Source: Leptonemataceae bacterium (lineage in GTDB: Bacteria > Spirochaetota > Leptospiria > Leptospirales > Leptonemataceae). Taken from it: a DNA stretch of 64,000 nt. Shown piece by piece: positions 1 through 64,000 of this stretch. The position numbers were made by a program, and so were the translations under genes. The DNA lies in the NCBI GenBank assembly GCA_965227295.1, contig OZ245742.1, positions 3,552,001 through 3,616,000 of the forward strand, read 5' to 3'. Numbering within the stretch: the stretch's first letter is position 1; every line of letters starts with the position of its first letter. The notes below the pieces were generated by a model. The model was not told where the DNA came from and did not search any database. It saw only the letters and a program-made list of their open reading frames with translations.

Positions 1-1
1 G

Positions 2-310
2 GTCGGGGTCCTCCCGGGGCATGCTCCGCTGATTGGTCTCCTGGGCTTCGGCCCGCTGACGTTGACGGACTCCGTCGGTCGGCGCATGTTTGCCATTGAC
101 GGTGGTTTTGTAGAGATTACCCCGAAGCGGGTGACGGTCCTGGCCAATAGCGGACAGGCCCTGGAAGACGTGGACCTCGAAAAAGCACAGCGCGAATTCG
201 ATGAGGCCATGGCCCTGCACGCCCACGGCGACGACGCCGTGCGGGATCGTCTGGACCGCATCGCCGCGGCCCGCACGCGCCTCAAATACGCGGCTCAGCT
301 CAAGCGCTGA
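2..310 (+). CDS. atpC: ATP synthase F1 epsilon subunit (5'-truncated by window edge)
   Basis: Frame is open from position 2 (VGVLPGHAPLIGLL, the GxLPGHAP motif), then GGFVEITPKRVTVLA and a C-terminal helical hairpin. Confidence 0.93.
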   Translation, partial: VGVLPGHAPLIGLLGFGPLTLTDSVGRRMFAIDGGFVEITPKRVTVLANSGQALEDVDLEKAQREFDEAMALHAHGDDAVRDRLDRIAAARTRLKYAAQLKR

Positions 311-496
311 GTCGTTTTCCCGCCATTTTCCCGAAAAATGATGGGCGGAATCCCGCCGGGCGGTAAAAATTCCCCGGAATCCGCCCTTCGCACGCCTTAT
401 GTCTTAGATTTCGGGGTCCTATCATCCGATGATACAGTAGAGACCGGGCTCTCTCAGCGAAAGGCCCGGCAGTCTCATCTATAGAGTACAGGATTC

Positions 497-2539
497 ATGG
501 AAGAACTCGGGAATCAAGACAGCGATCTGGAAGATCTGCCCCCCCTGGACGACATGCCCTTCAGCCTCGACGACGAGCCGCTGGATCTGGGTGACATAGA
601 TCTGGAGGATGAAGGCGCCGCCGCGGGCGGTGATATCGGCGGGGATTTCTCCGACTCAGAAGGCGCAATGGAACTGGACCTCGATATGTCCGAGATGCCC
701 GAAATGGGCGAGCTGGACGCCGAAGTCGGCGACAGCGCGGACTTCGAAGCCGACGGTGATTTTTCCGTACTGGAAGACCCGGACGCGTCGGAGATCGATG
801 CATCGGACCTCGACGCGAGCGATGTGGCCGTACCGTCCGGGGACGAGGAAACTCCACCCGTTGACCTGGAAACCACCGACTCCGCTCCGGACGAAGCGGC
901 CGGCGCGGAAGGCGTAGCGCCGTCCTTTTTCGATGAGGACGAAGACGAGACCGTCGCGTTGTCCGAGGACGAACTGGAAGATATCCTGGGAAATACCGAC
1001 GAAGGTTTTTTCGAGGACTTCGGAGAGGGTTCCGACGCGGACGAAACTCCGGCCACGGCGGACGAAGACGCCCTGGAAATGCGAAGCGATGCGGACCTCG
1101 TCCCCGATGTGGACCTGGAGCCCATTGCACCCGGCGCCGACTCGGACGATGCGTTCTCCGACGCGGAAAGCCTGGAACTGCCTCCCGAAGAAGAACTGGG
1201 CTTCGATGACTTTCACGACGGCGACAGCGATGTGCCGGCCGTCAGCGCCGATGCGCTCGACGACGATGCGTTGGTAGACGATGATTCGGCCGACGAGTTC
1301 TCCGCGGGCATTCTGGAAGGAGATGACGACGAACCCATCGCGCTCTCCGAAGACGAACTGGATAATATCATGGGCGACGTGAGCCCGGGCACCGGCGAGA
1401 TGCTGGAAACGCCCGGCCCGGAAGACGACGATGATGTTCTCGAAGACTTCGGCCCGGTCGACGACCTGGACACGGACGTGGATCCCTTCGAAGATTCCGG
1501 CAGTGAATCTGCCGTGGACGGAATGCCGGAAGACGAAGACGACGAAAACATCACCCTCTCGGACGATGAGCTGAGCCAGGTCCTGTTGGACGCGGACGGC
1601 GAAGACAACGCGGCCGCGGACGTTCCGGAGAACCTGGACGACGAAGACGGCGCCGGGTTGGTCTCCTACGAGGACGAGGATGATGTTCCGGACAGCCCGT
1701 CGCTCTCGACGCTCGATATGGAAGATGACGAGCCCATCGCACTGACTCCCGAAGAACTGGGGAACATTGTCTCCGAGGTCGAAGGCGACGAGGTCGTAGA
1801 ATCCGACGGCATGGAGTTAGGCGAAGACGACTACGCCATGGCCGGCGTGGACGACGACGACTTCGGTGATTTTGAGACGGGTACGGACGATACCTTCGAG
1901 GCCGACGACGACTTCGGTGCCGCGGACGACGATTTTGCTGCCGCCGACGATGGTGAAGATTTCTCAGCCGACGATGACGAGGCCTACTCAGCAGACGCCC
2001 TGGGCGGTGACGATGACGGCGACGTGGCCCTGTCCGACAGCGAACTGGGGTCCATCCTCGAAGATACGGACACGGACAGCGCCACCACCGCCGAGGGAGT
2101 GGCCCCGCCGGACGATTTCGATGACTTCGACGACTTTGAAGATGCCGGCGACTTTGCTGACAGCGGCGATGCCGGCGACGTGGACGAGGCCGCGGCCGTA
2201 GCCGGCGTGGTGCCCTCGGACGATGAGTTCGCCGACGGCAAGGTCATCGTGCTGGACGAGTACGAAGATCAGGGCGGGGACGAACCGGTGGTCGAAGGAC
2301 CGCCGGAAATCGAAGAGGATGCGGCGGCAGTGGCTCCTGCGGCGGCGGCATCCGAGGGTCTGGCCGCACGGGCCGAACGCATTGCCGATGAGGAAAACCT
2401 CAACCGCGAAGAACTGCGCACCATGATCTCGTATCTGGACGGACTCTTCGACCAATTGCCCGAGGACACCGTGCGCGAATTCAGCCGCTCGCAGTACTTT
2501 GATCTATACAAGAAGATCATGGGCGAACTCGGCCTGTAA
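497..2539 (+). CDS. Highly acidic, largely disordered protein with a spirochaete-type C-terminal helical domain
   Basis: 680 aa, D/E-rich, five xxLSxDELxxI motifs; C-terminus YLDGLFDQLPEDTVREFSRSQYFDLYKKIMGELGL. Confidence 0.8.
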   Translation: MEELGNQDSDLEDLPPLDDMPFSLDDEPLDLGDIDLEDEGAAAGGDIGGDFSDSEGAMELDLDMSEMPEMGELDAEVGDSADFEADGDFSVLEDPDASEIDASDLDASDVAVPSGDEETPPVDLETTDSAPDEAAGAEGVAPSFFDEDEDETVALSEDELEDILGNTDEGFFEDFGEGSDADETPATADEDALEMRSDADLVPDVDLEPIAPGADSDDAFSDAESLELPPEEELGFDDFHDGDSDVPAVSADALDDDALVDDDSADEFSAGILEGDDDEPIALSEDELDNIMGDVSPGTGEMLETPGPEDDDDVLEDFGPVDDLDTDVDPFEDSGSESAVDGMPEDEDDENITLSDDELSQVLLDADGEDNAAADVPENLDDEDGAGLVSYEDEDDVPDSPSLSTLDMEDDEPIALTPEELGNIVSEVEGDEVVESDGMELGEDDYAMAGVDDDDFGDFETGTDDTFEADDDFGAADDDFAAADDGEDFSADDDEAYSADALGGDDDGDVALSDSELGSILEDTDTDSATTAEGVAPPDDFDDFDDFEDAGDFADSGDAGDVDEAAAVAGVVPSDDEFADGKVIVLDEYEDQGGDEPVVEGPPEIEEDAAAVAPAAAASEGLAARAERIADEENLNREELRTMISYLDGLFDQLPEDTVREFSRSQYFDLYKKIMGELGL

Positions 2540-2565
2540 GTGTAAGATGTTTCCGATCACGATCT

Positions 2566-5500
2566 ATGGGGTTGCTCGAAAAAGCCACGCGTTTCGCCGC
2601 GGAACTCAGCGACGACGATTCACCTCCGTCTATTGATCGTGCCGTGCGCGGGCTCCGTGCGCGGGCGGACCTCTTTCGCAAAGAGGACGGCCTGCGCGAG
2701 CAGCGATCCGCCGCTCCCTCTCCATCGGCTCCCGCCTCCGGCGTAAAAATCCGCGGTCTGCGTGAACGGGCCGAGACCATGCGTGAGGCCGATCGCGAGC
2801 AGGGCATCGAAACCCCGCCGCCCGCCGCCAGCGAACCTCCGGCGGAGGGCCCGGTCCCCGGCATCAGTCAGGCGGAGATTGTCGCGCTGGACGACGACTT
2901 CCTGGCGGAAATGCTGCCGGAAGAAGAGGTCGACGCCGCCTTTGATATGGCGTCCGAGCCTGCGCCGGTCGCAGAAGGGAGCGGCACTGTAACCGACAGG
3001 CCCGCAGCAGAGGCGGCCCCGTCCGTCGCTGAAACAGCGCCGCGGGAAGCCCGGACACCCGAACCCGCCAGGCCATCGCAAGAACCTGCGCCCGCGGTCC
3101 CGGAGGCTCCTGCGCCTGCCGCGTCGGATGAAGGCAAGGGCGGCGGACTCCTGGCCCGCGCGGAATCTCTCCGGGATGAGCCGGAAACCGGGGCAGAAGC
3201 ACCCGCCCCGGCTGCCGGGGAGCCTGAGCCGATTGCGGAAGAGCCCGCTCCAATTGCGGAAGAACCGGCCCCTGTCGCAGAGGAATCCGCGGCCATCGAC
3301 GACGGTGATTTCGAATCGGCCCTGGACCTGGAGAGCGCTCTCGACTTCGACGACGATCTGTCCTTCGAAGCCGACGAAGACACGGCGCCCGCATCCAGAG
3401 AAGAAGAACTCGTTTTCGCAGATGATCCCCTGGACGAATCGGCAGCCGTTGATGATTCGTCTGTAACTTCTGATGAGCAGGAGTTAGAGAAGGAGCCCGT
3501 CGACGAAGCGGAGTCGGACTTCGCCACCGATGAGTTCGATTATCTCCTCGATGACGAAGGACTGCCGGACGACGCGACCGCTGAAGAAGAGGACGTGCTC
3601 ATCGGTGACGATGCGGATCGCCTGGGCGAAGCGCCGTCTCCGCAGTCGGGCATGGACGTGGACGGCGATGCGGCGACAGCGGAGCAGCCGGCCTACGATA
3701 CCGAGGCGATGAAGGAATTCGACGATTTCCTCGAACGCGAAATTCTGCCCGAGGACTTGCCTGAGGCACCGCGACGGCCTTCCGCCGGGGATGATGCCGG
3801 CGATGGCCTCTTCGCGGATGAACCCTTCGCCGCCGAGGACGGCTTTCCCGACCTCGACTACAAACCCTCGGATCCGGCGGACGACCCGGCGCTGGACGGG
3901 CGCACGGCGCTTACGCCGGCGGACGAGGCCGATGAAGAAGACCCCTTCGGCCTATGGGAGCGGGACGCCGAACAGCAGGCGGAGGATGAGTCCCGTCGTC
4001 TCGCATCGGGCCGTGATGCCGAAGAGATGGAGCACAGCGACGGCTCCATCGTCCTCGAACAGGGAGACGGTTTTTCCACCGAACCGATCGAAGCGCACAT
4101 TGCGTCCCAGCGTAAGATCGATCACTACCTGGCGTTGTTCGACATCACGAAAGAGATTTCGAACATTGCCGATTTCGACGAGCTCTGGGAGAGCCTGCTG
4201 TATGCGATCATGGGACAGGTGGGCGCCGAGACGATCTGTATCTTCTCTTCGACGCAGCGCGTGCAGTCCGGTGCCATCTATTACCCCGTGGCGCATTCGG
4301 GTTTCGAGATGCCCGAGGGCTGGGCCCTCAAACGCGGCGACGAGCTTTACGACCGTGCCGCCGAAGAAAGCGGCGTAAAGTACGCCGAGGAATTCTTAAG
4401 CTCCGTCGGCGATCCGATCTCGCCGCTGGAACGCAGGATCCTGGAAACATCGCGGGCGCAACTGGTGGTCCCGCTCAAGAACATGAATCACATGTTCGGC
4501 ATTGTCTTACTCGGCGGCCAGGTTTCCGGCGATGACTATACCATCGACGACATGGAGTTCCTGACGCTCCTCGGTGAGATTGCGGCGGTGGGCGTGGACC
4601 GGGTGCTTTCCCGCATCGAGTTCGAGCGGGACACCGAAGAGTTGCGCCGGCGGAACGTCGTGCACGGCAGCATGTTCTCGCTGGCCCGGCGTGCCTCCAC
4701 GACGAAGTCCATCGACGAGATGTACGACATCCTCACGCAACACCTGCGCGAGGACTTCCACGTGGAGTCGTTCTCCCTCGTGCTGCTCTCGCCGAAGGAT
4801 CGCTCGTATCGCATCTTTGCCGGGAATGAGATCAGTCCGGAGTCCATTGAGAAGTTCCGGCTCCCGACGGACTCGGATCTCATCGCCACGATCTCCAACC
4901 TGGTGCGAGTCTACGATCTCAAGGATTTCAGGGAAAACCGTGAAATCACTTCATCTTATACGAACGACGACCTCGCCTTAATGCAACATTACTGGATCGT
5001 ACCGCTCATCAACATGAACTGGCTGGTGGGATTCATTACGATTCATCGCACTAACGCGCCGTGGACCGAGTTCCATCGTGAGCTGATGGTCACCGCCGCG
5101 GAAATCGTTTCCGCCGTGTTCGCGAATTGCATCATCATGGGCGAGCGTGAGACGCTGTTCCGCGATCCGTTCAGCCCCCTGGAAGAACGCCTGAAACGCG
5201 AACTGGATCGTTCGGCGCAGTTTCAGGCGCCGCTCAGCCTCGTGGACATTCGCGTGCGCAACATCAAGCGTCTGGTGGAACTCAACCCGTCCGACGAAAT
5301 CGCGGAATTCCTGGCGGCGCTGAATCGCTCGATTGCGACGTTCCTGTTCGAGTCGGATTTCATGGCCCGGGTCGGTCAGGGACGTTTTGCTTTGATTCTG
5401 CCGGGCCGCAGTAAAGAGGAGGCGGACGTCTTCGCGAAGAAACTGCGCGCGGAATTCCGGCGCATGCGTTTGCTTCCGGGCTCGCCGGTGGACATTCAGT

Positions 5501-5571
5501 ACAACCACAACATCGTCACCGCCCCCGCCGATACGGATGACGCCGGAAAAATGTTGTCCATTTTCGAATAA
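2566..5571 (+). CDS. Acidic N-terminal region + two GAF domains + degenerate GGDEF-like domain
   Basis: GAF motifs LVVPLKNMNHMFGIVLLG and WIVPLINMNWLVGFITI; C-terminus DFMARVGQGRFALILP has GQGRF in place of GGDEF. Confidence 0.8.
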   Translation: MGLLEKATRFAAELSDDDSPPSIDRAVRGLRARADLFRKEDGLREQRSAAPSPSAPASGVKIRGLRERAETMREADREQGIETPPPAASEPPAEGPVPGISQAEIVALDDDFLAEMLPEEEVDAAFDMASEPAPVAEGSGTVTDRPAAEAAPSVAETAPREARTPEPARPSQEPAPAVPEAPAPAASDEGKGGGLLARAESLRDEPETGAEAPAPAAGEPEPIAEEPAPIAEEPAPVAEESAAIDDGDFESALDLESALDFDDDLSFEADEDTAPASREEELVFADDPLDESAAVDDSSVTSDEQELEKEPVDEAESDFATDEFDYLLDDEGLPDDATAEEEDVLIGDDADRLGEAPSPQSGMDVDGDAATAEQPAYDTEAMKEFDDFLEREILPEDLPEAPRRPSAGDDAGDGLFADEPFAAEDGFPDLDYKPSDPADDPALDGRTALTPADEADEEDPFGLWERDAEQQAEDESRRLASGRDAEEMEHSDGSIVLEQGDGFSTEPIEAHIASQRKIDHYLALFDITKEISNIADFDELWESLLYAIMGQVGAETICIFSSTQRVQSGAIYYPVAHSGFEMPEGWALKRGDELYDRAAEESGVKYAEEFLSSVGDPISPLERRILETSRAQLVVPLKNMNHMFGIVLLGGQVSGDDYTIDDMEFLTLLGEIAAVGVDRVLSRIEFERDTEELRRRNVVHGSMFSLARRASTTKSIDEMYDILTQHLREDFHVESFSLVLLSPKDRSYRIFAGNEISPESIEKFRLPTDSDLIATISNLVRVYDLKDFRENREITSSYTNDDLALMQHYWIVPLINMNWLVGFITIHRTNAPWTEFHRELMVTAAEIVSAVFANCIIMGERETLFRDPFSPLEERLKRELDRSAQFQAPLSLVDIRVRNIKRLVELNPSDEIAEFLAALNRSIATFLFESDFMARVGQGRFALILPGRSKEEADVFAKKLRAEFRRMRLLPGSPVDIQYNHNIVTAPADTDDAGKMLSIFE
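3220..3282 (+). repeat. Three 21-bp in-frame tandem repeats (EPEPIAE/EPAPIAE/EPAPVAE)
   Basis: gagcctgagccgattgcggaa gagcccgctccaattgcggaa gaaccggcccctgtcgcagag. Confidence 0.7.
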
Positions 5572-5590
5572 TCCCTGACATCGTAGAATC

Positions 5591-6232
5591 ATGCAGTCTT
5601 CCGTGATCGCGGCGTATTCGCGCGCATTTTTCCTCACGGCCGTCGGGTGTGTCGTTCTCTGTAGCGCTTTTGTTGCCTGTCGCAGCGGTGAGACGACCTC
5701 CGACGGCGGGGGGACCGAAACGTCCGACGGCGGTTTTCAGGAAGATCAGCCGCAATACCCGGAACCCGGCGACGACCCGTTCTTCCACGAGGATACCGAG
5801 GACTCCACTGCCTTTCGGGTGCTCATTCGCCGGGGGAACTACGAGGTCCGGCAGGTACAGTACAAAAACGCCGTCAAACGCAAAGAAGATCCTGTGGGGG
5901 ACCGCGAGCAGATGCAGTTCTTCCACGAGAAGCTGCAGGAAATCGACTTTATTGAGATGACTCTCGAAGGTACCATTGAAGTACGCCTCAGCCCCATCAA
6001 CGGACAAATCGAACACATTACGTACGTGAACGGTAAGACGCCGCGCACCTGGCAGGCCAGTAAGTACTTTCAGGACGACGTCAGCCGCTTTCGTTTCGAA
6101 GCACCCAACGGCGGCGTACCCATGCGCCGTTTTCGCGTGGAGTACCGCTGGCGCATCGATCCGCGGGAAGGCATGTCCGAGGAAGAACGCAAGCGTCGGG
6201 CCGTGGAGTGGCTGAAACAACAGACGCGCTGA
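5591..6232 (+). CDS. Lipoprotein, possibly with a TonB-C-terminal-like domain
   Basis: Hydrophobic N-terminus ending AFVAC (lipobox); fold assignment is inference. Confidence 0.6.
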   Translation: MQSSVIAAYSRAFFLTAVGCVVLCSAFVACRSGETTSDGGGTETSDGGFQEDQPQYPEPGDDPFFHEDTEDSTAFRVLIRRGNYEVRQVQYKNAVKRKEDPVGDREQMQFFHEKLQEIDFIEMTLEGTIEVRLSPINGQIEHITYVNGKTPRTWQASKYFQDDVSRFRFEAPNGGVPMRRFRVEYRWRIDPREGMSEEERKRRAVEWLKQQTR

Positions 6233-6236
6233 ACTT

Positions 6237-6905
6237 ATGTTTTTGCTGATCGTAACGCAGACGTTGCACGTCGTGATGATCATCGTCGGGATCGTCGCCG
6301 CGGCTGTGTTTGCGTTTTTGTTTTATCGACTCTTTATTCATCCGGCGTTGCAGCTGAAGGCCGACCAGGAGTCGCCGCCGCCCGAGGCGGGCTATACCCT
6401 CGACATCATTCTGGAAGATCCGACGCGCTTTCGTACGATCGCCGTGGGTTGTCTGGACGGGGACATCAAGCTGCGCCTGAACGGCATCAAAGAAGATCAG
6501 CTCGTGCTGAAGTTCAAGAAGGAGCGGGACTTAGAAGAGTACGAAATCACCGTGGTGCCCGGGGCGAATATCTTTTACCGGGCCCCGCACGCGCAGAAGA
6601 TCGAGCCGCTCAAGAGTTCCGAGATTTTCGAAAGCCGCGAACTGATCGGTCACCCGGCGCTCTTTCGAGTCGCGGCGCACGTAAAGAATAACCGCCCGCT
6701 GCAATACGTGGAGTTCGAGCTTTCGACGCAGTACTTCATCAACAACATCGGCGAAGAAAAAATGAAATTCCCGCTGACGATGAAGCGCATCTTCCCCGGC
6801 GTGGATGTCAACTCGCGCAATAAGAAGGGCCTCTACGTCTTCGGCCGCTTCCAGGTGGAGCACAGCGACCAGGAGGAGGAAGCCGCCGCCGAAGCGGAGG
6901 CCTGA
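6237..6905 (+). CDS. Membrane-anchored hypothetical protein
   Basis: 222 aa, N-terminal TM helix, closely spaced between neighbouring genes on the same strand. Confidence 0.7.
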   Translation: MFLLIVTQTLHVVMIIVGIVAAAVFAFLFYRLFIHPALQLKADQESPPPEAGYTLDIILEDPTRFRTIAVGCLDGDIKLRLNGIKEDQLVLKFKKERDLEEYEITVVPGANIFYRAPHAQKIEPLKSSEIFESRELIGHPALFRVAAHVKNNRPLQYVEFELSTQYFINNIGEEKMKFPLTMKRIFPGVDVNSRNKKGLYVFGRFQVEHSDQEEEAAAEAEA

Positions 6906-6925
6906 TCCTCAAATACAAACATCTT

Positions 6926-8290
6926 ATGGAATCATCTTTAGCCTCACCAAAATCCGGACTGCGTTTTCACGCCAGGCTGCGCTGCATCGAATGCAATGCG
7001 GAGTATTCGCTCACCGAAGTCATCTATCGTTGCCGTAGTTGCGACGGCCTGCTCGGCGTCAGCCACGACCTGGAACCGATTCGTTCGGTGGGCGCTACGA
7101 CCTGGAAGAATCTTTTTACCGAACGCATGGGTTCGTTTACGAAGGCGGATTCGAGCGGGATCTGGTCGAAACGCGAGTGGGTGTTACCGGACATCCACGA
7201 CGACGACATCGTCACCCACGGCGAAGGACGAACGCCGCTTTCGGATCTGCCGGAACTCGCGGAGGAACTGGGACTCAGGGAGCTGCGCATCAAGCAGTGC
7301 GGCGTTTCGCATACGGGTTCGTTTAAGGACCTGGGCATGACCGTGCTCGTCAGCCACGTGAAGTCGCTCATGCGTCAGGGGACGAATATCCGTGCGGTGG
7401 CCTGCGCGTCATCCGGCGATACCTCCGCGGCTCTCGCTGCTTACGCTGCCGCGGCGGGAGTGCCGACGATCGTATTTTTACCGGCGGGCAAGATCTCCAC
7501 GGCCCAGCTACTGCAGCCGCTGGCCTGCGGCGCCCATGTCCTTTCCCTGGATACCGACTTCGACGGTTGCATGGCAATTGTTCGAGAAGTCACCGGCCGG
7601 GATCCTTCCATTTATCTTGCGAACTCCATGAACCCGTTGCGCATCGAAGGACAGAAGACCGTGGCCGTCGAGTTGTGCCAGCAAATGCACTGGGACGTTC
7701 CCGATTGGGTCATCATTCCCGGCGGGAACCTGGGCAACGTCCACGCGCTCGGGGAGGGCTTCAAGCTCTTGAGGGAGGCCGGCATCATCGATCGTTTTCC
7801 GCGCATCTGTGTGGCCCAGGCGGAGCGGGCGAATCCGCTGTACCTGAGTTTTAAGAAAGACTTCACGGAGTACCAGCCGGTGGCTGCCGGTGATACCCAG
7901 GCGTCGGCGATTCGCATCGGCAATCCGGTGAGTTACCCGCGTGCCGTTCGTACGCTGCGTGAATTCGAAGGCGTGGTGGAACAGGCCACGGAAGCGGAGT
8001 TGGCCCAGGCGGCGGCGCGTACGGATCGCCACGGGCAGTTTACCGATCCGCATACGGCAGTGGCCCTGGCGTCGCTCTTTAAACTGCGCGAGTCCGGGAT
8101 CATCGAGGGTGGACAGCGTGTGGCCCTCATCTCCACCGCGCATGGTCTGAAGTTTGTGGAGTTCAAAACGGCGTATCACGAAGCGCGGCTGCCGGGGCAG
8201 AGCGAGTATCCGCATCGCAACGAACCCGTCCGTTTACCGGCGAACGGCGACGCGGTCCGTCGCAAACTGAACGAACTCCTGGGCGGTTGA
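6926..8290 (+). CDS. thrC: Threonine synthase
   Basis: HTGSFKDLGM PLP-lysine motif, CASSGDTSAA, NSMNPLRIEGQKT, PGGNLGN, STAHGLKF; N-terminal Cys pairs. Confidence 0.95.
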   Translation: MESSLASPKSGLRFHARLRCIECNAEYSLTEVIYRCRSCDGLLGVSHDLEPIRSVGATTWKNLFTERMGSFTKADSSGIWSKREWVLPDIHDDDIVTHGEGRTPLSDLPELAEELGLRELRIKQCGVSHTGSFKDLGMTVLVSHVKSLMRQGTNIRAVACASSGDTSAALAAYAAAAGVPTIVFLPAGKISTAQLLQPLACGAHVLSLDTDFDGCMAIVREVTGRDPSIYLANSMNPLRIEGQKTVAVELCQQMHWDVPDWVIIPGGNLGNVHALGEGFKLLREAGIIDRFPRICVAQAERANPLYLSFKKDFTEYQPVAAGDTQASAIRIGNPVSYPRAVRTLREFEGVVEQATEAELAQAAARTDRHGQFTDPHTAVALASLFKLRESGIIEGGQRVALISTAHGLKFVEFKTAYHEARLPGQSEYPHRNEPVRLPANGDAVRRKLNELLGG

Positions 8291-8320
8291 GTCGACGTTC
8301 GAGGATGATGTACGAACTGC

Positions 8321-9097
8321 ATGGGCGGCGCACACGAAATAGAAGCAACGCTGGCCGAAGCCTTTCGCAACTATAAGACGATCGTACTGCGCTCGCGCCT
8401 GCTGCGTGATCGCGGCGAAGAAAAGCTCGAGATCATCGTCGATCGCCTGTTGCAGTTTCTGAATCGTCACGATCTGGCCGGTCCCATCTATGCCGCGGTG
8501 CGCGAGTTAGTGCAGAACGCATCCAAGGCGAATCTCAAACGCATCCTCTTTGAAGATCTGGGCGTGGATCCCGACGACGACTCGCGTTACCAGGAGGGCA
8601 TGCAGATCTTTCGGCGCCAGCTCATCCGAACGAAACTCAAGGGCTACGCCCCGCGCATCGTGGAGAAACGCCTCTACTTTAAGATTCGTTTCGAGTACAG
8701 CCCCGAGGTCATTGTCGCCACCGTGCGCAACCCCTTCGAACTCTACGAGGCCGAAGAAGCCCGCATCCGCCAGAAATTCGTGCAGGCCCGGGGCATCGAC
8801 AATCTCTACGACTTTTACTTAAAGCACGGCGATACCGTGGAGGGCGCGGGCATGGGCATTGCGATGGTGCTGATCCTGCTGAATCAGGCCGGCTTTGCGA
8901 GTCGCTGCCTCAGTATCTTTACGGACCGTCGAGCCGGCGAAACAGTCTCGCGAATGATTCTACCGCTCCGCGAAGATTATCGCCCGCCCCGCGAACGTTT
9001 CGTGGACGAACAGGAACGACGGGGAGTGACGGCCGAGGCGCTGCGTGATATGATGACCCGCGGCGAAGTGCGGATACCGATTTTCGAAAATCGCTGA
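8321..9097 (+). CDS. Stand-alone histidine-kinase-like ATPase (HATPase_c/GHKL)
   Basis: N-box ELVQNASKAN and G-box EGAGMGIAMV; paralogous to 30949-31665 and 31712-32467. Confidence 0.7.
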   Translation: MGGAHEIEATLAEAFRNYKTIVLRSRLLRDRGEEKLEIIVDRLLQFLNRHDLAGPIYAAVRELVQNASKANLKRILFEDLGVDPDDDSRYQEGMQIFRRQLIRTKLKGYAPRIVEKRLYFKIRFEYSPEVIVATVRNPFELYEAEEARIRQKFVQARGIDNLYDFYLKHGDTVEGAGMGIAMVLILLNQAGFASRCLSIFTDRRAGETVSRMILPLREDYRPPRERFVDEQERRGVTAEALRDMMTRGEVRIPIFENR

Positions 9098-9139
9098 AAT
9101 GCCGGGGAACCCGGGGAATATGGCAGGGCGGATTGTTAG

Positions 9140-9670
9140 CGAACCGCTCTTGAATTACCGGAAACGCTCAGGTTTTTTGCGCCCGCCCCGAATCGTGCAG
9201 TAAGTGGCGGCCATTGTACATTAAGGCTCTTATGGGTACAGCTGGTTCCAGCTAACGAGCGGAGGTCATGCCGGGGAATGTGGTAAGGCGCACCGGAACG
9301 GCGTCTTCGTCGCAAGATTCGCCTCGGTAGCTGAGTCGCACAATCAGCGTCCGGGTCGAACGCAGTATTCTCAGCAAAACGAAACTCCACAACTCCCGCT
9401 CAACTGTAGCAATAAAGCCCCCTTCACAATTCCGCGACTTGCTTCATGTGTCTCACGGCAAACGCTACGAGACACAGCTCTTGAACTACCGGAAACGCTC
9501 AGGTTGTTTGCGCCCGCCCCGAATCGTGAAGTAAGTGGCGGTCAGTGTACATTAAGGCTTTTATGGGTACGGCTGGTTCCAGGCGACGCCTGGAGGTTAT
9601 GCCGGGGGACGTGGTAAGGCGCACCGGAACGGCGTCTTCTTCGTAAAGATCCAACTAGCGAATCCGCACC
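9140..9670. repeat. Array 1 of ~330-bp non-coding repeat (copy A complete, copy B partial)
   Basis: Anchor ctcttgaa at 9147 and 9478 (period 331); shared core ttaagg..ttatgggtac.gctggttccag..ggagg..gccgggg..tggtaaggcgcaccggaacggcgtcttc. Confidence 0.92.
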
Positions 9671-9722
9671 CCGGAGCCCCGCTCTATCCGTGAGGTGAGC
9701 CGTGGCCAACGGCTTAGAGGTT

Positions 9723-10124
9723 TTATTGCGGCGAAACGCGATTGAGCAATTGTTCAATGCCCGAGCGGTCGTCGATGAGGTCGTGGACGCGTTCGGCCAG
9801 CTTGCGTTCCAGGGGATAGACGTGTTTGCGCCGGGTGAGCATGCGCTCCAGGGTCTGGGTGATCATGTCGCGCTCATCAGCGCCCATGGCGTGGACCGTG
9901 GCCTTGAGTTCGCTGGAGTAGAGTTCCGCCTGGAACTCGTCCACGGGGGTTTCCAGTAGCTTGCGCACACGGCCGCACTCCGGCCCTTCCATGGAAAGCG
10001 AGGTGATCCAGTCTTCCAGGACCTGGCGATCCTCTTCCGTCGGTCGGTTGCCGTCGGCCCAAGCTTCAGCCAGCATCACTTTCAACAGAATTTCTTTGCG
10101 ACAATCTTCTTGCGTGAAGGACAT
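9723..10124 (-). CDS. TerB-like family protein
   Basis: LLKVMLAEAWADG..EED motif resembles the TerB fold; 133 aa. Confidence 0.55.
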   Translation of the reverse strand: MSFTQEDCRKEILLKVMLAEAWADGNRPTEEDRQVLEDWITSLSMEGPECGRVRKLLETPVDEFQAELYSSELKATVHAMGADERDMITQTLERMLTRRKHVYPLERKLAERVHDLIDDRSGIEQLLNRVSPQ

Positions 10125-10242
10125 GATATTGCGTCTCGATACGCTTTCTTAACTAAAGCGATGAATGATACGGCGCGTAAACGAAAAAAAATTCGAACCG
10201 GGCCGACTTTTGTTAGATTTGCGTTCGGAGACTGTCACAGGT

Positions 10243-10629
10243 TTAATTGACGGCCTGGGGCGAGACAAGCTGAAATGTTTCAATGCGGGCGTCGAATTCT
10301 TCCCCGCTGTCCAGGACGATCATGCGGTACTCACCCTGCATGGTCCCGAATTCCGTGGGGAGCGGGCAGAAGCTCGTGTACTCAAACGACTGGCCGGGTT
10401 CCAGACGCGGTTGTTTGCCGACCACACCGGGGCCGCGGACCTCATCCACGCGTCCGTAGGCGTCTCGAATTTTCCAGTGCCGGCTTACCAGTTGCACGGC
10501 CTCGTCTCCCTCGTTGGTGATGGTCACTTCGTACGCGAAGAAGTACAGCGGCTGCACCGGATTCGAACGCTCCGGCACGTACCGCGGCTGCACCTGTACA
10601 CGCACTCCCCGGGTGATCGCGTTGGACAT
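10243..10629 (-). CDS. apaG: ApaG protein
   Basis: YFFAYEVTITNEG, VQLVSRHWKIRD, EVRGPGVVGKQP, FEYTSFCPLPTEFGTMQG. Confidence 0.95.
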   Translation of the reverse strand: MSNAITRGVRVQVQPRYVPERSNPVQPLYFFAYEVTITNEGDEAVQLVSRHWKIRDAYGRVDEVRGPGVVGKQPRLEPGQSFEYTSFCPLPTEFGTMQGEYRMIVLDSGEEFDARIETFQLVSPQAVN

Positions 10630-10680
10630 GATGGAACACAGACATGTCGCCCCGACTCAAGCAAGCATATTTTCCGGGCC

Positions 10681-11580
10681 TCAGAGGAAGTCCCGGGCCG
10701 TGCGGTGCAGAATGCTGTGTCGCCGGGCCAGGGCGTCCAGATCCTTGCTGTAGCCGCCGCCGATGACACAGGCGCAGGGAATGTTGCGACCACGCACGCT
10801 TTCCAGAATCAGCGTATCGCGCCGTCGCAAACCTGCATCCGAGAGCGCGAGTTTGCCCAGGATGTCCTCCGCATGTGGGTCGGCGCCGGCGTCGTAGAGG
10901 ACCAGGTCCGGTGCAAAGTCTGCCAGAGCCGGCAGGAGAGTCTCGCTCAGGCGTTCCAAATACACGTCGTCGCCCGTGCCTTCATCGAGACCGACGTCCA
11001 GATCGCTTCGCTCTTTCTGGCCGGGAAAGTTTTTTTCGCAGTGCATCGAGTAGGTGAACACCATCGCTTCGTTGCGAAAGATGTGTGCCGTGCCGTCGCC
11101 CTGATGGACGTCCAGGTCGATGATCATCACCTTCAGTTGGGGCCGTTCCGCGCGCAGTACGCCCGCCGCCGCCGCGAGATCATTAAAAATGCAAAAGCCC
11201 GAACCGTACGCCGGAAACGCGTGATGTGTCCCGCCCGCGGTATTACACGCGAGACCGTACTCCAGGGCAAGGCGTGCCGTAAGCAACGTACCGCCTACGG
11301 CAATGCGCGAACGCAGGGCCAGCTCTTCGGACCACGGCAACCCGATGCGACGCATGGCCTTCGCATCCAGCCGGCCCGCGAGAAACTCGCCGACGTACTC
11401 CGGTGTGTGGACCGTCTCCAGAAATTCCAGCGGCGGCAGCTCCGGTTCCTGAAAGTCCTTCGCTGATGCGATGCCGTCGGCGACGAGCAGTTCGTAGAGC
11501 CGGCGGAACTTGCCCATGGGAAAGCGATGGGCGGACGGCAGTTCGGTATGATAGTGACGGTGATGGACGAGCGGAAACAT
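10681..11580 (-). CDS. Histone deacetylase family (Zn-dependent) protein
   Basis: HRFPMGKF, GGTHHA, GFCIFND, IDLDVHQGDGT, YDAGADPH..D, GGGY. Confidence 0.93.
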   Translation of the reverse strand: MFPLVHHRHYHTELPSAHRFPMGKFRRLYELLVADGIASAKDFQEPELPPLEFLETVHTPEYVGEFLAGRLDAKAMRRIGLPWSEELALRSRIAVGGTLLTARLALEYGLACNTAGGTHHAFPAYGSGFCIFNDLAAAAGVLRAERPQLKVMIIDLDVHQGDGTAHIFRNEAMVFTYSMHCEKNFPGQKERSDLDVGLDEGTGDDVYLERLSETLLPALADFAPDLVLYDAGADPHAEDILGKLALSDAGLRRRDTLILESVRGRNIPCACVIGGGYSKDLDALARRHSILHRTARDFL

Positions 11581-11592
11581 GGAAGCGTGAGT

Positions 11593-12348
11593 TTATGCGC
11601 GCGTACGGTACCAGTAACGATAGAGTTCGCGATAGCCGAGCTCTTCATATAGACGGAGCGCCGCCGCGTTCGAAACCTCTGCGCTTAAGTACGCATGAGT
11701 GATGCCGTAGCCGCGGGCCCAATCATGTAAAAGATAGATCAGCCGCCGGCCGAAACCCCGGCGACGGAACTCAGGCAGCACGGCGACCTCGTAGATGCCC
11801 ATGCAGTGTTGTTGTAGTACGCCCAGGGCGGAACCGACGGGGCGGCCGTTGTGACGCAAAAGCACGTAGCAGGTGCGCGTGACGATGTTCTGCAAGATTG
11901 CCGCCAGGAACTGAGTTTGTTCGGGACTCAGCCCGCGGATGAGCGCGCTTTCACTCAGGAATGCCTCGGAAAGATTCTCGGCGAGCAGGGCCTCGCCGGG
12001 TTCCTCCACCGCTCGTTCGGGGAACAGCGAGCGCACGCGATCCAGTTCTACGACCTGGACCGAGGTCTCGCCCTCGCGGCTGTAGCCGCCCTGTTCCAGG
12101 AGAGCATCCAGGCGAGCTGGATGGACCAGCGGGCTGATCTTGAAGATGCAGGGCAGGGCCCGGGAACGATAGATGGCCTCGCAGAGCTCGATCTTCGCCC
12201 CGGCGGCCGTTTCCCCGCCGTAGAGGGGTTGGACGCTGTTCGAGCGCCTCGTGAAACCGCCGGAAAAACGCAGGGTCCAGCCGTCGACCAGCATGGTCTG
12301 CAGGGCCGGCCAGGCGTTCAGGGACATTTCTTCGATCAGGCGAATCAT
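11593..12348 (-). CDS. GNAT family N-acetyltransferase
   Basis: NAWPA..GWTLRFSGGFTRRSNSV; acetyl-CoA motif VLPEFRRRGFGR; NAAALRLYEELGY. Confidence 0.9.
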   Translation of the reverse strand: MIRLIEEMSLNAWPALQTMLVDGWTLRFSGGFTRRSNSVQPLYGGETAAGAKIELCEAIYRSRALPCIFKISPLVHPARLDALLEQGGYSREGETSVQVVELDRVRSLFPERAVEEPGEALLAENLSEAFLSESALIRGLSPEQTQFLAAILQNIVTRTCYVLLRHNGRPVGSALGVLQQHCMGIYEVAVLPEFRRRGFGRRLIYLLHDWARGYGITHAYLSAEVSNAAALRLYEELGYRELYRYWYRTRA

Positions 12349-12430
12349 CCGATAATAACAGAAGCGCAGAGGGCGGGAATCGACAATTCTTTGTTGAAGT
12401 CCCTGGATTTGCGGCTAAATTTGGAAGCGT

Positions 12431-14398
12431 ATGGATCGGCTCAAGGCCCTCTTAATTGAATCAGAGAAGGCGAACACCGAGGTCGTCAAGGACAAGGTCG
12501 AGGTGATCGGGCTGACCATCGCGTCGTGCCTGAACCGCGCCTCCGCCTATCTTCAGGCCGATCTTTCCCAGCTCGACTACGACATCCTTGAGCGCGGCAA
12601 GAAATCATTCTTCAACCCCGTCCCGTACCGCATCCAGGTTTCCATCCTGCCCGAGCAGAACCCCTTCGCCGATCTCGAAGAGTTCTCCATGAAAATCGGC
12701 GCCGGGGATCGTCTGCTCAGCGACGAACTGGACCAGTACGTGCAACCGAAGCACCGCGACGGCAGCGTGCTCGTACGCATCTACCGCACCGGTGTCTTCA
12801 TGAAAGTCGCACCGCCGCTCGGCGACGGCAAGCCCGTGGACATCAACCAGGCGCTCACCGCGGTTCAGCGCGCCGGCGTGCCGAACTTCGAACAGGCGAA
12901 GATCGAGGAGGTCGTGAAAGACGCGGACGATCAAATGATCAAGATCGCGAATTACATTCCGCGCCCCGATCACGATTCCAGCGTTAAGGTCGATATTACC
13001 CCCGACGAAATGAAGGCCTACATCAAAGTCACGCCGCCGAAGCCCGGCGGTCGCCACCTGGAAGTCGTCGACGTAACCACGGCTCTGAAGGCCCACGGTG
13101 TCGTTCTGGGATTTCAGGAAGAAGAGATCGAAAAGGCCCTGCTCGAAGACCGTTACATGCAGGAGATCGTCGCCGCCGAGGGCGTGCCGGCGAAACACGG
13201 CCAGGACGCGCGCATCGACTACAAAGTTAACATCAAGAAAGACAACGTTCATTTCGAGGAAGACTCGAAGGGCCGGGTGGACTACAAAGAAATGAACATG
13301 GTCGAAAACGTCGTCGTCGGCCAGATCCTCGCGGAAAAGTTACCGGCAACGAACGGTCAGGCCGGCAAGACCATCTTCAATCGCATCGTCGAGGCCCGGG
13401 ACGGCAAGGACGTGGAGTTGCGCCAGGGACGCGGCACCATTCTTTCCGACGACGGCAACAAACTCATCGCCGAGATCAACGGCCAGGTGGTCTTCTCGAA
13501 CAACCGGATTGCCGTGGAACCGGTCTATCGCGTCGTCGGCGATGTCGGCCCGAAAACCGGCAACATCATGTTCCTGGGCTCCGTAGTGATCGGCGGCAAC
13601 GTGCTGGACAACTACGAGGTGAAGGCCGCGGGCAACGTCGAGGTCGGTGGCGTCGTGCAGAAGGCGAAGATCGAAGCCGAGGGCGACATCATCATTCGCG
13701 GCGGCGTGCAGGGCGCGACCCTGGAAAGTACCGGCGGCTCGTTGTTTGCGAAGTTCGTGCAGAACGCCGAGATCAGCGTGGCCACCGACGTAACCGTCGG
13801 TGAGGGCATCTTACACTCGAACGTCGAGGCGGGCCAGTCCATCCACTGCAACGGTCGGCGCGCGCAGATCGTCGGTGGCAACATTCGCGCCACCCGGGAA
13901 ATCCGCGCACGAATGATCGGTTCCCAGGCGTATACGCCCACGGAGATCGTGGTCGGCACGGACCCGCGCGTGCTTTCTCAGTACGAAGAGTTGGGCGCCA
14001 TGTTCAAAGAGACCGAGGAAAAACTCGGCAAGTCGAAGAAAACTCTCGCGACTCTCCAGGCCCGCAGAGACGCCGACCCGGACGGCTTCGGCGAGGATCA
14101 ACAACAGACGCTCACGAAAACCGAGAGCACGGTTAAGAAACTCGAAAAGAAACTTACTGAAACCCAGGAAGAAGTCACGAAGCTCGAAGAGTACATGAAC
14201 GAACTCGGCGCCGAAGGCAAAGTTCACGCCGAACGCGAACTGTTCCCGGGTGTTACGGTCACGATCAAAGACGCGAACCAGAACATCGCCGACACCTACA
14301 ACTCGGTCTCGCTCGAATACGACAACGGCTACGTGAAGATCGGCAAGCTGGAGAAAGCGGAGACGCAAGACGGGCGCTCGTGGCGCAATCGGAGATGA
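12431..14398 (+). CDS. fapA: Flagellar assembly protein A (DUF342/FapA) with Jag_N-like N-terminus
   Basis: GRVDYKEMN, GDVGPKTGNIMFLGSVVIGGNV beta-helix repeats, coiled coil, LFPGVTVTI. Confidence 0.85.
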   Translation: MDRLKALLIESEKANTEVVKDKVEVIGLTIASCLNRASAYLQADLSQLDYDILERGKKSFFNPVPYRIQVSILPEQNPFADLEEFSMKIGAGDRLLSDELDQYVQPKHRDGSVLVRIYRTGVFMKVAPPLGDGKPVDINQALTAVQRAGVPNFEQAKIEEVVKDADDQMIKIANYIPRPDHDSSVKVDITPDEMKAYIKVTPPKPGGRHLEVVDVTTALKAHGVVLGFQEEEIEKALLEDRYMQEIVAAEGVPAKHGQDARIDYKVNIKKDNVHFEEDSKGRVDYKEMNMVENVVVGQILAEKLPATNGQAGKTIFNRIVEARDGKDVELRQGRGTILSDDGNKLIAEINGQVVFSNNRIAVEPVYRVVGDVGPKTGNIMFLGSVVIGGNVLDNYEVKAAGNVEVGGVVQKAKIEAEGDIIIRGGVQGATLESTGGSLFAKFVQNAEISVATDVTVGEGILHSNVEAGQSIHCNGRRAQIVGGNIRATREIRARMIGSQAYTPTEIVVGTDPRVLSQYEELGAMFKETEEKLGKSKKTLATLQARRDADPDGFGEDQQQTLTKTESTVKKLEKKLTETQEEVTKLEEYMNELGAEGKVHAERELFPGVTVTIKDANQNIADTYNSVSLEYDNGYVKIGKLEKAETQDGRSWRNRR

Positions 14399-14416
14399 TT
14401 CACAGAAAAAAACCGC

Positions 14417-14444
14417 TTGAACCGCGGCGCATTTCCGCTACAAT
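14417..14444 (+). promoter_or_regulatory. Putative sigma70 promoter giving a leaderless transcript
   Basis: TTGAAC-N16-TACAAT, then 6 nt to the ATG at 14451; no Shine-Dalgarno. Confidence 0.55.
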
Positions 14445-14450
14445 TTCAAC

Positions 14451-14837
14451 ATGATCCGGCCCGTGGACATGCAGGTGGCGCTGAACGCGCTGCCGGATCA
14501 GGGAGCCCGCGTTCTGCAGGAGAGCGCGGCCACGCAGTACCGCCAGGTGCAGAATCTTGGTGCGTCCCGGGACGAGAATCTGAATCGGCCCACCCGGGTC
14601 ACCGAAAACGCCGAGAGCTACGCCGCCACGTTCCGCGGCGTGGAACAGTCCGGCGAATCGGCGCGGCGGGATGAGGTGCGCGAGCGGGTCCGCCGCCGAA
14701 ACGACGAGCGCGATCAAACCGGCGCCGCCGAAACGGCCCTGAGCGAAATCACCTACGAACCGGTGTCCCTGCACGGCCCGTCCCGGCGCATCTACTCCGA
14801 AGATGGGGCCGGTCGCAGCCTCGATTTCATTGCCTGA
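14451..14837 (+). CDS. Conserved hypothetical protein of flagellar/chemotaxis clusters
   Basis: N-terminus MIRPVDMQ and C-terminus GRSLDFIA, resembling the small gene often found after DUF342. Confidence 0.65.
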   Translation: MIRPVDMQVALNALPDQGARVLQESAATQYRQVQNLGASRDENLNRPTRVTENAESYAATFRGVEQSGESARRDEVRERVRRRNDERDQTGAAETALSEITYEPVSLHGPSRRIYSEDGAGRSLDFIA

Positions 14838-14942
14838 GATCTGGCCGTCCTGCTGCCATGTGTGGCCTCCTGGTCATCCGCATTGCGAATTCCGAACGTA
14901 TTATAGTAGACATAATGCGGTCGACGGGTCTCTTCTGACAGG

Positions 14943-16106
14943 ATGGATCTCCTCGCCCTGGCGCTTGTCAACGTCGTGACCGCGGGCGCCATGTACGTCT
15001 TTTTTTCCCTGCGCTTTACCCGGGCCGTCGAGCAGGCCCGGAAGAACTCGGTCGTCAAAGATCTCAAAGAGAACGTCGAGCTGACCATTGAGTTCATCAA
15101 CGCGTCGCTGGATCTCATGGATCAAAAGAACCGTTCGTTCTACCAGATGCTCCGGCGGGCGGAGGACCTGACGAAGCAGTGGGACGAGGTGCTGGAATCC
15201 GGCGCTGCCCCGGCGAAGCCACGCGGTTCGAAAAAGAAAAGCGCGAAAAAGGCGGCGAAGAAGACCGCTGTGAAGTCTAAAGCCCCGCCGCCCACCGTGC
15301 GGGCCGAATCCATCACCGACGCAGAACTCCCGGAACGAGGAATCCCCCACGATATTCCGGACGATGACTTCGACGAAGAGGCCGTCGCCGGCCGGGGTGG
15401 CTACAATGTCGAGGGCGTGCTCGCCGGTCTGGGGGAGGATCAATTGGACATCAGTCCGTCGCCGGCTTCGAGTGTCGACGCCTACCGGAGCGGAGAGGCA
15501 TCCCGGCCGCGCTCGGCAGTTCCGGGAGACCGTTACGATTGGAGCCGGACTGCCGCGGACGGCCCGGCCCCCGGCGAAGACGGGGCGTTGCTCGGCCGTC
15601 TCGGCGGATTCGTCCGCCGCATGTTCGGTTTGCCCCAAATGGACACGGGGGCCCGGCCGGCTCCGGCCGCAGAACCACGGACCCGACGCCTTCCAGCGGA
15701 GCGTCCCCCGGCGCGATTCACGATTCCCGAACTCCCGCCGGAGGTCGAGGAACCGCCGGCCCCGCGTTTGCCGCGTCTGGACCGCCTGGAGCTGGAACCG
15801 GTCCGGCCCGAAAGTCCGGAAGAACGTCTGACCTACGGCCCGGGGGAGACGGCCAGTCCCGCTTTCAGCGGTCAGCCGGAATCCTGGTTGAATCCCGGAG
15901 AACTCTCCGACAGGCTGCAAAAACAGGGGGCGAAGAAGAGCGACGTCGCCCGCACGCTGCTGAACTACGGTTATCGTGTGGAAGAAATCCAGGCGGCCAC
16001 CGGTCTCTCCCGTCCGGAGATAGAGCTGGTCGCCTCGCTGCCGGCCGGGGGGCCCAGGCCGCGGAAGCATCGCCTCGCCGGCAACGAACGTGTATCGGGA
16101 GATTAA
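14943..16106 (+). CDS. Membrane-anchored protein with C-terminal HTH-like domain (DUF6115/SwrB-like)
   Basis: N-terminal TM helix, coiled coil, Pro/Lys-rich linker, C-terminus GYRVEEIQAATGLSRPEIELV. Confidence 0.6.
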   Translation: MDLLALALVNVVTAGAMYVFFSLRFTRAVEQARKNSVVKDLKENVELTIEFINASLDLMDQKNRSFYQMLRRAEDLTKQWDEVLESGAAPAKPRGSKKKSAKKAAKKTAVKSKAPPPTVRAESITDAELPERGIPHDIPDDDFDEEAVAGRGGYNVEGVLAGLGEDQLDISPSPASSVDAYRSGEASRPRSAVPGDRYDWSRTAADGPAPGEDGALLGRLGGFVRRMFGLPQMDTGARPAPAAEPRTRRLPAERPPARFTIPELPPEVEEPPAPRLPRLDRLELEPVRPESPEERLTYGPGETASPAFSGQPESWLNPGELSDRLQKQGAKKSDVARTLLNYGYRVEEIQAATGLSRPEIELVASLPAGGPRPRKHRLAGNERVSGD

Positions 16107-16935
16107 AGACCTCAGTCCGGAGCAATTCGAGCGTTTCGCCCGACTGGTCCGCGAACGTACGAGTATCAACCTCAAAGAACACAAGATCACGTTGCTGTCG
16201 AATCGGCTGCGCAAACGCCTCCGTGAACTCGACCTCGACGACTTCGACGCCTACTACGAACTGCTGACCGGCTCCGATGCCGGGGACGAGAACATTCGTT
16301 TTCTCGAAGCGGTCACCACCAACGAGACGTACTTCTGGCGGACCACGCACAACTTCGCCATGCTGCGCGAAGAGATCCTCCCGGATCTGCTCAAACGTTT
16401 TCCCGGCGAAACCTTAAAGTTCTGGTCCGCCGGCTGTTCCAGCGGAGAGGAGCCGTACAACCTGGCCATTGAGCTGACCGAGGGCATGAAGAGTGCCGGG
16501 GTGTTTCCGTTTCACATCCTCGCCACGGACATCTCCCGGCACATGGTGGAGTTCGCCAGAGTCGCGCGTTACCACGGTCGCAAGATTGAAAAGGTCCCGC
16601 CGGTCATCCTGAACCGTTACTTCCGGCCCGCGGAGAGAGACGGCTACTTCGTGGTGCGGGACGATCTCAAAGAGAAGATCGACTTTCAGGTGGAGAATCT
16701 TTTTCAGCCCTCGGCGAAGGACCTGCATTGCATCTTCTGTCGGAACGTAATGATTTACTTTGATCGCGCCGATCAGGAAAAACTCGTGGCGAGTTTCTTC
16801 CAGGCGCTGAAGCCCGGCGGTTATCTGGTGGTCGGGCATTCGGAAAGTCTCTTTATGATGAACACGGAATTCGAATTCAAGCATTTCGAACACGGGGTTG
16901 CGTACCACAAGACCGCGGGAGCCGGTGATGCTTGA
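16090..16935 (+). CDS. cheR: Chemotaxis protein-glutamate methyltransferase
   Basis: TTNETYFWR, WSAGCSSGEEPY, ATDIS, IFCRNVMIYFD, GHSESL. Confidence 0.95.
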   Translation: MYREIKDLSPEQFERFARLVRERTSINLKEHKITLLSNRLRKRLRELDLDDFDAYYELLTGSDAGDENIRFLEAVTTNETYFWRTTHNFAMLREEILPDLLKRFPGETLKFWSAGCSSGEEPYNLAIELTEGMKSAGVFPFHILATDISRHMVEFARVARYHGRKIEKVPPVILNRYFRPAERDGYFVVRDDLKEKIDFQVENLFQPSAKDLHCIFCRNVMIYFDRADQEKLVASFFQALKPGGYLVVGHSESLFMMNTEFEFKHFEHGVAYHKTAGAGDA

Positions 16936-17809
16936 GAGCATGACCGGCACCGCCGCCCTCAGCTTTCGGGCCTGCGGCATTCCGTTCTCCGTGTGGATGC
17001 GTTCGTTGAACCATCGCTTTTTCGAAGTCGTTCTGCGCTGTCCGCCGGTGCTGCATTCCTTCGAAGGAGATCTGGAAGAACTGGTGCGCTCTCGTTTTCG
17101 CCGCGGTCGCGTGGAGATCGAGGTCAGCTCCGGCGATCCCGGGAGCTTTCGGCGACTGCATTTCAACCGCGCGCTGGCCCAGCACTATCTCGACTTCTGC
17201 CGCGATCTCACCGGGGATCGCAATCCGGCCGTGCGTGCCGAGGCCATGCAGGTTCTCGCTTTGCCCGGCGTCGTGGACATTCGCCAGGAACTTCCGGAAG
17301 GCTTTCGCATCGAGGAGTTCGAAAAAAAATTTGCGAACGCTCTCGATCGTCTCAAGAAAACCCGGCGCCGGGAGGGCAAGGCCATCGAGGGCATCCTGCG
17401 CGGCTACATCGGTAGCATCGAAGCGGCGAACAAGGACATCCGCAAACGCCACGGTACATACCGCAAAGAAAAGCTGGAGAACCTCCGCAAAGAACTGCGT
17501 GTTTCGAAGACGACGAGCGGCAACGGCGAGGGCGCAGGCGATCCCTTAAAGTACGCCGTAGACTGGATTGACCGGCACGACATCAGCGAGGAACTGGAAC
17601 GGATCGGTCTGCATGCGAATGCTGTGCGGGGCTTGATTTCCGGCAAGGACGAAGAGGCCGGCAAACAGATCGAGTTTTATTCCCAGGAACTGCTGCGGGA
17701 GGCGAACACCATCGCTTCGAAGTCCCGGGACTTCGAGATCCGCCGCCTGGCCGTCGAAATGAAAACGCAGATCGAAAACATCAAGGAGCAGATTCGCAAC
17801 GTATGTTGA
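16928..17809 (+). CDS. yicC: YicC/YloC family endoribonuclease
   Basis: MLESMTG, RSLNHRF, DISEELERI, QELLREANTIASKS, KEQIRNV; lies before gmk; start moved to ATG 16928. Confidence 0.88.
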   Translation: MLESMTGTAALSFRACGIPFSVWMRSLNHRFFEVVLRCPPVLHSFEGDLEELVRSRFRRGRVEIEVSSGDPGSFRRLHFNRALAQHYLDFCRDLTGDRNPAVRAEAMQVLALPGVVDIRQELPEGFRIEEFEKKFANALDRLKKTRRREGKAIEGILRGYIGSIEAANKDIRKRHGTYRKEKLENLRKELRVSKTTSGNGEGAGDPLKYAVDWIDRHDISEELERIGLHANAVRGLISGKDEEAGKQIEFYSQELLREANTIASKSRDFEIRRLAVEMKTQIENIKEQIRNVC

Positions 17810-18384
17810 GTACACGCTCCAGAGTCATTGTAATCTCTTCGGTTTCCGGCGGCGGGAAGACCTCGCTCATCAGCCGGCTCATCGAGAAACACGGAGAACA
17901 TCTGCACGTCGCCGTGACCGCCACGTCCCGTTCGCCGCGATCCAACGAAAGCGACGGCATCCACTATCACTTCTACAGTGCCGACGAATTCAAACGGAAG
18001 ATCGCCGCGGACGAACTGCTCGAATATGCGGAGGTTCACGGCAACTTCTACGGTGTGCCGGCGGCCCCCGTCGAAGCAAAACTGGCCGGGGGCATCTCGG
18101 TCATTCTGAACATCGATTACCAGGGGATGCGTACGGTGCGCGAGAAGCTGGGCGAGCGCGTGCTTACGATCTTCCTGCTGCCGCCGGACCGCGATGTGTG
18201 GGAACAACGGCTGCGCAGCCGCGGCACCGATTCCGAGGCCGACATCCAGTTGCGCCTGCAGCAGGGCGAAACGGAGATGAAGGTCGCCAACGAGTACGAC
18301 TACTTCGTCATGAACGACATCCTGGATCGTGCCGTAGATGAGGTCGTGCTCATCTTGCGCAAAGAGGGCATCCTTCCCGATTGA
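17803..18384 (+). CDS. gmk: Guanylate kinase
   Basis: P-loop SGGGKTS, TSRSPR..E.DG..YHF, LEYAEVHGNFYG, RGTDSE. Confidence 0.95.
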   Translation: MLSTRSRVIVISSVSGGGKTSLISRLIEKHGEHLHVAVTATSRSPRSNESDGIHYHFYSADEFKRKIAADELLEYAEVHGNFYGVPAAPVEAKLAGGISVILNIDYQGMRTVREKLGERVLTIFLLPPDRDVWEQRLRSRGTDSEADIQLRLQQGETEMKVANEYDYFVMNDILDRAVDEVVLILRKEGILPD

Positions 18385-19343
18385 CGGCCGCCGGCGAAGC
18401 GTTTCCCGTTCCCGTGCTGATGGGACCGACCGGTTCCGGTAAGACCGCCCTTTCCGCGCTGGTCGATCCGGAACGCTACGAAATCATTTCCTGTGATTCA
18501 CGACAGCTCTACCGGGAACTGGAAATCGGTAGCGCCGCGCCGGAACCGGAGCTGACCGCGCGCATCCGGCATCATCTCATCGGCGTCCTGAATCCCGACG
18601 AAAGCTGCAACGCGGCGGAGTTCCGGCGCCTGGCCCTGGCCGCCATTGAAGATGTGCGCGGGCGAGGGAAGATACCCTTTCTGGTCGGCGGCTCCGGATT
18701 CTACTATCGCGCCCTCAAATCACAGCCGTTCGACGTGCACGTGCCGGAGGAGATTCGCGCGAGCGTCCAGGCGCTCTCTCCGGAGGAACGCATAGGACAA
18801 CTGCGTGTGCTGGACCCGCGGTCCCTGGTGGATCCGGACGCCGGCGAGGAAGTCCGCGCGGGGAAAATCCATCCGAACGATGCGTATCGTGTGGGGCGGG
18901 CGCTGGAGGTCTGCCTGGCCGCCGGCCGGCCCTGGTCATCGTTCTGGACGGAGGCTCTGGAACGTGCGGAGCAGCCCGGCCGGAGCGACACCGGTCTGCT
19001 GTTTAGCGGCTGGCGTCTGGAAACGGACGATCGTAACGCCTATCACGCGCGCCTGCTGGAGCGCTCCCGGGCGATGGTGGCGGCCGGTTTGATCGAGGAG
19101 GCCGGCCGGGTCTTCGAGCGCTACGGCGAGTGCCCGGGTCTCGAGACCCTGGGCTATGATCTGGCTCTGCAGGCCTATCGTGCTCCGGAAACTTTGTCCC
19201 GTGACCTGCTGGTCGAGCGCCTGGCGATCCTGCACCGGCAGTACGGGAAGCGCCAGCGGACCTGGCTGCGCCGGGAAGCGGAACTGAAGCCCATCCGGGC
19301 GGAAGATTTTGCAGGGGAGTGGGCCGCACGGGCCGTCCCGTAA
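18381..19343 (+). CDS. miaA: tRNA dimethylallyltransferase
   Basis: GPTGSGKT, ISCDSRQLYREL.IGSA, VGGSGFY, IHPND..R..RALEV, YGKRQRTW. Confidence 0.95.
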   Translation: MTAAGEAFPVPVLMGPTGSGKTALSALVDPERYEIISCDSRQLYRELEIGSAAPEPELTARIRHHLIGVLNPDESCNAAEFRRLALAAIEDVRGRGKIPFLVGGSGFYYRALKSQPFDVHVPEEIRASVQALSPEERIGQLRVLDPRSLVDPDAGEEVRAGKIHPNDAYRVGRALEVCLAAGRPWSSFWTEALERAEQPGRSDTGLLFSGWRLETDDRNAYHARLLERSRAMVAAGLIEEAGRVFERYGECPGLETLGYDLALQAYRAPETLSRDLLVERLAILHRQYGKRQRTWLRREAELKPIRAEDFAGEWAARAVP

Positions 19344-19426
19344 GGCGGCGGCGGTTTATTTTATTGACGCGGGCCGATTCGGCCGTTTTGTATTGATTTT
19401 AGATATATATACATACGGGAAAACGG

Positions 19427-19675
19427 ATGGCCGGCAACAAAAACAATATTCAGGACCTCGTTCTCAACAGCGCTCGCAAAGAAAAAATGGAAATCACTCT
19501 GTATCTTACGAACGGAGTGCCCCTCAAAGGCCGCGTGGCCAGCTTTGACAACTTCACCGTTGTTATTGAAAACGAAGGCAAACAATCACTCGTTTACAAA
19601 CACGCTATTTCTACGATCGTTCTTTCCCGATCCATGAACTTTGACGAACTGACGGCTCAATCCGAAGAGTCGTAA
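19427..19675 (+). CDS. hfq: RNA chaperone Hfq
   Basis: [33 protein letters not shown]; follows miaA. Confidence 0.96.
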
Positions 19676-19684
19676 ATCTTCCGC

Positions 19685-20686
19685 ATGATCCAGCGATTCT
19701 TTCGGGCTTTCTTCTGGGCGGTCCTCGTCGCTTCAGTCGTCGCCTGGGGGTACTTCGGAGTCGTAAGTGCTTCCACGCGCGAGGCCGTGCTGATCGAAGA
19801 CCGCTACCTTGGCCTCGACGAGAACGTCGTCGAGCCGGGGACGGTGCGTTTCGTCGCGAATCGAATCTTTCCGGGTCGGGTCACACTGCATCGCGTGGAC
19901 ATCGGTCCGCGCATTTTACGATTGCAGCATAAGAAAGGCCTGGCCGAAAGCGAGATGCTCGGCCTCGACGATTCTTTCTACATTCAAACGGAGCTGCGCC
20001 TGGAGTACAGGTTGCTCCCGGAGCGCCTGTTGCCGCTGTTCCTGCGCCTGGAAGAACCGAACTGGGATCTCCTGGATTCTTATCTGCGCATTCGCCTGAA
20101 TTACTTCTTGAATCGCAAGTTGCAGTCACTCTACGAGGACACTGCCAACCTGGACGCGTTGGAGTTGTTGCTGTACGATTACGTGCGCGGTCCGGAACTG
20201 CTCACGGAGTTGAACCAGGAGTTCCTGCCGGACGGCGTGGTCTTTCGAAACATCCTGCCGTCGCGCCTCTACGTTCCGGACGCCGGTTTGTATCGTGCGA
20301 TTCTTGCGGACGAAGATCTCATTTTACAACAAAAGCGAGATCGTCTCAAGCTGGTGGACGACGCCCACGCCCGCCAGGCCGCGGAGCGCATCCAGGACGA
20401 GGCGTATTTCGCGCGCCTGGAACGCATTGGTCGTCTGGTGCGTAAGTATCCGCAGTTGAAGGATTACCTGGCCATTGACCGCCTGAGCGAGGACGTCGAG
20501 GTAATCGTCGTACCGTCGGATCGCTGGTTCCCCACCGAAATCGAACGCGCGCGTGCGAATTTCAGGAAACGTGCGAACGGCAGCGAGCCGGTCGGGAACA
20601 ACCGCGCACCGCGAGAAGTGCAGGAACCGGAAGCACCACCGCCGAATACCGGTGACCCGCGCTTTCGGGATCTGACGCCGCCGTAA
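19685..20686 (+). CDS. Membrane-anchored SPFH/band-7-like protein
   Basis: N-terminal TM helix, beta-rich region then coiled coil; position after hfq recalls hflK/hflC (inference). Confidence 0.5.
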   Translation: MIQRFFRAFFWAVLVASVVAWGYFGVVSASTREAVLIEDRYLGLDENVVEPGTVRFVANRIFPGRVTLHRVDIGPRILRLQHKKGLAESEMLGLDDSFYIQTELRLEYRLLPERLLPLFLRLEEPNWDLLDSYLRIRLNYFLNRKLQSLYEDTANLDALELLLYDYVRGPELLTELNQEFLPDGVVFRNILPSRLYVPDAGLYRAILADEDLILQQKRDRLKLVDDAHARQAAERIQDEAYFARLERIGRLVRKYPQLKDYLAIDRLSEDVEVIVVPSDRWFPTEIERARANFRKRANGSEPVGNNRAPREVQEPEAPPPNTGDPRFRDLTPP

Positions 20687-20687
20687 C

Positions 20688-20922
20688 GATAGCGATTCTT
20701 GCGTCAGCGGCGATTGGAAGGGTGGCCGAAGGCCAGGGGCCGACTAAAAAGTCGCGGGCGACGATGTCGCTATCAAACAGTGATACCTGCGAACTTGCAG
20801 CTCTTCGCGCCAGGGATTGGAAGGGTCGCGGTGGAGCCGCGAGTCCGGAGCGTAGCAGAGGACCGAAGTGCGTAGCGTGGAGCCCTGCAAAGCGCGGCCC
20901 GAGCGCAGCGAGGGAGACGCCC
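20688..20922. repeat. Hairpin-rich REP/MITE-like intergenic element
   Basis: Outer IR gatagcga/tcgctatc, several internal hairpins, gattggaagggt present twice, ends cccgagcgcagcgagggagacgccc. Confidence 0.55.
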
Positions 20923-21067
20923 AAAAAAGCGATCCACCAGGTCTTCTCCGTAGTTACGACAGATGCATCCGCGCTGACGGCATAACACTCTGCATCCCCG
21001 GTGCCAGGAATTCAAAACCGGTTGCCGTACGCGTCGTTCGCGGGGCGTTGGTATGCAGGAACTCCCG

Positions 21068-22240
21068 ATGGCCAAAAAGAAGAAATCCGCGAAATCGAAA
21101 GACAAAGCCAAATCGAAGGACAAAGCCGCGCCGAAGGAAACGAAGCAGAAGGCCGAGAAACCCGTCGTCCTGATCATGGCCGGAGGCAAGGGCGAGCGCT
21201 TCTGGCCGCGGTCGCGGCATTCGCATCCGAAGCAGTTGCAGAAGGTCTATTCGTCGAAGACCCTCCTCGAAGAAACCATTGAACGCGCGTTGACGATTAC
21301 GGATCGTTCGCGCATCTTCATCGGCTGCAACGCGGAACTCAAGCAGGCCGTCCTCAAAACGCATAAGAACATCAAAAAAAGCCAGTTCGTTGTAGAACCT
21401 GAAGGCCGCAACACGGCCCCGATCATCGCCCTGGCCGCGCTTCAGTTTGAGAAAGAGTTTCCCGGGGCGACCCACGTCGTGTTGTCCGCGGATCACTACA
21501 TTAATCCGCTGAAGGCCTTTGAAACCACGTTGAAGAAAGCCATCCAGACGGCCCGGGCCGGGGAGGGCTGGCTCGTGACTCTCGGCGTGCGGCCGAATCG
21601 TCCTGAGGTGGGCTACGGTTACATTCAGGCCGGCGGCGAGTTCGGCGACGGTCTGCCGGCGCAGTCGATCCAGTCGTTCACCGAAAAACCCGACCGCGCA
21701 ACAGCCACGCAGTACCTGGCCGCCGGCAATTACTTCTGGAACTCCGGCATCTTCATCTGGACCGGGCCCCGTATTTTGGAGGAGTTCCGCCAGCACGCCC
21801 CGGACGTGATCGCCCCATTAGAGGAGGGCAAGTCCTTCGCTTCCGCCGGCAAACTCAAAAAGGCCTTCCCGAAGATTCCCGATCGGCCGGTGGACATTGC
21901 GATCATGGAAAAATCGGAGCGCATTGCCATGGTGCCGGCGGAATTCGCCTGGGACGATGTCGGTTCCTGGCTGTCTTTGCGGCGCATCGGCGAGCCGGAC
22001 GCCAACGAGAACCTCACGGTCTCCACGAAGAAAAAGGCGCCCGTCGTTGTGGCCCGCAAGAGCAGCGGGAACCTGGTGGTGAGCGATAAGAAGCTGGTGG
22101 CGCTGCTGGGAGTGGAGAAGCTCGTGGTGGTGGAGGAGGAGGATCTGCTCTTCCTGGCTCACGAGAGCGAGATCGACGGCATCAAGGACTTTCTCGGGGA
22201 ATTCAAGGCGAATCCAGCTTTACAAAAATTCCTGAAATAA
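21068..22240 (+). CDS. manC: Mannose-1-phosphate guanylyltransferase with Lys-rich N-terminal extension
   Basis: IMAGGKGERFWPRSR..PKQ, EPEGRNTAP, GYGYI, FTEKPD, WNSGIF, WDDVGSW. Confidence 0.92.
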   Translation: MAKKKKSAKSKDKAKSKDKAAPKETKQKAEKPVVLIMAGGKGERFWPRSRHSHPKQLQKVYSSKTLLEETIERALTITDRSRIFIGCNAELKQAVLKTHKNIKKSQFVVEPEGRNTAPIIALAALQFEKEFPGATHVVLSADHYINPLKAFETTLKKAIQTARAGEGWLVTLGVRPNRPEVGYGYIQAGGEFGDGLPAQSIQSFTEKPDRATATQYLAAGNYFWNSGIFIWTGPRILEEFRQHAPDVIAPLEEGKSFASAGKLKKAFPKIPDRPVDIAIMEKSERIAMVPAEFAWDDVGSWLSLRRIGEPDANENLTVSTKKKAPVVVARKSSGNLVVSDKKLVALLGVEKLVVVEEEDLLFLAHESEIDGIKDFLGEFKANPALQKFLK

Positions 22241-22268
22241 AAACCTGCCTTCTTCAGGAAAAAATTGA

Positions 22269-22358
22269 ATGCCTTCCGGTAAAAAACGCAAAAGAAGAAA
22301 GATCCGCACCCACAAGCGCAAGAAGAAGCGCAAATCCGAGCGTCATAAGAAGAAGTAA
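22269..22358 (+). CDS. 29-aa basic protein, bS22/mS38 (AURKAIP1/COX24)-like small ribosomal protein
   Basis: Translated by hand: MPSGKKRKRRKIRTHKRKKKRKSERHKKK*; AGGA upstream; not in the ORF track. Confidence 0.85.
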   Translation: MPSGKKRKRRKIRTHKRKKKRKSERHKKK

Positions 22359-22451
22359 GGCTCGCTCGGTGCGGGGATTTTGTATCTCCGCACCCGGCGC
22401 ACAAAAACCGCGCTATCCTTCCCTCCCCTCCCGGCCGAAAATCATATATAG

Positions 22452-23390
22452 ATGTTTTCGGCCGCGGGCAAAAATGATTCCTCGGGCGGGCCCCCCCTCG
22501 ATAACGCCCAGTCCAATCGCATCCTGCTCATTCTCGTCGGCACGCTGGTCCTGCTGTTGTTCATGGACTTTCAGGCCCGGCGGCATTTCGAATCCGTGGC
22601 CGGCGCGCCCGCGGATCGTCTGAACCAGAGCGTTGAGGCTCTTTCCACCATCGACACCCAACCCATCCGCGAGAGCGCGGACGAAATCCTGAACGGCGCC
22701 TCCGAGATGGTCGGCGAGTACTCCGGCCAGGCAGGCGAGGCGGCCCGGGACGGCATTGAGTATGCGGGCGACGCGGCGCGGAACGGGGCGGCCGACGCCA
22801 TCCAGGGCGCCGCCGCCGGAGCCGGGGAAGCCGCGGGAGACCTGATCGATGCGGCGGGGCAGGAGACCGCGGGCCATGTGCGGCCGCGCAACGTCGAAGC
22901 GTTGAACGAGGTGAGCCTGCGTCCGCTGGATACGGTCACACTGAAAGACGAGCACATTGAGCTGTTCTTTATTCAATTTCGCAACGGTCGCTCGCGCCTG
23001 ATCCGCGTGCACCGTCCGGTGCCGAAGTCCGCCGTGCGGGACGGCGAACGCATTACCCTCGCCACGGTCCTGGATCTCTTACGCCGCGGTCCTGAGCTGC
23101 GCGAGCGCGGTCTTTTGAACATGTTCGATGACGGCATTCAGATTCGCAGCATGCGCCTGGACAACGGCGTGCTCGTCCTGGATTTGAACGACCGCATCGG
23201 TCGCATGGGAGCACATGTGATTCGCGATCGCCTGGACCAACTGCTCTTTACCGTAACGCGGTTCGCCGAGGTGCGGGGCGTGAAGTTGCTGGTGGACGGG
23301 CGTGAGATTCACTCACTCGGCAGCGGCAAGATCGACGTGCCGGCCGTGATGAAGCCGTCGGATCGGACGTTTTACGATTACGAGGGCTGA
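22452..23390 (+). CDS. GerMN domain membrane-anchored protein
   Basis: TM helix, Ala/Gly-rich spacer, LRRGP...E..RGL, QLLFTVTRFAEVRGVKLLVDG. Confidence 0.8.
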   Translation: MFSAAGKNDSSGGPPLDNAQSNRILLILVGTLVLLLFMDFQARRHFESVAGAPADRLNQSVEALSTIDTQPIRESADEILNGASEMVGEYSGQAGEAARDGIEYAGDAARNGAADAIQGAAAGAGEAAGDLIDAAGQETAGHVRPRNVEALNEVSLRPLDTVTLKDEHIELFFIQFRNGRSRLIRVHRPVPKSAVRDGERITLATVLDLLRRGPELRERGLLNMFDDGIQIRSMRLDNGVLVLDLNDRIGRMGAHVIRDRLDQLLFTVTRFAEVRGVKLLVDGREIHSLGSGKIDVPAVMKPSDRTFYDYEG

Positions 23391-23391
23391 A

Positions 23392-24315
23392 TCAGTCGGA
23401 ATCCCGCACCGCGTAGAACACCATCGAAGAGGTCAGCGCAAAATCACCGAAGGCGACTTTGCCCTTAAGATGATACCAGGCAATCTTAATCCAGCGCAGA
23501 TAGTCGCCGGCTTTCGTGAAGTCTCCACGCGACTTGCGCAGTTTCGCGAGTAATCCGAAGTCCACCGGGCGATAGACGAAGCTCCTGGAAAAGCCGAACT
23601 CCGCGAAGAGCCGCCGGAGGTTTCGGGTGTTGTAGTAAAAGAAGTGTCCGGGTAAATAATAGTGATAATCAGAGCCGGCGCTGCGGGCCTGGCGGCCCAG
23701 GTAGTTCGCCGTTTGAATCACGACCAGGCCGCCCGGGCGCATGATTTCGCGCAGAGCCAGCATGGCAGCGCGCGGATCGGGGAGATGCTCGAAGACCTCG
23801 ATCATTGTAAGCACATCGGTGCTCTGCGGCGGGAGGACGCCGGGCTCTAACTCTCCGCGAACGACATCTAAGCCGCGTTTGCGGGCTTCGGCGGCGGCGT
23901 ACTCCGAGACGTCGAGGCCCCGGGCGCGATAGCCGAAGTCCCGCGCGGCTTCGACGAACGAGCCGAAGGCCGCGCCCACGTCCGTGAAATCCGCCGGGGC
24001 CGGGACAAAACGCGCGATGTTTCGCAGACGGGCGTCGTGCACGTAGCGGTCGTAACGTGTTTTGCGCCGTTCGTCGCGGTAGTTGTACTCGGCTGCGCCG
24101 GTGTAGTAGGCTTCGTCGTAGAGCTCTTCCGGTTGCTCCGGGATCAGCGGTTGCATCTCCAGGTCGCAGCCATGGCAACGATGGATGTCGAAGGCGGGTG
24201 TAAATCGATCGATGGTGTAGAGATGGCGCGGGCTTTCACCGCAGATCGGGCAGACCTCGACCGGTGTTCCCGGGACGGCGTTCATGGGCGGGCAGTGTAC
24301 ATCGACAGCGTTCAT
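23392..24315 (-). CDS. Class I SAM-dependent methyltransferase with N-terminal CxxC pairs
   Basis: CPICG/CHGC, DVGAAFG, GLDVS, EVFEHLPDP, RPGG. Confidence 0.85.
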   Translation of the reverse strand: MNAVDVHCPPMNAVPGTPVEVCPICGESPRHLYTIDRFTPAFDIHRCHGCDLEMQPLIPEQPEELYDEAYYTGAAEYNYRDERRKTRYDRYVHDARLRNIARFVPAPADFTDVGAAFGSFVEAARDFGYRARGLDVSEYAAAEARKRGLDVVRGELEPGVLPPQSTDVLTMIEVFEHLPDPRAAMLALREIMRPGGLVVIQTANYLGRQARSAGSDYHYYLPGHFFYYNTRNLRRLFAEFGFSRSFVYRPVDFGLLAKLRKSRGDFTKAGDYLRWIKIAWYHLKGKVAFGDFALTSSMVFYAVRDSD

Positions 24316-24334
24316 ACAGCAAGCATCTCCAGGT

Positions 24335-24976
24335 TCAAGGGCGCGCGGCGAAAATCCAGTGGGCGATTCGGCGACTCAGGTCTCCCACGGGCGTGCGTTC
24401 GGCATAGCCTGTGTCTACATCAGCAAATGTTAGCGAGAGCAGCGAGCGCGCTTCGTCTTCGCTGTAGAGCGTGAGCGTCGCCCCGGCCATATCGGGATTG
24501 TCCTGGAAGTGTGTATCGCGAGCCGCGCGCAGCGTTCCCAGGAACCAGCCGTCGGCTTTGAGGACGCGGCGAATTTCGGTGAGCATGGCCGCGACGACGG
24601 TCGCGCTGTTGTAGTGCAACACGCCCCAGCAAACGACTGCGTTCAGAGAACCGTCGGCGATTTCGCTGAGCTGGAAGTCCTCGGGGCGTTCCGGGAGTTC
24701 GAAGAGTCGCGCTTCGGGGCAGGCGGCCCGGGAAAGTTCCAGCGAGTTCGCGGAGGTGTCGGTTCCGTAGAGCGGCGCAAAGCCCAGGTCCGCAAGCAAT
24801 CGCAGATGTCGGCCGCTGCCGCAGCCCAGATCCAGGGCCGCTCCCGGCACGCAGCGTGACTTCAGAAGACGCACTAAGTTTTCGTCAGGGTACGTTTGCA
24901 TGGCTCGTGGACGGGCGTAGTGTTCTTCCCAGGCGGATTGATTGGCTTGTTCCATCATGTCGATCATCTTACTCAA
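24335..24976 (-). CDS. Class I SAM-dependent methyltransferase
   Basis: YPDENLVR, LDLGCGSGRH, WGVLHY, EIRRVLKADG. Confidence 0.88.
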   Translation of the reverse strand: MSKMIDMMEQANQSAWEEHYARPRAMQTYPDENLVRLLKSRCVPGAALDLGCGSGRHLRLLADLGFAPLYGTDTSANSLELSRAACPEARLFELPERPEDFQLSEIADGSLNAVVCWGVLHYNSATVVAAMLTEIRRVLKADGWFLGTLRAARDTHFQDNPDMAGATLTLYSEDEARSLLSLTFADVDTGYAERTPVGDLSRRIAHWIFAARP

Positions 24977-26262
24977 TCTTCGTACTCAACGAGAGTGTCT
25001 GCGACGATTTCGTCGGCGTCCCGGTCGAGCTGCTCCCCGTGTTCGATGGGGCCGCGCAGGGCGAAGACGGCCAGGCGATCAGCGTTGCCGCCTTCGAAGG
25101 ACGTGCGTTCCCCTGGTTGTTTGAGGCGCCGGGCGAAGATCAGGCCCGGATGCCGTTCCAGATGATCGGGAAAGCGCAGGTTACGCAGAGTGCCCTCGCG
25201 TTGGAGAATAAAACGAATCGTCACTCGAAAGCGTCGTTCGGTGCGATACTCGGGAATCGGGAAGGTGCTGCCGGTAAGCAGGCCGACAAGATCGTGAAAG
25301 TAACTGGTTTCGCGCAGGCGTTCGTAGGCTGCGGGTGCCAGTTGATCCATGAGGTATTCGCCGCCGGTTTCCGGCGCGCATTCCACAAGATACATGCGCG
25401 GATCGCCGCCCCGGCGTTGCACGGGTACCAGAAACTCCGCAACCAGCGGGCCGGTTTGGATACCGCTGATCTCGACGACCTTCTGTAAGTACTGATCCAC
25501 ATAACGACGGACCGGGGCATCGATTTCCGCCGGAAAGTCGTGGCGGGTCTCCACGAAGAGCGGGGGGATCTGCGACGTATGTTTGTCCGTAATGATCAAC
25601 GATTCGTAGTGCCCGTGTTCGACGATCCCCATCACCGTAATTTCTTTCGCGTTCGCGATGCGCTCTTCGACGAGCAGCGTGCCGTCGTCGTGCGGATGTT
25701 CTGCGAGCAGGGCCTCAATGTCGAAGCGATGTTCCAACAAACGCATGCCGAGTTTGCCATGGCCTCGCGCCGGTCGCGCAACCAGCGTACCGCGAGCGTT
25801 CGACAAAGCCGCGCGGTGTTTGTCCGTGGTCCAGGCGTAGTTGCGCGGAATCGGAATTCCGTGATCCGCCAGGAGATTCTTGAACTTACGTTTATCCGCG
25901 AACCGCAGGAGGGATCGCCAGGTATTACCGGGGACACCGAAGCTCCCGGCGATCAGCGCAGCCGCGAGTCCGGCGCGACCGAAGGACCGACAACCCACGC
26001 CGACGACCTCGGCGTCGATCAGGTTCTCTTTGATCTCACGGATGATGTGTCCCGGGCGCAGGATCGATGATTGCAGTTGAATGTTCGCCCGGGAGAACCC
26101 TGGTGCCTGGCTGTCGCGATCCACGGCGATGACCCGATAGCCCAGGTCCCGGGCGGCCTGGATCAGCGGCAACTGATGGCTGCCGGCTCCCAGGGAAATG
26201 AAGTAACGCGGAATTTGATCTTCAGTCACGGTTTCGCCGTCCCCGCGGAAGAGGGTGTTCAT
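24973..26262 (-). CDS. ATP-grasp domain protein
   Basis: LGAGSHQLPLI..A..LG, DKRKFK, ARP..G.GKLG, LVEERI, GPLVAEF, LVECAPETGG. Confidence 0.8.
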   Translation of the reverse strand: MNTLFRGDGETVTEDQIPRYFISLGAGSHQLPLIQAARDLGYRVIAVDRDSQAPGFSRANIQLQSSILRPGHIIREIKENLIDAEVVGVGCRSFGRAGLAAALIAGSFGVPGNTWRSLLRFADKRKFKNLLADHGIPIPRNYAWTTDKHRAALSNARGTLVARPARGHGKLGMRLLEHRFDIEALLAEHPHDDGTLLVEERIANAKEITVMGIVEHGHYESLIITDKHTSQIPPLFVETRHDFPAEIDAPVRRYVDQYLQKVVEISGIQTGPLVAEFLVPVQRRGGDPRMYLVECAPETGGEYLMDQLAPAAYERLRETSYFHDLVGLLTGSTFPIPEYRTERRFRVTIRFILQREGTLRNLRFPDHLERHPGLIFARRLKQPGERTSFEGGNADRLAVFALRGPIEHGEQLDRDADEIVADTLVEYED

Positions 26263-26295
26263 GGTTGATCTTCGGCTTAATTCGAAGAAAGGATG

Positions 26296-26417
26296 ACTCC
26301 GAGGACCGAGGTACCGAGATGAAGAAGGGAGAACGGTCGTAGCCTGACCGCGTTCCGCTTACAAACGCACCATCAAAAATACTCGAAATCTTCCCTCGTG
26401 ATCTCGGTCCTCGGATT
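26296..26417. repeat. CCGAG-triplet inverted-repeat element
   Basis: actccgaggaccgaggtaccgag ... ctcgtgatctcggtcctcggatt. Confidence 0.8.
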
Positions 26418-26424
26418 AAAATCT

Positions 26425-26451
26425 TTTAGCTTTGTGCGGAAAAACCGATGT
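26425..26451 (+). promoter_or_regulatory. Putative sigma28 (FliA) promoter for flgF
   Basis: TTTA-N15-ACCGATGT versus consensus TAAA-N15-GCCGATAA; ATG follows 7 nt later. Confidence 0.4.
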
Positions 26452-26458
26452 TATTCCT

Positions 26459-27325
26459 ATGCTGCGTGGTATGTACATCGGTGCGACGGGGATGGTGATG
26501 AATCAGCATCGCCTGGATGTTATTTCGAACAACCTGGCGAACGTGGACAAGACCGCGTTCAAGAGCGACGAGGCGATCTTCAAGTCCTTTCCCGAAATGC
26601 TCGTGCATCGCATGCGCGAGGACGGCCAGGGTCGCGTGCCCATGGGTTCGTTCGACCTGGCTCCCATGACCGGCAAGCTCGGGACGGGCGTGGAGTTCAA
26701 CGAATCGTTTACGCGTTACGACCAGGGCGCCGCGAAGTATACGACGAATCCGACGGACGTCATGATCGACGATCGCGCGAACAAGCGCCCGGCGTTCTTC
26801 GTGGTAATGACCGACAAGGGCGAACGGCTTACGCGCGCCGGCAACTTCGTGATTGATCGCGACGGCCGGTTGGTGACGCCGAAGGGTTTTCCGCTGATGG
26901 GCGAAAACGGTCCCATTCAAGTCGCCCCGCATAACTTTATGATCCGCGAGAACGGTGAGATCTGGATCAACGGGAAGATCGGCAACGATCCCACCGCCGG
27001 CGCGAACCGCGAGACGAATACCTTCGAAGATCCCATCTTACTCGACAAAATCAAGATGCGCACGGTGGAGTTCCCGCGCGAACTCAAGAAAGAAGGCGAC
27101 AGTTTTTATTTTGTCACGCCCGAGTCCGGTCCCATGCGCACGTTTGATGATCTGAACATGAAGGAACCCGTCGTCCTGCAGGGCTTTCTCGAAACGTCGA
27201 ATGTGAATCTGGTCCGTCAAATGGTGGAAATGATCGAAGTGCAGCGCCAGTACGAAGCGAACCAGAAATCCGTGACGACGCACGATCAATTGCTCGGCCG
27301 TCTGATCAACGACGTCGCCCGCTGA
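26459..27325 (+). CDS. flgF: Flagellar basal-body rod protein (FlgF/FlgG family)
   Basis: [64 protein letters not shown]. Confidence 0.85.
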
Positions 27326-27358
27326 TCGAAGCGCGCAGCTTTGTAATCCCGTAAAAAA

Positions 27359-27386
27359 CTCCGTGTCCTCGGAGCCCGGGCGGTGA
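27359..27386. repeat. Solo right arm of the CCGAG inverted-repeat family
   Basis: ctccgtgtcctcggagcccgggcggtga resembles ctcggtgtcctcggagcctcggtggt at 50609. Confidence 0.55.
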
Positions 27387-27397
27387 AACCTGCTCCC

Positions 27398-28222
27398 ATG
27401 CAGCTCGCCCTCGATTCCACGCTCACACTCAACAACGGCGCCGAAATTCCGCGTCTGGGTCTCGGCGTATATCAAAGTGCTCCGGGGGATGAAACCCTTC
27501 GCGCGGTGTACAGCGCGCTGGAAGTCGGCTACCGGCACATCGATACGGCGTCCGTTTATGGAAACGAAGCGGACGTCGGTGCGGCCGTAGCGGCCTCCGG
27601 CCTGGCGCGCGAAGACCTGTTCATAACGACGAAGCTGTGGAATCAGGACCACGGACTCAAGTCCACGCTCCGGGCCTGTCGCGAAAGTCTGGAGCGATTG
27701 GACTTAGAGTACGTTGATCTGTACTTAATCCACTGGCCCGTCCCCGACGCGCGCCAGGAATCGTATCAGGCCCTGGAGCTGCTCTACGAGGAGGGCCTCT
27801 GCCGGGCCATCGGTGTCTCGAACTACACGATCGCCCATCTGGAAGAGCTGCTGGCCGGGGCGAGTACCGTGCCGGCGGTCAATCAGGTGGAGTATCATCC
27901 GTACCTGCATCAACGCGATCTCAAAGACTTCTGCGCCTTGCAGCAGATCGCCCTCGAAGCTTATTCCCCCCTCGTGCGCGCCCAACGCTTCGACGATGAA
28001 CGATTGAAGAACGTCGCGCGCAAGTACGGAAAGAGCCCGGCACAGATTCTCATTCGTTGGTCGCTCGAGCAGGGAAACATCGTCATTCCGAAGTCCGTGC
28101 ACCCGGAACGCATCCGCGAGAACGCCGACGTCTTCGACTTTGCCCTGGATGAGGACGATCAGGCGCGGCTGAACGGCCTCCACGAAAACCTGCGCACCTG
28201 CTGGGACCCGACGAACGTCTGA
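27398..28222 (+). CDS. Aldo/keto reductase (AKR5-like)
   Basis: GLGVYQ, GYRHIDTASVYGNE, TTKLWN, DLYLIHWP, IGVSNY, IPKS. Confidence 0.93.
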   Translation: MQLALDSTLTLNNGAEIPRLGLGVYQSAPGDETLRAVYSALEVGYRHIDTASVYGNEADVGAAVAASGLAREDLFITTKLWNQDHGLKSTLRACRESLERLDLEYVDLYLIHWPVPDARQESYQALELLYEEGLCRAIGVSNYTIAHLEELLAGASTVPAVNQVEYHPYLHQRDLKDFCALQQIALEAYSPLVRAQRFDDERLKNVARKYGKSPAQILIRWSLEQGNIVIPKSVHPERIRENADVFDFALDEDDQARLNGLHENLRTCWDPTNV

Positions 28223-28227
28223 TCGCT

Positions 28228-28821
28228 TCAGCTACCCAGGCCGGCGAAGAGCACTTTCAAGAGCGCCCGTAGCCCCGCCTCGCGGTTTTCACCGAGATTC
28301 TCCACAACCAGGCGAGGATGATGAAAGGCGATCGTGCCCTCGAAGAGGGCCGTCGCACAGGCCTGGGCCGAGCGATTGCGGAATACTCCGTCTTTCAGGG
28401 CGTCGGCGCACATGCGTCTTAACTGTGACTGAGTGGTATTTAGATGATCCATGACGAACGGTCGTGTTTTTTCGGCGGACATGTTGAAGGCCGCGAACAG
28501 CTCCGGATCCCGGGACACCTTGTCACGTTTGAGGCGATGCAGGCTGAGAAACCACTCGCTGATTCGTGCCTCCGCGGATTTGTTTTTGGCCGCGACTTTT
28601 TCCAGTTCGTTGTCGATGCGGGATAACCAGCGTTCCGAGACGCCGTCCATGAGCGCCTCTTTGTCGGCGAAGTGTTTGTAGAGCGCCGCATGGGAAAGTT
28701 CCATGCGGCGCGCCACGTCCGTAAGCTTCATACGTGCGGCACCGCTGCGGCGAATTTCTTCTTCCGCGGCGTCCAGTGCGCGATCGTGTAGTTCTTCCGC
28801 TGTGAGTCCCGTACGGGGCAT
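28228..28821 (-). CDS. TetR family transcriptional regulator
   Basis: HTH LTDVARRMELSHAALYKHFADKEAL; start moved to ATG 28821. Confidence 0.9.
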   Translation of the reverse strand: MPRTGLTAEELHDRALDAAEEEIRRSGAARMKLTDVARRMELSHAALYKHFADKEALMDGVSERWLSRIDNELEKVAAKNKSAEARISEWFLSLHRLKRDKVSRDPELFAAFNMSAEKTRPFVMDHLNTTQSQLRRMCADALKDGVFRNRSAQACATALFEGTIAFHHPRLVVENLGENREAGLRALLKVLFAGLGS

Positions 28822-28837
28822 GTTCGTGGTCCGTGCA

Positions 28838-29824
28838 TCAGCGGACGACCATCGCCATTTGCGCCTCGGGATAACGGTCCCCTTGAATAGCGCCTTCCGG
28901 GAACAACTCATCCAGTCGGCGGAGGTCTTCCTTATCGAGACGAATGTCCAGCGCCGCCAGGTTTTCTTCGAGTCGCCGCCGGTTCGTCGTGGCCAGGAGC
29001 GGGATGACGTTGTCGCCCTGATGCAGGACCCAGGAGATCGCCAGTTGGGCCGGCGTGCAACTTTTTTCCCGCGCCATATCTTCCAGCAAGGCCACGCGTT
29101 TTTTATTCTCCGAGAAATTCTCGCCGCTGAATCGAGGAATGTGCGCGCGGAAGTCGCCGGCTGCCAACTGCGTCACCCTGCCGGACAGCAAACCGCGCGA
29201 AAGTACACCGTAGGCGACGACGGCGACACCGAGTTCCCGCGCCGTTTGCAACAGTTCCCGTTCAATGATCCGCGTGCCGAGGGAGTACTCCACTTCCAGG
29301 GCAGAAACCGGATGCACCGCATGCGCCCGGCGGAGTTGTTCCGGCGACGCCTCGGAGAGACCGAGATAACGCACGTGACCGGCATCGATCAATTCTTTGA
29401 TCGCCCCGACAGTGTCTTCGATCGGCACCGTGGGGTCCACTCGCGCCGGTTGATAGAGATCGATGACATCCCGGCCCAGGCGGACCAGCGAATACGCGGC
29501 AAAGCTCTTTACGGCCTGGGGTCGGCCATCGAAGCCGACGAACTCTCCCCCGGGACCGCGCATGGCGCCGAATTTCACGCTGAGCAACGGCTGCCTGCTG
29601 CGCTCTGCCAGGGCGCGGCGTAGCAGCAGTTCGTTGTGGCCAAGGCCGTAAAAATCACCGGTGTTCAGAAAACCGATGCCCGCATCCAGGGCCGCCTCTA
29701 GCACAGCCACGCTCTCGGCTTCGTCGTTGGCCCTGGAACCATAGAAATCCGACATGCCCATGCAGCCGAAACCCACTCCCAGGGGGATCGCCGGGCCGTT
29801 TTTTCCCAGTGTCTTGTTTTGCAT
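28838..29824 (-). CDS. Aldo/keto reductase (AKR13-like)
   Basis: GFGCMGMS, TGDFYG.GHNE, IDLYQPARVDP, GLSEA; GAGGAG RBS before ATG 29824. Confidence 0.92.
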   Translation of the reverse strand: MQNKTLGKNGPAIPLGVGFGCMGMSDFYGSRANDEAESVAVLEAALDAGIGFLNTGDFYGLGHNELLLRRALAERSRQPLLSVKFGAMRGPGGEFVGFDGRPQAVKSFAAYSLVRLGRDVIDLYQPARVDPTVPIEDTVGAIKELIDAGHVRYLGLSEASPEQLRRAHAVHPVSALEVEYSLGTRIIERELLQTARELGVAVVAYGVLSRGLLSGRVTQLAAGDFRAHIPRFSGENFSENKKRVALLEDMAREKSCTPAQLAISWVLHQGDNVIPLLATTNRRRLEENLAALDIRLDKEDLRRLDELFPEGAIQGDRYPEAQMAMVVR

Positions 29825-29853
29825 AATTTGCTCCTCTTCGCTCGAAAACAAAA

Positions 29854-29884
29854 GTTTCAAGTAACGAAAAATGTAATTTGAAAC
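29854..29884. promoter_or_regulatory. Putative TetR operator
   Basis: Imperfect IR gtttcaagtaac-N7-gtaatttgaaac (10/12 match) upstream of the AKR-TetR pair. Confidence 0.55.
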
Positions 29885-29995
29885 CATGGCGCACGGCGGC
29901 GCTGAAAAGTCAATCGAATTCCCCTACAGGTTTTTTCGAACGCCGGCAGGGCCGGGAAAGGCTTGCGTCTCTGCCGTGCGCTGCGAAACCGAGAC

Positions 29996-30784
29996 ATGGC
30001 ATCACCCGTAGCACTCATCACCGGCGCGAGCACCGGCATCGGATACGAACTCGCGAAACTCTTCGCCGCCGACGGTTACGACCTCATCCTGGTGGCGCGC
30101 AGCAAGCAGCGCCTGGAAAGCGTGGCCCAGGAAATCAAAGACAGTTACGGCACCGGCGCGGCCGTCCTGCCGGCGGATCTCAGCGACCCGGGAGCGCCCG
30201 CTATGATTCGGGCCACCGTCGAGAAGTCCGGACGCAGTGTGGACGTGCTGGTGAACAACGCGGGTTTTGGAACCAACGGCGCCTTTGCCGACCTCGATCT
30301 TCAGGGTGAACTGAATATGATCCAGGTGAACGTAACGGCCCTGGTCGAACTCACGCATCTTTTCCTGGGAGATATGATCGCCCGCAAGTCCGGGAAAATT
30401 CTGAACGTCGCTTCCACGGCCGGCTTCCAGCCCGGGCCGCTCATGGCGAACTACTATGCCTCGAAGGCCTACGTGCTCTCGTTTTCCGAGGGCCTGGCCG
30501 AGGAGGTCCGCAGCCAGGGCGTCAGCGTGACATGCCTCTGTCCCGGCGCCACGGAGACCCCGTTCTTCGACCGCGCGAAGATGGACGGGGTGCGCCTGCG
30601 GGAAGGGGGCATGAATGCAATCATGAGTCCCGAAGATGTCGCGCGCATCGGCTACCGGGCCATGAACCGCGGCAAGACTGTCGTCATTTCCGGGCTGATG
30701 AACAAGCTCCTGGCCTTTTCTGTACGCCTTACGCCGCGAGCCGTCATTCGCAAGATTGCAAAGTATCTCAACGGCAAGGGCTGA
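29996..30784 (+). CDS. Short-chain dehydrogenase/reductase
   Basis: TGASTGIG, NNAGFG, NVASTAG, YYASK, LCPG. Confidence 0.93.
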   Translation: MASPVALITGASTGIGYELAKLFAADGYDLILVARSKQRLESVAQEIKDSYGTGAAVLPADLSDPGAPAMIRATVEKSGRSVDVLVNNAGFGTNGAFADLDLQGELNMIQVNVTALVELTHLFLGDMIARKSGKILNVASTAGFQPGPLMANYYASKAYVLSFSEGLAEEVRSQGVSVTCLCPGATETPFFDRAKMDGVRLREGGMNAIMSPEDVARIGYRAMNRGKTVVISGLMNKLLAFSVRLTPRAVIRKIAKYLNGKG

Positions 30785-30948
30785 ACGAACCGACGCGACG
30801 CTGTTTCGCATCGCACCAAATACATCCACACGATCTGCGCGATTCGGGCCGATCATGCACAGGTAGGTCCCGGTTTGCTCGTTTTTTCGCGGGAAAAATC
30901 GGGTTGGCGCTGATGCGCCGCAAAAAGAAGTGGTAAAACCACGGCTTT

Positions 30949-31665
30949 ATGTCCAACATGTTGCAAATGGAACGCACGGAGCTCAAGGATCGTGAGTCGC
31001 TCGTAGAAGCGGTGCGACACGGGAACGTGATCCGTCTCCACGGCTTCTTTACGATGCCGAACCTCACCCGGAAGCTTGAGCTGGCCCTTCGAACCGTCCT
31101 CAAGCACTATCGTCGTGCAGAACTCGGCGACTGCCTCTACGCCTGCGTGGTCGAGATGGTCACCAACGCTTCCCGGGCGAACATGAAACACGCCCATTTT
31201 CTCGACGCCTCGCTGGACCCGGACGATCCCGAGCAGTATGCCCGCGGCACCCGGGATTTTCGGCGGCAGCGCCACGAGGACGCCTGGCTGAAGACCTATC
31301 GCCGCCGCGTGCGCGAACTGGGTTTGACCATCGACGTGGTCTTTCATCACGGCGACGAGGGGCTGCGCATCGAAGTCATCAACAACCTACCCCTGCTATC
31401 ACCGGACGAGCGCCGTATTCGCGAAAAGTTCGCCCACGCCATGCGCTCCGGCGACATCTACGAGTTCTTTCAGGATCACGGCGACGATACCGAAGGCCAG
31501 GGCCTGGGCTTTGCCATGAACGTTCTGTTTCTGCGCTCCGAGAACATCGATCCAGGCCTCTTTCGCATTGGTTCCAGCAACGGCCGGACGGTGGCCCGCC
31601 TGGAAATTCCCTTTTCGCCCTCCTATCGCAGCGTCCGCGCGAAGGAATTCACAGAGATTTCATAA
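30949..31665 (+). CDS. Stand-alone HATPase-like protein
   Basis: EMVTNASRAN, LRIEVIN, EGQGLG, ARLEIPF. Confidence 0.7.
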   Translation: MSNMLQMERTELKDRESLVEAVRHGNVIRLHGFFTMPNLTRKLELALRTVLKHYRRAELGDCLYACVVEMVTNASRANMKHAHFLDASLDPDDPEQYARGTRDFRRQRHEDAWLKTYRRRVRELGLTIDVVFHHGDEGLRIEVINNLPLLSPDERRIREKFAHAMRSGDIYEFFQDHGDDTEGQGLGFAMNVLFLRSENIDPGLFRIGSSNGRTVARLEIPFSPSYRSVRAKEFTEIS

Positions 31666-31711
31666 TTCTGTCGGGCAATTGCCGGCGGATGTGATTATAC
31701 TGTCCTACGTT

Positions 31712-32467
31712 ATGATCGAACCCTCTGAGTCCTCCGGCGCCGTATCACGCGTTGTTCGTTTCGAAGATCTCGAAGACTACGAGAACGTGGTCCATCGTGA
31801 GAGCATCCTGGACGGCGTCAACGCCGGCGATGCCGTCCAGTTCCGCATGTTTTCCCCCGGCGATCAAATGGAGCGCCAGCTCGATTTCACCGTCGCCGCC
31901 ATCCTCAAGAAATACGCCCGTGAATCGCTCCAGGCCACGATCTACACGTGCCTCAAAGAACTCGTCATCAATGCCACGAAGGCCGCGGCGCGCCTGGCTT
32001 ACTTTCACGATCACGGCCTGGACCCGAACGATCCCGAGGACGTCTTCAAAGCGACGGAATCCATGCGTGGTCGCCTGGACGAGGCCTGGATCAAAAAGTA
32101 TGGAGCGCTGGCGAAGGATCTGGGGCACGTCACGTCGGTGCGCATTCATCACGAACCGGCCGGCCTGCGGATCGAAGTCAAAAATCCTGCTATGCGTTCC
32201 AGCGAAGAAGAGCGCGTGCGTCGCCGCCTGGCTCGCGGCATGCAGTACGACGATCTGGTCACTTTCTATATGGAGCACGGCGATCAAACCGAGGGCGAGG
32301 GCCTGGGGTTGATGATGGTCCTGCTGTTACTCAAGGCCGAGGGCGTGAACCCGCATTATTTTCGCATGGGTGTTGTCGACGATCGTACGATGGCGCGCAT
32401 TGAGATTCCCTTCACCGGCGATTTTCAAAGCGTGCGCGGCCCCGATCCGGCCGGGCATAAACGTTAG
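31712..32467 (+). CDS. Stand-alone HATPase-like protein (tandem paralog)
   Basis: KELVINATKA, LRIEVKN, EGEGLG, ARIEIPF; start moved to ATG 31712. Confidence 0.7.
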   Translation: MIEPSESSGAVSRVVRFEDLEDYENVVHRESILDGVNAGDAVQFRMFSPGDQMERQLDFTVAAILKKYARESLQATIYTCLKELVINATKAAARLAYFHDHGLDPNDPEDVFKATESMRGRLDEAWIKKYGALAKDLGHVTSVRIHHEPAGLRIEVKNPAMRSSEEERVRRRLARGMQYDDLVTFYMEHGDQTEGEGLGLMMVLLLLKAEGVNPHYFRMGVVDDRTMARIEIPFTGDFQSVRGPDPAGHKR

Positions 32468-33538
32468 CTCCGCAAGCAGCTCCGCACACGTCGGCGCCCG
32501 GCCTTCGTTCAACGCATACCGCTCGAACCACGTTTCATAGCGCACGGCCTCGCCGTCTGCCCCGCGCGACCGCGATAGATACGGATCCCGGCAAACGGTG
32601 CGGACCCGCGTGACGCCGCCCGCGTGTGAAACCGCATACAACCCGAATAACTTCCAGCCGCCCACATGATGGACCAACACGTCCGGTACGTTCCCCGATG
32701 TAGCGCGCAGATTCGCGAGCATCAACCGAAACTGTTCGTCCGAGGTGTACGCATCTTCAATCGCATTCGAAAGATAGACAATGCGCCGCCGATCGTCCGG
32801 TTGCGCGAACGCCGCGTCATGCAGCGCCGCGAGTTCCAGTTGAATCGAATCGAACAACTCCGCGTTCACCGTGGCCTGAAACTCCGGCAGTACCGTTGCG
32901 CAGTACTCCTGCTGGATCGAACGGCAGAGATACTTCAGCCGGGCCGGCGCCCGCCGGGCGCGTGTGTCGGGAAATCCGAACGCCGGGTAGGCCAGTTCCA
33001 CGCCCGCGAGTACGGCATCCTGCGCGGCGGCGTTCGCCCGTGCAAAGCGGCCGGCGCGAAAGGATTGCAGCAGTTCATGATGCACGGCATGGATGCGCCA
33101 ATCGATATCCAGCATCGTTAACGATGTACAGCCGAGTTCACTGTGCATAATGTAGGGTTGCAACAGGCCCACGCTGTAACAATCAAAGCGGTCGCCGGTG
33201 TAGAGACGGCGGAGCAACCGGAAGTCGCGGTCCGGTCGGTAGTCGTTCATTTCGTAGAAGTTCCGACAGCCGCCGCGCAGGGCCGTGAGATCGTTGCGTT
33301 GCAATGCAACCGTACAGTACGCGTCGTCGGCATGGGCGTCAAGGCGCGCAAAGAGCGTGTCCAGTTCCTCATTCGCATAGCGCTCGCGATCAAAAACCGT
33401 TGCAAACTCCGCGCGATGCACGGACGATACGCGCAGGCTCCAGCCGTCCGAGCGTGATGATCCCGTGAGGTTTCCGAAGGCCGCGCAGTTCAAGCAGTAC
33501 AGAGCCATGCCCGCAATGAAACGAGTCCGTAAACGCAA
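32327..33538 (-). CDS. Hypothetical lipoprotein
   Basis: Long open frame; candidate signal RLRTRFIAGMALYCLNC from TTG 33538; start uncertain; 3' end overlaps the HATPase gene. Confidence 0.55.
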   Translation of the reverse strand: MRLRTRFIAGMALYCLNCAAFGNLTGSSRSDGWSLRVSSVHRAEFATVFDRERYANEELDTLFARLDAHADDAYCTVALQRNDLTALRGGCRNFYEMNDYRPDRDFRLLRRLYTGDRFDCYSVGLLQPYIMHSELGCTSLTMLDIDWRIHAVHHELLQSFRAGRFARANAAAQDAVLAGVELAYPAFGFPDTRARRAPARLKYLCRSIQQEYCATVLPEFQATVNAELFDSIQLELAALHDAAFAQPDDRRRIVYLSNAIEDAYTSDEQFRLMLANLRATSGNVPDVLVHHVGGWKLFGLYAVSHAGGVTRVRTVCRDPYLSRSRGADGEAVRYETWFERYALNEGRAPTCAELLAELTFMPGRIGAAHALKIAGEGNLNARHRTIVDNTHAKIMRVHALGLE

Positions 33539-34664
33539 CACATCTACCGGTATCCTGCGATGGATCGTGTGTGCAAGCCTTCCGATGATGTACGCCGGAC
33601 TCATGGCGGCCTGCAATCCTGCCGCGGAGCCTGCAGACGACAACGCGACTTTCCTCGAAGAGCTGACCGTCGTCGATTTGCACAACGATCGTTCGTTCTT
33701 TTTGAGCGCGGCGCAAATTCCCTGGAAGGATTGCAGCCGCACACAAATCTGCGCGAGCCGCTACGCCCGCGATCAGTACGTCTTTTCCATCTTTCGGCCG
33801 CCGCTGCCGCTGTCCGGCGGGCGCTTTCGTCTCACGAACGCTCAAGCACAACGCATGAACGCGATGAGCCACCACGAGTATGTGCGGCACGCCATCGAGG
33901 AGTTGCGCAGTGCCTCGGGTCTGCCGGTACTGTACGATCGCGATGAGCGTGATGCGGGGCTGTTGTTCGGCATCGAAGGCGCTTTTTTGCTGAGTGACGG
34001 CCCGGGGCAACAGCCGCCGTCCATGGAACGCCTGGAAACGATGATCCGGGAACTAAAAAGCCTCGGCGTCGTTTACGTCGGCATCGTCTGGTCCAACGAA
34101 AACGCTTACGCCGGTGTCGCCGGCACGGATCGGGGGCTCACCGGGCGTGGGCGTAATCTCGTGCGTCTGTTGATCCGCCACGGTGTCCTCATCGACCTTT
34201 CCCACGCCTCGGATGCCGCGGTACAGGACGTCTACGAGCTCACCGGCGGCTATTATCCGCTGTTTTTCTCGCATTCTTCGGCGCGATCCGTATGTGATCA
34301 TCCCCGCAACGTATCCGCGGCGCAGCTCCGCCTGGTTCGCGAGACGAACGGCCTCGTCGGCGTAAACTTCCACGTCCCATACATTAGCTGCGGGAAAACG
34401 GCCCGGCGCGGGGACGTGGTTCGACACATTCAGGCGATTGTGGACGGGGCCGGGGTCGAGCATGCGGCCTTCGGCGGCGATTTTGACGGGCTGATTCGCC
34501 TCCCCGAAGGTCTGGAAAGGCCCGCGGATGTGCGCCAACTCGCCGGAGAGCTGCTGGAGAGCGGATATAGCCGTACAGATGTCGAAAACATTGCGTTCCG
34601 GAACTTTCACCGGCTGCGTGATCGCATTCGTACGATTGACGAAGGTATTATAGCGGAAGAGTGA
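33516..34664 (+). CDS. Membrane dipeptidase (M19 family) lipoprotein
   Basis: VVDLHND, GIEGA, IDLSH, SHS, HPRN, GGDFDG; lipobox LMAAC; start uncertain. Confidence 0.85.
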   Translation: MKRVRKRNTSTGILRWIVCASLPMMYAGLMAACNPAAEPADDNATFLEELTVVDLHNDRSFFLSAAQIPWKDCSRTQICASRYARDQYVFSIFRPPLPLSGGRFRLTNAQAQRMNAMSHHEYVRHAIEELRSASGLPVLYDRDERDAGLLFGIEGAFLLSDGPGQQPPSMERLETMIRELKSLGVVYVGIVWSNENAYAGVAGTDRGLTGRGRNLVRLLIRHGVLIDLSHASDAAVQDVYELTGGYYPLFFSHSSARSVCDHPRNVSAAQLRLVRETNGLVGVNFHVPYISCGKTARRGDVVRHIQAIVDGAGVEHAAFGGDFDGLIRLPEGLERPADVRQLAGELLESGYSRTDVENIAFRNFHRLRDRIRTIDEGIIAEE

Positions 34665-34665
34665 T

Positions 34666-36012
34666 CTAGATTTCTACGCCGCGCCACTCCCCGGAACGAA
34701 ACTTACGGCCGAAAATCAGCGAGAGCAGGGCGATCCACACCGCAATGCCCGACCAGAGCCCGGCCGAATCGTAGCCGAGATACACGCCGAAGAAGTAGGC
34801 CGTCGGCAGCATGATCATAAACGAACAGAAGGCGTACACCGCCAGCACCCAGTATACGATGCCCGCGCTGCGCAACGCCGCCGCCATGACCATATGATAT
34901 CCGTCCGCGCCCTGCACGAGGGATACAATGATCAACGCGGGCAACGCTTCTGCGAGGACGCGGGCATCGTCCGTAAACGCCCACAAGAGCGGCCGTCCGA
35001 AGATAATAAACAGCATTCCCATGCCGGTCATAAGCAAGACCGCAAAGAGCGCCGCGCGCTGCACGCCGAAACGTGCCTCGCGATGCTTGCCGGCCGCCAC
35101 GGCCTGGCCGAGAATCGTCGTGGCCGCCACCGAAAAACCGAAGCCGGGCATAAACGAAAGACTCAACAACGACACGATGATGCCCGTAACCGCGACGGAA
35201 TTTGTGCTGATCATGTCCGCGAGCACGTAAAAGAGCGTGAATGACACATTCATGAGGAAGTTGTCGAGGGCCGGAGCAAAGCCGACGTAAGAAATTTCTC
35301 GAACAACGTTCCATTCGAAGCCGAAACCTGCGCGAATCGCCGAACGAAACGGTTGTTGAAACAAGAACACCAACTCGATCAACAAGCCAGGGATACTTGC
35401 CAGGCTCGATGCCATGGCCGCACCGTCCGTTCCATACGCGGAAAAGCCGAGATTGCCGTAAATCAGCACCCAATTGCCGAAAATATTCGCAATCATCGTC
35501 GCAACGGCGCCGTACAGCCCGATTTCGGTGCGTCCGGCACCGTCAAAGAAGGCGCGCACCACAAAAACGAGGAAATACGGCACAATTCCGAGAAAGCGAA
35601 TGCGTACGAAGTCAATGGCGGTGCCGCTGTACTCTTCCTGACGGCTCAGTAACGCAATGATGCCTTCCGCATTCGCAACGGCGAACCATTGCACAATACC
35701 ACCAATGAGCAGTGCGAGTATGATTCCCGTAACGAGAATACGTCCCGCGGCTGCGTAATTTGCCGCACCGAAACGCCGCGCCACGATGATTTGCACACCG
35801 AAGCTTGCGCCCATAAAAAACGCGAGGATCGCCCAGAAAACCATGCCGCCGAGACTCGTTGCAGCAAGTGCGGGCGCACCCAGACGACCGACCATCAAAG
35901 CGTCGGTTATCATGATCGCCGTTTGTGTGACCATTGCTGCCGTTACCGGCAATGAAATACGCCACACCAGCCGATTCAAAGGGCTCATGCGCACGAAACG
36001 ATGCAGATCCAT
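34666..36012 (-). CDS. MATE family efflux transporter
   Basis: About 12 TM segments; TDALMVGRLG..ALAA, NIFGNWVLIYG, GAAMAS, GFSVAATTILGQ. Confidence 0.92.
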   Translation of the reverse strand: MDLHRFVRMSPLNRLVWRISLPVTAAMVTQTAIMITDALMVGRLGAPALAATSLGGMVFWAILAFFMGASFGVQIIVARRFGAANYAAAGRILVTGIILALLIGGIVQWFAVANAEGIIALLSRQEEYSGTAIDFVRIRFLGIVPYFLVFVVRAFFDGAGRTEIGLYGAVATMIANIFGNWVLIYGNLGFSAYGTDGAAMASSLASIPGLLIELVFLFQQPFRSAIRAGFGFEWNVVREISYVGFAPALDNFLMNVSFTLFYVLADMISTNSVAVTGIIVSLLSLSFMPGFGFSVAATTILGQAVAAGKHREARFGVQRAALFAVLLMTGMGMLFIIFGRPLLWAFTDDARVLAEALPALIIVSLVQGADGYHMVMAAALRSAGIVYWVLAVYAFCSFMIMLPTAYFFGVYLGYDSAGLWSGIAVWIALLSLIFGRKFRSGEWRGVEI

Positions 36013-36452
36013 ACGCCTGTCAGAAGATTTTGGAGCTCTATACTGTCACTCGAAAGAGATTAAGCGCGATGAACGTGGTAGTTTTTTACACGAACGGACG
36101 CAAACGCGAAGGTTGATTACACCGCTGTGATGCGTAACGCGCGCCGGAACATCTTTAGTCGGCGTAAGAAAAAAAGTTTTGAACTACGGCTCTTCCCATG
36201 CATCACTTGAGTCGATAAACGGTATCGAGATGAAGAAAAATATCGCAAAGGCGCGGTGTTTAAAATTTTTGTTGTAAAAAAATCCGGCATTTAGGAATAT
36301 TATGTCTACTTGCGTTTTTGGGCGATTTTCGGCGCCGGAATCGGTCTTCGGATCGGGAAAGGACTCACGCGGAGAATGCGTCGGAAATGCAAAGTCGAAA
36401 GACTATGAGTTTTCCTTTAACAGCCGTAAACTCAGGAAAACAGGTGTAAAGC

Positions 36453-36755
36453 ATGGCGAAGAAGAAAGCTAAGAAGAAGACCAAAAAGAAGGTCGCCAAG
36501 AAGAAGAAAAAGGTGACCAAAAAAAAGGCTAAGAAAAAAGCCAAAAAGAAGGCCAAGAAAAAGGCCAAAAAGAAAGTAAAGAAAAAAGCCAAAAAAAAGG
36601 CTAAGAAAAAGGCTAAAAAGAAAGCCAAGAAAAAAGCCAAAAAAAAGGCTAAGAAAAAGGCTAAAAAGAAAGCCAAGAAAAAAGCCAAAAAGAAGACCAC
36701 GCGGAAGAAGACCGCAAGAAAATCACAGCCCGCAGCGGGCTCTCTGCTTTTCTAA
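36453..36755 (+). CDS. Histone H1-like Lys/Ala-repeat protein
   Basis: 100 aa made mostly of KKKA units; AGGT upstream; AT-rich upstream region. Confidence 0.8.
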   Translation: MAKKKAKKKTKKKVAKKKKKVTKKKAKKKAKKKAKKKAKKKVKKKAKKKAKKKAKKKAKKKAKKKAKKKAKKKAKKKAKKKTTRKKTARKSQPAAGSLLF

Positions 36756-36865
36756 CGGTCGAAGCCGTGTTCTCGGCGTCGAACGGGTGCTGAGGAGACG
36801 TTTTTCGTCTTTTCGGCACCCCGTTTTCTTGCTTTCGGTGCGAGAAGTCTCTTCGAGGCAGCTTC

Positions 36866-37924
36866 ATGCACCCATTTCGTTCCGTTTTTTCACTGATTAC
36901 TGGAATCTTCGTGTTTCTGGCCGCTTGTGGTGGCAGTGAGGGCAACGAGGGTCATTCCGGTCCTTCCTCTCTCGATCGAATCTACACCATTACCCCGGTT
37001 GAACTGCGTCGGGAGCCCCGATCCTACGCCTTTGAGCAGGCTGTCCTGCTGGAATTCTCCTCCGATTTTCCGGAAATCCGTCTCTTTGAGTGGACTCGCG
37101 CGCAGAATCCACGGAGTTACCAGGCCGAACAGCGCGGTTTCTTCTATAGTTATCTACGCGGCTTTCGGGAAATGCCCGCCGCAGGCCCCGTTCCAATCCC
37201 CGAACAACCGGCCTACGGCGATGTCCGCAATCCCATTGATTCAGAACATCTCCGCGGATTCGGCGATCCGCGCTCCGGTTGGCGTCTGGAAGTCCGGGGC
37301 ATGGGCCTTGAGATGGGGGCGTTCGGTCGTGACTATGAGGTCCAGGCCTCTCCCATGGGTCTATTGCGCACAGAAGAAAAGGGGCTCGCTGAGTATCGTG
37401 TTTATACGGGAGCCGCAGTGCGCCAGGATCGCGGCGAGCGCCACGGAGCTTTGCTCTGGTTCGAAAGCATGTATCTACCGGCGGTGAACCCGTTTGAGTC
37501 ACTGGAGGTGGGGGCGGCGCTTACGGGCGGGCACACGCAGTTCTGGCTCTACGTTCCGAAGGTCCGTTCGGTTCTGTTTCTTGACATCGGTGAGAACGAT
37601 GTACTCGCACCGCTCGTTGCGTTGAATACGGGCGTTCGTCTGGAAGTGAGCGACGAGGGCGGCCGCGTGCGCCAGCTGGAAGCACTGAGCCTGGACGTGA
37701 GTGATCGACGCGGGGATGAGCGTGGTGAGCGCTGGCCGGCAGCCTGGGAGGGCAGCATCGCAAGTGACGGTGAGTGCAAGACGACCCTCGAAGAGATCCA
37801 CGGCACGAGTTTTTACAGCCTGGCGCGCGGTCGCTCCCGGCTGGCGTCATTGCGCGGCCGAATTGAGTGCGAGGGCGAGAGCTTTCGCGTCACGGGCTTT
37901 GCCCGCAGTTGGCCGGAACCCTGA
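36866..37924 (+). CDS. Hypothetical lipoprotein
   Basis: Lipobox FLAAC; 352 aa. Confidence 0.65.
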   Translation: MHPFRSVFSLITGIFVFLAACGGSEGNEGHSGPSSLDRIYTITPVELRREPRSYAFEQAVLLEFSSDFPEIRLFEWTRAQNPRSYQAEQRGFFYSYLRGFREMPAAGPVPIPEQPAYGDVRNPIDSEHLRGFGDPRSGWRLEVRGMGLEMGAFGRDYEVQASPMGLLRTEEKGLAEYRVYTGAAVRQDRGERHGALLWFESMYLPAVNPFESLEVGAALTGGHTQFWLYVPKVRSVLFLDIGENDVLAPLVALNTGVRLEVSDEGGRVRQLEALSLDVSDRRGDERGERWPAAWEGSIASDGECKTTLEEIHGTSFYSLARGRSRLASLRGRIECEGESFRVTGFARSWPEP

Positions 37925-37930
37925 ATCATC

Positions 37931-38569
37931 ATGCATTATGTTTATCTACACGGATTCTGTTCCGGAGCGCAATCCTACAAGGGCGTCTACTTTGCCGAAC
38001 GCCTGGCCGAGCAGGGACATACCCTGCATCTGCCCGATCTAAACGACGGGGACTTCGAACATCTTACGATCAGTCGTGAATTGGAAGTGCTGCACCGCAC
38101 GATCGAAGCACTGCCGCCGGGGGATGTGACGCTCTTTGGATCGTCTCTGGGCGGATTCGTTTCGTCGCTGTACGCCCGGGAGCATTCGCGCGTGAAGGCC
38201 CTGGTCTTGCTCGCCCCGGCCTTTCAGTTTCTGCGCCGGAACCTGCGCATTCGCGGAAAGCTGTTCTTCGATGAATGGGAACGCCGGGGCACGCGGGATT
38301 TTTATCACCACGCATACGACGAAGACCGGCCGCTGCACTACGGCATCGTCGAGGATGCGCAACAGTACGATGACATTCCCGTGGGGGAGCATCAAATCCC
38401 GGCGTTAATCCTGCAGGGACTCTACGACCAGGATGTTCCACCGGAAACCGCGATGGAGTATCATCGCCAGAATCGCGCTTCGGAGCTGGTGTTGTTGCAC
38501 TCGGACCACCGGCTCACCGACGTCCTGGCCGTTCTCTGGCGCCATACCCGCGGTTTTCTGGGACTCTGA
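37931..38569 (+). CDS. YqiA/YcfP family alpha/beta esterase
   Basis: YLHGFCSG..S.K, GSSLGG, LLAPAF, SDH. Confidence 0.88.
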   Translation: MHYVYLHGFCSGAQSYKGVYFAERLAEQGHTLHLPDLNDGDFEHLTISRELEVLHRTIEALPPGDVTLFGSSLGGFVSSLYAREHSRVKALVLLAPAFQFLRRNLRIRGKLFFDEWERRGTRDFYHHAYDEDRPLHYGIVEDAQQYDDIPVGEHQIPALILQGLYDQDVPPETAMEYHRQNRASELVLLHSDHRLTDVLAVLWRHTRGFLGL

Positions 38570-38622
38570 TCCGCATATTTTTACTTTGCAGATTCCTGGT
38601 GCCGTGCCGTAGTCTACCGGCC

Positions 38623-38958
38623 ATGACGGAACGCGAGCCTATCGATCTGCAAAAGCACCGCCTGGCGCGGGAGCTGGAGGGCGAACTGGGCGGTCTGTTC
38701 GGCATTGACCGGGCCGACATTGAAAGTGCGATTGAGCGGCTGTGGGGAGATATCTCCCGCGGCGAATACAATGAACGCGCCCGGTTGAATCGCATTCCCG
38801 AGTCCCTCCAGCGCGTGATCCATTGTCTGGACGTCGTTTACGAAAGCGCCCGGGCGGCGCTGCGTGACGAAGACGACGAAAGTTTCACCCACGTCCTGGA
38901 ACTCGTCGAAAACTACCAGAAACGTATCTCTCGCCTCAGGAACGATCATTCCGATTGA
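38623..38958 (+). CDS. Hypothetical helical protein
   Basis: ATG 38623 lies 7 nt after TTGCAG-N18-TAGTCT. Confidence 0.55.
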   Translation: MTEREPIDLQKHRLARELEGELGGLFGIDRADIESAIERLWGDISRGEYNERARLNRIPESLQRVIHCLDVVYESARAALRDEDDESFTHVLELVENYQKRISRLRNDHSD

Positions 38959-39041
38959 ACCGATCTCCATTTCTGTTCGTCGTACCAACGTATCGCGCCG
39001 CACAACGGTGCTCCCCCACGGAGGGGGGAAGGAGGTACGCT

Positions 39042-39383
39042 ATGACCTTAATGCCATTGACGACCGTAAGTTCGGAGAACCGTCGCCGTCGTACGGCCGC
39101 GCGCCGCGGGCGTATAGATCGCTATCGTCGCCGCTACGACCGCTGGATGCGCCGCGTCCACCGGCTGGCCGTGGGCACCGCCGTTCTGTTGTGGCTGTCT
39201 CTTGCGGGAACGCTCCTCGTTTTCTTATCGTTGGAGTTGCGCCAGTGGTCCACGCTGCTCGCCCTCTTCGCCGCGTCTCTCGTGGGCCCGTACATCGTTT
39301 CAATGATTGTGGAGTCGGTCCTGGCCGGGATTGTCCGGGCCCTGTTCAAACCGTACGTACCCCACGCCGCCCGGTTGCGATAA
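39042..39383 (+). CDS. Small two-TM membrane protein
   Basis: AAGGAGGT RBS before ATG 39042; two hydrophobic segments. Confidence 0.55.
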   Translation: MTLMPLTTVSSENRRRRTAARRGRIDRYRRRYDRWMRRVHRLAVGTAVLLWLSLAGTLLVFLSLELRQWSTLLALFAASLVGPYIVSMIVESVLAGIVRALFKPYVPHAARLR

Positions 39384-39393
39384 TCGGCGGCGT

Positions 39394-40191
39394 TTACTTC
39401 ACCTCGTTCAATCCCCAATCATAGGACAGGTACTCCAGTTCCACGTTCCCCCGGTTCGCGCGGAGGTCTGTTTGCACGTCCGGGGCGAGGTACGGCAGGA
39501 TCACATCGATGATCGCGGACTCCGGCGCCCCGGGATCCTTTACAAAATCTTCGCGGTACCAATCGAGAATCTTTGATACATACAGCGTACGGGATGTCGC
39601 GTCGTAGCGAGAGTAGCGCGGGTCACGCAGCCAGGCTTGCATTTGATCGTCGAGCTGTGCATCGAGGCGCGGGCCCTCGTAGGCTTCATGGCGGAGCGGC
39701 GGGCAACCGACGGACGCGCAATTGATGGCGCCGTGATGGCGAAAGTCCTGGTAGACCGGCCGCAGGATTTCGTGTTCCACATCGTCCAGGGTGTAGCGTT
39801 GGTCGTGAATGGGAAACTCCCAGGTCCGCCAGATCGTGCGGCCGAAAACGACGCCGAGGTAGAGGCTGCCGAACAAATGCAGCTCGTTGATGCTGTCCAC
39901 GCGTTCGTTGTCGGCGATGAGCTTGAGGGTATGGGCGTTGTAGACGTTCAACCAGAAGGCGATGCGATCGTTGCCGTCCAGGGACGTCGGGTCCGTGGAG
40001 GCGAGTTGGGCGATGTAGTGTTCCAGGCGCGGATCCTCCTGGAGCGCGCCGTAGTCTTTCACAAAGCCATGCGCGAGGTGATCCTGCAGAAGTTCGGTAA
40101 ACAGGGCGTGCCGATCGCCGATCGCGGAAGCAGGAGTAGCTGCGAGTGCGAGGAAGGCTCCGGCGAGGACGACGCGGATCAGGTGGGGCAT
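39394..40191 (-). CDS. DUF547 domain secreted protein
   Basis: AFWLNVYNA, TLDDVEHEILR, AINCASVGCPPL, SKILDWY..DF, YDWGLN. Confidence 0.92.
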   Translation of the reverse strand: MPHLIRVVLAGAFLALAATPASAIGDRHALFTELLQDHLAHGFVKDYGALQEDPRLEHYIAQLASTDPTSLDGNDRIAFWLNVYNAHTLKLIADNERVDSINELHLFGSLYLGVVFGRTIWRTWEFPIHDQRYTLDDVEHEILRPVYQDFRHHGAINCASVGCPPLRHEAYEGPRLDAQLDDQMQAWLRDPRYSRYDATSRTLYVSKILDWYREDFVKDPGAPESAIIDVILPYLAPDVQTDLRANRGNVELEYLSYDWGLNEVK

Positions 40192-40289
40192 GGGAATCTC
40201 CGCTGTTTTAGTAGGTTACTCACCGTGACGGTTACGCCGGGACCGAAATTTCCGCTGGATTTTCTCCGGTTTCTGGTTATCCTGAGTGT

Positions 40290-40517
40290 ATGGCCTACAT
40301 GGCAGTCGGTTCCAGGCAAATCCTCTTCTCGGACACCGCGGCCCCCGCCGCGTCCCGGGACGATATCCGCGAAGTCGCCAACGTCAGCGACAACACCCAG
40401 GCAGAAGCTTCTACACCCGCGGCCACCCCGCAGCCGGAAAACCAACCGGCCACGCCGCCGCCTGCCGCCCCGCCTGCCGCGGGCGATCCCGGTTTCAATC
40501 TCGACGTGTCCGCGTAA
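40290..40517 (+). CDS. Small Pro/Ala-rich protein with C-terminal GxxLDxxA motif
   Basis: 75 aa ending GFNLDVSA; TATCCT 6 nt before the ATG. Confidence 0.5.
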   Translation: MAYMAVGSRQILFSDTAAPAASRDDIREVANVSDNTQAEASTPAATPQPENQPATPPPAAPPAAGDPGFNLDVSA

Positions 40518-40533
40518 ACCCGGAAACCCGTTA

Positions 40534-41392
40534 CGAACCGCGGCTTTTGAACTACGGGAAAGTTTTTGTTTGTTCAAGCACGCCCCGAATCGTGGAATCT
40601 GGATTAAGACTTTTATGGGTACAACTGGTTCCAGCTCACGAGCGGAGGTCAGGCAGGGGAACATGGTAAGGCGGACCGGAACGGCGTCTTCGCCGCAAGA
40701 ATCGCTATGGTAGCTGAGTCGCACAACCAGCGTCCGGGTCGAACGCAGCATACTTCACAAAACGAAACTCCACAACTCCCGCTCAGCTGTAGCCAAAAAA
40801 ATGGCATTTCACGGTTGCGCAACTTACCTTGTGTGTCTCACGGCAACGTGAGCGAACCGCGACTCTTGAACTCCGGGTAAAGCTCGGGTGATTCGTAAAC
40901 GCCCCGAATCTTGGTGTAAGTTGAGGCCAGTCTGGGTTAAGACTTGTATGGGTACAACTGGTTCCAGCTCACGAGCGGAGGTTATGCCGGGGAACGTGGT
41001 AAGGCGGACCGAAACGGCGTCTTCGCCGTAAGAAACGCTACGATATTCCGAACCGCACAACCAGCGTCCGGGTCGAGGCGGACAATCTCAGCAAAACGAA
41101 TCACCACAACTCCCGCTTCGCTGTAGCCAAATCAACCACCCCTTCACGATTGCGCAACTTACCTTCTGTGTCTCACGGTAAACGCCACGAAACACAGCTC
41201 TTGAACTACCGGAAACGTTTTATTCGTTTGCACACGCCCCCGAATCGTGGTGTAAGTAGCGGCCAACGTAAATTAAGCCTTTTATGGGTACGGCTGGTTC
41301 CAGCTGACGCGCGGAGGTTATGCCGGGGAACGTGGTAAGGCGGACCGGAACGGCGTCTTCGCCGCAAGAAACGCAATGGTAGCCGCATCGTA
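40534..41392. repeat. Array 2 of ~330-bp non-coding repeat (copies C, D complete; E partial)
   Basis: Anchor ct[ct]ttgaact at 40544, 40863 and 41198 (periods 319 and 335); same core as array 1. Confidence 0.92.
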
Positions 41393-41402
41393 TAAGTGAG
41401 AT

Positions 41403-42242
41403 TCAGAACTTCAGTGTGATCTCGTAACCCTGATGCTTGCGCATGTTGATGACGCGGTTGCCTTCGAAGATCAGATACTGCCCTTTGATGCCGAGCAATA
41501 GCCCGCTGATCTCCGATTCTTTATCGAAGCCGACGGACTTTACTTTTTCGGGATAGGACTTCACGGGATACTGGATCGCCGTCTTGCGGCCGCCCGCAAC
41601 GGCGTACTGTTTCAGATCTGCCGGTAGCAGTTCGATGATTTTAGCTTTCGCGGCGAGGAGGTCGCGATCGGCGCGTTCGTCCTTCAGCATTTTGCGCCAG
41701 TCCGTGCGGTCGGTGAGATGTTTCTTGAGCGCGACCTCGATGAGCCCGGCCGTGTAACGATTCGGTGTCTTCGCGAGCGGCACGGCCGCGTGGGCCCCCT
41801 GATCGATCCAGCGCGTGGGAACCTGGCTGCCGCGGGTGATGCCGACCTTTACATCGCTCGAAAGCGCCAGGTAGACGACGTGTTCGACCAGGCAATGTTT
41901 CTTCGACCACTCCATGTCCCGGGATTCTCCTGCCTGGGCCCGGCAGAGCTCCGGACGCAGGACGCAGTCGCTCGTTTCCGGCGCCCTCTGGAAGCATGGA
42001 TAGCAGTAACCCTGCGCAAAGGATTTGTTCGTTGCCCGGCCGCAACGAATGCAGTAGATCTTCCCACTGTAACTGAGGATGAGCGGCTTCTTCGAACCGA
42101 CGGCCTTGTTCATTTCGAACTCCGCACTCTTGCGAACTTTGCCCACCCCCGCCGGTTGTTCCAGGGCCAGGGTGTAGCGGACCGGGTCCTTCGCGTTCTT
42201 GCGTTCGGTTTTCATTTTTCGGATGGTACCGGTGATTTGCAT
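41403..42242 (-). CDS. DUF2797 domain protein
   Basis: CIRCGR.T.KSFAQGYCYPC, HVVYLA, KVGITR...PTRWIDQGA, GIKGQYL. Confidence 0.9.
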   Translation of the reverse strand: MQITGTIRKMKTERKNAKDPVRYTLALEQPAGVGKVRKSAEFEMNKAVGSKKPLILSYSGKIYCIRCGRATNKSFAQGYCYPCFQRAPETSDCVLRPELCRAQAGESRDMEWSKKHCLVEHVVYLALSSDVKVGITRGSQVPTRWIDQGAHAAVPLAKTPNRYTAGLIEVALKKHLTDRTDWRKMLKDERADRDLLAAKAKIIELLPADLKQYAVAGGRKTAIQYPVKSYPEKVKSVGFDKESEISGLLLGIKGQYLIFEGNRVINMRKHQGYEITLKF

Positions 42243-42330
42243 GATCGTCCTCGCATTCACGGGTGGGAACATCCGCGAATGCGAGGACAGAAGCCCGAAG
42301 CGCGCGGAGCGTCCAGAGTTTCTCAGGACG

Positions 42331-42708
42331 TCACGCGAAAACCGAGCGCAGGCGCTCGCGGGCCCCCCAGAGGATCACGGCTTCCGTCGTGAGCAGGAAC
42401 GCTCCCATCACGTAGCCGGGCGGGTTGCGCGCGAGGAGCCAGAGATACGGGACGATGTTCGCGATGATCGGCAGCAACAGTAACGCGCCGGCGAGCCGGG
42501 TGCGCGGGAACAACAGCATTATCCCGCCCGCGATTTCGATCAGGCCGACGAAACGCCAGAGATAGCCGGTCGCAACGACGGCCGAAATAAAGAGCGATGC
42601 CTCCGGGCGTACCGGCGGCACCGGCATGAAGGCATAAAATTTGCTCGCGCCGTAGAGAATAAATAGCAGTGCCGCCGTCGTGGCGACGAATCCCGTGATG
42701 ATCTTCAT
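42331..42708 (-). CDS. DoxX family membrane protein
   Basis: TGYLWRFVGLIEIAGG..LLFPRT..AGALLLLPI..NI. Confidence 0.8.
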   Translation of the reverse strand: MKIITGFVATTAALLFILYGASKFYAFMPVPPVRPEASLFISAVVATGYLWRFVGLIEIAGGIMLLFPRTRLAGALLLLPIIANIVPYLWLLARNPPGYVMGAFLLTTEAVILWGARERLRSVFA

Positions 42709-42737
42709 CGAAACCTCCTGGGTCCGCGCAGATTTAG

Positions 42738-42832
42738 TTGTGCGGACAAGTATTCAAGCGGGAAGTAGTTCATCATTTGATTGTCCGGGCAAGTAAAAAA
42801 ATCCCGTGGCCTGAAAAAAGTTGTCAGGACAA
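42738..42832. promoter_or_regulatory. Three putative MarR operator boxes (TTGtc-NN-gaCAA)
   Basis: ttgtgcggacaa at 42738, ttgtccgggcaa at 42781, ttgtcaggacaa at 42821, between divergent doxX and marR. Confidence 0.6.
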
Positions 42833-42854
42833 CCAGTTGGCCGTATTTCGGATC

Positions 42855-43295
42855 GTGGCCCTGCATCTAAACGACCAACCCGGCTATCTTCTCAACCGGA
42901 CCGCGCTGCTCTTCCGGCGCGAGCTCCAGCGGGCCCTGCGCGAGTTTTCCGACATGACCCCGGAGCAGTGGCAGACGTTGAATACCCTCTGGCAGGCGCC
43001 GGATGGGCTGACGCCGACGGAAATCGCCGCCGTTACGCTCCAGGACCTCCCGTCCATTTCCCGGATGGTGGCGCGGATGGAAGAGAGCGGCTGGGTGGAA
43101 CGGCAACGGCTGCCCGAGGACCGTCGTTCGTTTCGGCTGCGCCTGACCCGCCGGGGCCGAGAACTGGAACGCAAGATTCCGGCGCGCCTGCAAAATCACT
43201 TCGAACCCTATCTGGGCGCCCTGAGCGTCGAAGAGCGCCGGCAACTGGTGCACGCGCTGCGCAAACTTCGTTCCGCCCTGGGTGATTCTCTGTGA
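42855..43295 (+). CDS. MarR family transcriptional regulator
   Basis: TPEQWQTL, SISRMVARMEESGWVER, DRRS..L.LT..G; GTG start inferred. Confidence 0.9.
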   Translation: MALHLNDQPGYLLNRTALLFRRELQRALREFSDMTPEQWQTLNTLWQAPDGLTPTEIAAVTLQDLPSISRMVARMEESGWVERQRLPEDRRSFRLRLTRRGRELERKIPARLQNHFEPYLGALSVEERRQLVHALRKLRSALGDSL

Positions 43296-43388
43296 TTCTC
43301 GTCCGGCAAAAAACTATTGCCACGTCTCCACGTTCCCGGAATGTTCTCCGCACGGCTCCACCGGGCTGGAATGTTCAAAATCTCACGT

Positions 43389-43727
43389 ATGGCTGACAAC
43401 TTTCAGATTCAACATTCTCTCGATCGCAGGGTTCCTGTCGTGCAACTCAAGGGAGAAATCACTTCTGAGGCGGAGGAAGCCCTGCTCGAATGTTACGATT
43501 CCATTCCCCGGGACAAGCTCGGGCACGTCGTCTTCGACTTCAGTGAGACGCAGTATATCAACTCGTCCGGCATTGCCGTTCTCATTCAGCTCATCCAGCG
43601 CGCCTCGGACTCCCGCTACAAAATCGAGTTTGCATCGCTGAGTCCGCACTTTCGCAAAGTCATGGATATCGTCGGTTTAACCGACTTCGTAAAAATCCAC
43701 AACAGCCTGGAAGACGCCCTGGGTTGA
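43389..43727 (+). CDS. STAS domain anti-sigma factor antagonist
   Basis: LKGEI, VFDFSETQYINSSGIAVL (phosphorylatable Ser), VMDIVGL. Confidence 0.9.
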   Translation: MADNFQIQHSLDRRVPVVQLKGEITSEAEEALLECYDSIPRDKLGHVVFDFSETQYINSSGIAVLIQLIQRASDSRYKIEFASLSPHFRKVMDIVGLTDFVKIHNSLEDALG

Positions 43728-43749
43728 AGGTCGGGGAGGGACGAACCAA

Positions 43750-44850
43750 TTGGATTTCGTCTTTGCTTCGGATCACGTCTTCATTTCCGGGACCGGCATG
43801 CCCTGGTGGGCGCTGCTCTTTGTCGTTTTTCCCGTGGCCATCGGCGGCTTCGGCGTCTGGGTTCTTCGCAACAGCAAGCGTACCTGGTTCGGCATTGCCT
43901 GGCTCTCGTTCGCACTGACTTTTCTTTCAGCCGTGCCGGTCCTTCTGCAGATCTATACCGGCCTCAGCGTGAAGATCGATGCCGCCGCGCGCAGTGTCCA
44001 CATCCGCGACGACTCCTCCGGCGAGACGGGCTTTGTGGCGGAGTTCGATGATTTTCCGGCCTACGGCAAACGTGTGATTGTGGAAACCGACGATGAGGGC
44101 AGACGTTCCACGACCTACGTCCTGGACCTCATGCATCGGAGCGGGGCGGCGGTGGAACTGGCGGAGCTTTCGAGCGAAGCGGAGTTTCAGGAAAAGCAAA
44201 AGCGCCTGAGCGAAGTCCTGGACCGGCCGCTGGTCGAGTCTCCGGCGGAGTTGCGCAGGCTCGGCGCGCGGTCTTCCGCCGCTGATATTACACCGCAGGA
44301 TGTTTGCGCCGCGCAGTATGCCACGGTGCGGGCGAACTTGCAGAACGATGGAAGTTGCGTGCTCACCTGGAAGAATGCGTTCCCGGCCATGTTGCTTCCG
44401 GGACTGCTCCTGTGCATCACCGGCTTTCTATTTTTGATCGATCGTGTTCATGAACACGGCTGGTCCTGGTGGGCGCTCTTTCCGTTCGGCATCGTGGGTT
44501 TGCTGTTTTTCTCCATCGCCTACGCCGGCGTCCGGGATGCGTCCGCGAGTAGTTCGCTCGTGTTCTCCGACGCTGAGTTCCGCGCGTACACCGAGAGCAG
44601 TGTCTTCGGCCGCACCCTCGAAAGCTCGCTCCCCGTGGCTGAAGTGATCGTCGTGTCCGCTCGAATCTCGGACACCGCGTCGGAGATGGCGTTGATGGAC
44701 CGGGAACTGCGCGCGCCGGCAAGCATCGGCGCCGTCTTCTCGGCGCTGAGCATCGATTACGTCCTGGTCTACACGAACGGCATGTCCGCGGCGGATGTCC
44801 TGCGCATTGCCGACTTTGCGGAACGCCGCCTCCCGCCGCGAGACTGGTAA
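43750..44850 (+). CDS. Hypothetical membrane protein (two TM pairs)
   Basis: 366 aa; two TM hairpins, each followed by a beta-rich segment. Confidence 0.6.
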   Translation: MDFVFASDHVFISGTGMPWWALLFVVFPVAIGGFGVWVLRNSKRTWFGIAWLSFALTFLSAVPVLLQIYTGLSVKIDAAARSVHIRDDSSGETGFVAEFDDFPAYGKRVIVETDDEGRRSTTYVLDLMHRSGAAVELAELSSEAEFQEKQKRLSEVLDRPLVESPAELRRLGARSSAADITPQDVCAAQYATVRANLQNDGSCVLTWKNAFPAMLLPGLLLCITGFLFLIDRVHEHGWSWWALFPFGIVGLLFFSIAYAGVRDASASSSLVFSDAEFRAYTESSVFGRTLESSLPVAEVIVVSARISDTASEMALMDRELRAPASIGAVFSALSIDYVLVYTNGMSAADVLRIADFAERRLPPRDW

Positions 44851-44890
44851 ATTCCCGTAACGTTACGGCGGATTTTTCCCGATGCTTTGA

Positions 44891-45817
44891 ATGATGTTCG
44901 CGCGTTTTTCGGGAATCTTTCGCTGTATTGCCGCCGTGCTCACTACCACCCTGCTGGCCGGCTCCGCCGCCGCGCCCCTGGTCGAACTCCGGGCGCAGTC
45001 CGTGGTGATGCGCGCCCTTCCGGATCCGTACTATCCCCAGCAGCCCAAAGGGCAGTTGCGCTTGAACTATTACTATGATCGCACCGGGCGGTGGGTGAAA
45101 TTCTCGGACTGGATTCCTTTTCAGCAGCGCAAGTGGTCGCCGCGACACTTAGAGGACTTTTACGAACTCTACGGTCTGCCCCATCATTACAAGACCGCCG
45201 AGGTCAAAGAGAGCATTTACTTTCTCGTGCAGGCCCTCACGCATCGTTTTCGCCATCCGCGCCACGCCCTGTGCAAGATCGAAAACGAACGCCAGTACCA
45301 CAAGTACCGGCTCTTAATGTTCATGCAGATCAACTTACTGATCATGCGCATGTATCTGCGCCTGGGATCGCTCTACGACAAACGCCATCTTTACTTCCAC
45401 GACCTGGACTTCGCCGACGACCTGGAGATTTCGTTCTTGATCGCGCGGACGTACTACCGCGAGGCGATTACCTACTGGAAACACGCGCAGAAATACGCCG
45501 ACGAGGCCAACGAGTACCGCTTCGAACTGGATCTGCCCACCATCGAGAGCACGCGCTTCGAGATCGTCACCGGCGAGCTGGATTACGATCGCATCATCCA
45601 GCGGCATTTGTACAAGGTCGAGGCGAAGCTCGGTATGACCTCGGACTTTCTGGATCAGGAGGGGCGTCCGCGCCCGGTGAAGTCCGTGATGCAGGAAGAC
45701 ATCGAGGGCATGTACGACGAAAACTTCACCAGCGAACCCCTGGACCCGCCGGTGCTCGATCCCGAGTGGAAGGAGACGCCGTTGTTCGACGACGTCATCG
45801 ACGAGGAGGGCCGGTAA
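44891..45817 (+). CDS. Secreted hypothetical protein
   Basis: Signal-peptide-like N-terminus; helical Tyr/His-rich body. Confidence 0.65.
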   Translation: MMFARFSGIFRCIAAVLTTTLLAGSAAAPLVELRAQSVVMRALPDPYYPQQPKGQLRLNYYYDRTGRWVKFSDWIPFQQRKWSPRHLEDFYELYGLPHHYKTAEVKESIYFLVQALTHRFRHPRHALCKIENERQYHKYRLLMFMQINLLIMRMYLRLGSLYDKRHLYFHDLDFADDLEISFLIARTYYREAITYWKHAQKYADEANEYRFELDLPTIESTRFEIVTGELDYDRIIQRHLYKVEAKLGMTSDFLDQEGRPRPVKSVMQEDIEGMYDENFTSEPLDPPVLDPEWKETPLFDDVIDEEGR

Positions 45818-45824
45818 TCTCTTT

Positions 45825-45930
45825 GCCACAGAGGCACAGAGAGCACAGAGCATGGTATGATAAGTTTCAGCAGCAATGATGGTCGTCGTATCTTATCGCT
45901 CTTGCTCTGTGTCCTCTGTGCCTCTGTGGC
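45825..45930. repeat. CACAGAG-triplet inverted-repeat element
   Basis: gccacagaggcacagagagcacagagca ... tgctctgtgtcctctgtgcctctgtggc (26/28 complementary). Confidence 0.88.
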
Positions 45931-46762
45931 CAATGGTTCTTCCACGAGCGCCGCGCCTTCGATCGCTCTGGACCACGACTTCTTAACCGCATATGATCTT
46001 TTCTTAAAGCGCTACGGGACCGGGCCGGTCGTCGACGTGCGCGAGGCCTCCACGAACGGCCAGGCCTGGGCGACCTTTCCGTATCCCACCGATCTCTACC
46101 CCGGCCCGCGGCCCGCGCCCGCCGGAGATCTCGCCTGGAACGAGGCGTTGTATCGGCGTGCGCTGAGTCAGTACGAGCGCGCTCTGGACGCCGTGAACGC
46201 CTTTCGCGAACGGGAACAGGAACTCAAAGACGAGCGCGAGAATCTACGCGAAGCGCTCTGGTGGAAACAGATCGACGCCGTGGATCGCATCGAGCGCGTG
46301 GAGCAGCGCGTTCGGGATCGTTATCATCGCGAGACTGCGCAGTACTTTCGCGGGACCTTCGAGTCGCTGGATCGCATCGATCGCGAGAGCCTCGATTCTT
46401 CGGAGCGGGTGGTCGAACTCCGCAAGCGCGCGTATCGATTGTATGCCGTCCACGAAATCGCCCTCGGCGGATTCACGCCGGCGCTGAAAGTACTCGAACG
46501 TTACCAGGACCTGCCGGGGGATCCCTCCGTACGCGAAGAATGGCCGTTGCACTATTATCTGAGCATGTGTTACGCCGCGCAGTTCCGCCGGGGGCGCGCT
46601 AACACCGGCGTAAGTGAAGTTACGCTGCGCGCCCTGCGCCGCCGGAAGAACATCCACAAACTGCGGGCCGTGGAACTGCGGCACGGCCGGAACTCCGAGG
46701 AATTCCGGCGCGTGTTCGCGGATGTGCGGCTTGAGGAACTGGGTTCGCCGCGGTCCGACTAA
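45857..46762 (+). CDS. FcpA-related flagellar sheath/coiling protein
   Basis: LWWKQID, YF..LDRI, EEWPLHYYL, KNIHKLRAVELRHGRNSEEF match motifs I recall from Leptospira FcpA (WYWQKVD, EYPAHKYL, KNVHLLRATELKYG). Confidence 0.7.
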   Translation: MISFSSNDGRRILSLLLCVLCASVANGSSTSAAPSIALDHDFLTAYDLFLKRYGTGPVVDVREASTNGQAWATFPYPTDLYPGPRPAPAGDLAWNEALYRRALSQYERALDAVNAFREREQELKDERENLREALWWKQIDAVDRIERVEQRVRDRYHRETAQYFRGTFESLDRIDRESLDSSERVVELRKRAYRLYAVHEIALGGFTPALKVLERYQDLPGDPSVREEWPLHYYLSMCYAAQFRRGRANTGVSEVTLRALRRRKNIHKLRAVELRHGRNSEEFRRVFADVRLEELGSPRSD

Positions 46763-47859
46763 GACTTGTTCGGCTTGCGAACGCCGTCGATCGTCTCGCC
46801 GTTTTGCTCGGCCGGATCGCCTTCTTCATCGCGCTTCCACAACTGACCGAGCATCACCCAGGCAAAGCCGATCGAAGCCAGCACCAGGCCGGTGATCTGC
46901 GATTGGGTGAAGCCGTACCAGTGCCAGTTCTCGAAGTAGACCGCGGACGGATGCACGACGCGCATGTCGATGTGGTGCGAAAGCGACAACGTTTCGCCGT
47001 CCACCGTGTAGGTCGGTGCATCCAGGATCGGGATGACCGCGTCGTTCAGGCGCAGGAACTCCACCGAGAAACGGGCGAGGCCGTTGAAGATTAAGAACAT
47101 CGCCACCATCATGCCGGGGCGGAAACGCTGATGTCGCACCCACAGCATCAAAAACAAAAAGAGACCGAAAGATAAAAGCGATTCGATCATGGGCGTGTTC
47201 CAGACGCGCACGCCGTCGGAGCACATGTACGGTAACTCCCAGGCCATGTTCGGATCGGTGCCGGCGCAACCACCGCCCTCCGGTCCGTAGACCATGGTGA
47301 GCAGGGGGATGTAGACGCCCGAGGCATGACCGAAGCAACCGTCCCCGCTGATCAAACAACCGAGGCGACCGATGGCATAACCCAGGGCCATGGAAGGCAT
47401 GAACGCGTCGCCGTAACGCCAGATGGGAAACTTGTTCACCCGCAGATAGACCCAGATCGAAAGAAACGCGACGATGAAGCCGCCGTAAAAGACGAGGCCA
47501 CCGCCGCTTAACAGGTTCTCCCAGAAACCTTCGATATCCGGGTCGTCTTCCCAGCGATTGCGCATGCCGCGCCAGGTGAAGAAGACGTAGTAGAACGTAT
47601 TAAAAAAGCCCGTGTCCACGACCCAGATCTTATGCCAGATCTCGAAGACGAAGAAAATCTTCGAGCCAATGATGGCGCCGACGACGGCGATCAAGAGTGA
47701 CCAGTCCGCCGCCTCGGGCTTGAGCCCGCGCCGATGCAGTTCTCGCGGCGCCAGGTACGAGGCCACGAGAAAGGCGATCATCAGCATAATGCTGTAAGTC
47801 GAGATGCCGGTTTTGCCGAGCAGCGTGAAGCCGCCGGGAAAGGGAATTTCACTAATCAT
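46759..47859 (-). CDS. lgt: Prolipoprotein diacylglyceryl transferase
   Basis: GGLVFYGG, GDAFMPSMALGYAIGRLGCLISGDGC, RFSVEFLR, TQSQ. Confidence 0.9.
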   Translation of the reverse strand: MISEIPFPGGFTLLGKTGISTYSIMLMIAFLVASYLAPRELHRRGLKPEAADWSLLIAVVGAIIGSKIFFVFEIWHKIWVVDTGFFNTFYYVFFTWRGMRNRWEDDPDIEGFWENLLSGGGLVFYGGFIVAFLSIWVYLRVNKFPIWRYGDAFMPSMALGYAIGRLGCLISGDGCFGHASGVYIPLLTMVYGPEGGGCAGTDPNMAWELPYMCSDGVRVWNTPMIESLLSFGLFLFLMLWVRHQRFRPGMMVAMFLIFNGLARFSVEFLRLNDAVIPILDAPTYTVDGETLSLSHHIDMRVVHPSAVYFENWHWYGFTQSQITGLVLASIGFAWVMLGQLWKRDEEGDPAEQNGETIDGVRKPNKS

Positions 47860-47868
47860 ATTGTTTCG

Positions 47869-49230
47869 TTACGGACGGCCCGCGCCGGCAGCGGAGTGCT
47901 CCGCCGCCTCCCGGCGCAGGGCTTCCACCTCTTCGATTTCTTTGGGAATGCTTTCGGTTATGACGACGGGAGTCTCGCCGCGGACCATGACGTCGTCTTC
48001 AATGCGGACGCCGATTCCGCGAAAGGCCTCCGGCGTCTTCGGATGATGCGGCAAAAAGTACAGGCCCGGTTCCACGGTGCAGACCATGCCGTCGGCGAAC
48101 TTGCGCGGCTCACCTTTGTCGTAGTACGGGCCCAGATCATGCACGTCCATGCCCAGCCAGTGGCCGGTGCGGTGCATGTAGAACGGGGAGTAACTTTCAT
48201 CCTCGATATGTTTGTCGAGGGGTATGCTGCGATCCAGTACGTTCATGTCGAGGAGCGATTGCGTAAGATCACGCACGGTGGCGTTATGCACTTCCACGAG
48301 GGATGAACCGGCGACGGTACGGGCGATGGCGTTTTTCTGCGCGTCGAGTACGGCCTGGTAGACGTCGCGCTGTTCCGGCGTGTAGCGATCCGAGACCGGC
48401 CAGGTGCGCGTGACGTCGGCGTTCATGAAGTCCTTCTCGGCACCGGCATCCACCAGGACCAGGTCGCCGGCCTGCATGGCGCGGTCGTTTTGAATGTGAT
48501 GCAACACGCAGGCATTCGCGCCGGACGCAACGATGGAAGGATATCCCTCGGTACCACGATCCCGGCGGAAAGCGTACTGCAACATGGCTTCGAGTTCGTA
48601 CTCGAAGGTACCCGGCTTTGCCGCGCGCATGATTTCCAGGTGTCCGTTCTCGGTGAGGCGGGCGCACTCTTCCAGGGCGGCGAGATCGAAGCTGTCTTTG
48701 ATTAACCGCTGCTCATGTAAGATTACGCCCGGGTTCACGACGGTATCCGGGCCGTAGCTGCCCTTGCGGGAATTACGCATCACCCGATACGCCCGGGGTA
48801 GAATTTCGGCGTCGCGGTTCGGGTCTTCGCCGAAACGATAGTAGAGCGTGGCCTTGTCTTTGAGAAGTCCGGCCAGGCGCGCGCGGAACGCCTTGTAGGG
48901 CTTCACTTCTTTGATGCCCAGGGCTTCGGCCGCGTCGCAGGTGCTCAGCCGCGGCCCTTCCCAGGTTTCGCGCTGGCGGTTTTTCTTCGGAACGAAGAGC
49001 ACCTCTTCCTTTTTTGTGAGGACGAGCACGGCGTCTTCTTCGTCGAAGCCCGTGAGATAAAAAAAGTCCGAGTCCTGGCGATAGCGAAAGTGCACGTCGT
49101 TGGAGCGAACGCGGGAGGGGGCCGTAAAGAACACGGCCACGCCGTCTTCGGGCAGGGCGGTCTGGAAAGCCTGGCGTCGCCGGGCAAAGCGGCGCAGCAG
49201 ATCGTCGGAGTATCGCGCTGGGTTTGGCAT
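47869..49230 (-). CDS. pepP: Xaa-Pro aminopeptidase
   Basis: YRQDSDFFYLTG, DAGAE, ADVTRTWP, HRTGHWLGMDVHD, TVEPGLY, GVRIEDD. Confidence 0.94.
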   Translation of the reverse strand: MPNPARYSDDLLRRFARRRQAFQTALPEDGVAVFFTAPSRVRSNDVHFRYRQDSDFFYLTGFDEEDAVLVLTKKEEVLFVPKKNRQRETWEGPRLSTCDAAEALGIKEVKPYKAFRARLAGLLKDKATLYYRFGEDPNRDAEILPRAYRVMRNSRKGSYGPDTVVNPGVILHEQRLIKDSFDLAALEECARLTENGHLEIMRAAKPGTFEYELEAMLQYAFRRDRGTEGYPSIVASGANACVLHHIQNDRAMQAGDLVLVDAGAEKDFMNADVTRTWPVSDRYTPEQRDVYQAVLDAQKNAIARTVAGSSLVEVHNATVRDLTQSLLDMNVLDRSIPLDKHIEDESYSPFYMHRTGHWLGMDVHDLGPYYDKGEPRKFADGMVCTVEPGLYFLPHHPKTPEAFRGIGVRIEDDVMVRGETPVVITESIPKEIEEVEALRREAAEHSAAGAGRP

Positions 49231-49267
49231 GCAGTCAGGAAAGTAAAGATTCGTCGAAGGAACGATG

Positions 49268-50509
49268 CTACGAACTGCCGTCCGTTTTTTCGCCCCCGTT
49301 CGTCAGTTCCACAAAATATTTATAATTCCGGTGACTCCCGAGCACGATAATCGCCCCGGCCTCGCGGTCCCGGGCCATCTCCATCAGAGCTGCCGCGCAG
49401 CCGTCACCGCCTGGAAGTGCCGTGCAGCCCGGCAGCGGGGCGCAGTACTGCTCATCCACAATCATGGCCGACACGCCGAAATCCGCCGCGCGGACGGCTT
49501 CCGCGACGGGCCCTGGATTTCGATCCGCCAGCAGGCCGAGCACCACCAGACAGCGATCCGGCTCCGGCAGGTGATCGCGCAAACGCAAATCCCGCAGGCT
49601 GCGCCCCACGGCATCGGGAGTATGGGCGACATCGAAGTAGGCGCGCATGAGATTGCCGTGACGATCCGGTAACATCGTCTCCCGTTCTTCCAGCCGGCCC
49701 GGCGGCGGCGGCACATCCTGCTGTGCATTGAAGGCCTCGCGCAGGTGTCGGGCGATCCAGCGGGCGAAGCCGCGGTTGGTGGTCAGATAGTCCGCCGGTC
49801 CGGCGAGCACCGGTGGTTCGTAAAAGAAGGCCTCGGCGGCCGGGGCGTACCGGCGCATCTCCATGCGAATCGTGGCGCGGTCCAGTTCCGGCGCCGCCTG
49901 CGGTGCCACGAAGAATCGTGTGCAGTACGAAGAAGCGATGGCGAGTTTCTCACGCAAAATCTCCAGGTGCGTCCTGCCCAGGATTTCGGTGTGTTCGAGT
50001 TCGATCGGAGTGAGCACGACCGTCTCCGCCCGGGCGATGCGAGTGGCGTCGAAGCGCCCGCCCAGGCCGGCTTCGAAGATTTGCACGGGGCTCTTGCGTT
50101 CTTGAAAGACATGCACGGCCAATAGCGTCAGAATCTCAAAGTAACTGAGTTTCTCGTAATATTCACTGCCCAGAAGTTTGCGCAGTGTCTCCAGGCCGGC
50201 GACGGCGTCTTCGGCCGGGATCGGTAGACCGCCCATACGAATGCGTTCGAGCACATGGTGCAGATGCGGTGAGGTATAGAGACCCGCCGGCGCTGCGGCG
50301 AAGTGACTCAGGAACCAGGCGGTGGAGCCTTTGCCGTTCGAGCCGACGATGGAAATGCGCCGACCGTTTAACTGCGGCCAGAGTGTATGGGAAAGATCGA
50401 ACAGCTCTTCCCGGGACGCCATGAGGCGCTCGCGATCAAAAACCCGCGTGCGTTCGGGGTTGATCCGCGCGTTCAGATCGGCGGTGAGAGTTTCGATTGC
50501 GCTGTGCAT
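49268..50509 (-). CDS. folC: Folylpolyglutamate synthase/dihydrofolate synthase
   Basis: GSNGKGS, GLYTSPHL, EAGLGGRFDAT, PGRLE, DVAHT. Confidence 0.88.
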   Translation of the reverse strand: MHSAIETLTADLNARINPERTRVFDRERLMASREELFDLSHTLWPQLNGRRISIVGSNGKGSTAWFLSHFAAAPAGLYTSPHLHHVLERIRMGGLPIPAEDAVAGLETLRKLLGSEYYEKLSYFEILTLLAVHVFQERKSPVQIFEAGLGGRFDATRIARAETVVLTPIELEHTEILGRTHLEILREKLAIASSYCTRFFVAPQAAPELDRATIRMEMRRYAPAAEAFFYEPPVLAGPADYLTTNRGFARWIARHLREAFNAQQDVPPPPGRLEERETMLPDRHGNLMRAYFDVAHTPDAVGRSLRDLRLRDHLPEPDRCLVVLGLLADRNPGPVAEAVRAADFGVSAMIVDEQYCAPLPGCTALPGGDGCAAALMEMARDREAGAIIVLGSHRNYKYFVELTNGGEKTDGSS

Positions 50510-50520
50510 CCTTTTTTTTT

Positions 50521-50634
50521 ACCACCGAGGTTCCGAGGACACCGAGGATTTTTCAGGGAGGGCAAACGCAGGCGGAGAGTCGTCAGGCAATGATTGCTCT
50601 CCACTTCTCTCGGTGTCCTCGGAGCCTCGGTGGT
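50521..50634. repeat. CCGAG-triplet inverted-repeat element
   Basis: accaccgaggttccgaggacaccgag ... ctcggtgtcctcggagcctcggtggt (25/26). Confidence 0.88.
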
Positions 50635-50645
50635 TGAATCAAGTC

Positions 50646-51518
50646 TTATTCCGCACGCTTGCGTAACGCTCCCAGCAACTCCTTCTCCATTAAGTTTTCC
50701 GGCGCGTTTTCGCCGGTGAAGAGTTCGAACTGCAGCACGGCCTGGTACAACAGCATCAAGTAACCCGGCACCGTTTTCGCGCCGCGCGCGGCGGCGTGTT
50801 GCAACAGCGGGGTGCGCATGGGATTGTAGACGATATCAAAGACGTAATGAAAGTCCTGCACGAAGCTGTCCGGCAGCGGCAATTCCTGATCGGCGCCTTT
50901 CATACCGAGCGGCGTTGTGTGAATGATCACATCGACGTCGCGCGGTTCGAGATCGCTGAAGTCCGTACCACGTACCAGCGTGGAGCGCTTGCGATGGCGA
51001 GTCTTCACCGCGTCGACGAACGACCTCAGCTTGCGCGGACTGCGGCCGGCAACGGTGAGCATGGCGGGGGATTCATCCAGCAACAACGCGTGGGCAATGG
51101 CCGTCGCCGATCCACCGTAGCCGAGCAGCAAAAAACGTCGCCCGCGCAAATCCGGGAGATGGACCTTCAGGGCACGCACGGCGCCGGGGCCGTCGGTGTT
51201 GTAGGCATGCAGCGTGTTGTTTTTTGGATTGCGGATGAGCGTATTTGCGGCGCCGCAGCATTCGGTGAGCGCGTCCGCACGATCGGCAGAGCGGGCGGCC
51301 CAGGCCTTGTGTGGAATCGTTACGGACAGCCCGTCGATGCCCAGGGTCAGCACGGCTTTTTTCAGCGCGGCGGTGGCTCGCTCCACGTCGAAGGGGACGT
51401 AGGCGGCGTTGATCTTACGCGCGACGAAGGCGGCGTTGTGGATGAGCGGGCTGAGGCTGTGGCCCGTAGGATGACCCAGGATGCCGAAGAGCCGCGTATT
51501 GCCGTCAATCGGTACCAT
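50646..51518 (-). CDS. aroE: Shikimate dehydrogenase
   Basis: HSLSPLIHN, SVTIPHK, GAANT, NTDG, DIVYNP, MLLYQA. Confidence 0.93.
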   Translation of the reverse strand: MVPIDGNTRLFGILGHPTGHSLSPLIHNAAFVARKINAAYVPFDVERATAALKKAVLTLGIDGLSVTIPHKAWAARSADRADALTECCGAANTLIRNPKNNTLHAYNTDGPGAVRALKVHLPDLRGRRFLLLGYGGSATAIAHALLLDESPAMLTVAGRSPRKLRSFVDAVKTRHRKRSTLVRGTDFSDLEPRDVDVIIHTTPLGMKGADQELPLPDSFVQDFHYVFDIVYNPMRTPLLQHAAARGAKTVPGYLMLLYQAVLQFELFTGENAPENLMEKELLGALRKRAE

Positions 51519-51643
51519 AGAGCCGTGCGCTAATCCTTTGGTACGAGTACGTTCGGTGTAAATGCATTATTTGTTACGACAGAAAGTGCGTTCGAAAAAG
51601 AAGTGGTTGTCGTAATACTCTGCAAACAATTCGTGGAGCGTCT

Positions 51644-51967
51644 ATGCCGTCGAGTTCGATTTTCGTCGATTTCCTGGTCTATGTGCTCATCGGTTCCGTG
51701 GCCGCCTGGTTTTTCTATCACCATCGCCGCCGCGACCTGCTGGGCGGATTCTGGGGCGGCCTGGTTATCGGCATCGTCGGAGCCATCCTCATCGCCTGGG
51801 CGGCCGGTCTCTTCAACCTCTGGTTCCGCCGCTTTGTGGACTGGCTCATGAGCCCCGAGTTCGGTTCGTTCCGCATTAACGTAAACATGATCGCCGCGCT
51901 GATCGGTGCCTTCCTGTTCGTCTACATTCTGAACCTCATCAATCACAACAAAGAACGCCGGCACTGA
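51644..51967 (+). CDS. GlsB/YeaQ/YmgE-like small membrane protein
   Basis: Three TM segments; GIVGAIL and AALIGA motifs; GGAG RBS. Confidence 0.65.
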   Translation: MPSSSIFVDFLVYVLIGSVAAWFFYHHRRRDLLGGFWGGLVIGIVGAILIAWAAGLFNLWFRRFVDWLMSPEFGSFRINVNMIAALIGAFLFVYILNLINHNKERRH

Positions 51968-51990
51968 GGGACTCAGCTTCTGGTTTGTCA

Positions 51991-52162
51991 ACACCGAGGA
52001 CCGAGGGGCCGAGGGGAAGATGTGAGGGTTGGCGTAGACTGCGCGCGTGCAGGCGAAGTGAGCTTTCATTCGTCTGATCAAGAAAACTAAAACCACGCAT
52101 TGCCCGAACACGCTCCACCACGACCACTCTCCCAAAAAAACTCGGTACCCGGTCCTCGGTGT
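51991..52162. repeat. CCGAG-triplet inverted-repeat element with long loop
   Basis: acaccgaggaccgaggggccgag ... ctcggtacccggtcctcggtgt. Confidence 0.8.
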
Positions 52163-52215
52163 AAAAAATGATCTTCCGTTCGCCCGCACCGAACGTATTT
52201 TTAACACCGGAAGGC

Positions 52216-52242
52216 TCATCTTTTTTTCTCGATGGCCGATGC
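52216..52242 (+). promoter_or_regulatory. Putative sigma28 promoter for fliD
   Basis: TCAT-N15-GCCGATGC; fliD is a typical FliA target. Confidence 0.45.
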
Positions 52243-52284
52243 GTTTAAACAGATCGCAATCACCGCATTGCAGGAGTTTTCATC

Positions 52285-54462
52285 ATGCCCGCACCGCCCG
52301 TAATGGATCTCGGTTCCGGGGTTAACACCCAGGATACCATCAACAAGCTCATGGAGCTGGAGCGTATTCCGATCCAGCGCCTGCAGCAGGAGAACAGCCT
52401 TAACGAGATTCGCATCAAGGCCCTGGAAGAGGTCCGCAACCGTACGACGCTGCTCGCCGATCGCTCCCGCAAGCTCTACTCTTTCGCCGGGGCTTTCGCG
52501 GACAAACAGATCGTTTCTTCCGACCCGGGCGCCATTACGGGCCAGGCGTCGCCGTCGGCCGAGGCCGGCAAAGAAGAGATCGAGATCGTGCAACTCGCCG
52601 CGCGCCACCAGATCCATTCGAACCCGGTGTCCCTCGACGATCAACTGCCGGCTTCGCGCTTCGTCATCGCCGCCGGAGACAAGCGGCGGGAAATCGACTT
52701 CGAAGGCGGCGACATCCGGCGCCTGCTCGAAACCATCAAACGCGAGTCGGACGGCGTCGTGGAAACCGCGGCCGGCGTAAACACCGACGCCGCGCACATG
52801 CTGATCAGCCTGCGCTCAGCGGTGAACGGCGAGAAGGGTCGCTTTACGTTCGAAGATCCGAACGGCCTCCTGCGCCGCATCGGCCTGGTGGGCGAGGGCG
52901 CGGCGGAGCTCCCCGAAAAAGAACTCAAGATCGATCGCGGTGAACTGAGCCGCGAAGCTGGTGAGAACAATCCAGAGTCGTTGCAGTATCGTCTGTTGAC
53001 CGCCGGTCGTGGTGTGGAACTCGAAGGCAACGGAGCCGTGCGTTTTCAGGATCCGTCCCTGGCCGGAGAGAGCGGTACGCTGCGTATCAAACTCGAGGCC
53101 CTGAGTGCCCCCGAAAAAACGCCGGAGCAGCAGGCGACGTCGGAAGACGAGGCCCGGAAAGACCCGGCCGCCGCAGAGGAAACGGCAAAACGCGAGAGCG
53201 TGGAGGTCGGCCCGGCCATCGTCGTAAGTGTCGGTGATGTGGAGCTACGGGGCGGAAGCATTGAACGCAAGCGTGTACTCACCGACGAGGACGCAAACCG
53301 CGGAAAACCGGAGCAAAGCGAAAAACAACCGGAAGCCGCGAAGGATCCGCAGCCGCAAGACGACGGCCTCGCGCGATTTCTAAAAATGGGCGTCGGTGCC
53401 GTTTACAAAGAAAACGGTCAGGAAGTTCGCAAAGAAGTCGTGCAATCCGTGGAACTGCCGGCGAACAATGCCCGGAGCGAAGGCAAAGAGATCAGCATCG
53501 ATCTGGCTCAGCTCACCGGCGGCAAACCGGTCGAAGCGTTGTACTTCTTTCAACCGGAAGGCGGCCGCGGTCGTTTCGCCGATCTGAAACTGCAACCGAA
53601 GCCGTCGTCAGAAGGTCGCCTTGGAGCGCAGCACGAGACCAGCCCGGCCCAGGACGCCATCGTTAAGGTCAACGGCATCGAAGTGCGCCGCTCGCAGAAT
53701 AAAGCCATCACCGATATGATCCAGGGGCTCAGCCTCGATCTCAACCGCACGACGAAAGGTCCGGTGACGATCAACGTCGAAACGAACACCGAGGACGTCG
53801 TGACGCAGATCAAAGAGTGGGTCGACACCTACAATGAATTGATGTTGTTTCTCCGCGAGAACTCGCGGACGGACGGTGAAAAGTTCGTGCCGCCGGTCGC
53901 CGGGGACGACAACAAGAATCGTCCGTCTCCCGCGGAGCAGCAGGGCATCTTCGCCTCCGACTCCACCGTGCGCCAGTTGATCACGACGTTGCGTTCCCAG
54001 GTGGCCCTGGCGTATCCGTCGGCGACGAAGCCGTCGTATCGTGTGCTCGCGGACATCGGCATCACCACCGGCGGTGTCGGCGCGAAGTGGGAGGACATCC
54101 AGTACGGTTTCCTGCAACTCGACGAGAAGCGATTGAACGAAGCGTTGAACGAAAACCCGCGCGCCGTAAAAGAACTCTTCGCCTCCGATACGAACGAGGA
54201 TCAGATCCCCGACAACGGCGTGGCCGTCAGCCTGGAGAAACAGCTCCAACCGTACAACCGCGGCGCCGGCGGACTCATCTCATCCCGCGTGAACATGTTG
54301 CGCGAGACCATCGACAACAACAAGGACGAGATGGCCCGCAAAGAGGATAAGCTGGCCGACAAACGCCAGAACCTGCGGGAACGGTTCGGTCGCATGGAAC
54401 GTGCCGTGCACCAGAACCGCGCCATGGGCAACTATCTCAAGCGCAACACGCCGTCACAATAG
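52285..54462 (+). CDS. fliD: Flagellar filament cap protein
   Basis: LGSGVNTQDTINKLMELER; AQDAIVKVNGIEV.RSQN.ITD.IQGLSL; LADIGITT; LRERFGRME. Confidence 0.9.
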   Translation: MPAPPVMDLGSGVNTQDTINKLMELERIPIQRLQQENSLNEIRIKALEEVRNRTTLLADRSRKLYSFAGAFADKQIVSSDPGAITGQASPSAEAGKEEIEIVQLAARHQIHSNPVSLDDQLPASRFVIAAGDKRREIDFEGGDIRRLLETIKRESDGVVETAAGVNTDAAHMLISLRSAVNGEKGRFTFEDPNGLLRRIGLVGEGAAELPEKELKIDRGELSREAGENNPESLQYRLLTAGRGVELEGNGAVRFQDPSLAGESGTLRIKLEALSAPEKTPEQQATSEDEARKDPAAAEETAKRESVEVGPAIVVSVGDVELRGGSIERKRVLTDEDANRGKPEQSEKQPEAAKDPQPQDDGLARFLKMGVGAVYKENGQEVRKEVVQSVELPANNARSEGKEISIDLAQLTGGKPVEALYFFQPEGGRGRFADLKLQPKPSSEGRLGAQHETSPAQDAIVKVNGIEVRRSQNKAITDMIQGLSLDLNRTTKGPVTINVETNTEDVVTQIKEWVDTYNELMLFLRENSRTDGEKFVPPVAGDDNKNRPSPAEQQGIFASDSTVRQLITTLRSQVALAYPSATKPSYRVLADIGITTGGVGAKWEDIQYGFLQLDEKRLNEALNENPRAVKELFASDTNEDQIPDNGVAVSLEKQLQPYNRGAGGLISSRVNMLRETIDNNKDEMARKEDKLADKRQNLRERFGRMERAVHQNRAMGNYLKRNTPSQ

Positions 54463-54572
54463 GGGCGGCGTGGCAGACGCAAGAGCGCGGCAAGATGTAA
54501 AACTCCTTCGGGCGCATCGCCGCGAGTGTAGCGACTCGCCTTGCGCGAAGACAAAAGAACCGCAGTTTTTTC

Positions 54573-54599
54573 TTAAGAATATCCGTCGAATCCCGATAT
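54573..54599 (+). promoter_or_regulatory. Putative sigma28 promoter
   Basis: TTAA-N15-CCCGATAT, 30 nt before ATG 54630. Confidence 0.4.
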
Positions 54600-54629
54600 C
54601 ATAAACAAGATCAACCCCGGAGCGGGACC

Positions 54630-55625
54630 ATGCAGATTTACGTCAACGAACAAGAACTCGACGCCGAACTGACCGGCGAACAAAACCTCGAACAAATCTA
54701 CAGCGCAGTGAGCGAGTGGATCGCGAACAACAACCGCTACATATTGTCCATGCGCGTGAACTCCGAGGACGTGGCGTTGTCCGCGCTGGAAGAAATCGGC
54801 ATGGACGGAGTCGACCGGGTGGACTTCTACGTCGGCGACGAACTGGACATGGTCCTCACGACCCTGCACGAACTGGACCGCTACGTCGATCAAATCGGCA
54901 CGACGCTCTACGAACTCGAAACCGTCTCCGAAGCGGACGCCATGAATCTCCGCGAGGGCATGCAGTGGATCCGGCAGATCTTAACGTCATTTTCTTCGAT
55001 CTTAAACCTGGACCTGAGCTCCATGAGCGTACTCGTCCCCGGTTCCCAGGGCTCCGAGGCCATCGATCGTATTCTGGAACGCCTGGAAAAACGGGTGGAG
55101 CAGTTTTTCGAACACAACCAGCGCGACGCCATCGAAGACTTTCTCGAAGATTTGCGTTCTTTTAAGTTCTTCGTCATGAAGCTCGGTCTGCAACTGCGGA
55201 CCATGAACGCGCGTACTGAAGAGCTCACGGAGATGGTGGAGCGTTTCGAAAAAGAAATCCCGCAACTCATCGAGGGCGTGGTTTCAATCAACGAGGGCTT
55301 CAACGCCGGCAAAGATTTCACCGCGCTGGAAACCCTGGATCGCATTACCGAGCGGCTCAACGAATACGTTTCCGCGCTCTTCGCCCTGGACTACCAGCTC
55401 CGCCGGGCCGGCAAACGTACGCTGAACGATCTGGAAGTGGGCGACACGACCTTCCAGGCCGTCGCCACCGATCTTACGAATCTGTTGAAAGATCTTTCGT
55501 CCGCCCTGGAAGAAAACGACATCGTGGCTACCGGCGACATCCTCGAGTACGAGCTCACCGAGAAGCTGGAAATGCTCCGGCCGTATCTGACGGAAATCCG
55601 TCAATTCGTGCTTGCCAGCGAATAG
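54630..55625 (+). CDS. Conserved hypothetical helical protein downstream of fliD
   Basis: 331 aa; C-terminus LEENDIVATGDILEYEL. Confidence 0.7.
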   Translation: MQIYVNEQELDAELTGEQNLEQIYSAVSEWIANNNRYILSMRVNSEDVALSALEEIGMDGVDRVDFYVGDELDMVLTTLHELDRYVDQIGTTLYELETVSEADAMNLREGMQWIRQILTSFSSILNLDLSSMSVLVPGSQGSEAIDRILERLEKRVEQFFEHNQRDAIEDFLEDLRSFKFFVMKLGLQLRTMNARTEELTEMVERFEKEIPQLIEGVVSINEGFNAGKDFTALETLDRITERLNEYVSALFALDYQLRRAGKRTLNDLEVGDTTFQAVATDLTNLLKDLSSALEENDIVATGDILEYELTEKLEMLRPYLTEIRQFVLASE

Positions 55626-55647
55626 ATAGCGGGGCCACGCTCCCCGC

Positions 55648-57069
55648 GTGCCCCTGCTGCCGCGTCTGCTTAAGACCTTCTACCGCACCGGACTGCCGTA
55701 CCTGCCCGTGGTCTCTGTCCCCGGGGCGGAGGACGCGGACGGCGCATCCGCCGCAGGCACGGCCCGGCTGATCCTCTCCGGCTTTCTGTCCCGCTCCCGC
55801 GTGGATCGCCTCATGGCCGATCTGGACCGCGCACGGCTGGAGTACGATCACATCCCCGACGATCTGCTCGTGCGGGACTACGTTCCGGAGGGCGCGCTCA
55901 AGTTCTCCGGTCCCCAGGTTCCCGTCTTCGATGCCGCCGGGCAGCAGTTAGCGAACTGGGACGAGCCGCAGTTGCTGAAAGCCGTGGCGGAGTTCCGCGA
56001 GCGCCTGAAGTCCGCCGGCAACGAACCGCACTTTGAAAAGAACACACGCCCCGGCCTCGATACGGATGCCGTTCCGGAGAATGCACCGATCGTGCAGGAT
56101 CGCTCTGACGCGGCGCGCTGGCTCGGCGAACTGTTGCTTGCGGCCTTGCCCTACGCGCTCTTCGCCACGGACCTTCAGGGCAACACGCTCTTTTACAACG
56201 AAAGGTTCGCCGAACGCATCTTAGCAAAGGGGCCGCTCAAGAACTCCATCCGCCTGGCGGAGAGTTACTTCACCGAACTCACGCGCACGCTGCTCGCGCG
56301 CTCTTTCGAACGCGATCCCATGCGTGAATTGAGAGACCGGCTCTCCGCGTACAGTACGGAACTGGGACTGCGCATCCGCGTGCTGAATCTCGAAGACGAA
56401 GGCCGCATTCACGGCTACCTCTATCTCTTTCACGACACCGGCGAAAGCGAACTCTTTCACGAACTGGAAGATCGAAACGCCCAGGGCCAGGGCCTGGAAG
56501 ACATCCTGGAAGACGTGGAGGGTCAGTTCATTCATCTCATGCTCACGAAGCACGGGCAGAACGTTTCGCATACCGCGAAGGCGCTGAAGATCAAACGCTC
56601 CACGTTGCAGAACAAGATCAAACGCCTGGACATCGACAACAAGTACGGCCGGCGCATCGAAGGTCCGATTCGCCGGCGGCGGCGTACGGCGCGGGAACTC
56701 GAACGATTGCGCAAGGCCGAAGAGGAGCAAAAGGCCGCCGGTTTCAGCGAACTCACGCGACGTGAAACCGAAGCCGCGCCGGAAAAAACGGAGAGCGTCG
56801 CGCCGCCGAAGGATCTGTCCCGGACCGCCGCGGCGAATCTCCAGCGGGCCGTGGCCGGTCGTAAGGCCGGTGCGAAGAAAGCCGTGAAAAAAGCGGCCAA
56901 ACAAGTCGCGAAAAAAACAGCGAAGAAAACGGCTAAGAAGTCCGCAAAGAAACCAGCGGCGAAGGCAGCGCAGAAATCCGCCAGGAAAGCGGCCAAAAAA
57001 GCCGCACAGAAAACCGCGCGCAAAGCGGCAAAGAAATCGAACCGCGCGACGAAAAAGAAACGTTCCTGA
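55648..57069 (+). CDS. PAS-like + Fis-type HTH protein with histone H1-like tail
   Basis: ALFATDLQGNTLFYNERF (PAS-like); NVSHTAKALKIKRSTLQNKIKRL (HTH_8); AAKK-repeat tail. Confidence 0.75.
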   Translation: MPLLPRLLKTFYRTGLPYLPVVSVPGAEDADGASAAGTARLILSGFLSRSRVDRLMADLDRARLEYDHIPDDLLVRDYVPEGALKFSGPQVPVFDAAGQQLANWDEPQLLKAVAEFRERLKSAGNEPHFEKNTRPGLDTDAVPENAPIVQDRSDAARWLGELLLAALPYALFATDLQGNTLFYNERFAERILAKGPLKNSIRLAESYFTELTRTLLARSFERDPMRELRDRLSAYSTELGLRIRVLNLEDEGRIHGYLYLFHDTGESELFHELEDRNAQGQGLEDILEDVEGQFIHLMLTKHGQNVSHTAKALKIKRSTLQNKIKRLDIDNKYGRRIEGPIRRRRRTARELERLRKAEEEQKAAGFSELTRRETEAAPEKTESVAPPKDLSRTAAANLQRAVAGRKAGAKKAVKKAAKQVAKKTAKKTAKKSAKKPAAKAAQKSARKAAKKAAQKTARKAAKKSNRATKKKRS

Positions 57070-57137
57070 AACTTCGTTGCCAGCGAAATCCCGGTTCTTA
57101 AAATCGTGCGCCGAAAAAGAGCGCCGCACAATCACAC

Positions 57138-58388
57138 ATGGCGCGCCGGAGAGGTTTCATGCAACGCAACACGCTATTGATCATCGCCGCGGGGGTGATC
57201 GCCATTCTACTTGTTTTTTTGATTCTCGTCCTCGGCGGCGAGGACGGTTCGCGGAGCGCGGACGAGGACTTCATGGGATCGCAAGACGATCCGACGCAGT
57301 TTACGCCGGACGAGGGCAAGGGGGAGGGCGAGTCCGCGTTCAATATTCCGCCCACCGATCCCGTGGAACGCCTGGAGCGCTATCGCCGTTGGGCCGTGTA
57401 TCCGCCGTTCAGTCGGCCGCTGCATGCCGGCCAGGTCGATCTCATCGATCCCTACAACGCCGAACGCCCGCCGCTGGGCGTCGTTAAAACGCCGGCGCAG
57501 GATTGCCAGCGGACGGCGGACGGCGGCCTGGAATGTGCCCGCCAACCGGAAATGAGCGACGTGATCTGCGATCTGGAATCCGAGGCGAGCATCTCCGTGG
57601 GCCGCGACGACTTTCGAGTATTCTTTAACTGTACGAATCCGAAGGGCGAACAACTCACGCCGCCGCAAATCGAGGCGAAGGTCTATCGCGTGCTCTTCGG
57701 CAAACAGTACGGATCCCTGCCGCCGGTCTTTGTCGGCGATGACGGTGAGAACGGCGACGTCACCGCGAAAGACGGCATCACCACGATCGTCGTGCGACCC
57801 ACCGCGCAGGACTGGGGCCAGATGTACGTCGAGGTCGATGCAAAAGTCGGCGACCTCGAGCACAACCAGCGCGTGGGCTGGTTCTCCACGCCGCATACCG
57901 TCGCCGAATTCGCGGGCAAACCCTCGGAGTCCATTCGCGACGGCAATCTCGTGGTGAGTGTTCCCGTCAACGTGCAGAAGAAAGGATACTACGAGTTCCA
58001 GGCCAACCTGCAGGAGCAGGGCGGCGAACAACGCTGGATCGCCAGCGCGACCTGGGAGGGCGATCTGCCGGCCGGGAACGCCGTGGTGGAGTTCACGTTC
58101 TGGGGCAAGATCATCCGCGACGCGGAAGCCGACGGTCCCTATGTCGTGCGAGAAATTCGCGGCAAACGCCACAACTCACCGGTTTCTCCGTCCATGGTGG
58201 AAAAATCCCGTCGCGAAGGGACGCCGATCCCGGAAGTGCAACACACGGAACCGATCTGGGAATTCGTGAAACCCTACGGCGAGGTCTACGAGACCCAGGC
58301 CTATACCGCATCGCAGTTTTCGGAAGCGGAGTGGGATAGCGAGGAGAAACGCCAGCGACTGCAATTCCTGGAAGCGCAGGTTCAGTAA
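57138..58388 (+). CDS. Membrane-anchored protein with choice-of-anchor-X-like motif
   Basis: N-terminal TM helix; GDDGENGDVTAKDGITT fits the DDGxxGDxxAxDG pattern. Confidence 0.6.
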   Translation: MARRRGFMQRNTLLIIAAGVIAILLVFLILVLGGEDGSRSADEDFMGSQDDPTQFTPDEGKGEGESAFNIPPTDPVERLERYRRWAVYPPFSRPLHAGQVDLIDPYNAERPPLGVVKTPAQDCQRTADGGLECARQPEMSDVICDLESEASISVGRDDFRVFFNCTNPKGEQLTPPQIEAKVYRVLFGKQYGSLPPVFVGDDGENGDVTAKDGITTIVVRPTAQDWGQMYVEVDAKVGDLEHNQRVGWFSTPHTVAEFAGKPSESIRDGNLVVSVPVNVQKKGYYEFQANLQEQGGEQRWIASATWEGDLPAGNAVVEFTFWGKIIRDAEADGPYVVREIRGKRHNSPVSPSMVEKSRREGTPIPEVQHTEPIWEFVKPYGEVYETQAYTASQFSEAEWDSEEKRQRLQFLEAQVQ

Positions 58389-58520
58389 TACCGATTTTAA
58401 CCGACGAGGCTCGGTGGTCCATTTTCCGGGCGCACGAGAGTTTTTCCCTTGCACATACTGGAAGGTATGTTCTCGCTGACCATATACAAACAAAAAACAT
58501 TAGATAAGAGGTTGAGTACA

Positions 58521-59420
58521 ATGCGAAAATATCTAACACCGGTCGCGCTTGCGGCGATCCTTACAATTCCGCTGCTCGAAATCGACGCGCGTCGGAGCCC
58601 TCCGCCCCCGCCGCCGGCTACGAACCCGTCGAGCAATGTCTACAATCTGCTCCTGCACGGCCGTTCCAGTGAGGACCACTGTGTTCCGGTTTCCGGCGTG
58701 AACAGCGCCACAAACGACAAGAACGGCTATTGGAGCGATGCCAATCTTTCCGGACTCTCCAATGTTCGCTACATCGGCTTCGTCGGCACGCGGAACGGCG
58801 GCGCCTACAGCTGGGAGAACTGCGGAGCGCAGCGTCAGTTGCACGATGCCCTGCGGACCTTCTGCACCGGCGGCAAAAAATGCAATCTTTACACGCACTC
58901 CACGGGCGGGCTCGTGGCCGCGTACTACTTCTATCGCAGCGGCCGCAGCGGTCTGAACATCCTGGATGTCCGTCTCATGGCGAACGCATCCGGCGGCTCT
59001 GAGCTCGCGGACATCTCGTCGCGCTACCTGCGCTGGCTCGGATTTACGCCGGCTTACGTGCGCAATCTCGACGAAAGCGTAAGCACGAGCGGCGCGCGGA
59101 CCTGGAACCACAACGACACCGCCGGTCTTACGCTGGATCTGACCTCCGGCCAGGGCTCCGACTATCTCAAGCTCACGTCTCCCTTTCTGCCGGGCATTGA
59201 CGACGGCGTACTTGCAAACCACACGCTCTGCGGCGTGAACCGGGTCACGAAAGTGGATCGTTCCTGCCCGAACGGCAGCGGTTCATTCAGTGAGTCCTAT
59301 CGCTGCGGATTCCTGTGGCTGAAGAAATGCCACCGCACGCACCATCGCTGGAGCGGGTACAACACCGTGCTTATGCGGAAGAAAGACACGCACGGCGATG
59401 CGAAAGAGCATTACCGTTAA
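58521..59420 (+). CDS. Secreted alpha/beta hydrolase (lipase-like), basic paralog
   Basis: Signal peptide, poly-Pro, LLHG, HSTGG nucleophile elbow, GGSELAD, DDGV, DTHG. Confidence 0.75.
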   Translation: MRKYLTPVALAAILTIPLLEIDARRSPPPPPPATNPSSNVYNLLLHGRSSEDHCVPVSGVNSATNDKNGYWSDANLSGLSNVRYIGFVGTRNGGAYSWENCGAQRQLHDALRTFCTGGKKCNLYTHSTGGLVAAYYFYRSGRSGLNILDVRLMANASGGSELADISSRYLRWLGFTPAYVRNLDESVSTSGARTWNHNDTAGLTLDLTSGQGSDYLKLTSPFLPGIDDGVLANHTLCGVNRVTKVDRSCPNGSGSFSESYRCGFLWLKKCHRTHHRWSGYNTVLMRKKDTHGDAKEHYR

Positions 59421-59431
59421 AGAGTTTTTTC

Positions 59432-59542
59432 ACTCCGAGGACCGAGGTACCGAGTAAAAGAATCCCGAGAGCGAACTTAGCCTGGACGCGTTCCAGCTAC
59501 GTTCTCCCTCCCGGAAGACCTCGGTGGCTCGGTCCTCGGAGT
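59432..59542. repeat. CCGAG-triplet inverted-repeat element
   Basis: actccgaggaccgaggtaccgag ... ctcggtggctcggtcctcggagt. Confidence 0.85.
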
Positions 59543-59684
59543 TGATTCTTCTTCCCTCCGCTAACAATCTCATAACCTTCCCGTTTCTGTTTTCTCCTTG
59601 CAATCGCCGACCGTATTGGTTAGAATTGGCAAGATACTCTATAAACATACAGTAGTATCATCAATATCTATAGGAGAGTTCATT

Positions 59685-60575
59685 ATGCGAAGAGTACTAC
59701 CTCTTGCTATCATTGCCGTATTCGCAGCCGGTGTTGCCACCGAGGTAACTGCGAACAAAACCCCGCCGCCGCCTCCGAGCACCAGCAGCAGCCCGGTCTA
59801 CAATCTGCTCATACACGGTCGTTCCAGTGAAGATCACTGCGTACCGGTCAGCGGCGTAAACAGCGCCACGTCCGACAAGAACGGCTACTGGAGCGACGCG
59901 AACCTTTCGGGTCTTTCCAACGTGCGTTACATCGGCTTCATCGGCACGCGCAACGGCGGCGCCTACAGCTGGGAGAACTGCGGCGCGCAGCGTCAGTTTC
60001 ATAACGCCCTGCAAACGTTCTGCACCGGCGGCAACCAGTGCAAAATCTACACGCACTCGACCGGTGGTCTGGTCGCCGCTTATTACTTCTACAACAGCGG
60101 CGCAAGCGGTCTGAACATCCTGGACGTGCGCCTCATGGCCAACGCCTCGGGTGGATCGGAACTGGCCGACATTTCTTCGGACTATCTTTCATGGCTGGGC
60201 TTTACGCCGGCATACGTGAAGAACCTGGATGAGAGCGTCAGCACCAGCGGCGCGCGCACCTGGAACCACAACGACACGGCCGGTCTCACGCTGGACCTTA
60301 CGTCCGGCGAGTCTTCGGATTATCTCGGCGTAACGTCTCCGTTCCTGCCGGGCCACGACGACGGCGTGCTCGCAAACCACACGCTGTGCGGTGTCAACAA
60401 AGTCGCTGACGTGGATCGTTCCTGCCCGAACGGCAGTGGCTCATTCACCGAATCCTACGGCTGCGGTTTTCTCTGGCTGTCCACGTGCTCGAAGACGCAC
60501 CATCGCTGGAGCGGGTACAACACCGTGCTCATGCGGAGCGGCGACACGCACGGAGATGCGAAAGAGCATTACTGA
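59685..60575 (+). CDS. Secreted alpha/beta hydrolase (lipase-like), neutral paralog
   Basis: AGGAG RBS; signal peptide; about 31 substitutions relative to 58521-59420 over the mature domain. Confidence 0.75.
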   Translation: MRRVLPLAIIAVFAAGVATEVTANKTPPPPPSTSSSPVYNLLIHGRSSEDHCVPVSGVNSATSDKNGYWSDANLSGLSNVRYIGFIGTRNGGAYSWENCGAQRQFHNALQTFCTGGNQCKIYTHSTGGLVAAYYFYNSGASGLNILDVRLMANASGGSELADISSDYLSWLGFTPAYVKNLDESVSTSGARTWNHNDTAGLTLDLTSGESSDYLGVTSPFLPGHDDGVLANHTLCGVNKVADVDRSCPNGSGSFTESYGCGFLWLSTCSKTHHRWSGYNTVLMRSGDTHGDAKEHY

Positions 60576-60601
60576 TCGTTGAGATCCTGAGAAAGTAAAC
60601 G

Positions 60602-60645
60602 ACTCCGAGGATCAAGGTACAACTGGGTACCTCGGTCCTCGGAGT
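60602..60645. repeat. Short CCGAG inverted-repeat element
   Basis: actccgaggatcaaggtac-aactgg-gtacctcggtcctcggagt. Confidence 0.8.
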
Positions 60646-60693
60646 TCATCTTAAAGTGATTTACGTCGCCCGCCGCCGAACTACATTGCGGCG

Positions 60694-61656
60694 ATGCGTC
60701 CTCGAATCTTCCTGCCGTTCCTGATCCTCGCATCCCTCCACTGCGCGCTTATGTACTCCGATCGCGGCAAGTGGCTCAACCCCGCGTTCATTCCACATAC
60801 CGGCAAACACGGCGCCTTCGCCGAAGTCCTCATGTCGTACGAAAGCCGGGCCTCCTGGGTTCCCTGGAATACTACGGCGGTGAGCCGGAACTATCAAACG
60901 ACCATCTGGATGACTCCGTTGCGCGCGACGGGTGCTAAACCACAACTCGGCGAACGTTACGCCCTGGCGCAGTACGACGGCTGGACCTTGAATACCTCGC
61001 TCTACGCCGCGCACTCGGCTCTGAGCCAGGGCGATGCCGACTTCCTCGTGGCTCTGCGCGGCACGGATGATTCGCCGGGCGGAGAGCAGCGCGAGGTTGT
61101 TTTTATTCCGCTCACGGCATCGGTGGAGGATGCGGCTTTACCGGTCGACCCCTCGTTTACTCACCAGGCCGCCGCGGGCGAGTACCTTCTCGCGGCGATT
61201 CCAGCCCCGGGACAGCCGGTCATTGCGGTCTTTCTCACGCGTTCCACGCTCGATGATCGCGAGGGCAAGCTCCTCCTCGATTTTCGCGAACTGAACGATC
61301 ACGGGACGGAGAGCATTCGCCGCCTGGAGATAGACTGGGAAGGCGATCCCGGAATGCCGGATGTGGCCTGGTCCCGGGACGGGCGGCGCATCTTCCTGAA
61401 ATTGTACCGGAACATCGTGGTCGTGGAGCTGAACGCCGGCGGGGCCCGACCGGCGCGGAGCTTTCCGCAGTGCTTCTATCCGACGGCCTCGGGCAAAGAC
61501 ATCAGCGACGACGGCTGGCAGCTCCTCCGTGGCGGCTATGACCCGGGCGAGCCCGAAGCGGTCCGCTACAATCTGGCGCGCGTGGACGGATGGCGGTCCT
61601 TTGAAAAGGTTGCGATGATATCCGACGTCGATCAAATCGGTTATGGCTGCCGATAG
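60694..61656 (+). CDS. Hypothetical lipoprotein
   Basis: Signal ending LASLHC; VAWSRDG is beta-propeller-like. Confidence 0.6.
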   Translation: MRPRIFLPFLILASLHCALMYSDRGKWLNPAFIPHTGKHGAFAEVLMSYESRASWVPWNTTAVSRNYQTTIWMTPLRATGAKPQLGERYALAQYDGWTLNTSLYAAHSALSQGDADFLVALRGTDDSPGGEQREVVFIPLTASVEDAALPVDPSFTHQAAAGEYLLAAIPAPGQPVIAVFLTRSTLDDREGKLLLDFRELNDHGTESIRRLEIDWEGDPGMPDVAWSRDGRRIFLKLYRNIVVVELNAGGARPARSFPQCFYPTASGKDISDDGWQLLRGGYDPGEPEAVRYNLARVDGWRSFEKVAMISDVDQIGYGCR

Positions 61657-62086
61657 CGAAGATCGCTACGCACAGCTTTCGGGCAACCTGCGCCGGGATC
61701 TGGGGGTGGAGCATCGCTATGATCCGCCGATCGTGCTTGCTCCGGACCCCTCCCTGGAAGCCGGGGCCCGTCGGGCCTTCACGGCCATGCTGCCGCATCC
61801 TCCCAACGGGGACGCGGAAGATCAGGCCTTCTTCTACAAATTGAAAGATGGCCGCATCGCCGCTTACTTTAATCGCTGCACGCATGTCTCCATTCCGATG
61901 GACTTCGATGATGGGGAATTCCTGGACAGAGACGGCTTCATCATTTGTCGTCTGCATGGGGCTCGCTACGAACTCGAAACCGGACTGCGCTGTCTGGGCC
62001 CGGCGCCCACAAATCTTACCCGCATTGTCTGTGAAGAAGGCGACGACGGTCGTCTAATCGTCTACGGTTGGGAAAAGGTCCGCTGA
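61643..62086 (+). CDS. Rieske [2Fe-2S] ferredoxin
   Basis: NRCTH ... ICRLHGARY.LETG.C..GPA. Confidence 0.88.
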   Translation: MAADSEDRYAQLSGNLRRDLGVEHRYDPPIVLAPDPSLEAGARRAFTAMLPHPPNGDAEDQAFFYKLKDGRIAAYFNRCTHVSIPMDFDDGEFLDRDGFIICRLHGARYELETGLRCLGPAPTNLTRIVCEEGDDGRLIVYGWEKVR

Positions 62087-62104
62087 AGTCGGACGGAGGA
62101 TTGT

Positions 62105-64000
62105 ATGATTTTATCCGGAGAAAACGCCGCTCTACTCGAAGAAATCTACGCGCGCTTCCTGGAGGATCCGCGCTCGGTAGAGCCGGAGTGGGCCCGTTAC
62201 TTCAGCGAACTGGAAACCGGCAACGGGGCCGCGGCGCCTTCCACGGGAAACGGTCGCCGGCCGGCGATGATGCCGCAGCCGGGCTCCGCCTCCGACGCGG
62301 GCTATGCGCAGCAGGTGTCCGTGCGCAATCTCATTGCTTCGTACCGGCGATTCGGTCATCTCGCCGCGAACCTCGACCCGCTGGGCCTTGCGGAACGTCA
62401 GCGGGACCTCTTGCAACTTTCCCTCTACGGCCTGGATGAGGGGGATCGTAACTCCAGCTTCGTCACCGACGTGCAAACATTACGTTCGGCAAAGTTAAAG
62501 GACATTATCGATCATTACGAACGATCCTACTGCGGCACCATCGGCTTTGAATTCGAGTACATTCGCAATACCGAGGAGCGTGACTGGTTGGAGCGCACCG
62601 TGGAGTCGGCCGAATTCTGGGAGCCGCTGGAAACCGGAGTGAAACTGCGCCTCTTCGAGAAACTCTTCCAGGCGGAGTACTTCGAGAAATTTCTGGCGCA
62701 GAAGTACGTCGGTAAGAAGCGATTCTCCATCGAAGGCGTCGAGTCCATGATCCCGTTGATGGATACGATGATCGAAGAAGCCGGGGCCCAGGAAATCGAG
62801 GGGATCGTCATCGGCATGGCGCACCGCGGTCGATTGAACGTGCTCGTAAACATCATGGAGAAACCGGCCGGGGTGATCTTCGCGGAGTTCGAAGAAAAGT
62901 ACAATCCCGAGACCATGGACTACGCCGATGTGAAGTACCACCTCGGCCACTCATTCCCGAAAATGACGCGCTCCCAGAACGAGGTCCATCTTTCGTTAGC
63001 TTTTAATCCGTCGCACTTAGAAGCCGTGGATCCGGTGGTCATGGGTTCCGTGCGCGCCCGTCAGGCCCTGCGTGGAGATTACGAGCGCCGTCGGGTCATG
63101 CCTGTCATGATCCACGGTGACGCCGCGTTCATGGGGCAGGGCGTCGTCGCTGAAACGCTGAACCTGTGCAATCTCGACGGCTATACGGTCGGCGGGTCTT
63201 TTCACATCATCGCCAACAACCAGATCGGTTTTACGACGCTGCCGCCGGAGTCACGTTCCACGGAGTACGCCTCGGATCTCGCCAAGGGCTTCCAGATACC
63301 GATCTTCCACGTGAACGCCGACGATCCGGAGGCGGTTTTCCGGGCGACGCGCCTGGCCATGGACTATCGCGCGCGTTTTCAGAAAGACGTCATCGTGGAC
63401 CTCATCGGCTATCGTCGCCTGGGCCACAACGAAACCGACGAGCCGGCCTTCACCCAGCCGCTCATGTACGATACGATCAAGAAACATAAGACGTCCGCTA
63501 AGATCTACGAAGAAAAACTTACGGCAGACACGGACGTGGCCGACGAGGACCTGGAGTTCATCATCAACGGATCGAAGTCCGGACTGGAGGCCTCGTTTCA
63601 GCGCGCCCGGGAACGCGATACGAAGATGCGGGTCGATACCATGCGCGGTCGCTGGGCGGATTTTTCCATGGAGTCCCTGGATTCGCAGCCGCAGACGAAG
63701 CTTCTGGCCGAACAACTGGAACGGGTCTACCGGACTCTCTCCACGGTACCGGACGACTTCCATCTGCATTCGAAGCTGAAGCGACTCCTGGACAACCGGC
63801 AGAAGATGTGGTCCGGCGAGACTTTGATCGATTGGGGGTTCGCCGAGGCCCTGGCTTACGGCTCCATCCTGGAAAACGGCTTCAACATTCGCATGTCCGG
63901 CCAGGACGCGAAACGCGGCACGTTCTCTCATCGGCACGCGGTCTTCGTGGATACGGAGGATGGCCACGAGTACGTGCAATTGAATCACATCTCGGACAAC
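62105..64000 (+). CDS. sucA: 2-oxoglutarate dehydrogenase E1 (3'-truncated by window edge)
   Basis: Not in the ORF track. GGAGGA RBS, then MILSGEN..; YRRFGHLAANLDPLG, KRFSIEG, GMAHRGRLN, DVKYHLG, NPSHLE, HGDAAF, NNQIGFTT. Confidence 0.96.
   Translation, partial: MILSGENAALLEEIYARFLEDPRSVEPEWARYFSELETGNGAAAPSTGNGRRPAMMPQPGSASDAGYAQQVSVRNLIASYRRFGHLAANLDPLGLAERQRDLLQLSLYGLDEGDRNSSFVTDVQTLRSAKLKDIIDHYERSYCGTIGFEFEYIRNTEERDWLERTVESAEFWEPLETGVKLRLFEKLFQAEYFEKFLAQKYVGKKRFSIEGVESMIPLMDTMIEEAGAQEIEGIVIGMAHRGRLNVLVNIMEKPAGVIFAEFEEKYNPETMDYADVKYHLGHSFPKMTRSQNEVHLSLAFNPSHLEAVDPVVMGSVRARQALRGDYERRRVMPVMIHGDAAFMGQGVVAETLNLCNLDGYTVGGSFHIIANNQIGFTTLPPESRSTEYASDLAKGFQIPIFHVNADDPEAVFRATRLAMDYRARFQKDVIVDLIGYRRLGHNETDEPAFTQPLMYDTIKKHKTSAKIYEEKLTADTDVADEDLEFIINGSKSGLEASFQRARERDTKMRVDTMRGRWADFSMESLDSQPQTKLLAEQLERVYRTLSTVPDDFHLHSKLKRLLDNRQKMWSGETLIDWGFAEALAYGSILENGFNIRMSGQDAKRGTFSHRHAVFVDTEDGHEYVQLNHISDN

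Follow-up and report, generated by a model that had tools for sequence, protein, structure and literature searches.

The window, that is, the whole 64,000-nt stretch of DNA analysed here, contains two arrays of a repeat of about 330 bp, with 2.6 tandem units at 40541-41392 and 1.6 at 9144-9684, whose copies were placed with an nhmmer profile built from 41 full-length genomic units. Each unit joins two unrelated modules head-to-tail, M1 (core of ~130 nt) and M2 (core of ~75 nt), with variable linkers between them, and an optional palindrome of ~60 nt, H, can follow M1, either at the M1/M2 junction or at the end of an array. The features of both loci are as follows (window coordinates).

8321..9097, + strand: gene without Pfam family that precedes the first array, stop codon 46 nt ahead of unit A
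9144..9474, + strand: unit A, full length (profile 2-331: linker, M1, linker, M2); nhmmer 340.9, blastn 78.7% to unit D
9183..9309, + strand: M1 core of unit A, the species-specific module with the most invariant boxes (M1 alignment)
9337..9417, + strand: M2 core of unit A, the genus-wide element of ~75 nt (M2-core alignment)
9475..9684, + strand: unit B, partial (profile 2-214: linker and M1); nhmmer 185.3
9657..9690, + strand: remnant of H, left arm and loop only, right arm degraded (blastn-short at genome positions 3561657-3561690; sequence reading)
9723..10124, - strand: convergent gene downstream of the first array (own ORF call)
40290..40517, + strand: ORF upstream of the second array, 75 aa, Pro/Ala-rich, no Pfam family (own ORF call; Pfam)
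40541..40859, + strand: unit C, full length, 319 nt; nhmmer 291.7
40722..40802, + strand: M2 core of unit C, C-rich and G-poor, GC skew to -0.45 (M2-core alignment; composition profile)
40860..41194, + strand: unit D, full length, 335 nt; nhmmer 325.5
41055..41135, + strand: M2 core of unit D, GC skew to -0.56 (M2-core alignment; composition profile)
41195..41392, + strand: unit E, partial (profile 2-198: linker and M1), array end; nhmmer 202.9
41403..42272, - strand: convergent DUF2797 gene downstream of the second array (E = 2.3e-91)

The lengths of units C and D, as placed with the profile, reproduce exactly the tandem periods of 319 and 335 given in the original prediction, and Tandem Repeats Finder reported the same region (40603-41385) with a period of 336, 2.3 copies, 81% matches and a score of 1008. 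The distant homologous copies that had been announced were confirmed at 9144-9684, unit D being 78-84% identical to units A, B, C and E by blastn. Unit C carries a 14-nt deletion within M1, visible in the M1 alignment. Unit B represents an array end and passes into the left arm of the decayed H palindrome, and the end of unit E is followed, after 10 nt, by the stop codon of the convergent ORF. The second array begins 23 nt past the end of the upstream ORF, which has a weak coding score, and fills the gap between this ORF (40290-40517, + strand) and the convergent gene (41403-42272, - strand), as had been described. The arrays of the window have ordinary neighbours, namely genes for a PALP enzyme, for DUF547 and DUF2797 proteins and for proteins without family, and the reported lack of a neighbouring transposase or nuclease gene holds for the genes flanking the arrays.

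A search of the whole genome with the unit profile extended the family far beyond the window and returned 317 profile matches in 116 strand-specific clusters, which cover ~73 kb or 1.2% of the 5.94-Mb genome; the number of loci is 114, since two of the clusters echo, on the opposite strand, loci that had been counted before. The clusters start at profile positions ~2, ~23-43 or ~150-190 and end at ~166-216 or ~329-331, all of them module borders, and about 50 of the 116 end at 166-216, as unit B does. The array ends are ragged. Within one array all modules run head-to-tail on one strand, and in every unit the GC skew is positive in M1 (+0.24 to +0.37) and negative in M2 (-0.39 to -0.56). MITEs have terminal inverted repeats, target-site duplications and a related autonomous element; in this family all module matches sit in arrays and no larger element carries the modules. 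In two variant loci only, an inverted M2 core replaces part of M1 (z = 11.6); the idea that M1 is an inverted M2 was rejected for the family, the global comparison of the consensus being not significant (z = 1.1) and the resemblance limited to an inverted 17-mer shared by profile positions 86-102 and 258-274, with a local z of ~3.4. Other abundant repeat families are also present in this genome.

The palindrome H is tightly associated with the arrays, 46 of its 47 loci lying within 120 nt of one. Its orientation is that of the array in all 34 strict copies, in 25 of which the flank upstream of H ends at profile 171-180. The stem of the palindrome is 21 bp long and its GGA/GGA internal loop is invariant, and compensatory pairs are seen at 13:60 (GC10/TA3/TG6/CG6), 14:59 (CG13/GC12) and 20:53 (CG19/TA8/TG2).

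The positions of the arrays with respect to genes, taken from our own crude ORF caller, are biased toward gene ends. Convergent ORFs enclose 54 of the 116 clusters, where 18% would be expected (p = 5e-12), and divergent ORFs enclose nine; 107 of the 116 have a gene 3' end on one side or both. In 57 of 78 cases the stop codon of a same-sense upstream ORF is no more than 25 nt away from the start of the cluster. Between co-directional genes 24 clusters are in the sense orientation and 29 in antisense. Arrays that open with M1 begin at the stop codon of a same-sense gene, and those that open with M2 tend to lie far from an oppositely oriented upstream gene. A partner gene was looked for among 429 flanking proteins, and no family recurs beside the arrays (the largest cluster has 10 members). 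A role in replication orientation was considered and discarded, the array strand tracking the gene strand weakly and KOPS-like polarity being absent.

The arrays do not code for protein, as the original prediction had held for the few copies in the window. Any given frame is open in 0-8 of 121 units and 3-periodicity is absent, and the longest conserved box shows no relaxation at third positions, in line with the lack of a clear codon-position bias noted before. That the arrays are a decayed gene for a tandem-repeat protein of ~110 aa per unit, or decayed arrays of small ORFs, is hardly credible, since stops occur in all frames, unit lengths fall in all three residues modulo 3 (47, 41 and 33 units), the consensus ORFs reach 83-92 aa, below the mean of 103 for shuffles, and the ~114 loci sit in gene-end gaps; the modal unit length of 330 nt, which equals 110 codons, and the occurrence of the 22-nt M1 box in three protein-coding metagenome sequences, unrelated and judged coincidental, are what speaks for it. 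A short ORF opening at an ATG of M1 was discarded: the A of this ATG ranks among the most variable columns, and the downstream box is conserved at all three codon positions.

The claim that the unit falls outside the described RNA families proved correct: Rfam gave nothing real for the whole window at gathering thresholds or for the array at E<=10. Self-cleaving ribozymes (hammerhead, twister and others) occur in satellites with tandem units of ~330 bp, and no ribozyme family was found over the array, on either strand, at the latter cutoff. A CUGANGA-like word in M1, which we take to resemble the hammerhead core motif, was set aside when inspection by eye showed the rest of the core to be missing. 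The alignment of 109 units (330 columns) gave with RNAalifold a consensus of just -13.9 kcal/mol on the + strand and -12.0 kcal/mol on the - strand, and single units fold no better than their shuffles (z = +1.42, for the + strand, and +0.41). A scan of all column pairs of the units revealed no helix with real compensatory change, and the cross-species alignment of the M2 core contains no covarying pairs. One candidate, a 12-bp helix between profile positions 179-193 and 256-267, was rejected, its 3' side having four alleles and its 5' side being fixed.

These results bear directly on the interpretation that had been put forward for the arrays, an arrayed scaffold-and-guide RNA or ssDNA element in which the variable windows would serve to guide a nuclease or recombinase whose gene lies at another place. 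The arrays share with the omegaRNA/HEARO RNAs (IscB, TnpB) and the IS110 bridge RNAs the interruption of conserved segments by variable ones, here of 10-20 nt. Those RNAs are single genes beside their effector and have strongly covarying scaffolds, and HEARO is represented in Rfam, whereas the present family has more than 200 copies and no adjacent effector, consensus fold, covariation, excess stability or Rfam match. The search for effector genes covered Y1, TnpB-type, IS110 and RT genes. TnpB-type and Y1 (PF01797) genes gave no match in the genome, a single contig that is 93.6% complete by markers; Y1 was also absent from two sister genomes of the same genus, and control genomes did match. 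The sole IS110 gene is 8.6 kb from the nearest array and the 10 RT genes are at least 6.5 kb away, and we know of no precedent for more than 200 guide genes without an effector. In favour of guides, exact 14-mer matches elsewhere in the genome exceeded those of mononucleotide shuffles, a weak control that does not preserve codon-like words, in three of five windows (73/42, 144/37 and 27/11.5), an excess that is only partly accounted for. The matches are isolated, most of their loci (136 of 148) are within predicted coding DNA and no remnant of the family is among them, and phage and plasmid collections yielded no match to whole arrays. A guide function is very improbable. What stands of the original reading is a non-coding unit outside the known RNA families in which conserved boxes alternate with variable windows; its structured RNA with guides does not, and it falls by a refuting outcome that the original prediction itself had named, the lack of significant covariation.

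Transcription of the arrays into largely unstructured RNAs, either independent sRNAs or products derived from 3' UTRs, would dispense with a scaffold. M2 would then act as promoter, M1 as body and H as 3' end, and the boxes would bind a protein or other RNAs, for instance as a sponge. Several observations agree with this arrangement: M2-first arrays leave room for a promoter and M1-first arrays continue from a same-sense stop codon, H always comes after M1 and in the same sense, G-T wobbles outnumber A-C mismatches on the + strand of H (15 vs 5, own tally of the pair table) and the + strand folds less than its shuffles. However, arrays between co-directional genes are antisense in 29 cases and sense in 24, no sigma-70-like promoter was detected by a scan within the array, and H is not followed by a T-run and so does not qualify as an intrinsic terminator. 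A terminator scan gave three consensus sites against 2.1 expected, one of them within the array on the - strand and none on the + strand. In addition, the M2 core in a sister genome has a terminator on one side and the promoter of the following gene on the other, and nothing there indicates a transcript of its own. We consider this account improbable. Readings by eye of the M2 core as a sigma-70, sigma-54 or ECF promoter, against what we take to be the consensus motifs, were abandoned on account of spacing that did not fit.

The distribution of the modules differs among the genome studied (G000) and its two sister genomes (G001 and G002). The M1 model finds at least 150 sites in G000 and none in either sister genome, and the same is true of the H core, with 32 matches in G000. 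The M2-core model matches at least 110 sites in G000, 26 in G002 and 16 in G001, and none in 39 other genomes of the family. The M2 core is thus a dispersed element of ~75 nt present in all three genomes of the genus, and its boxes are conserved across the three species at unrelated loci. In an exact-pattern scan of 185,579 species genomes it appeared in MAGs of the same genus only, besides one likely chance match.

The alternation of near-invariant blocks and variable windows, first noticed in the copies of the window, holds genome-wide. Many columns show four deviants or fewer in ~210 copies, over which the mean pairwise divergence is 21%. The gamma shape parameter is 0.69, at a tree length of 12.5 substitutions per site. 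The boxes measure 6-22 nt and the windows adjacent to them reach more than 100 versions, the junction windows being the most variable, with 114 distinct versions in 147 copies at profile 22-42 (window 1 of the original prediction) and 134 in 175 at profile 164-186. The variable windows assort independently, and nearly all of the mutual information falls inside single windows, a pattern indicative of recombination between copies. Units are closer to each other within arrays (mean distance 0.136) than between arrays (0.215), and 51 of 128 have their nearest neighbour in the same array, 46 of them at the adjacent position; for nearest neighbours in different arrays the distance is 0.068 at the least, with a median of 0.138. 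The family reached its ~114 gene-end gaps some time ago, because units of different loci never differ by less than 6.8%, and the arrays grew later by local tandem duplication, since adjacent units differ by as little as 1.8%.

During this growth the conserved boxes have stayed unchanged in place while the intervening windows drifted. There are 105 columns without rare variants, vs 57 expected, and rare variants avoid the boxes. In 25 young within-array pairs, with conservation judged on the remaining arrays alone, a difference is present in 13 of 2016 cells of conserved columns and in 253 of 2589 cells of variable columns (p = 6e-33), which makes the rate in the boxes 15-fold lower. Old family polymorphisms that survived partial gene conversion, or biased conversion back to the consensus, could also produce this depletion. 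Boxes that change so little even between young duplicates argue for constraint in place.

The main competitor is a purely selfish and largely immobile repeat, which spread once in the ancestry of the species, now changes by unequal recombination only, and whose boxes are kept uniform by gene conversion among more than 200 copies and are of no use to the cell. Such a history agrees with the restriction of the full unit to one species and of the M2 core to one genus, with the occupation of 'safe' gene-end gaps in both orientations, with the lack of a recurring partner gene nearby, with the recombination seen in the independently assorting windows together with the evident homogenisation within arrays, and with the presence of other abundant repeat families in the same genome. 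The enrichment in convergent gaps is also expected of purely selfish insertion, because such sites are harmless. Conversion alone, however, explains neither the contrast between boxes with four deviants at most and windows with more than 100 versions nor the 15-fold lower difference rate in young duplicates, and the M2-core boxes are kept across three species at unrelated loci. We regard this account as unlikely, if serious.

Taken together, the arrays are most probably local clusters of a mosaic intergenic repeat restricted to this lineage; the repeat would be a DNA element of the BIME/NIME/BOX kind, without RNA scaffold or guides. The fuller explanation, a BIME/NIME-like mosaic repeat with conserved boxes and a role at gene ends, is favoured with less assurance. 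Whether the boxes are protein-recognition sites under host-level constraint is a matter on which we are evenly divided; in that case the boxes and the H hairpin would be recognised by at least one protein encoded elsewhere. That the element works with a protein encoded elsewhere, as originally suggested, is likely, although DNA is the more probable target of recognition, or else unstructured sequence together with the H hairpin. The arrays might be kept through a gene-end role, for which transcription termination or insulation, or the handling of DNA topology where genes converge, would be the likeliest forms, each unit providing a hairpin and, on either strand, an unstructured stretch rich in C. 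By analogy with REP/BIME elements, action of the arrays in gene-end termination or topology can be proposed tentatively.

A bolder and rather doubtful version of the mosaic-repeat reading takes the more than 100 arrays as chromosome-wide binding platforms for a putative sequence-specific protein or complex. Its recognition sites at gene ends would be the boxes that are invariant in M1 and M2 and the hairpin with the GGA/GGA loop, and its task would be to end or insulate transcription, or to relieve torsional stress between converging genes. Such a dedicated system would have arisen in a single species when the 75-nt element, older and shared by the genus, was coupled to a new module, and would have spread by a mechanism needing no RAYT.

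Mosaic repeats between genes are common, and what they are for has been debated for decades. The known families are mostly small hairpins, so that constraints on structure and on sequence are inseparable in them; long unstructured modules with fixed boxes offer a clean case for distinguishing repeats that are bound and used from those merely tolerated. The family also captures one step of repeat evolution, in which a 75-nt element, with 16-26 model matches in the sister genomes, was joined to a module and a palindrome, and the joined element was amplified to 1.2% of the genome without a recognisable REP transposase. For annotation, ~114 loci can be taken off the list of candidate novel RNA genes.

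Among known systems, the arrays resemble the REP/BIME elements of Enterobacteria and Pseudomonas (REPIN-RAYT) in their high copy number, lineage restriction, extragenic position and mosaic construction with linkers, and H is likewise a G+C-rich imperfect palindrome kept by compensatory changes. In PMC3733652, REPs are placed mostly downstream of genes, between unidirectional or convergent ORFs, and the present arrays have the same placement. The proposed roles of REP/BIME elements in termination, mRNA stability and supercoiling (PMC3733652, PMC2817692, PMC3333891) fit the position of these arrays. On the other hand, REPs are palindromes of 20-40 bp with a GTAG/CGTC tag, whereas M1 and M2 are non-palindromic and H is optional; REP/BIME units alternate in orientation and those described here are all head-to-tail. 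The RAYT/Y1 gene of REP systems is absent from G000 and both sister genomes, although CGTC-type REPs, according to PMC3733652, also lack a dedicated transposase. The 21-bp stem of H is far longer than the 8-9 bp reported there for the CGTC families (PMC3733652).

The mosaic module arrays of Neisseria, the NIMEs, are described in PMC1797815 as long non-coding arrays of 50-150-bp modules, with dynamic length and a regular wave of base composition, and in these respects they are close to the arrays studied here. NIMEs use more than 100 RS families, set apart by a conserved 20-bp inverted repeat, dRS3, a recombinase target, whereas the present arrays have two modules in fixed order, with conserved bodies and the joints as the most variable parts. 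No conserved short inverted repeat of the dRS3 type was found at the module borders. The BOX element of Streptococcus pneumoniae has the organisation boxA-(boxB)n-boxC, with modules of 45-59 nt and a predicted stable fold. BOX and the STAR elements of staphylococci share with our arrays a modular intergenic layout, a variable number of internal modules in tandem and the lack of a linked transposase. For STAR, PMC3532100 describes direct repeats interspersed in intergenic DNA. Their motifs are short, with spacers of ~40 nt, and the comparison with these arrays is by description. Set beside all these systems, the family is new, with modules that are atypically large and non-palindromic and boxes that are unusually well preserved.

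The tandem array predicted at 40534-41392 was returned as a real one by Tandem Repeats Finder (period 336, 2.3 copies, 81% matches, score 1008). A profile of the ~330-bp unit, made from 41 full-length genomic copies and then mapped onto the window, together with blastn, reproduced all the periods, copies and near-invariant blocks of the original prediction, unit D being 78-84% identical to units A, B, C and E (blastn, window). The features are placed as follows:

9144-9474, unit A
9475-9684, unit B, partial
9657-9690, decayed copy of H (an optional ~60-nt palindrome), at the end of array A-B
40541-40859, unit C, 319 nt
40860-41194, unit D, 335 nt
41195-41392, unit E, partial

Array C-E contains no H. 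Both arrays fill a gap between convergent ORFs in our own ORF calls, as had been claimed for array C-E, and the genes next to them are unremarkable (for a PALP enzyme, DUF547, DUF2797 and proteins without family). The ORF at 40290-40517 (+), upstream of array C-E, encodes a Pro/Ala-rich product of 75 aa that matches no Pfam family, and its coding score is weak (10.5). Should this ORF be spurious, the DUF547 gene at 39394-40191, in opposite orientation, becomes the upstream neighbour of the array, and the gap would no longer be a convergent one. Elsewhere in the window, a 100-aa ORF (36453-36755, +) is built of 24/48/72-nt tandem repeats (Tandem Repeats Finder rows 36455-36699); its Lys/Ala-rich product matched no Pfam family and may be a basic DNA-binding protein, for example a histone-H1-like one.

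Copies of the unit form a family spread over the whole genome. The host genome is a single contig (C1) of 5,938,550 bp and 59.8% G+C, where 144 matches were listed by a genome search with the unit, blastn gave 318 HSPs in 109 clusters, and the profile gave 317 matches (72,970 nt in total) in 116 strand-specific clusters, equivalent to 114 loci since two of the clusters echo other counted loci on the opposite strand. Context statistics were taken over all 116 clusters, echoes included, with ORFs from our simple codon-usage caller (4668 ORFs, 87% of the genome covered). Gaps between convergent ORFs hold 54 clusters, as against 861 of the 4667 gaps genome-wide (p = 4.6e-12), divergent gaps hold 9 (p = 0.002), and in co-directional gaps 24 clusters lie in sense and 29 in antisense. 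At least one gene 3' end is touched by 107 of the 116 clusters; 57 of the 78 with a same-sense upstream ORF begin within 25 nt of its stop codon, and 45 of the 83 with a convergent downstream ORF finish within 30 nt of its stop codon. The association of array strand with replichore is as weak as for genes. Intergenic repeats are unusually plentiful in this genome: two further abundant, G+C-rich ones with many short palindromes (C1:777583-777824 and C1:5268747-5268892) give 167 and 147 blastn HSPs of ~99 nt and ~79% identity, none of them within 150 nt of unit arrays; by eye the two repeats have several words in common and may be one family.

A closer inspection of the cluster boundaries showed starts concentrated at profile positions ~2, ~23-43 and ~150-190 and ends at ~166-216 and ~329-331, so that the unit is better described as two modules with variable linkers between them: M1 (about 40-170) and M2 (about 185-331, with a core at ~198-275), both of which are also present as solo copies. 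The linkers at 15-33 and 150-188 (e.g. window 40874-40892 and 41009-41047) appear alike in direct orientation, judging by eye and by two short blastn self-hits of low significance (E 0.16 and 6.7), and the second has an extra small hairpin-like insert. H lies within 120 nt of an array at 46 of its 47 blastn loci and has the orientation of the array in all 34 strict-pattern copies; its upstream flank ends at profile 171-180 in 25 of these, at 198-200 in 4 and at 90 in 1, with no match in 4, and on its 3' side there is either M2 or, at array ends, unrelated DNA. By eye, H resembles in its left arm the beginning of M2, and a linker duplicated locally in inverted orientation may be the origin of H. 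Two variant units (C1:776285-776590 and C1:1378564-1378855) have the 3' half of M1 swapped for an inverted M2 core, which makes them true long palindromes (their own M1 against reverse-complemented M2, z = 11.6). Outside them M1 and M2 have only an inverted 17-mer in common, which may be the crossover point. The GC skew of every unit is positive in the 3' half of M1 (+0.24 to +0.37) and turns negative in M2 (-0.39 to -0.56), and G+C falls to 48-55% within the unit; the swing thus yields a C-rich, G-poor, unstructured stretch in M2 of a + strand transcript and in M1 of a - strand transcript. Rho prefers C-rich, G-poor, unstructured RNA, which these stretches, as predicted from composition, would resemble.

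The claim that the unit is non-coding held. Stop-free units number only 0-8 of 121 in each of the six frames, unit lengths fall into mixed classes modulo 3 (47, 41 and 33), the longest ORFs of the tandem consensus (83-92 aa) are under the shuffle mean (103), and the longest invariant box is kept at every position, third codon positions not being relaxed; a coding sequence is for practical purposes ruled out. The suggestion of an arrayed scaffold-plus-guide RNA akin to omegaRNA/HEARO or IS110 bridge RNA was, as regards a structured scaffold, not sustained. Rfam gave no match over the whole window at gathering scores, and only chance rows over the array at E<=10. RNAalifold on 109 full units gave -13.9 (+) and -12.0 (-) kcal/mol over 330 columns, hardly any of which pair in the consensus, and unit D (-96 kcal/mol, where shuffles average -102.5; z = +1.42) and its complement (z = +0.41) are no more stable than shuffles. 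A covariation scan of all column pairs in 317 copies (stacks of at least 4 pairs, at least 85% canonical) returned only short stacks of invariant columns with a few compensatory sequences at most; the most tempting long-range helix fails, its 5' side being fixed while its 3' side has four alleles. Mutual information lies nearly all inside the variable windows. H is the single exception to this lack of structure: it folds into a hairpin with a 7-nt loop, and the 21-bp stem contains an internal loop, GGA/GGA, that does not vary. Three of its pairs alternate among G-C, C-G, T-A and T-G types; besides selection on the hairpin, this may reflect correction of the palindrome arms by each other, or the origin of H by a local inverted duplication.

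The segments proposed as guides are indeed variable, with 114 distinct versions in 147 complete copies, and 112/214, 89/214, 134/175, 101/201, 134/177 and 102/190 in the others. Exact 14-mers from five windows were compared with the array-masked host genome, with mononucleotide shuffles as control: three windows gave an excess (73 matches vs 42, 144 vs 37 and 27 vs 11.5) and the other two did not exceed the shuffles. The matches of these three windows fall at 49, 78 and 21 loci, 43, 74 and 19 of them in predicted coding DNA and none a family remnant. The excess may be an effect of composition, because mononucleotide shuffles lose codon-like words. Whole arrays had no match in phage and plasmid collections. 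As for partner genes, there are no Y1 transposase matches in the host or in its two same-genus sister genomes (G001 and G002) and no TnpB-type matches in the host, whose one IS110-type gene is 8.6 kb from the nearest array and whose ten reverse-transcriptase ORFs (e.g. C1:32821-33507, 3743265-3743951, 4553832-4554518 and 5028782-5029468) are all at least 6.5 kb from any array. Several of these ORFs have identical scores and lengths (four of 456 aa, two of 624 aa, two of 472 aa), which suggests recently active retroelements, possibly group II introns. Clustering of the 429 proteins encoded by the two nearest predicted genes to the left and right of every array gave no family of more than 10 members, so no gene accompanies the arrays. 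The reading of the family as a DNA-level repeat, not a guide-RNA array, is well supported.

In blastn of unit D against 40 relatives, only the two sister genomes were hit, each by a single weak match that lies in M2. A sequence-only M2-core model (3 window copies and 8 sister-genome copies) matched at least 110 times in the host, 26 in G002 and 16 in G001, with no match in 39 other genomes (20 other genera of the family), while an M1 model from the five window copies matched at least 150 times in the host and the H core pattern 32 times, neither being found in the sisters. Apart from one probable chance match, an exact-pattern M2-core scan of one genome per species hit only two MAGs, which are apparently the sister genomes (the coordinates of one locus are those of a G001 match). 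In a metagenome scan, a 22-nt M1 box matched just three times, each time by coincidence within a coding sequence. The sisters carry the M2 core as a lone ~75-nt element or, in some places, as an inverted doublet; one copy has a gene's terminator on one side and on the other the promoter region of the next gene, which looks like that for ribosomal protein L21. In some copies (L034, L038, L048) inserts of 25-45 nt separate conserved boxes at two fixed points, and the L034 and L038 inserts can form hairpins. The same boxes are conserved across the three species, and the alignment of the M2 core predicts no secondary structure (-2.3 kcal/mol, 0 covarying pairs).

For the 128 units that have 280 or more aligned columns, the mean distance is 0.136 within arrays (74 pairs) and 0.215 between arrays (8054 pairs). 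The nearest neighbour is in the same array for 51 of the 93 units with an available partner, adjacent in 46 of the 51, and the closest pairs (1.8-5%) are all adjacent; between arrays the nearest neighbour is never closer than 0.068 (median 0.138). The spread to different loci is thus old, and the arrays still grow by local duplication. The total length of a GTR+G tree of 109 units is 12.5 substitutions per site, with the gamma shape at 0.69; over ~210 copies the minor-allele count per column runs from 1 (5th percentile) to 106 (95th), and 105 columns are without rare variants where 57 are expected. In 25 independent young within-array pairs (mean distance 0.056; columns classed from other arrays only), differences occur at 13 of 2016 conserved cells (0.6%), 112 of 2265 intermediate (4.9%) and 253 of 2589 variable ones (9.8%), a depletion in the conserved cells with p = 6e-33. 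The main rival explanation is a selfish, immobile repeat homogenised by conversion, and some of the young-pair differences may not be new mutations but older polymorphisms that survived partial conversion. The box pattern over independent loci and three species is difficult to account for unless the boxes are constrained or conversion is strongly biased.

The depletion in young pairs and the conservation across species point to the boxes and H as putative recognition sites, constrained in place, and we propose that proteins encoded elsewhere would read them. From position and composition only, we infer that the arrays may be kept for a role at gene ends, where they would terminate or insulate transcription or handle topology between converging genes.

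Functionally the family belongs with the mosaic intergenic repeats REP/BIME, NIME, BOX and STAR, with which it has in common high copy number, restriction to a lineage, location at gene ends, modularity, variable array length and a G+C-rich palindrome. REP elements are linked with gyrase or IHF. The family described here is not a member of any of these: its modules are long, non-palindromic and head-to-tail, it has neither the GTAG/CGTC-tagged short REP nor a RAYT of REP/BIME, and the conserved short inverted repeat at the joints of NIME is absent. The regular wave of composition along the arrays is comparable to that described for NIME arrays (PMC1797815).
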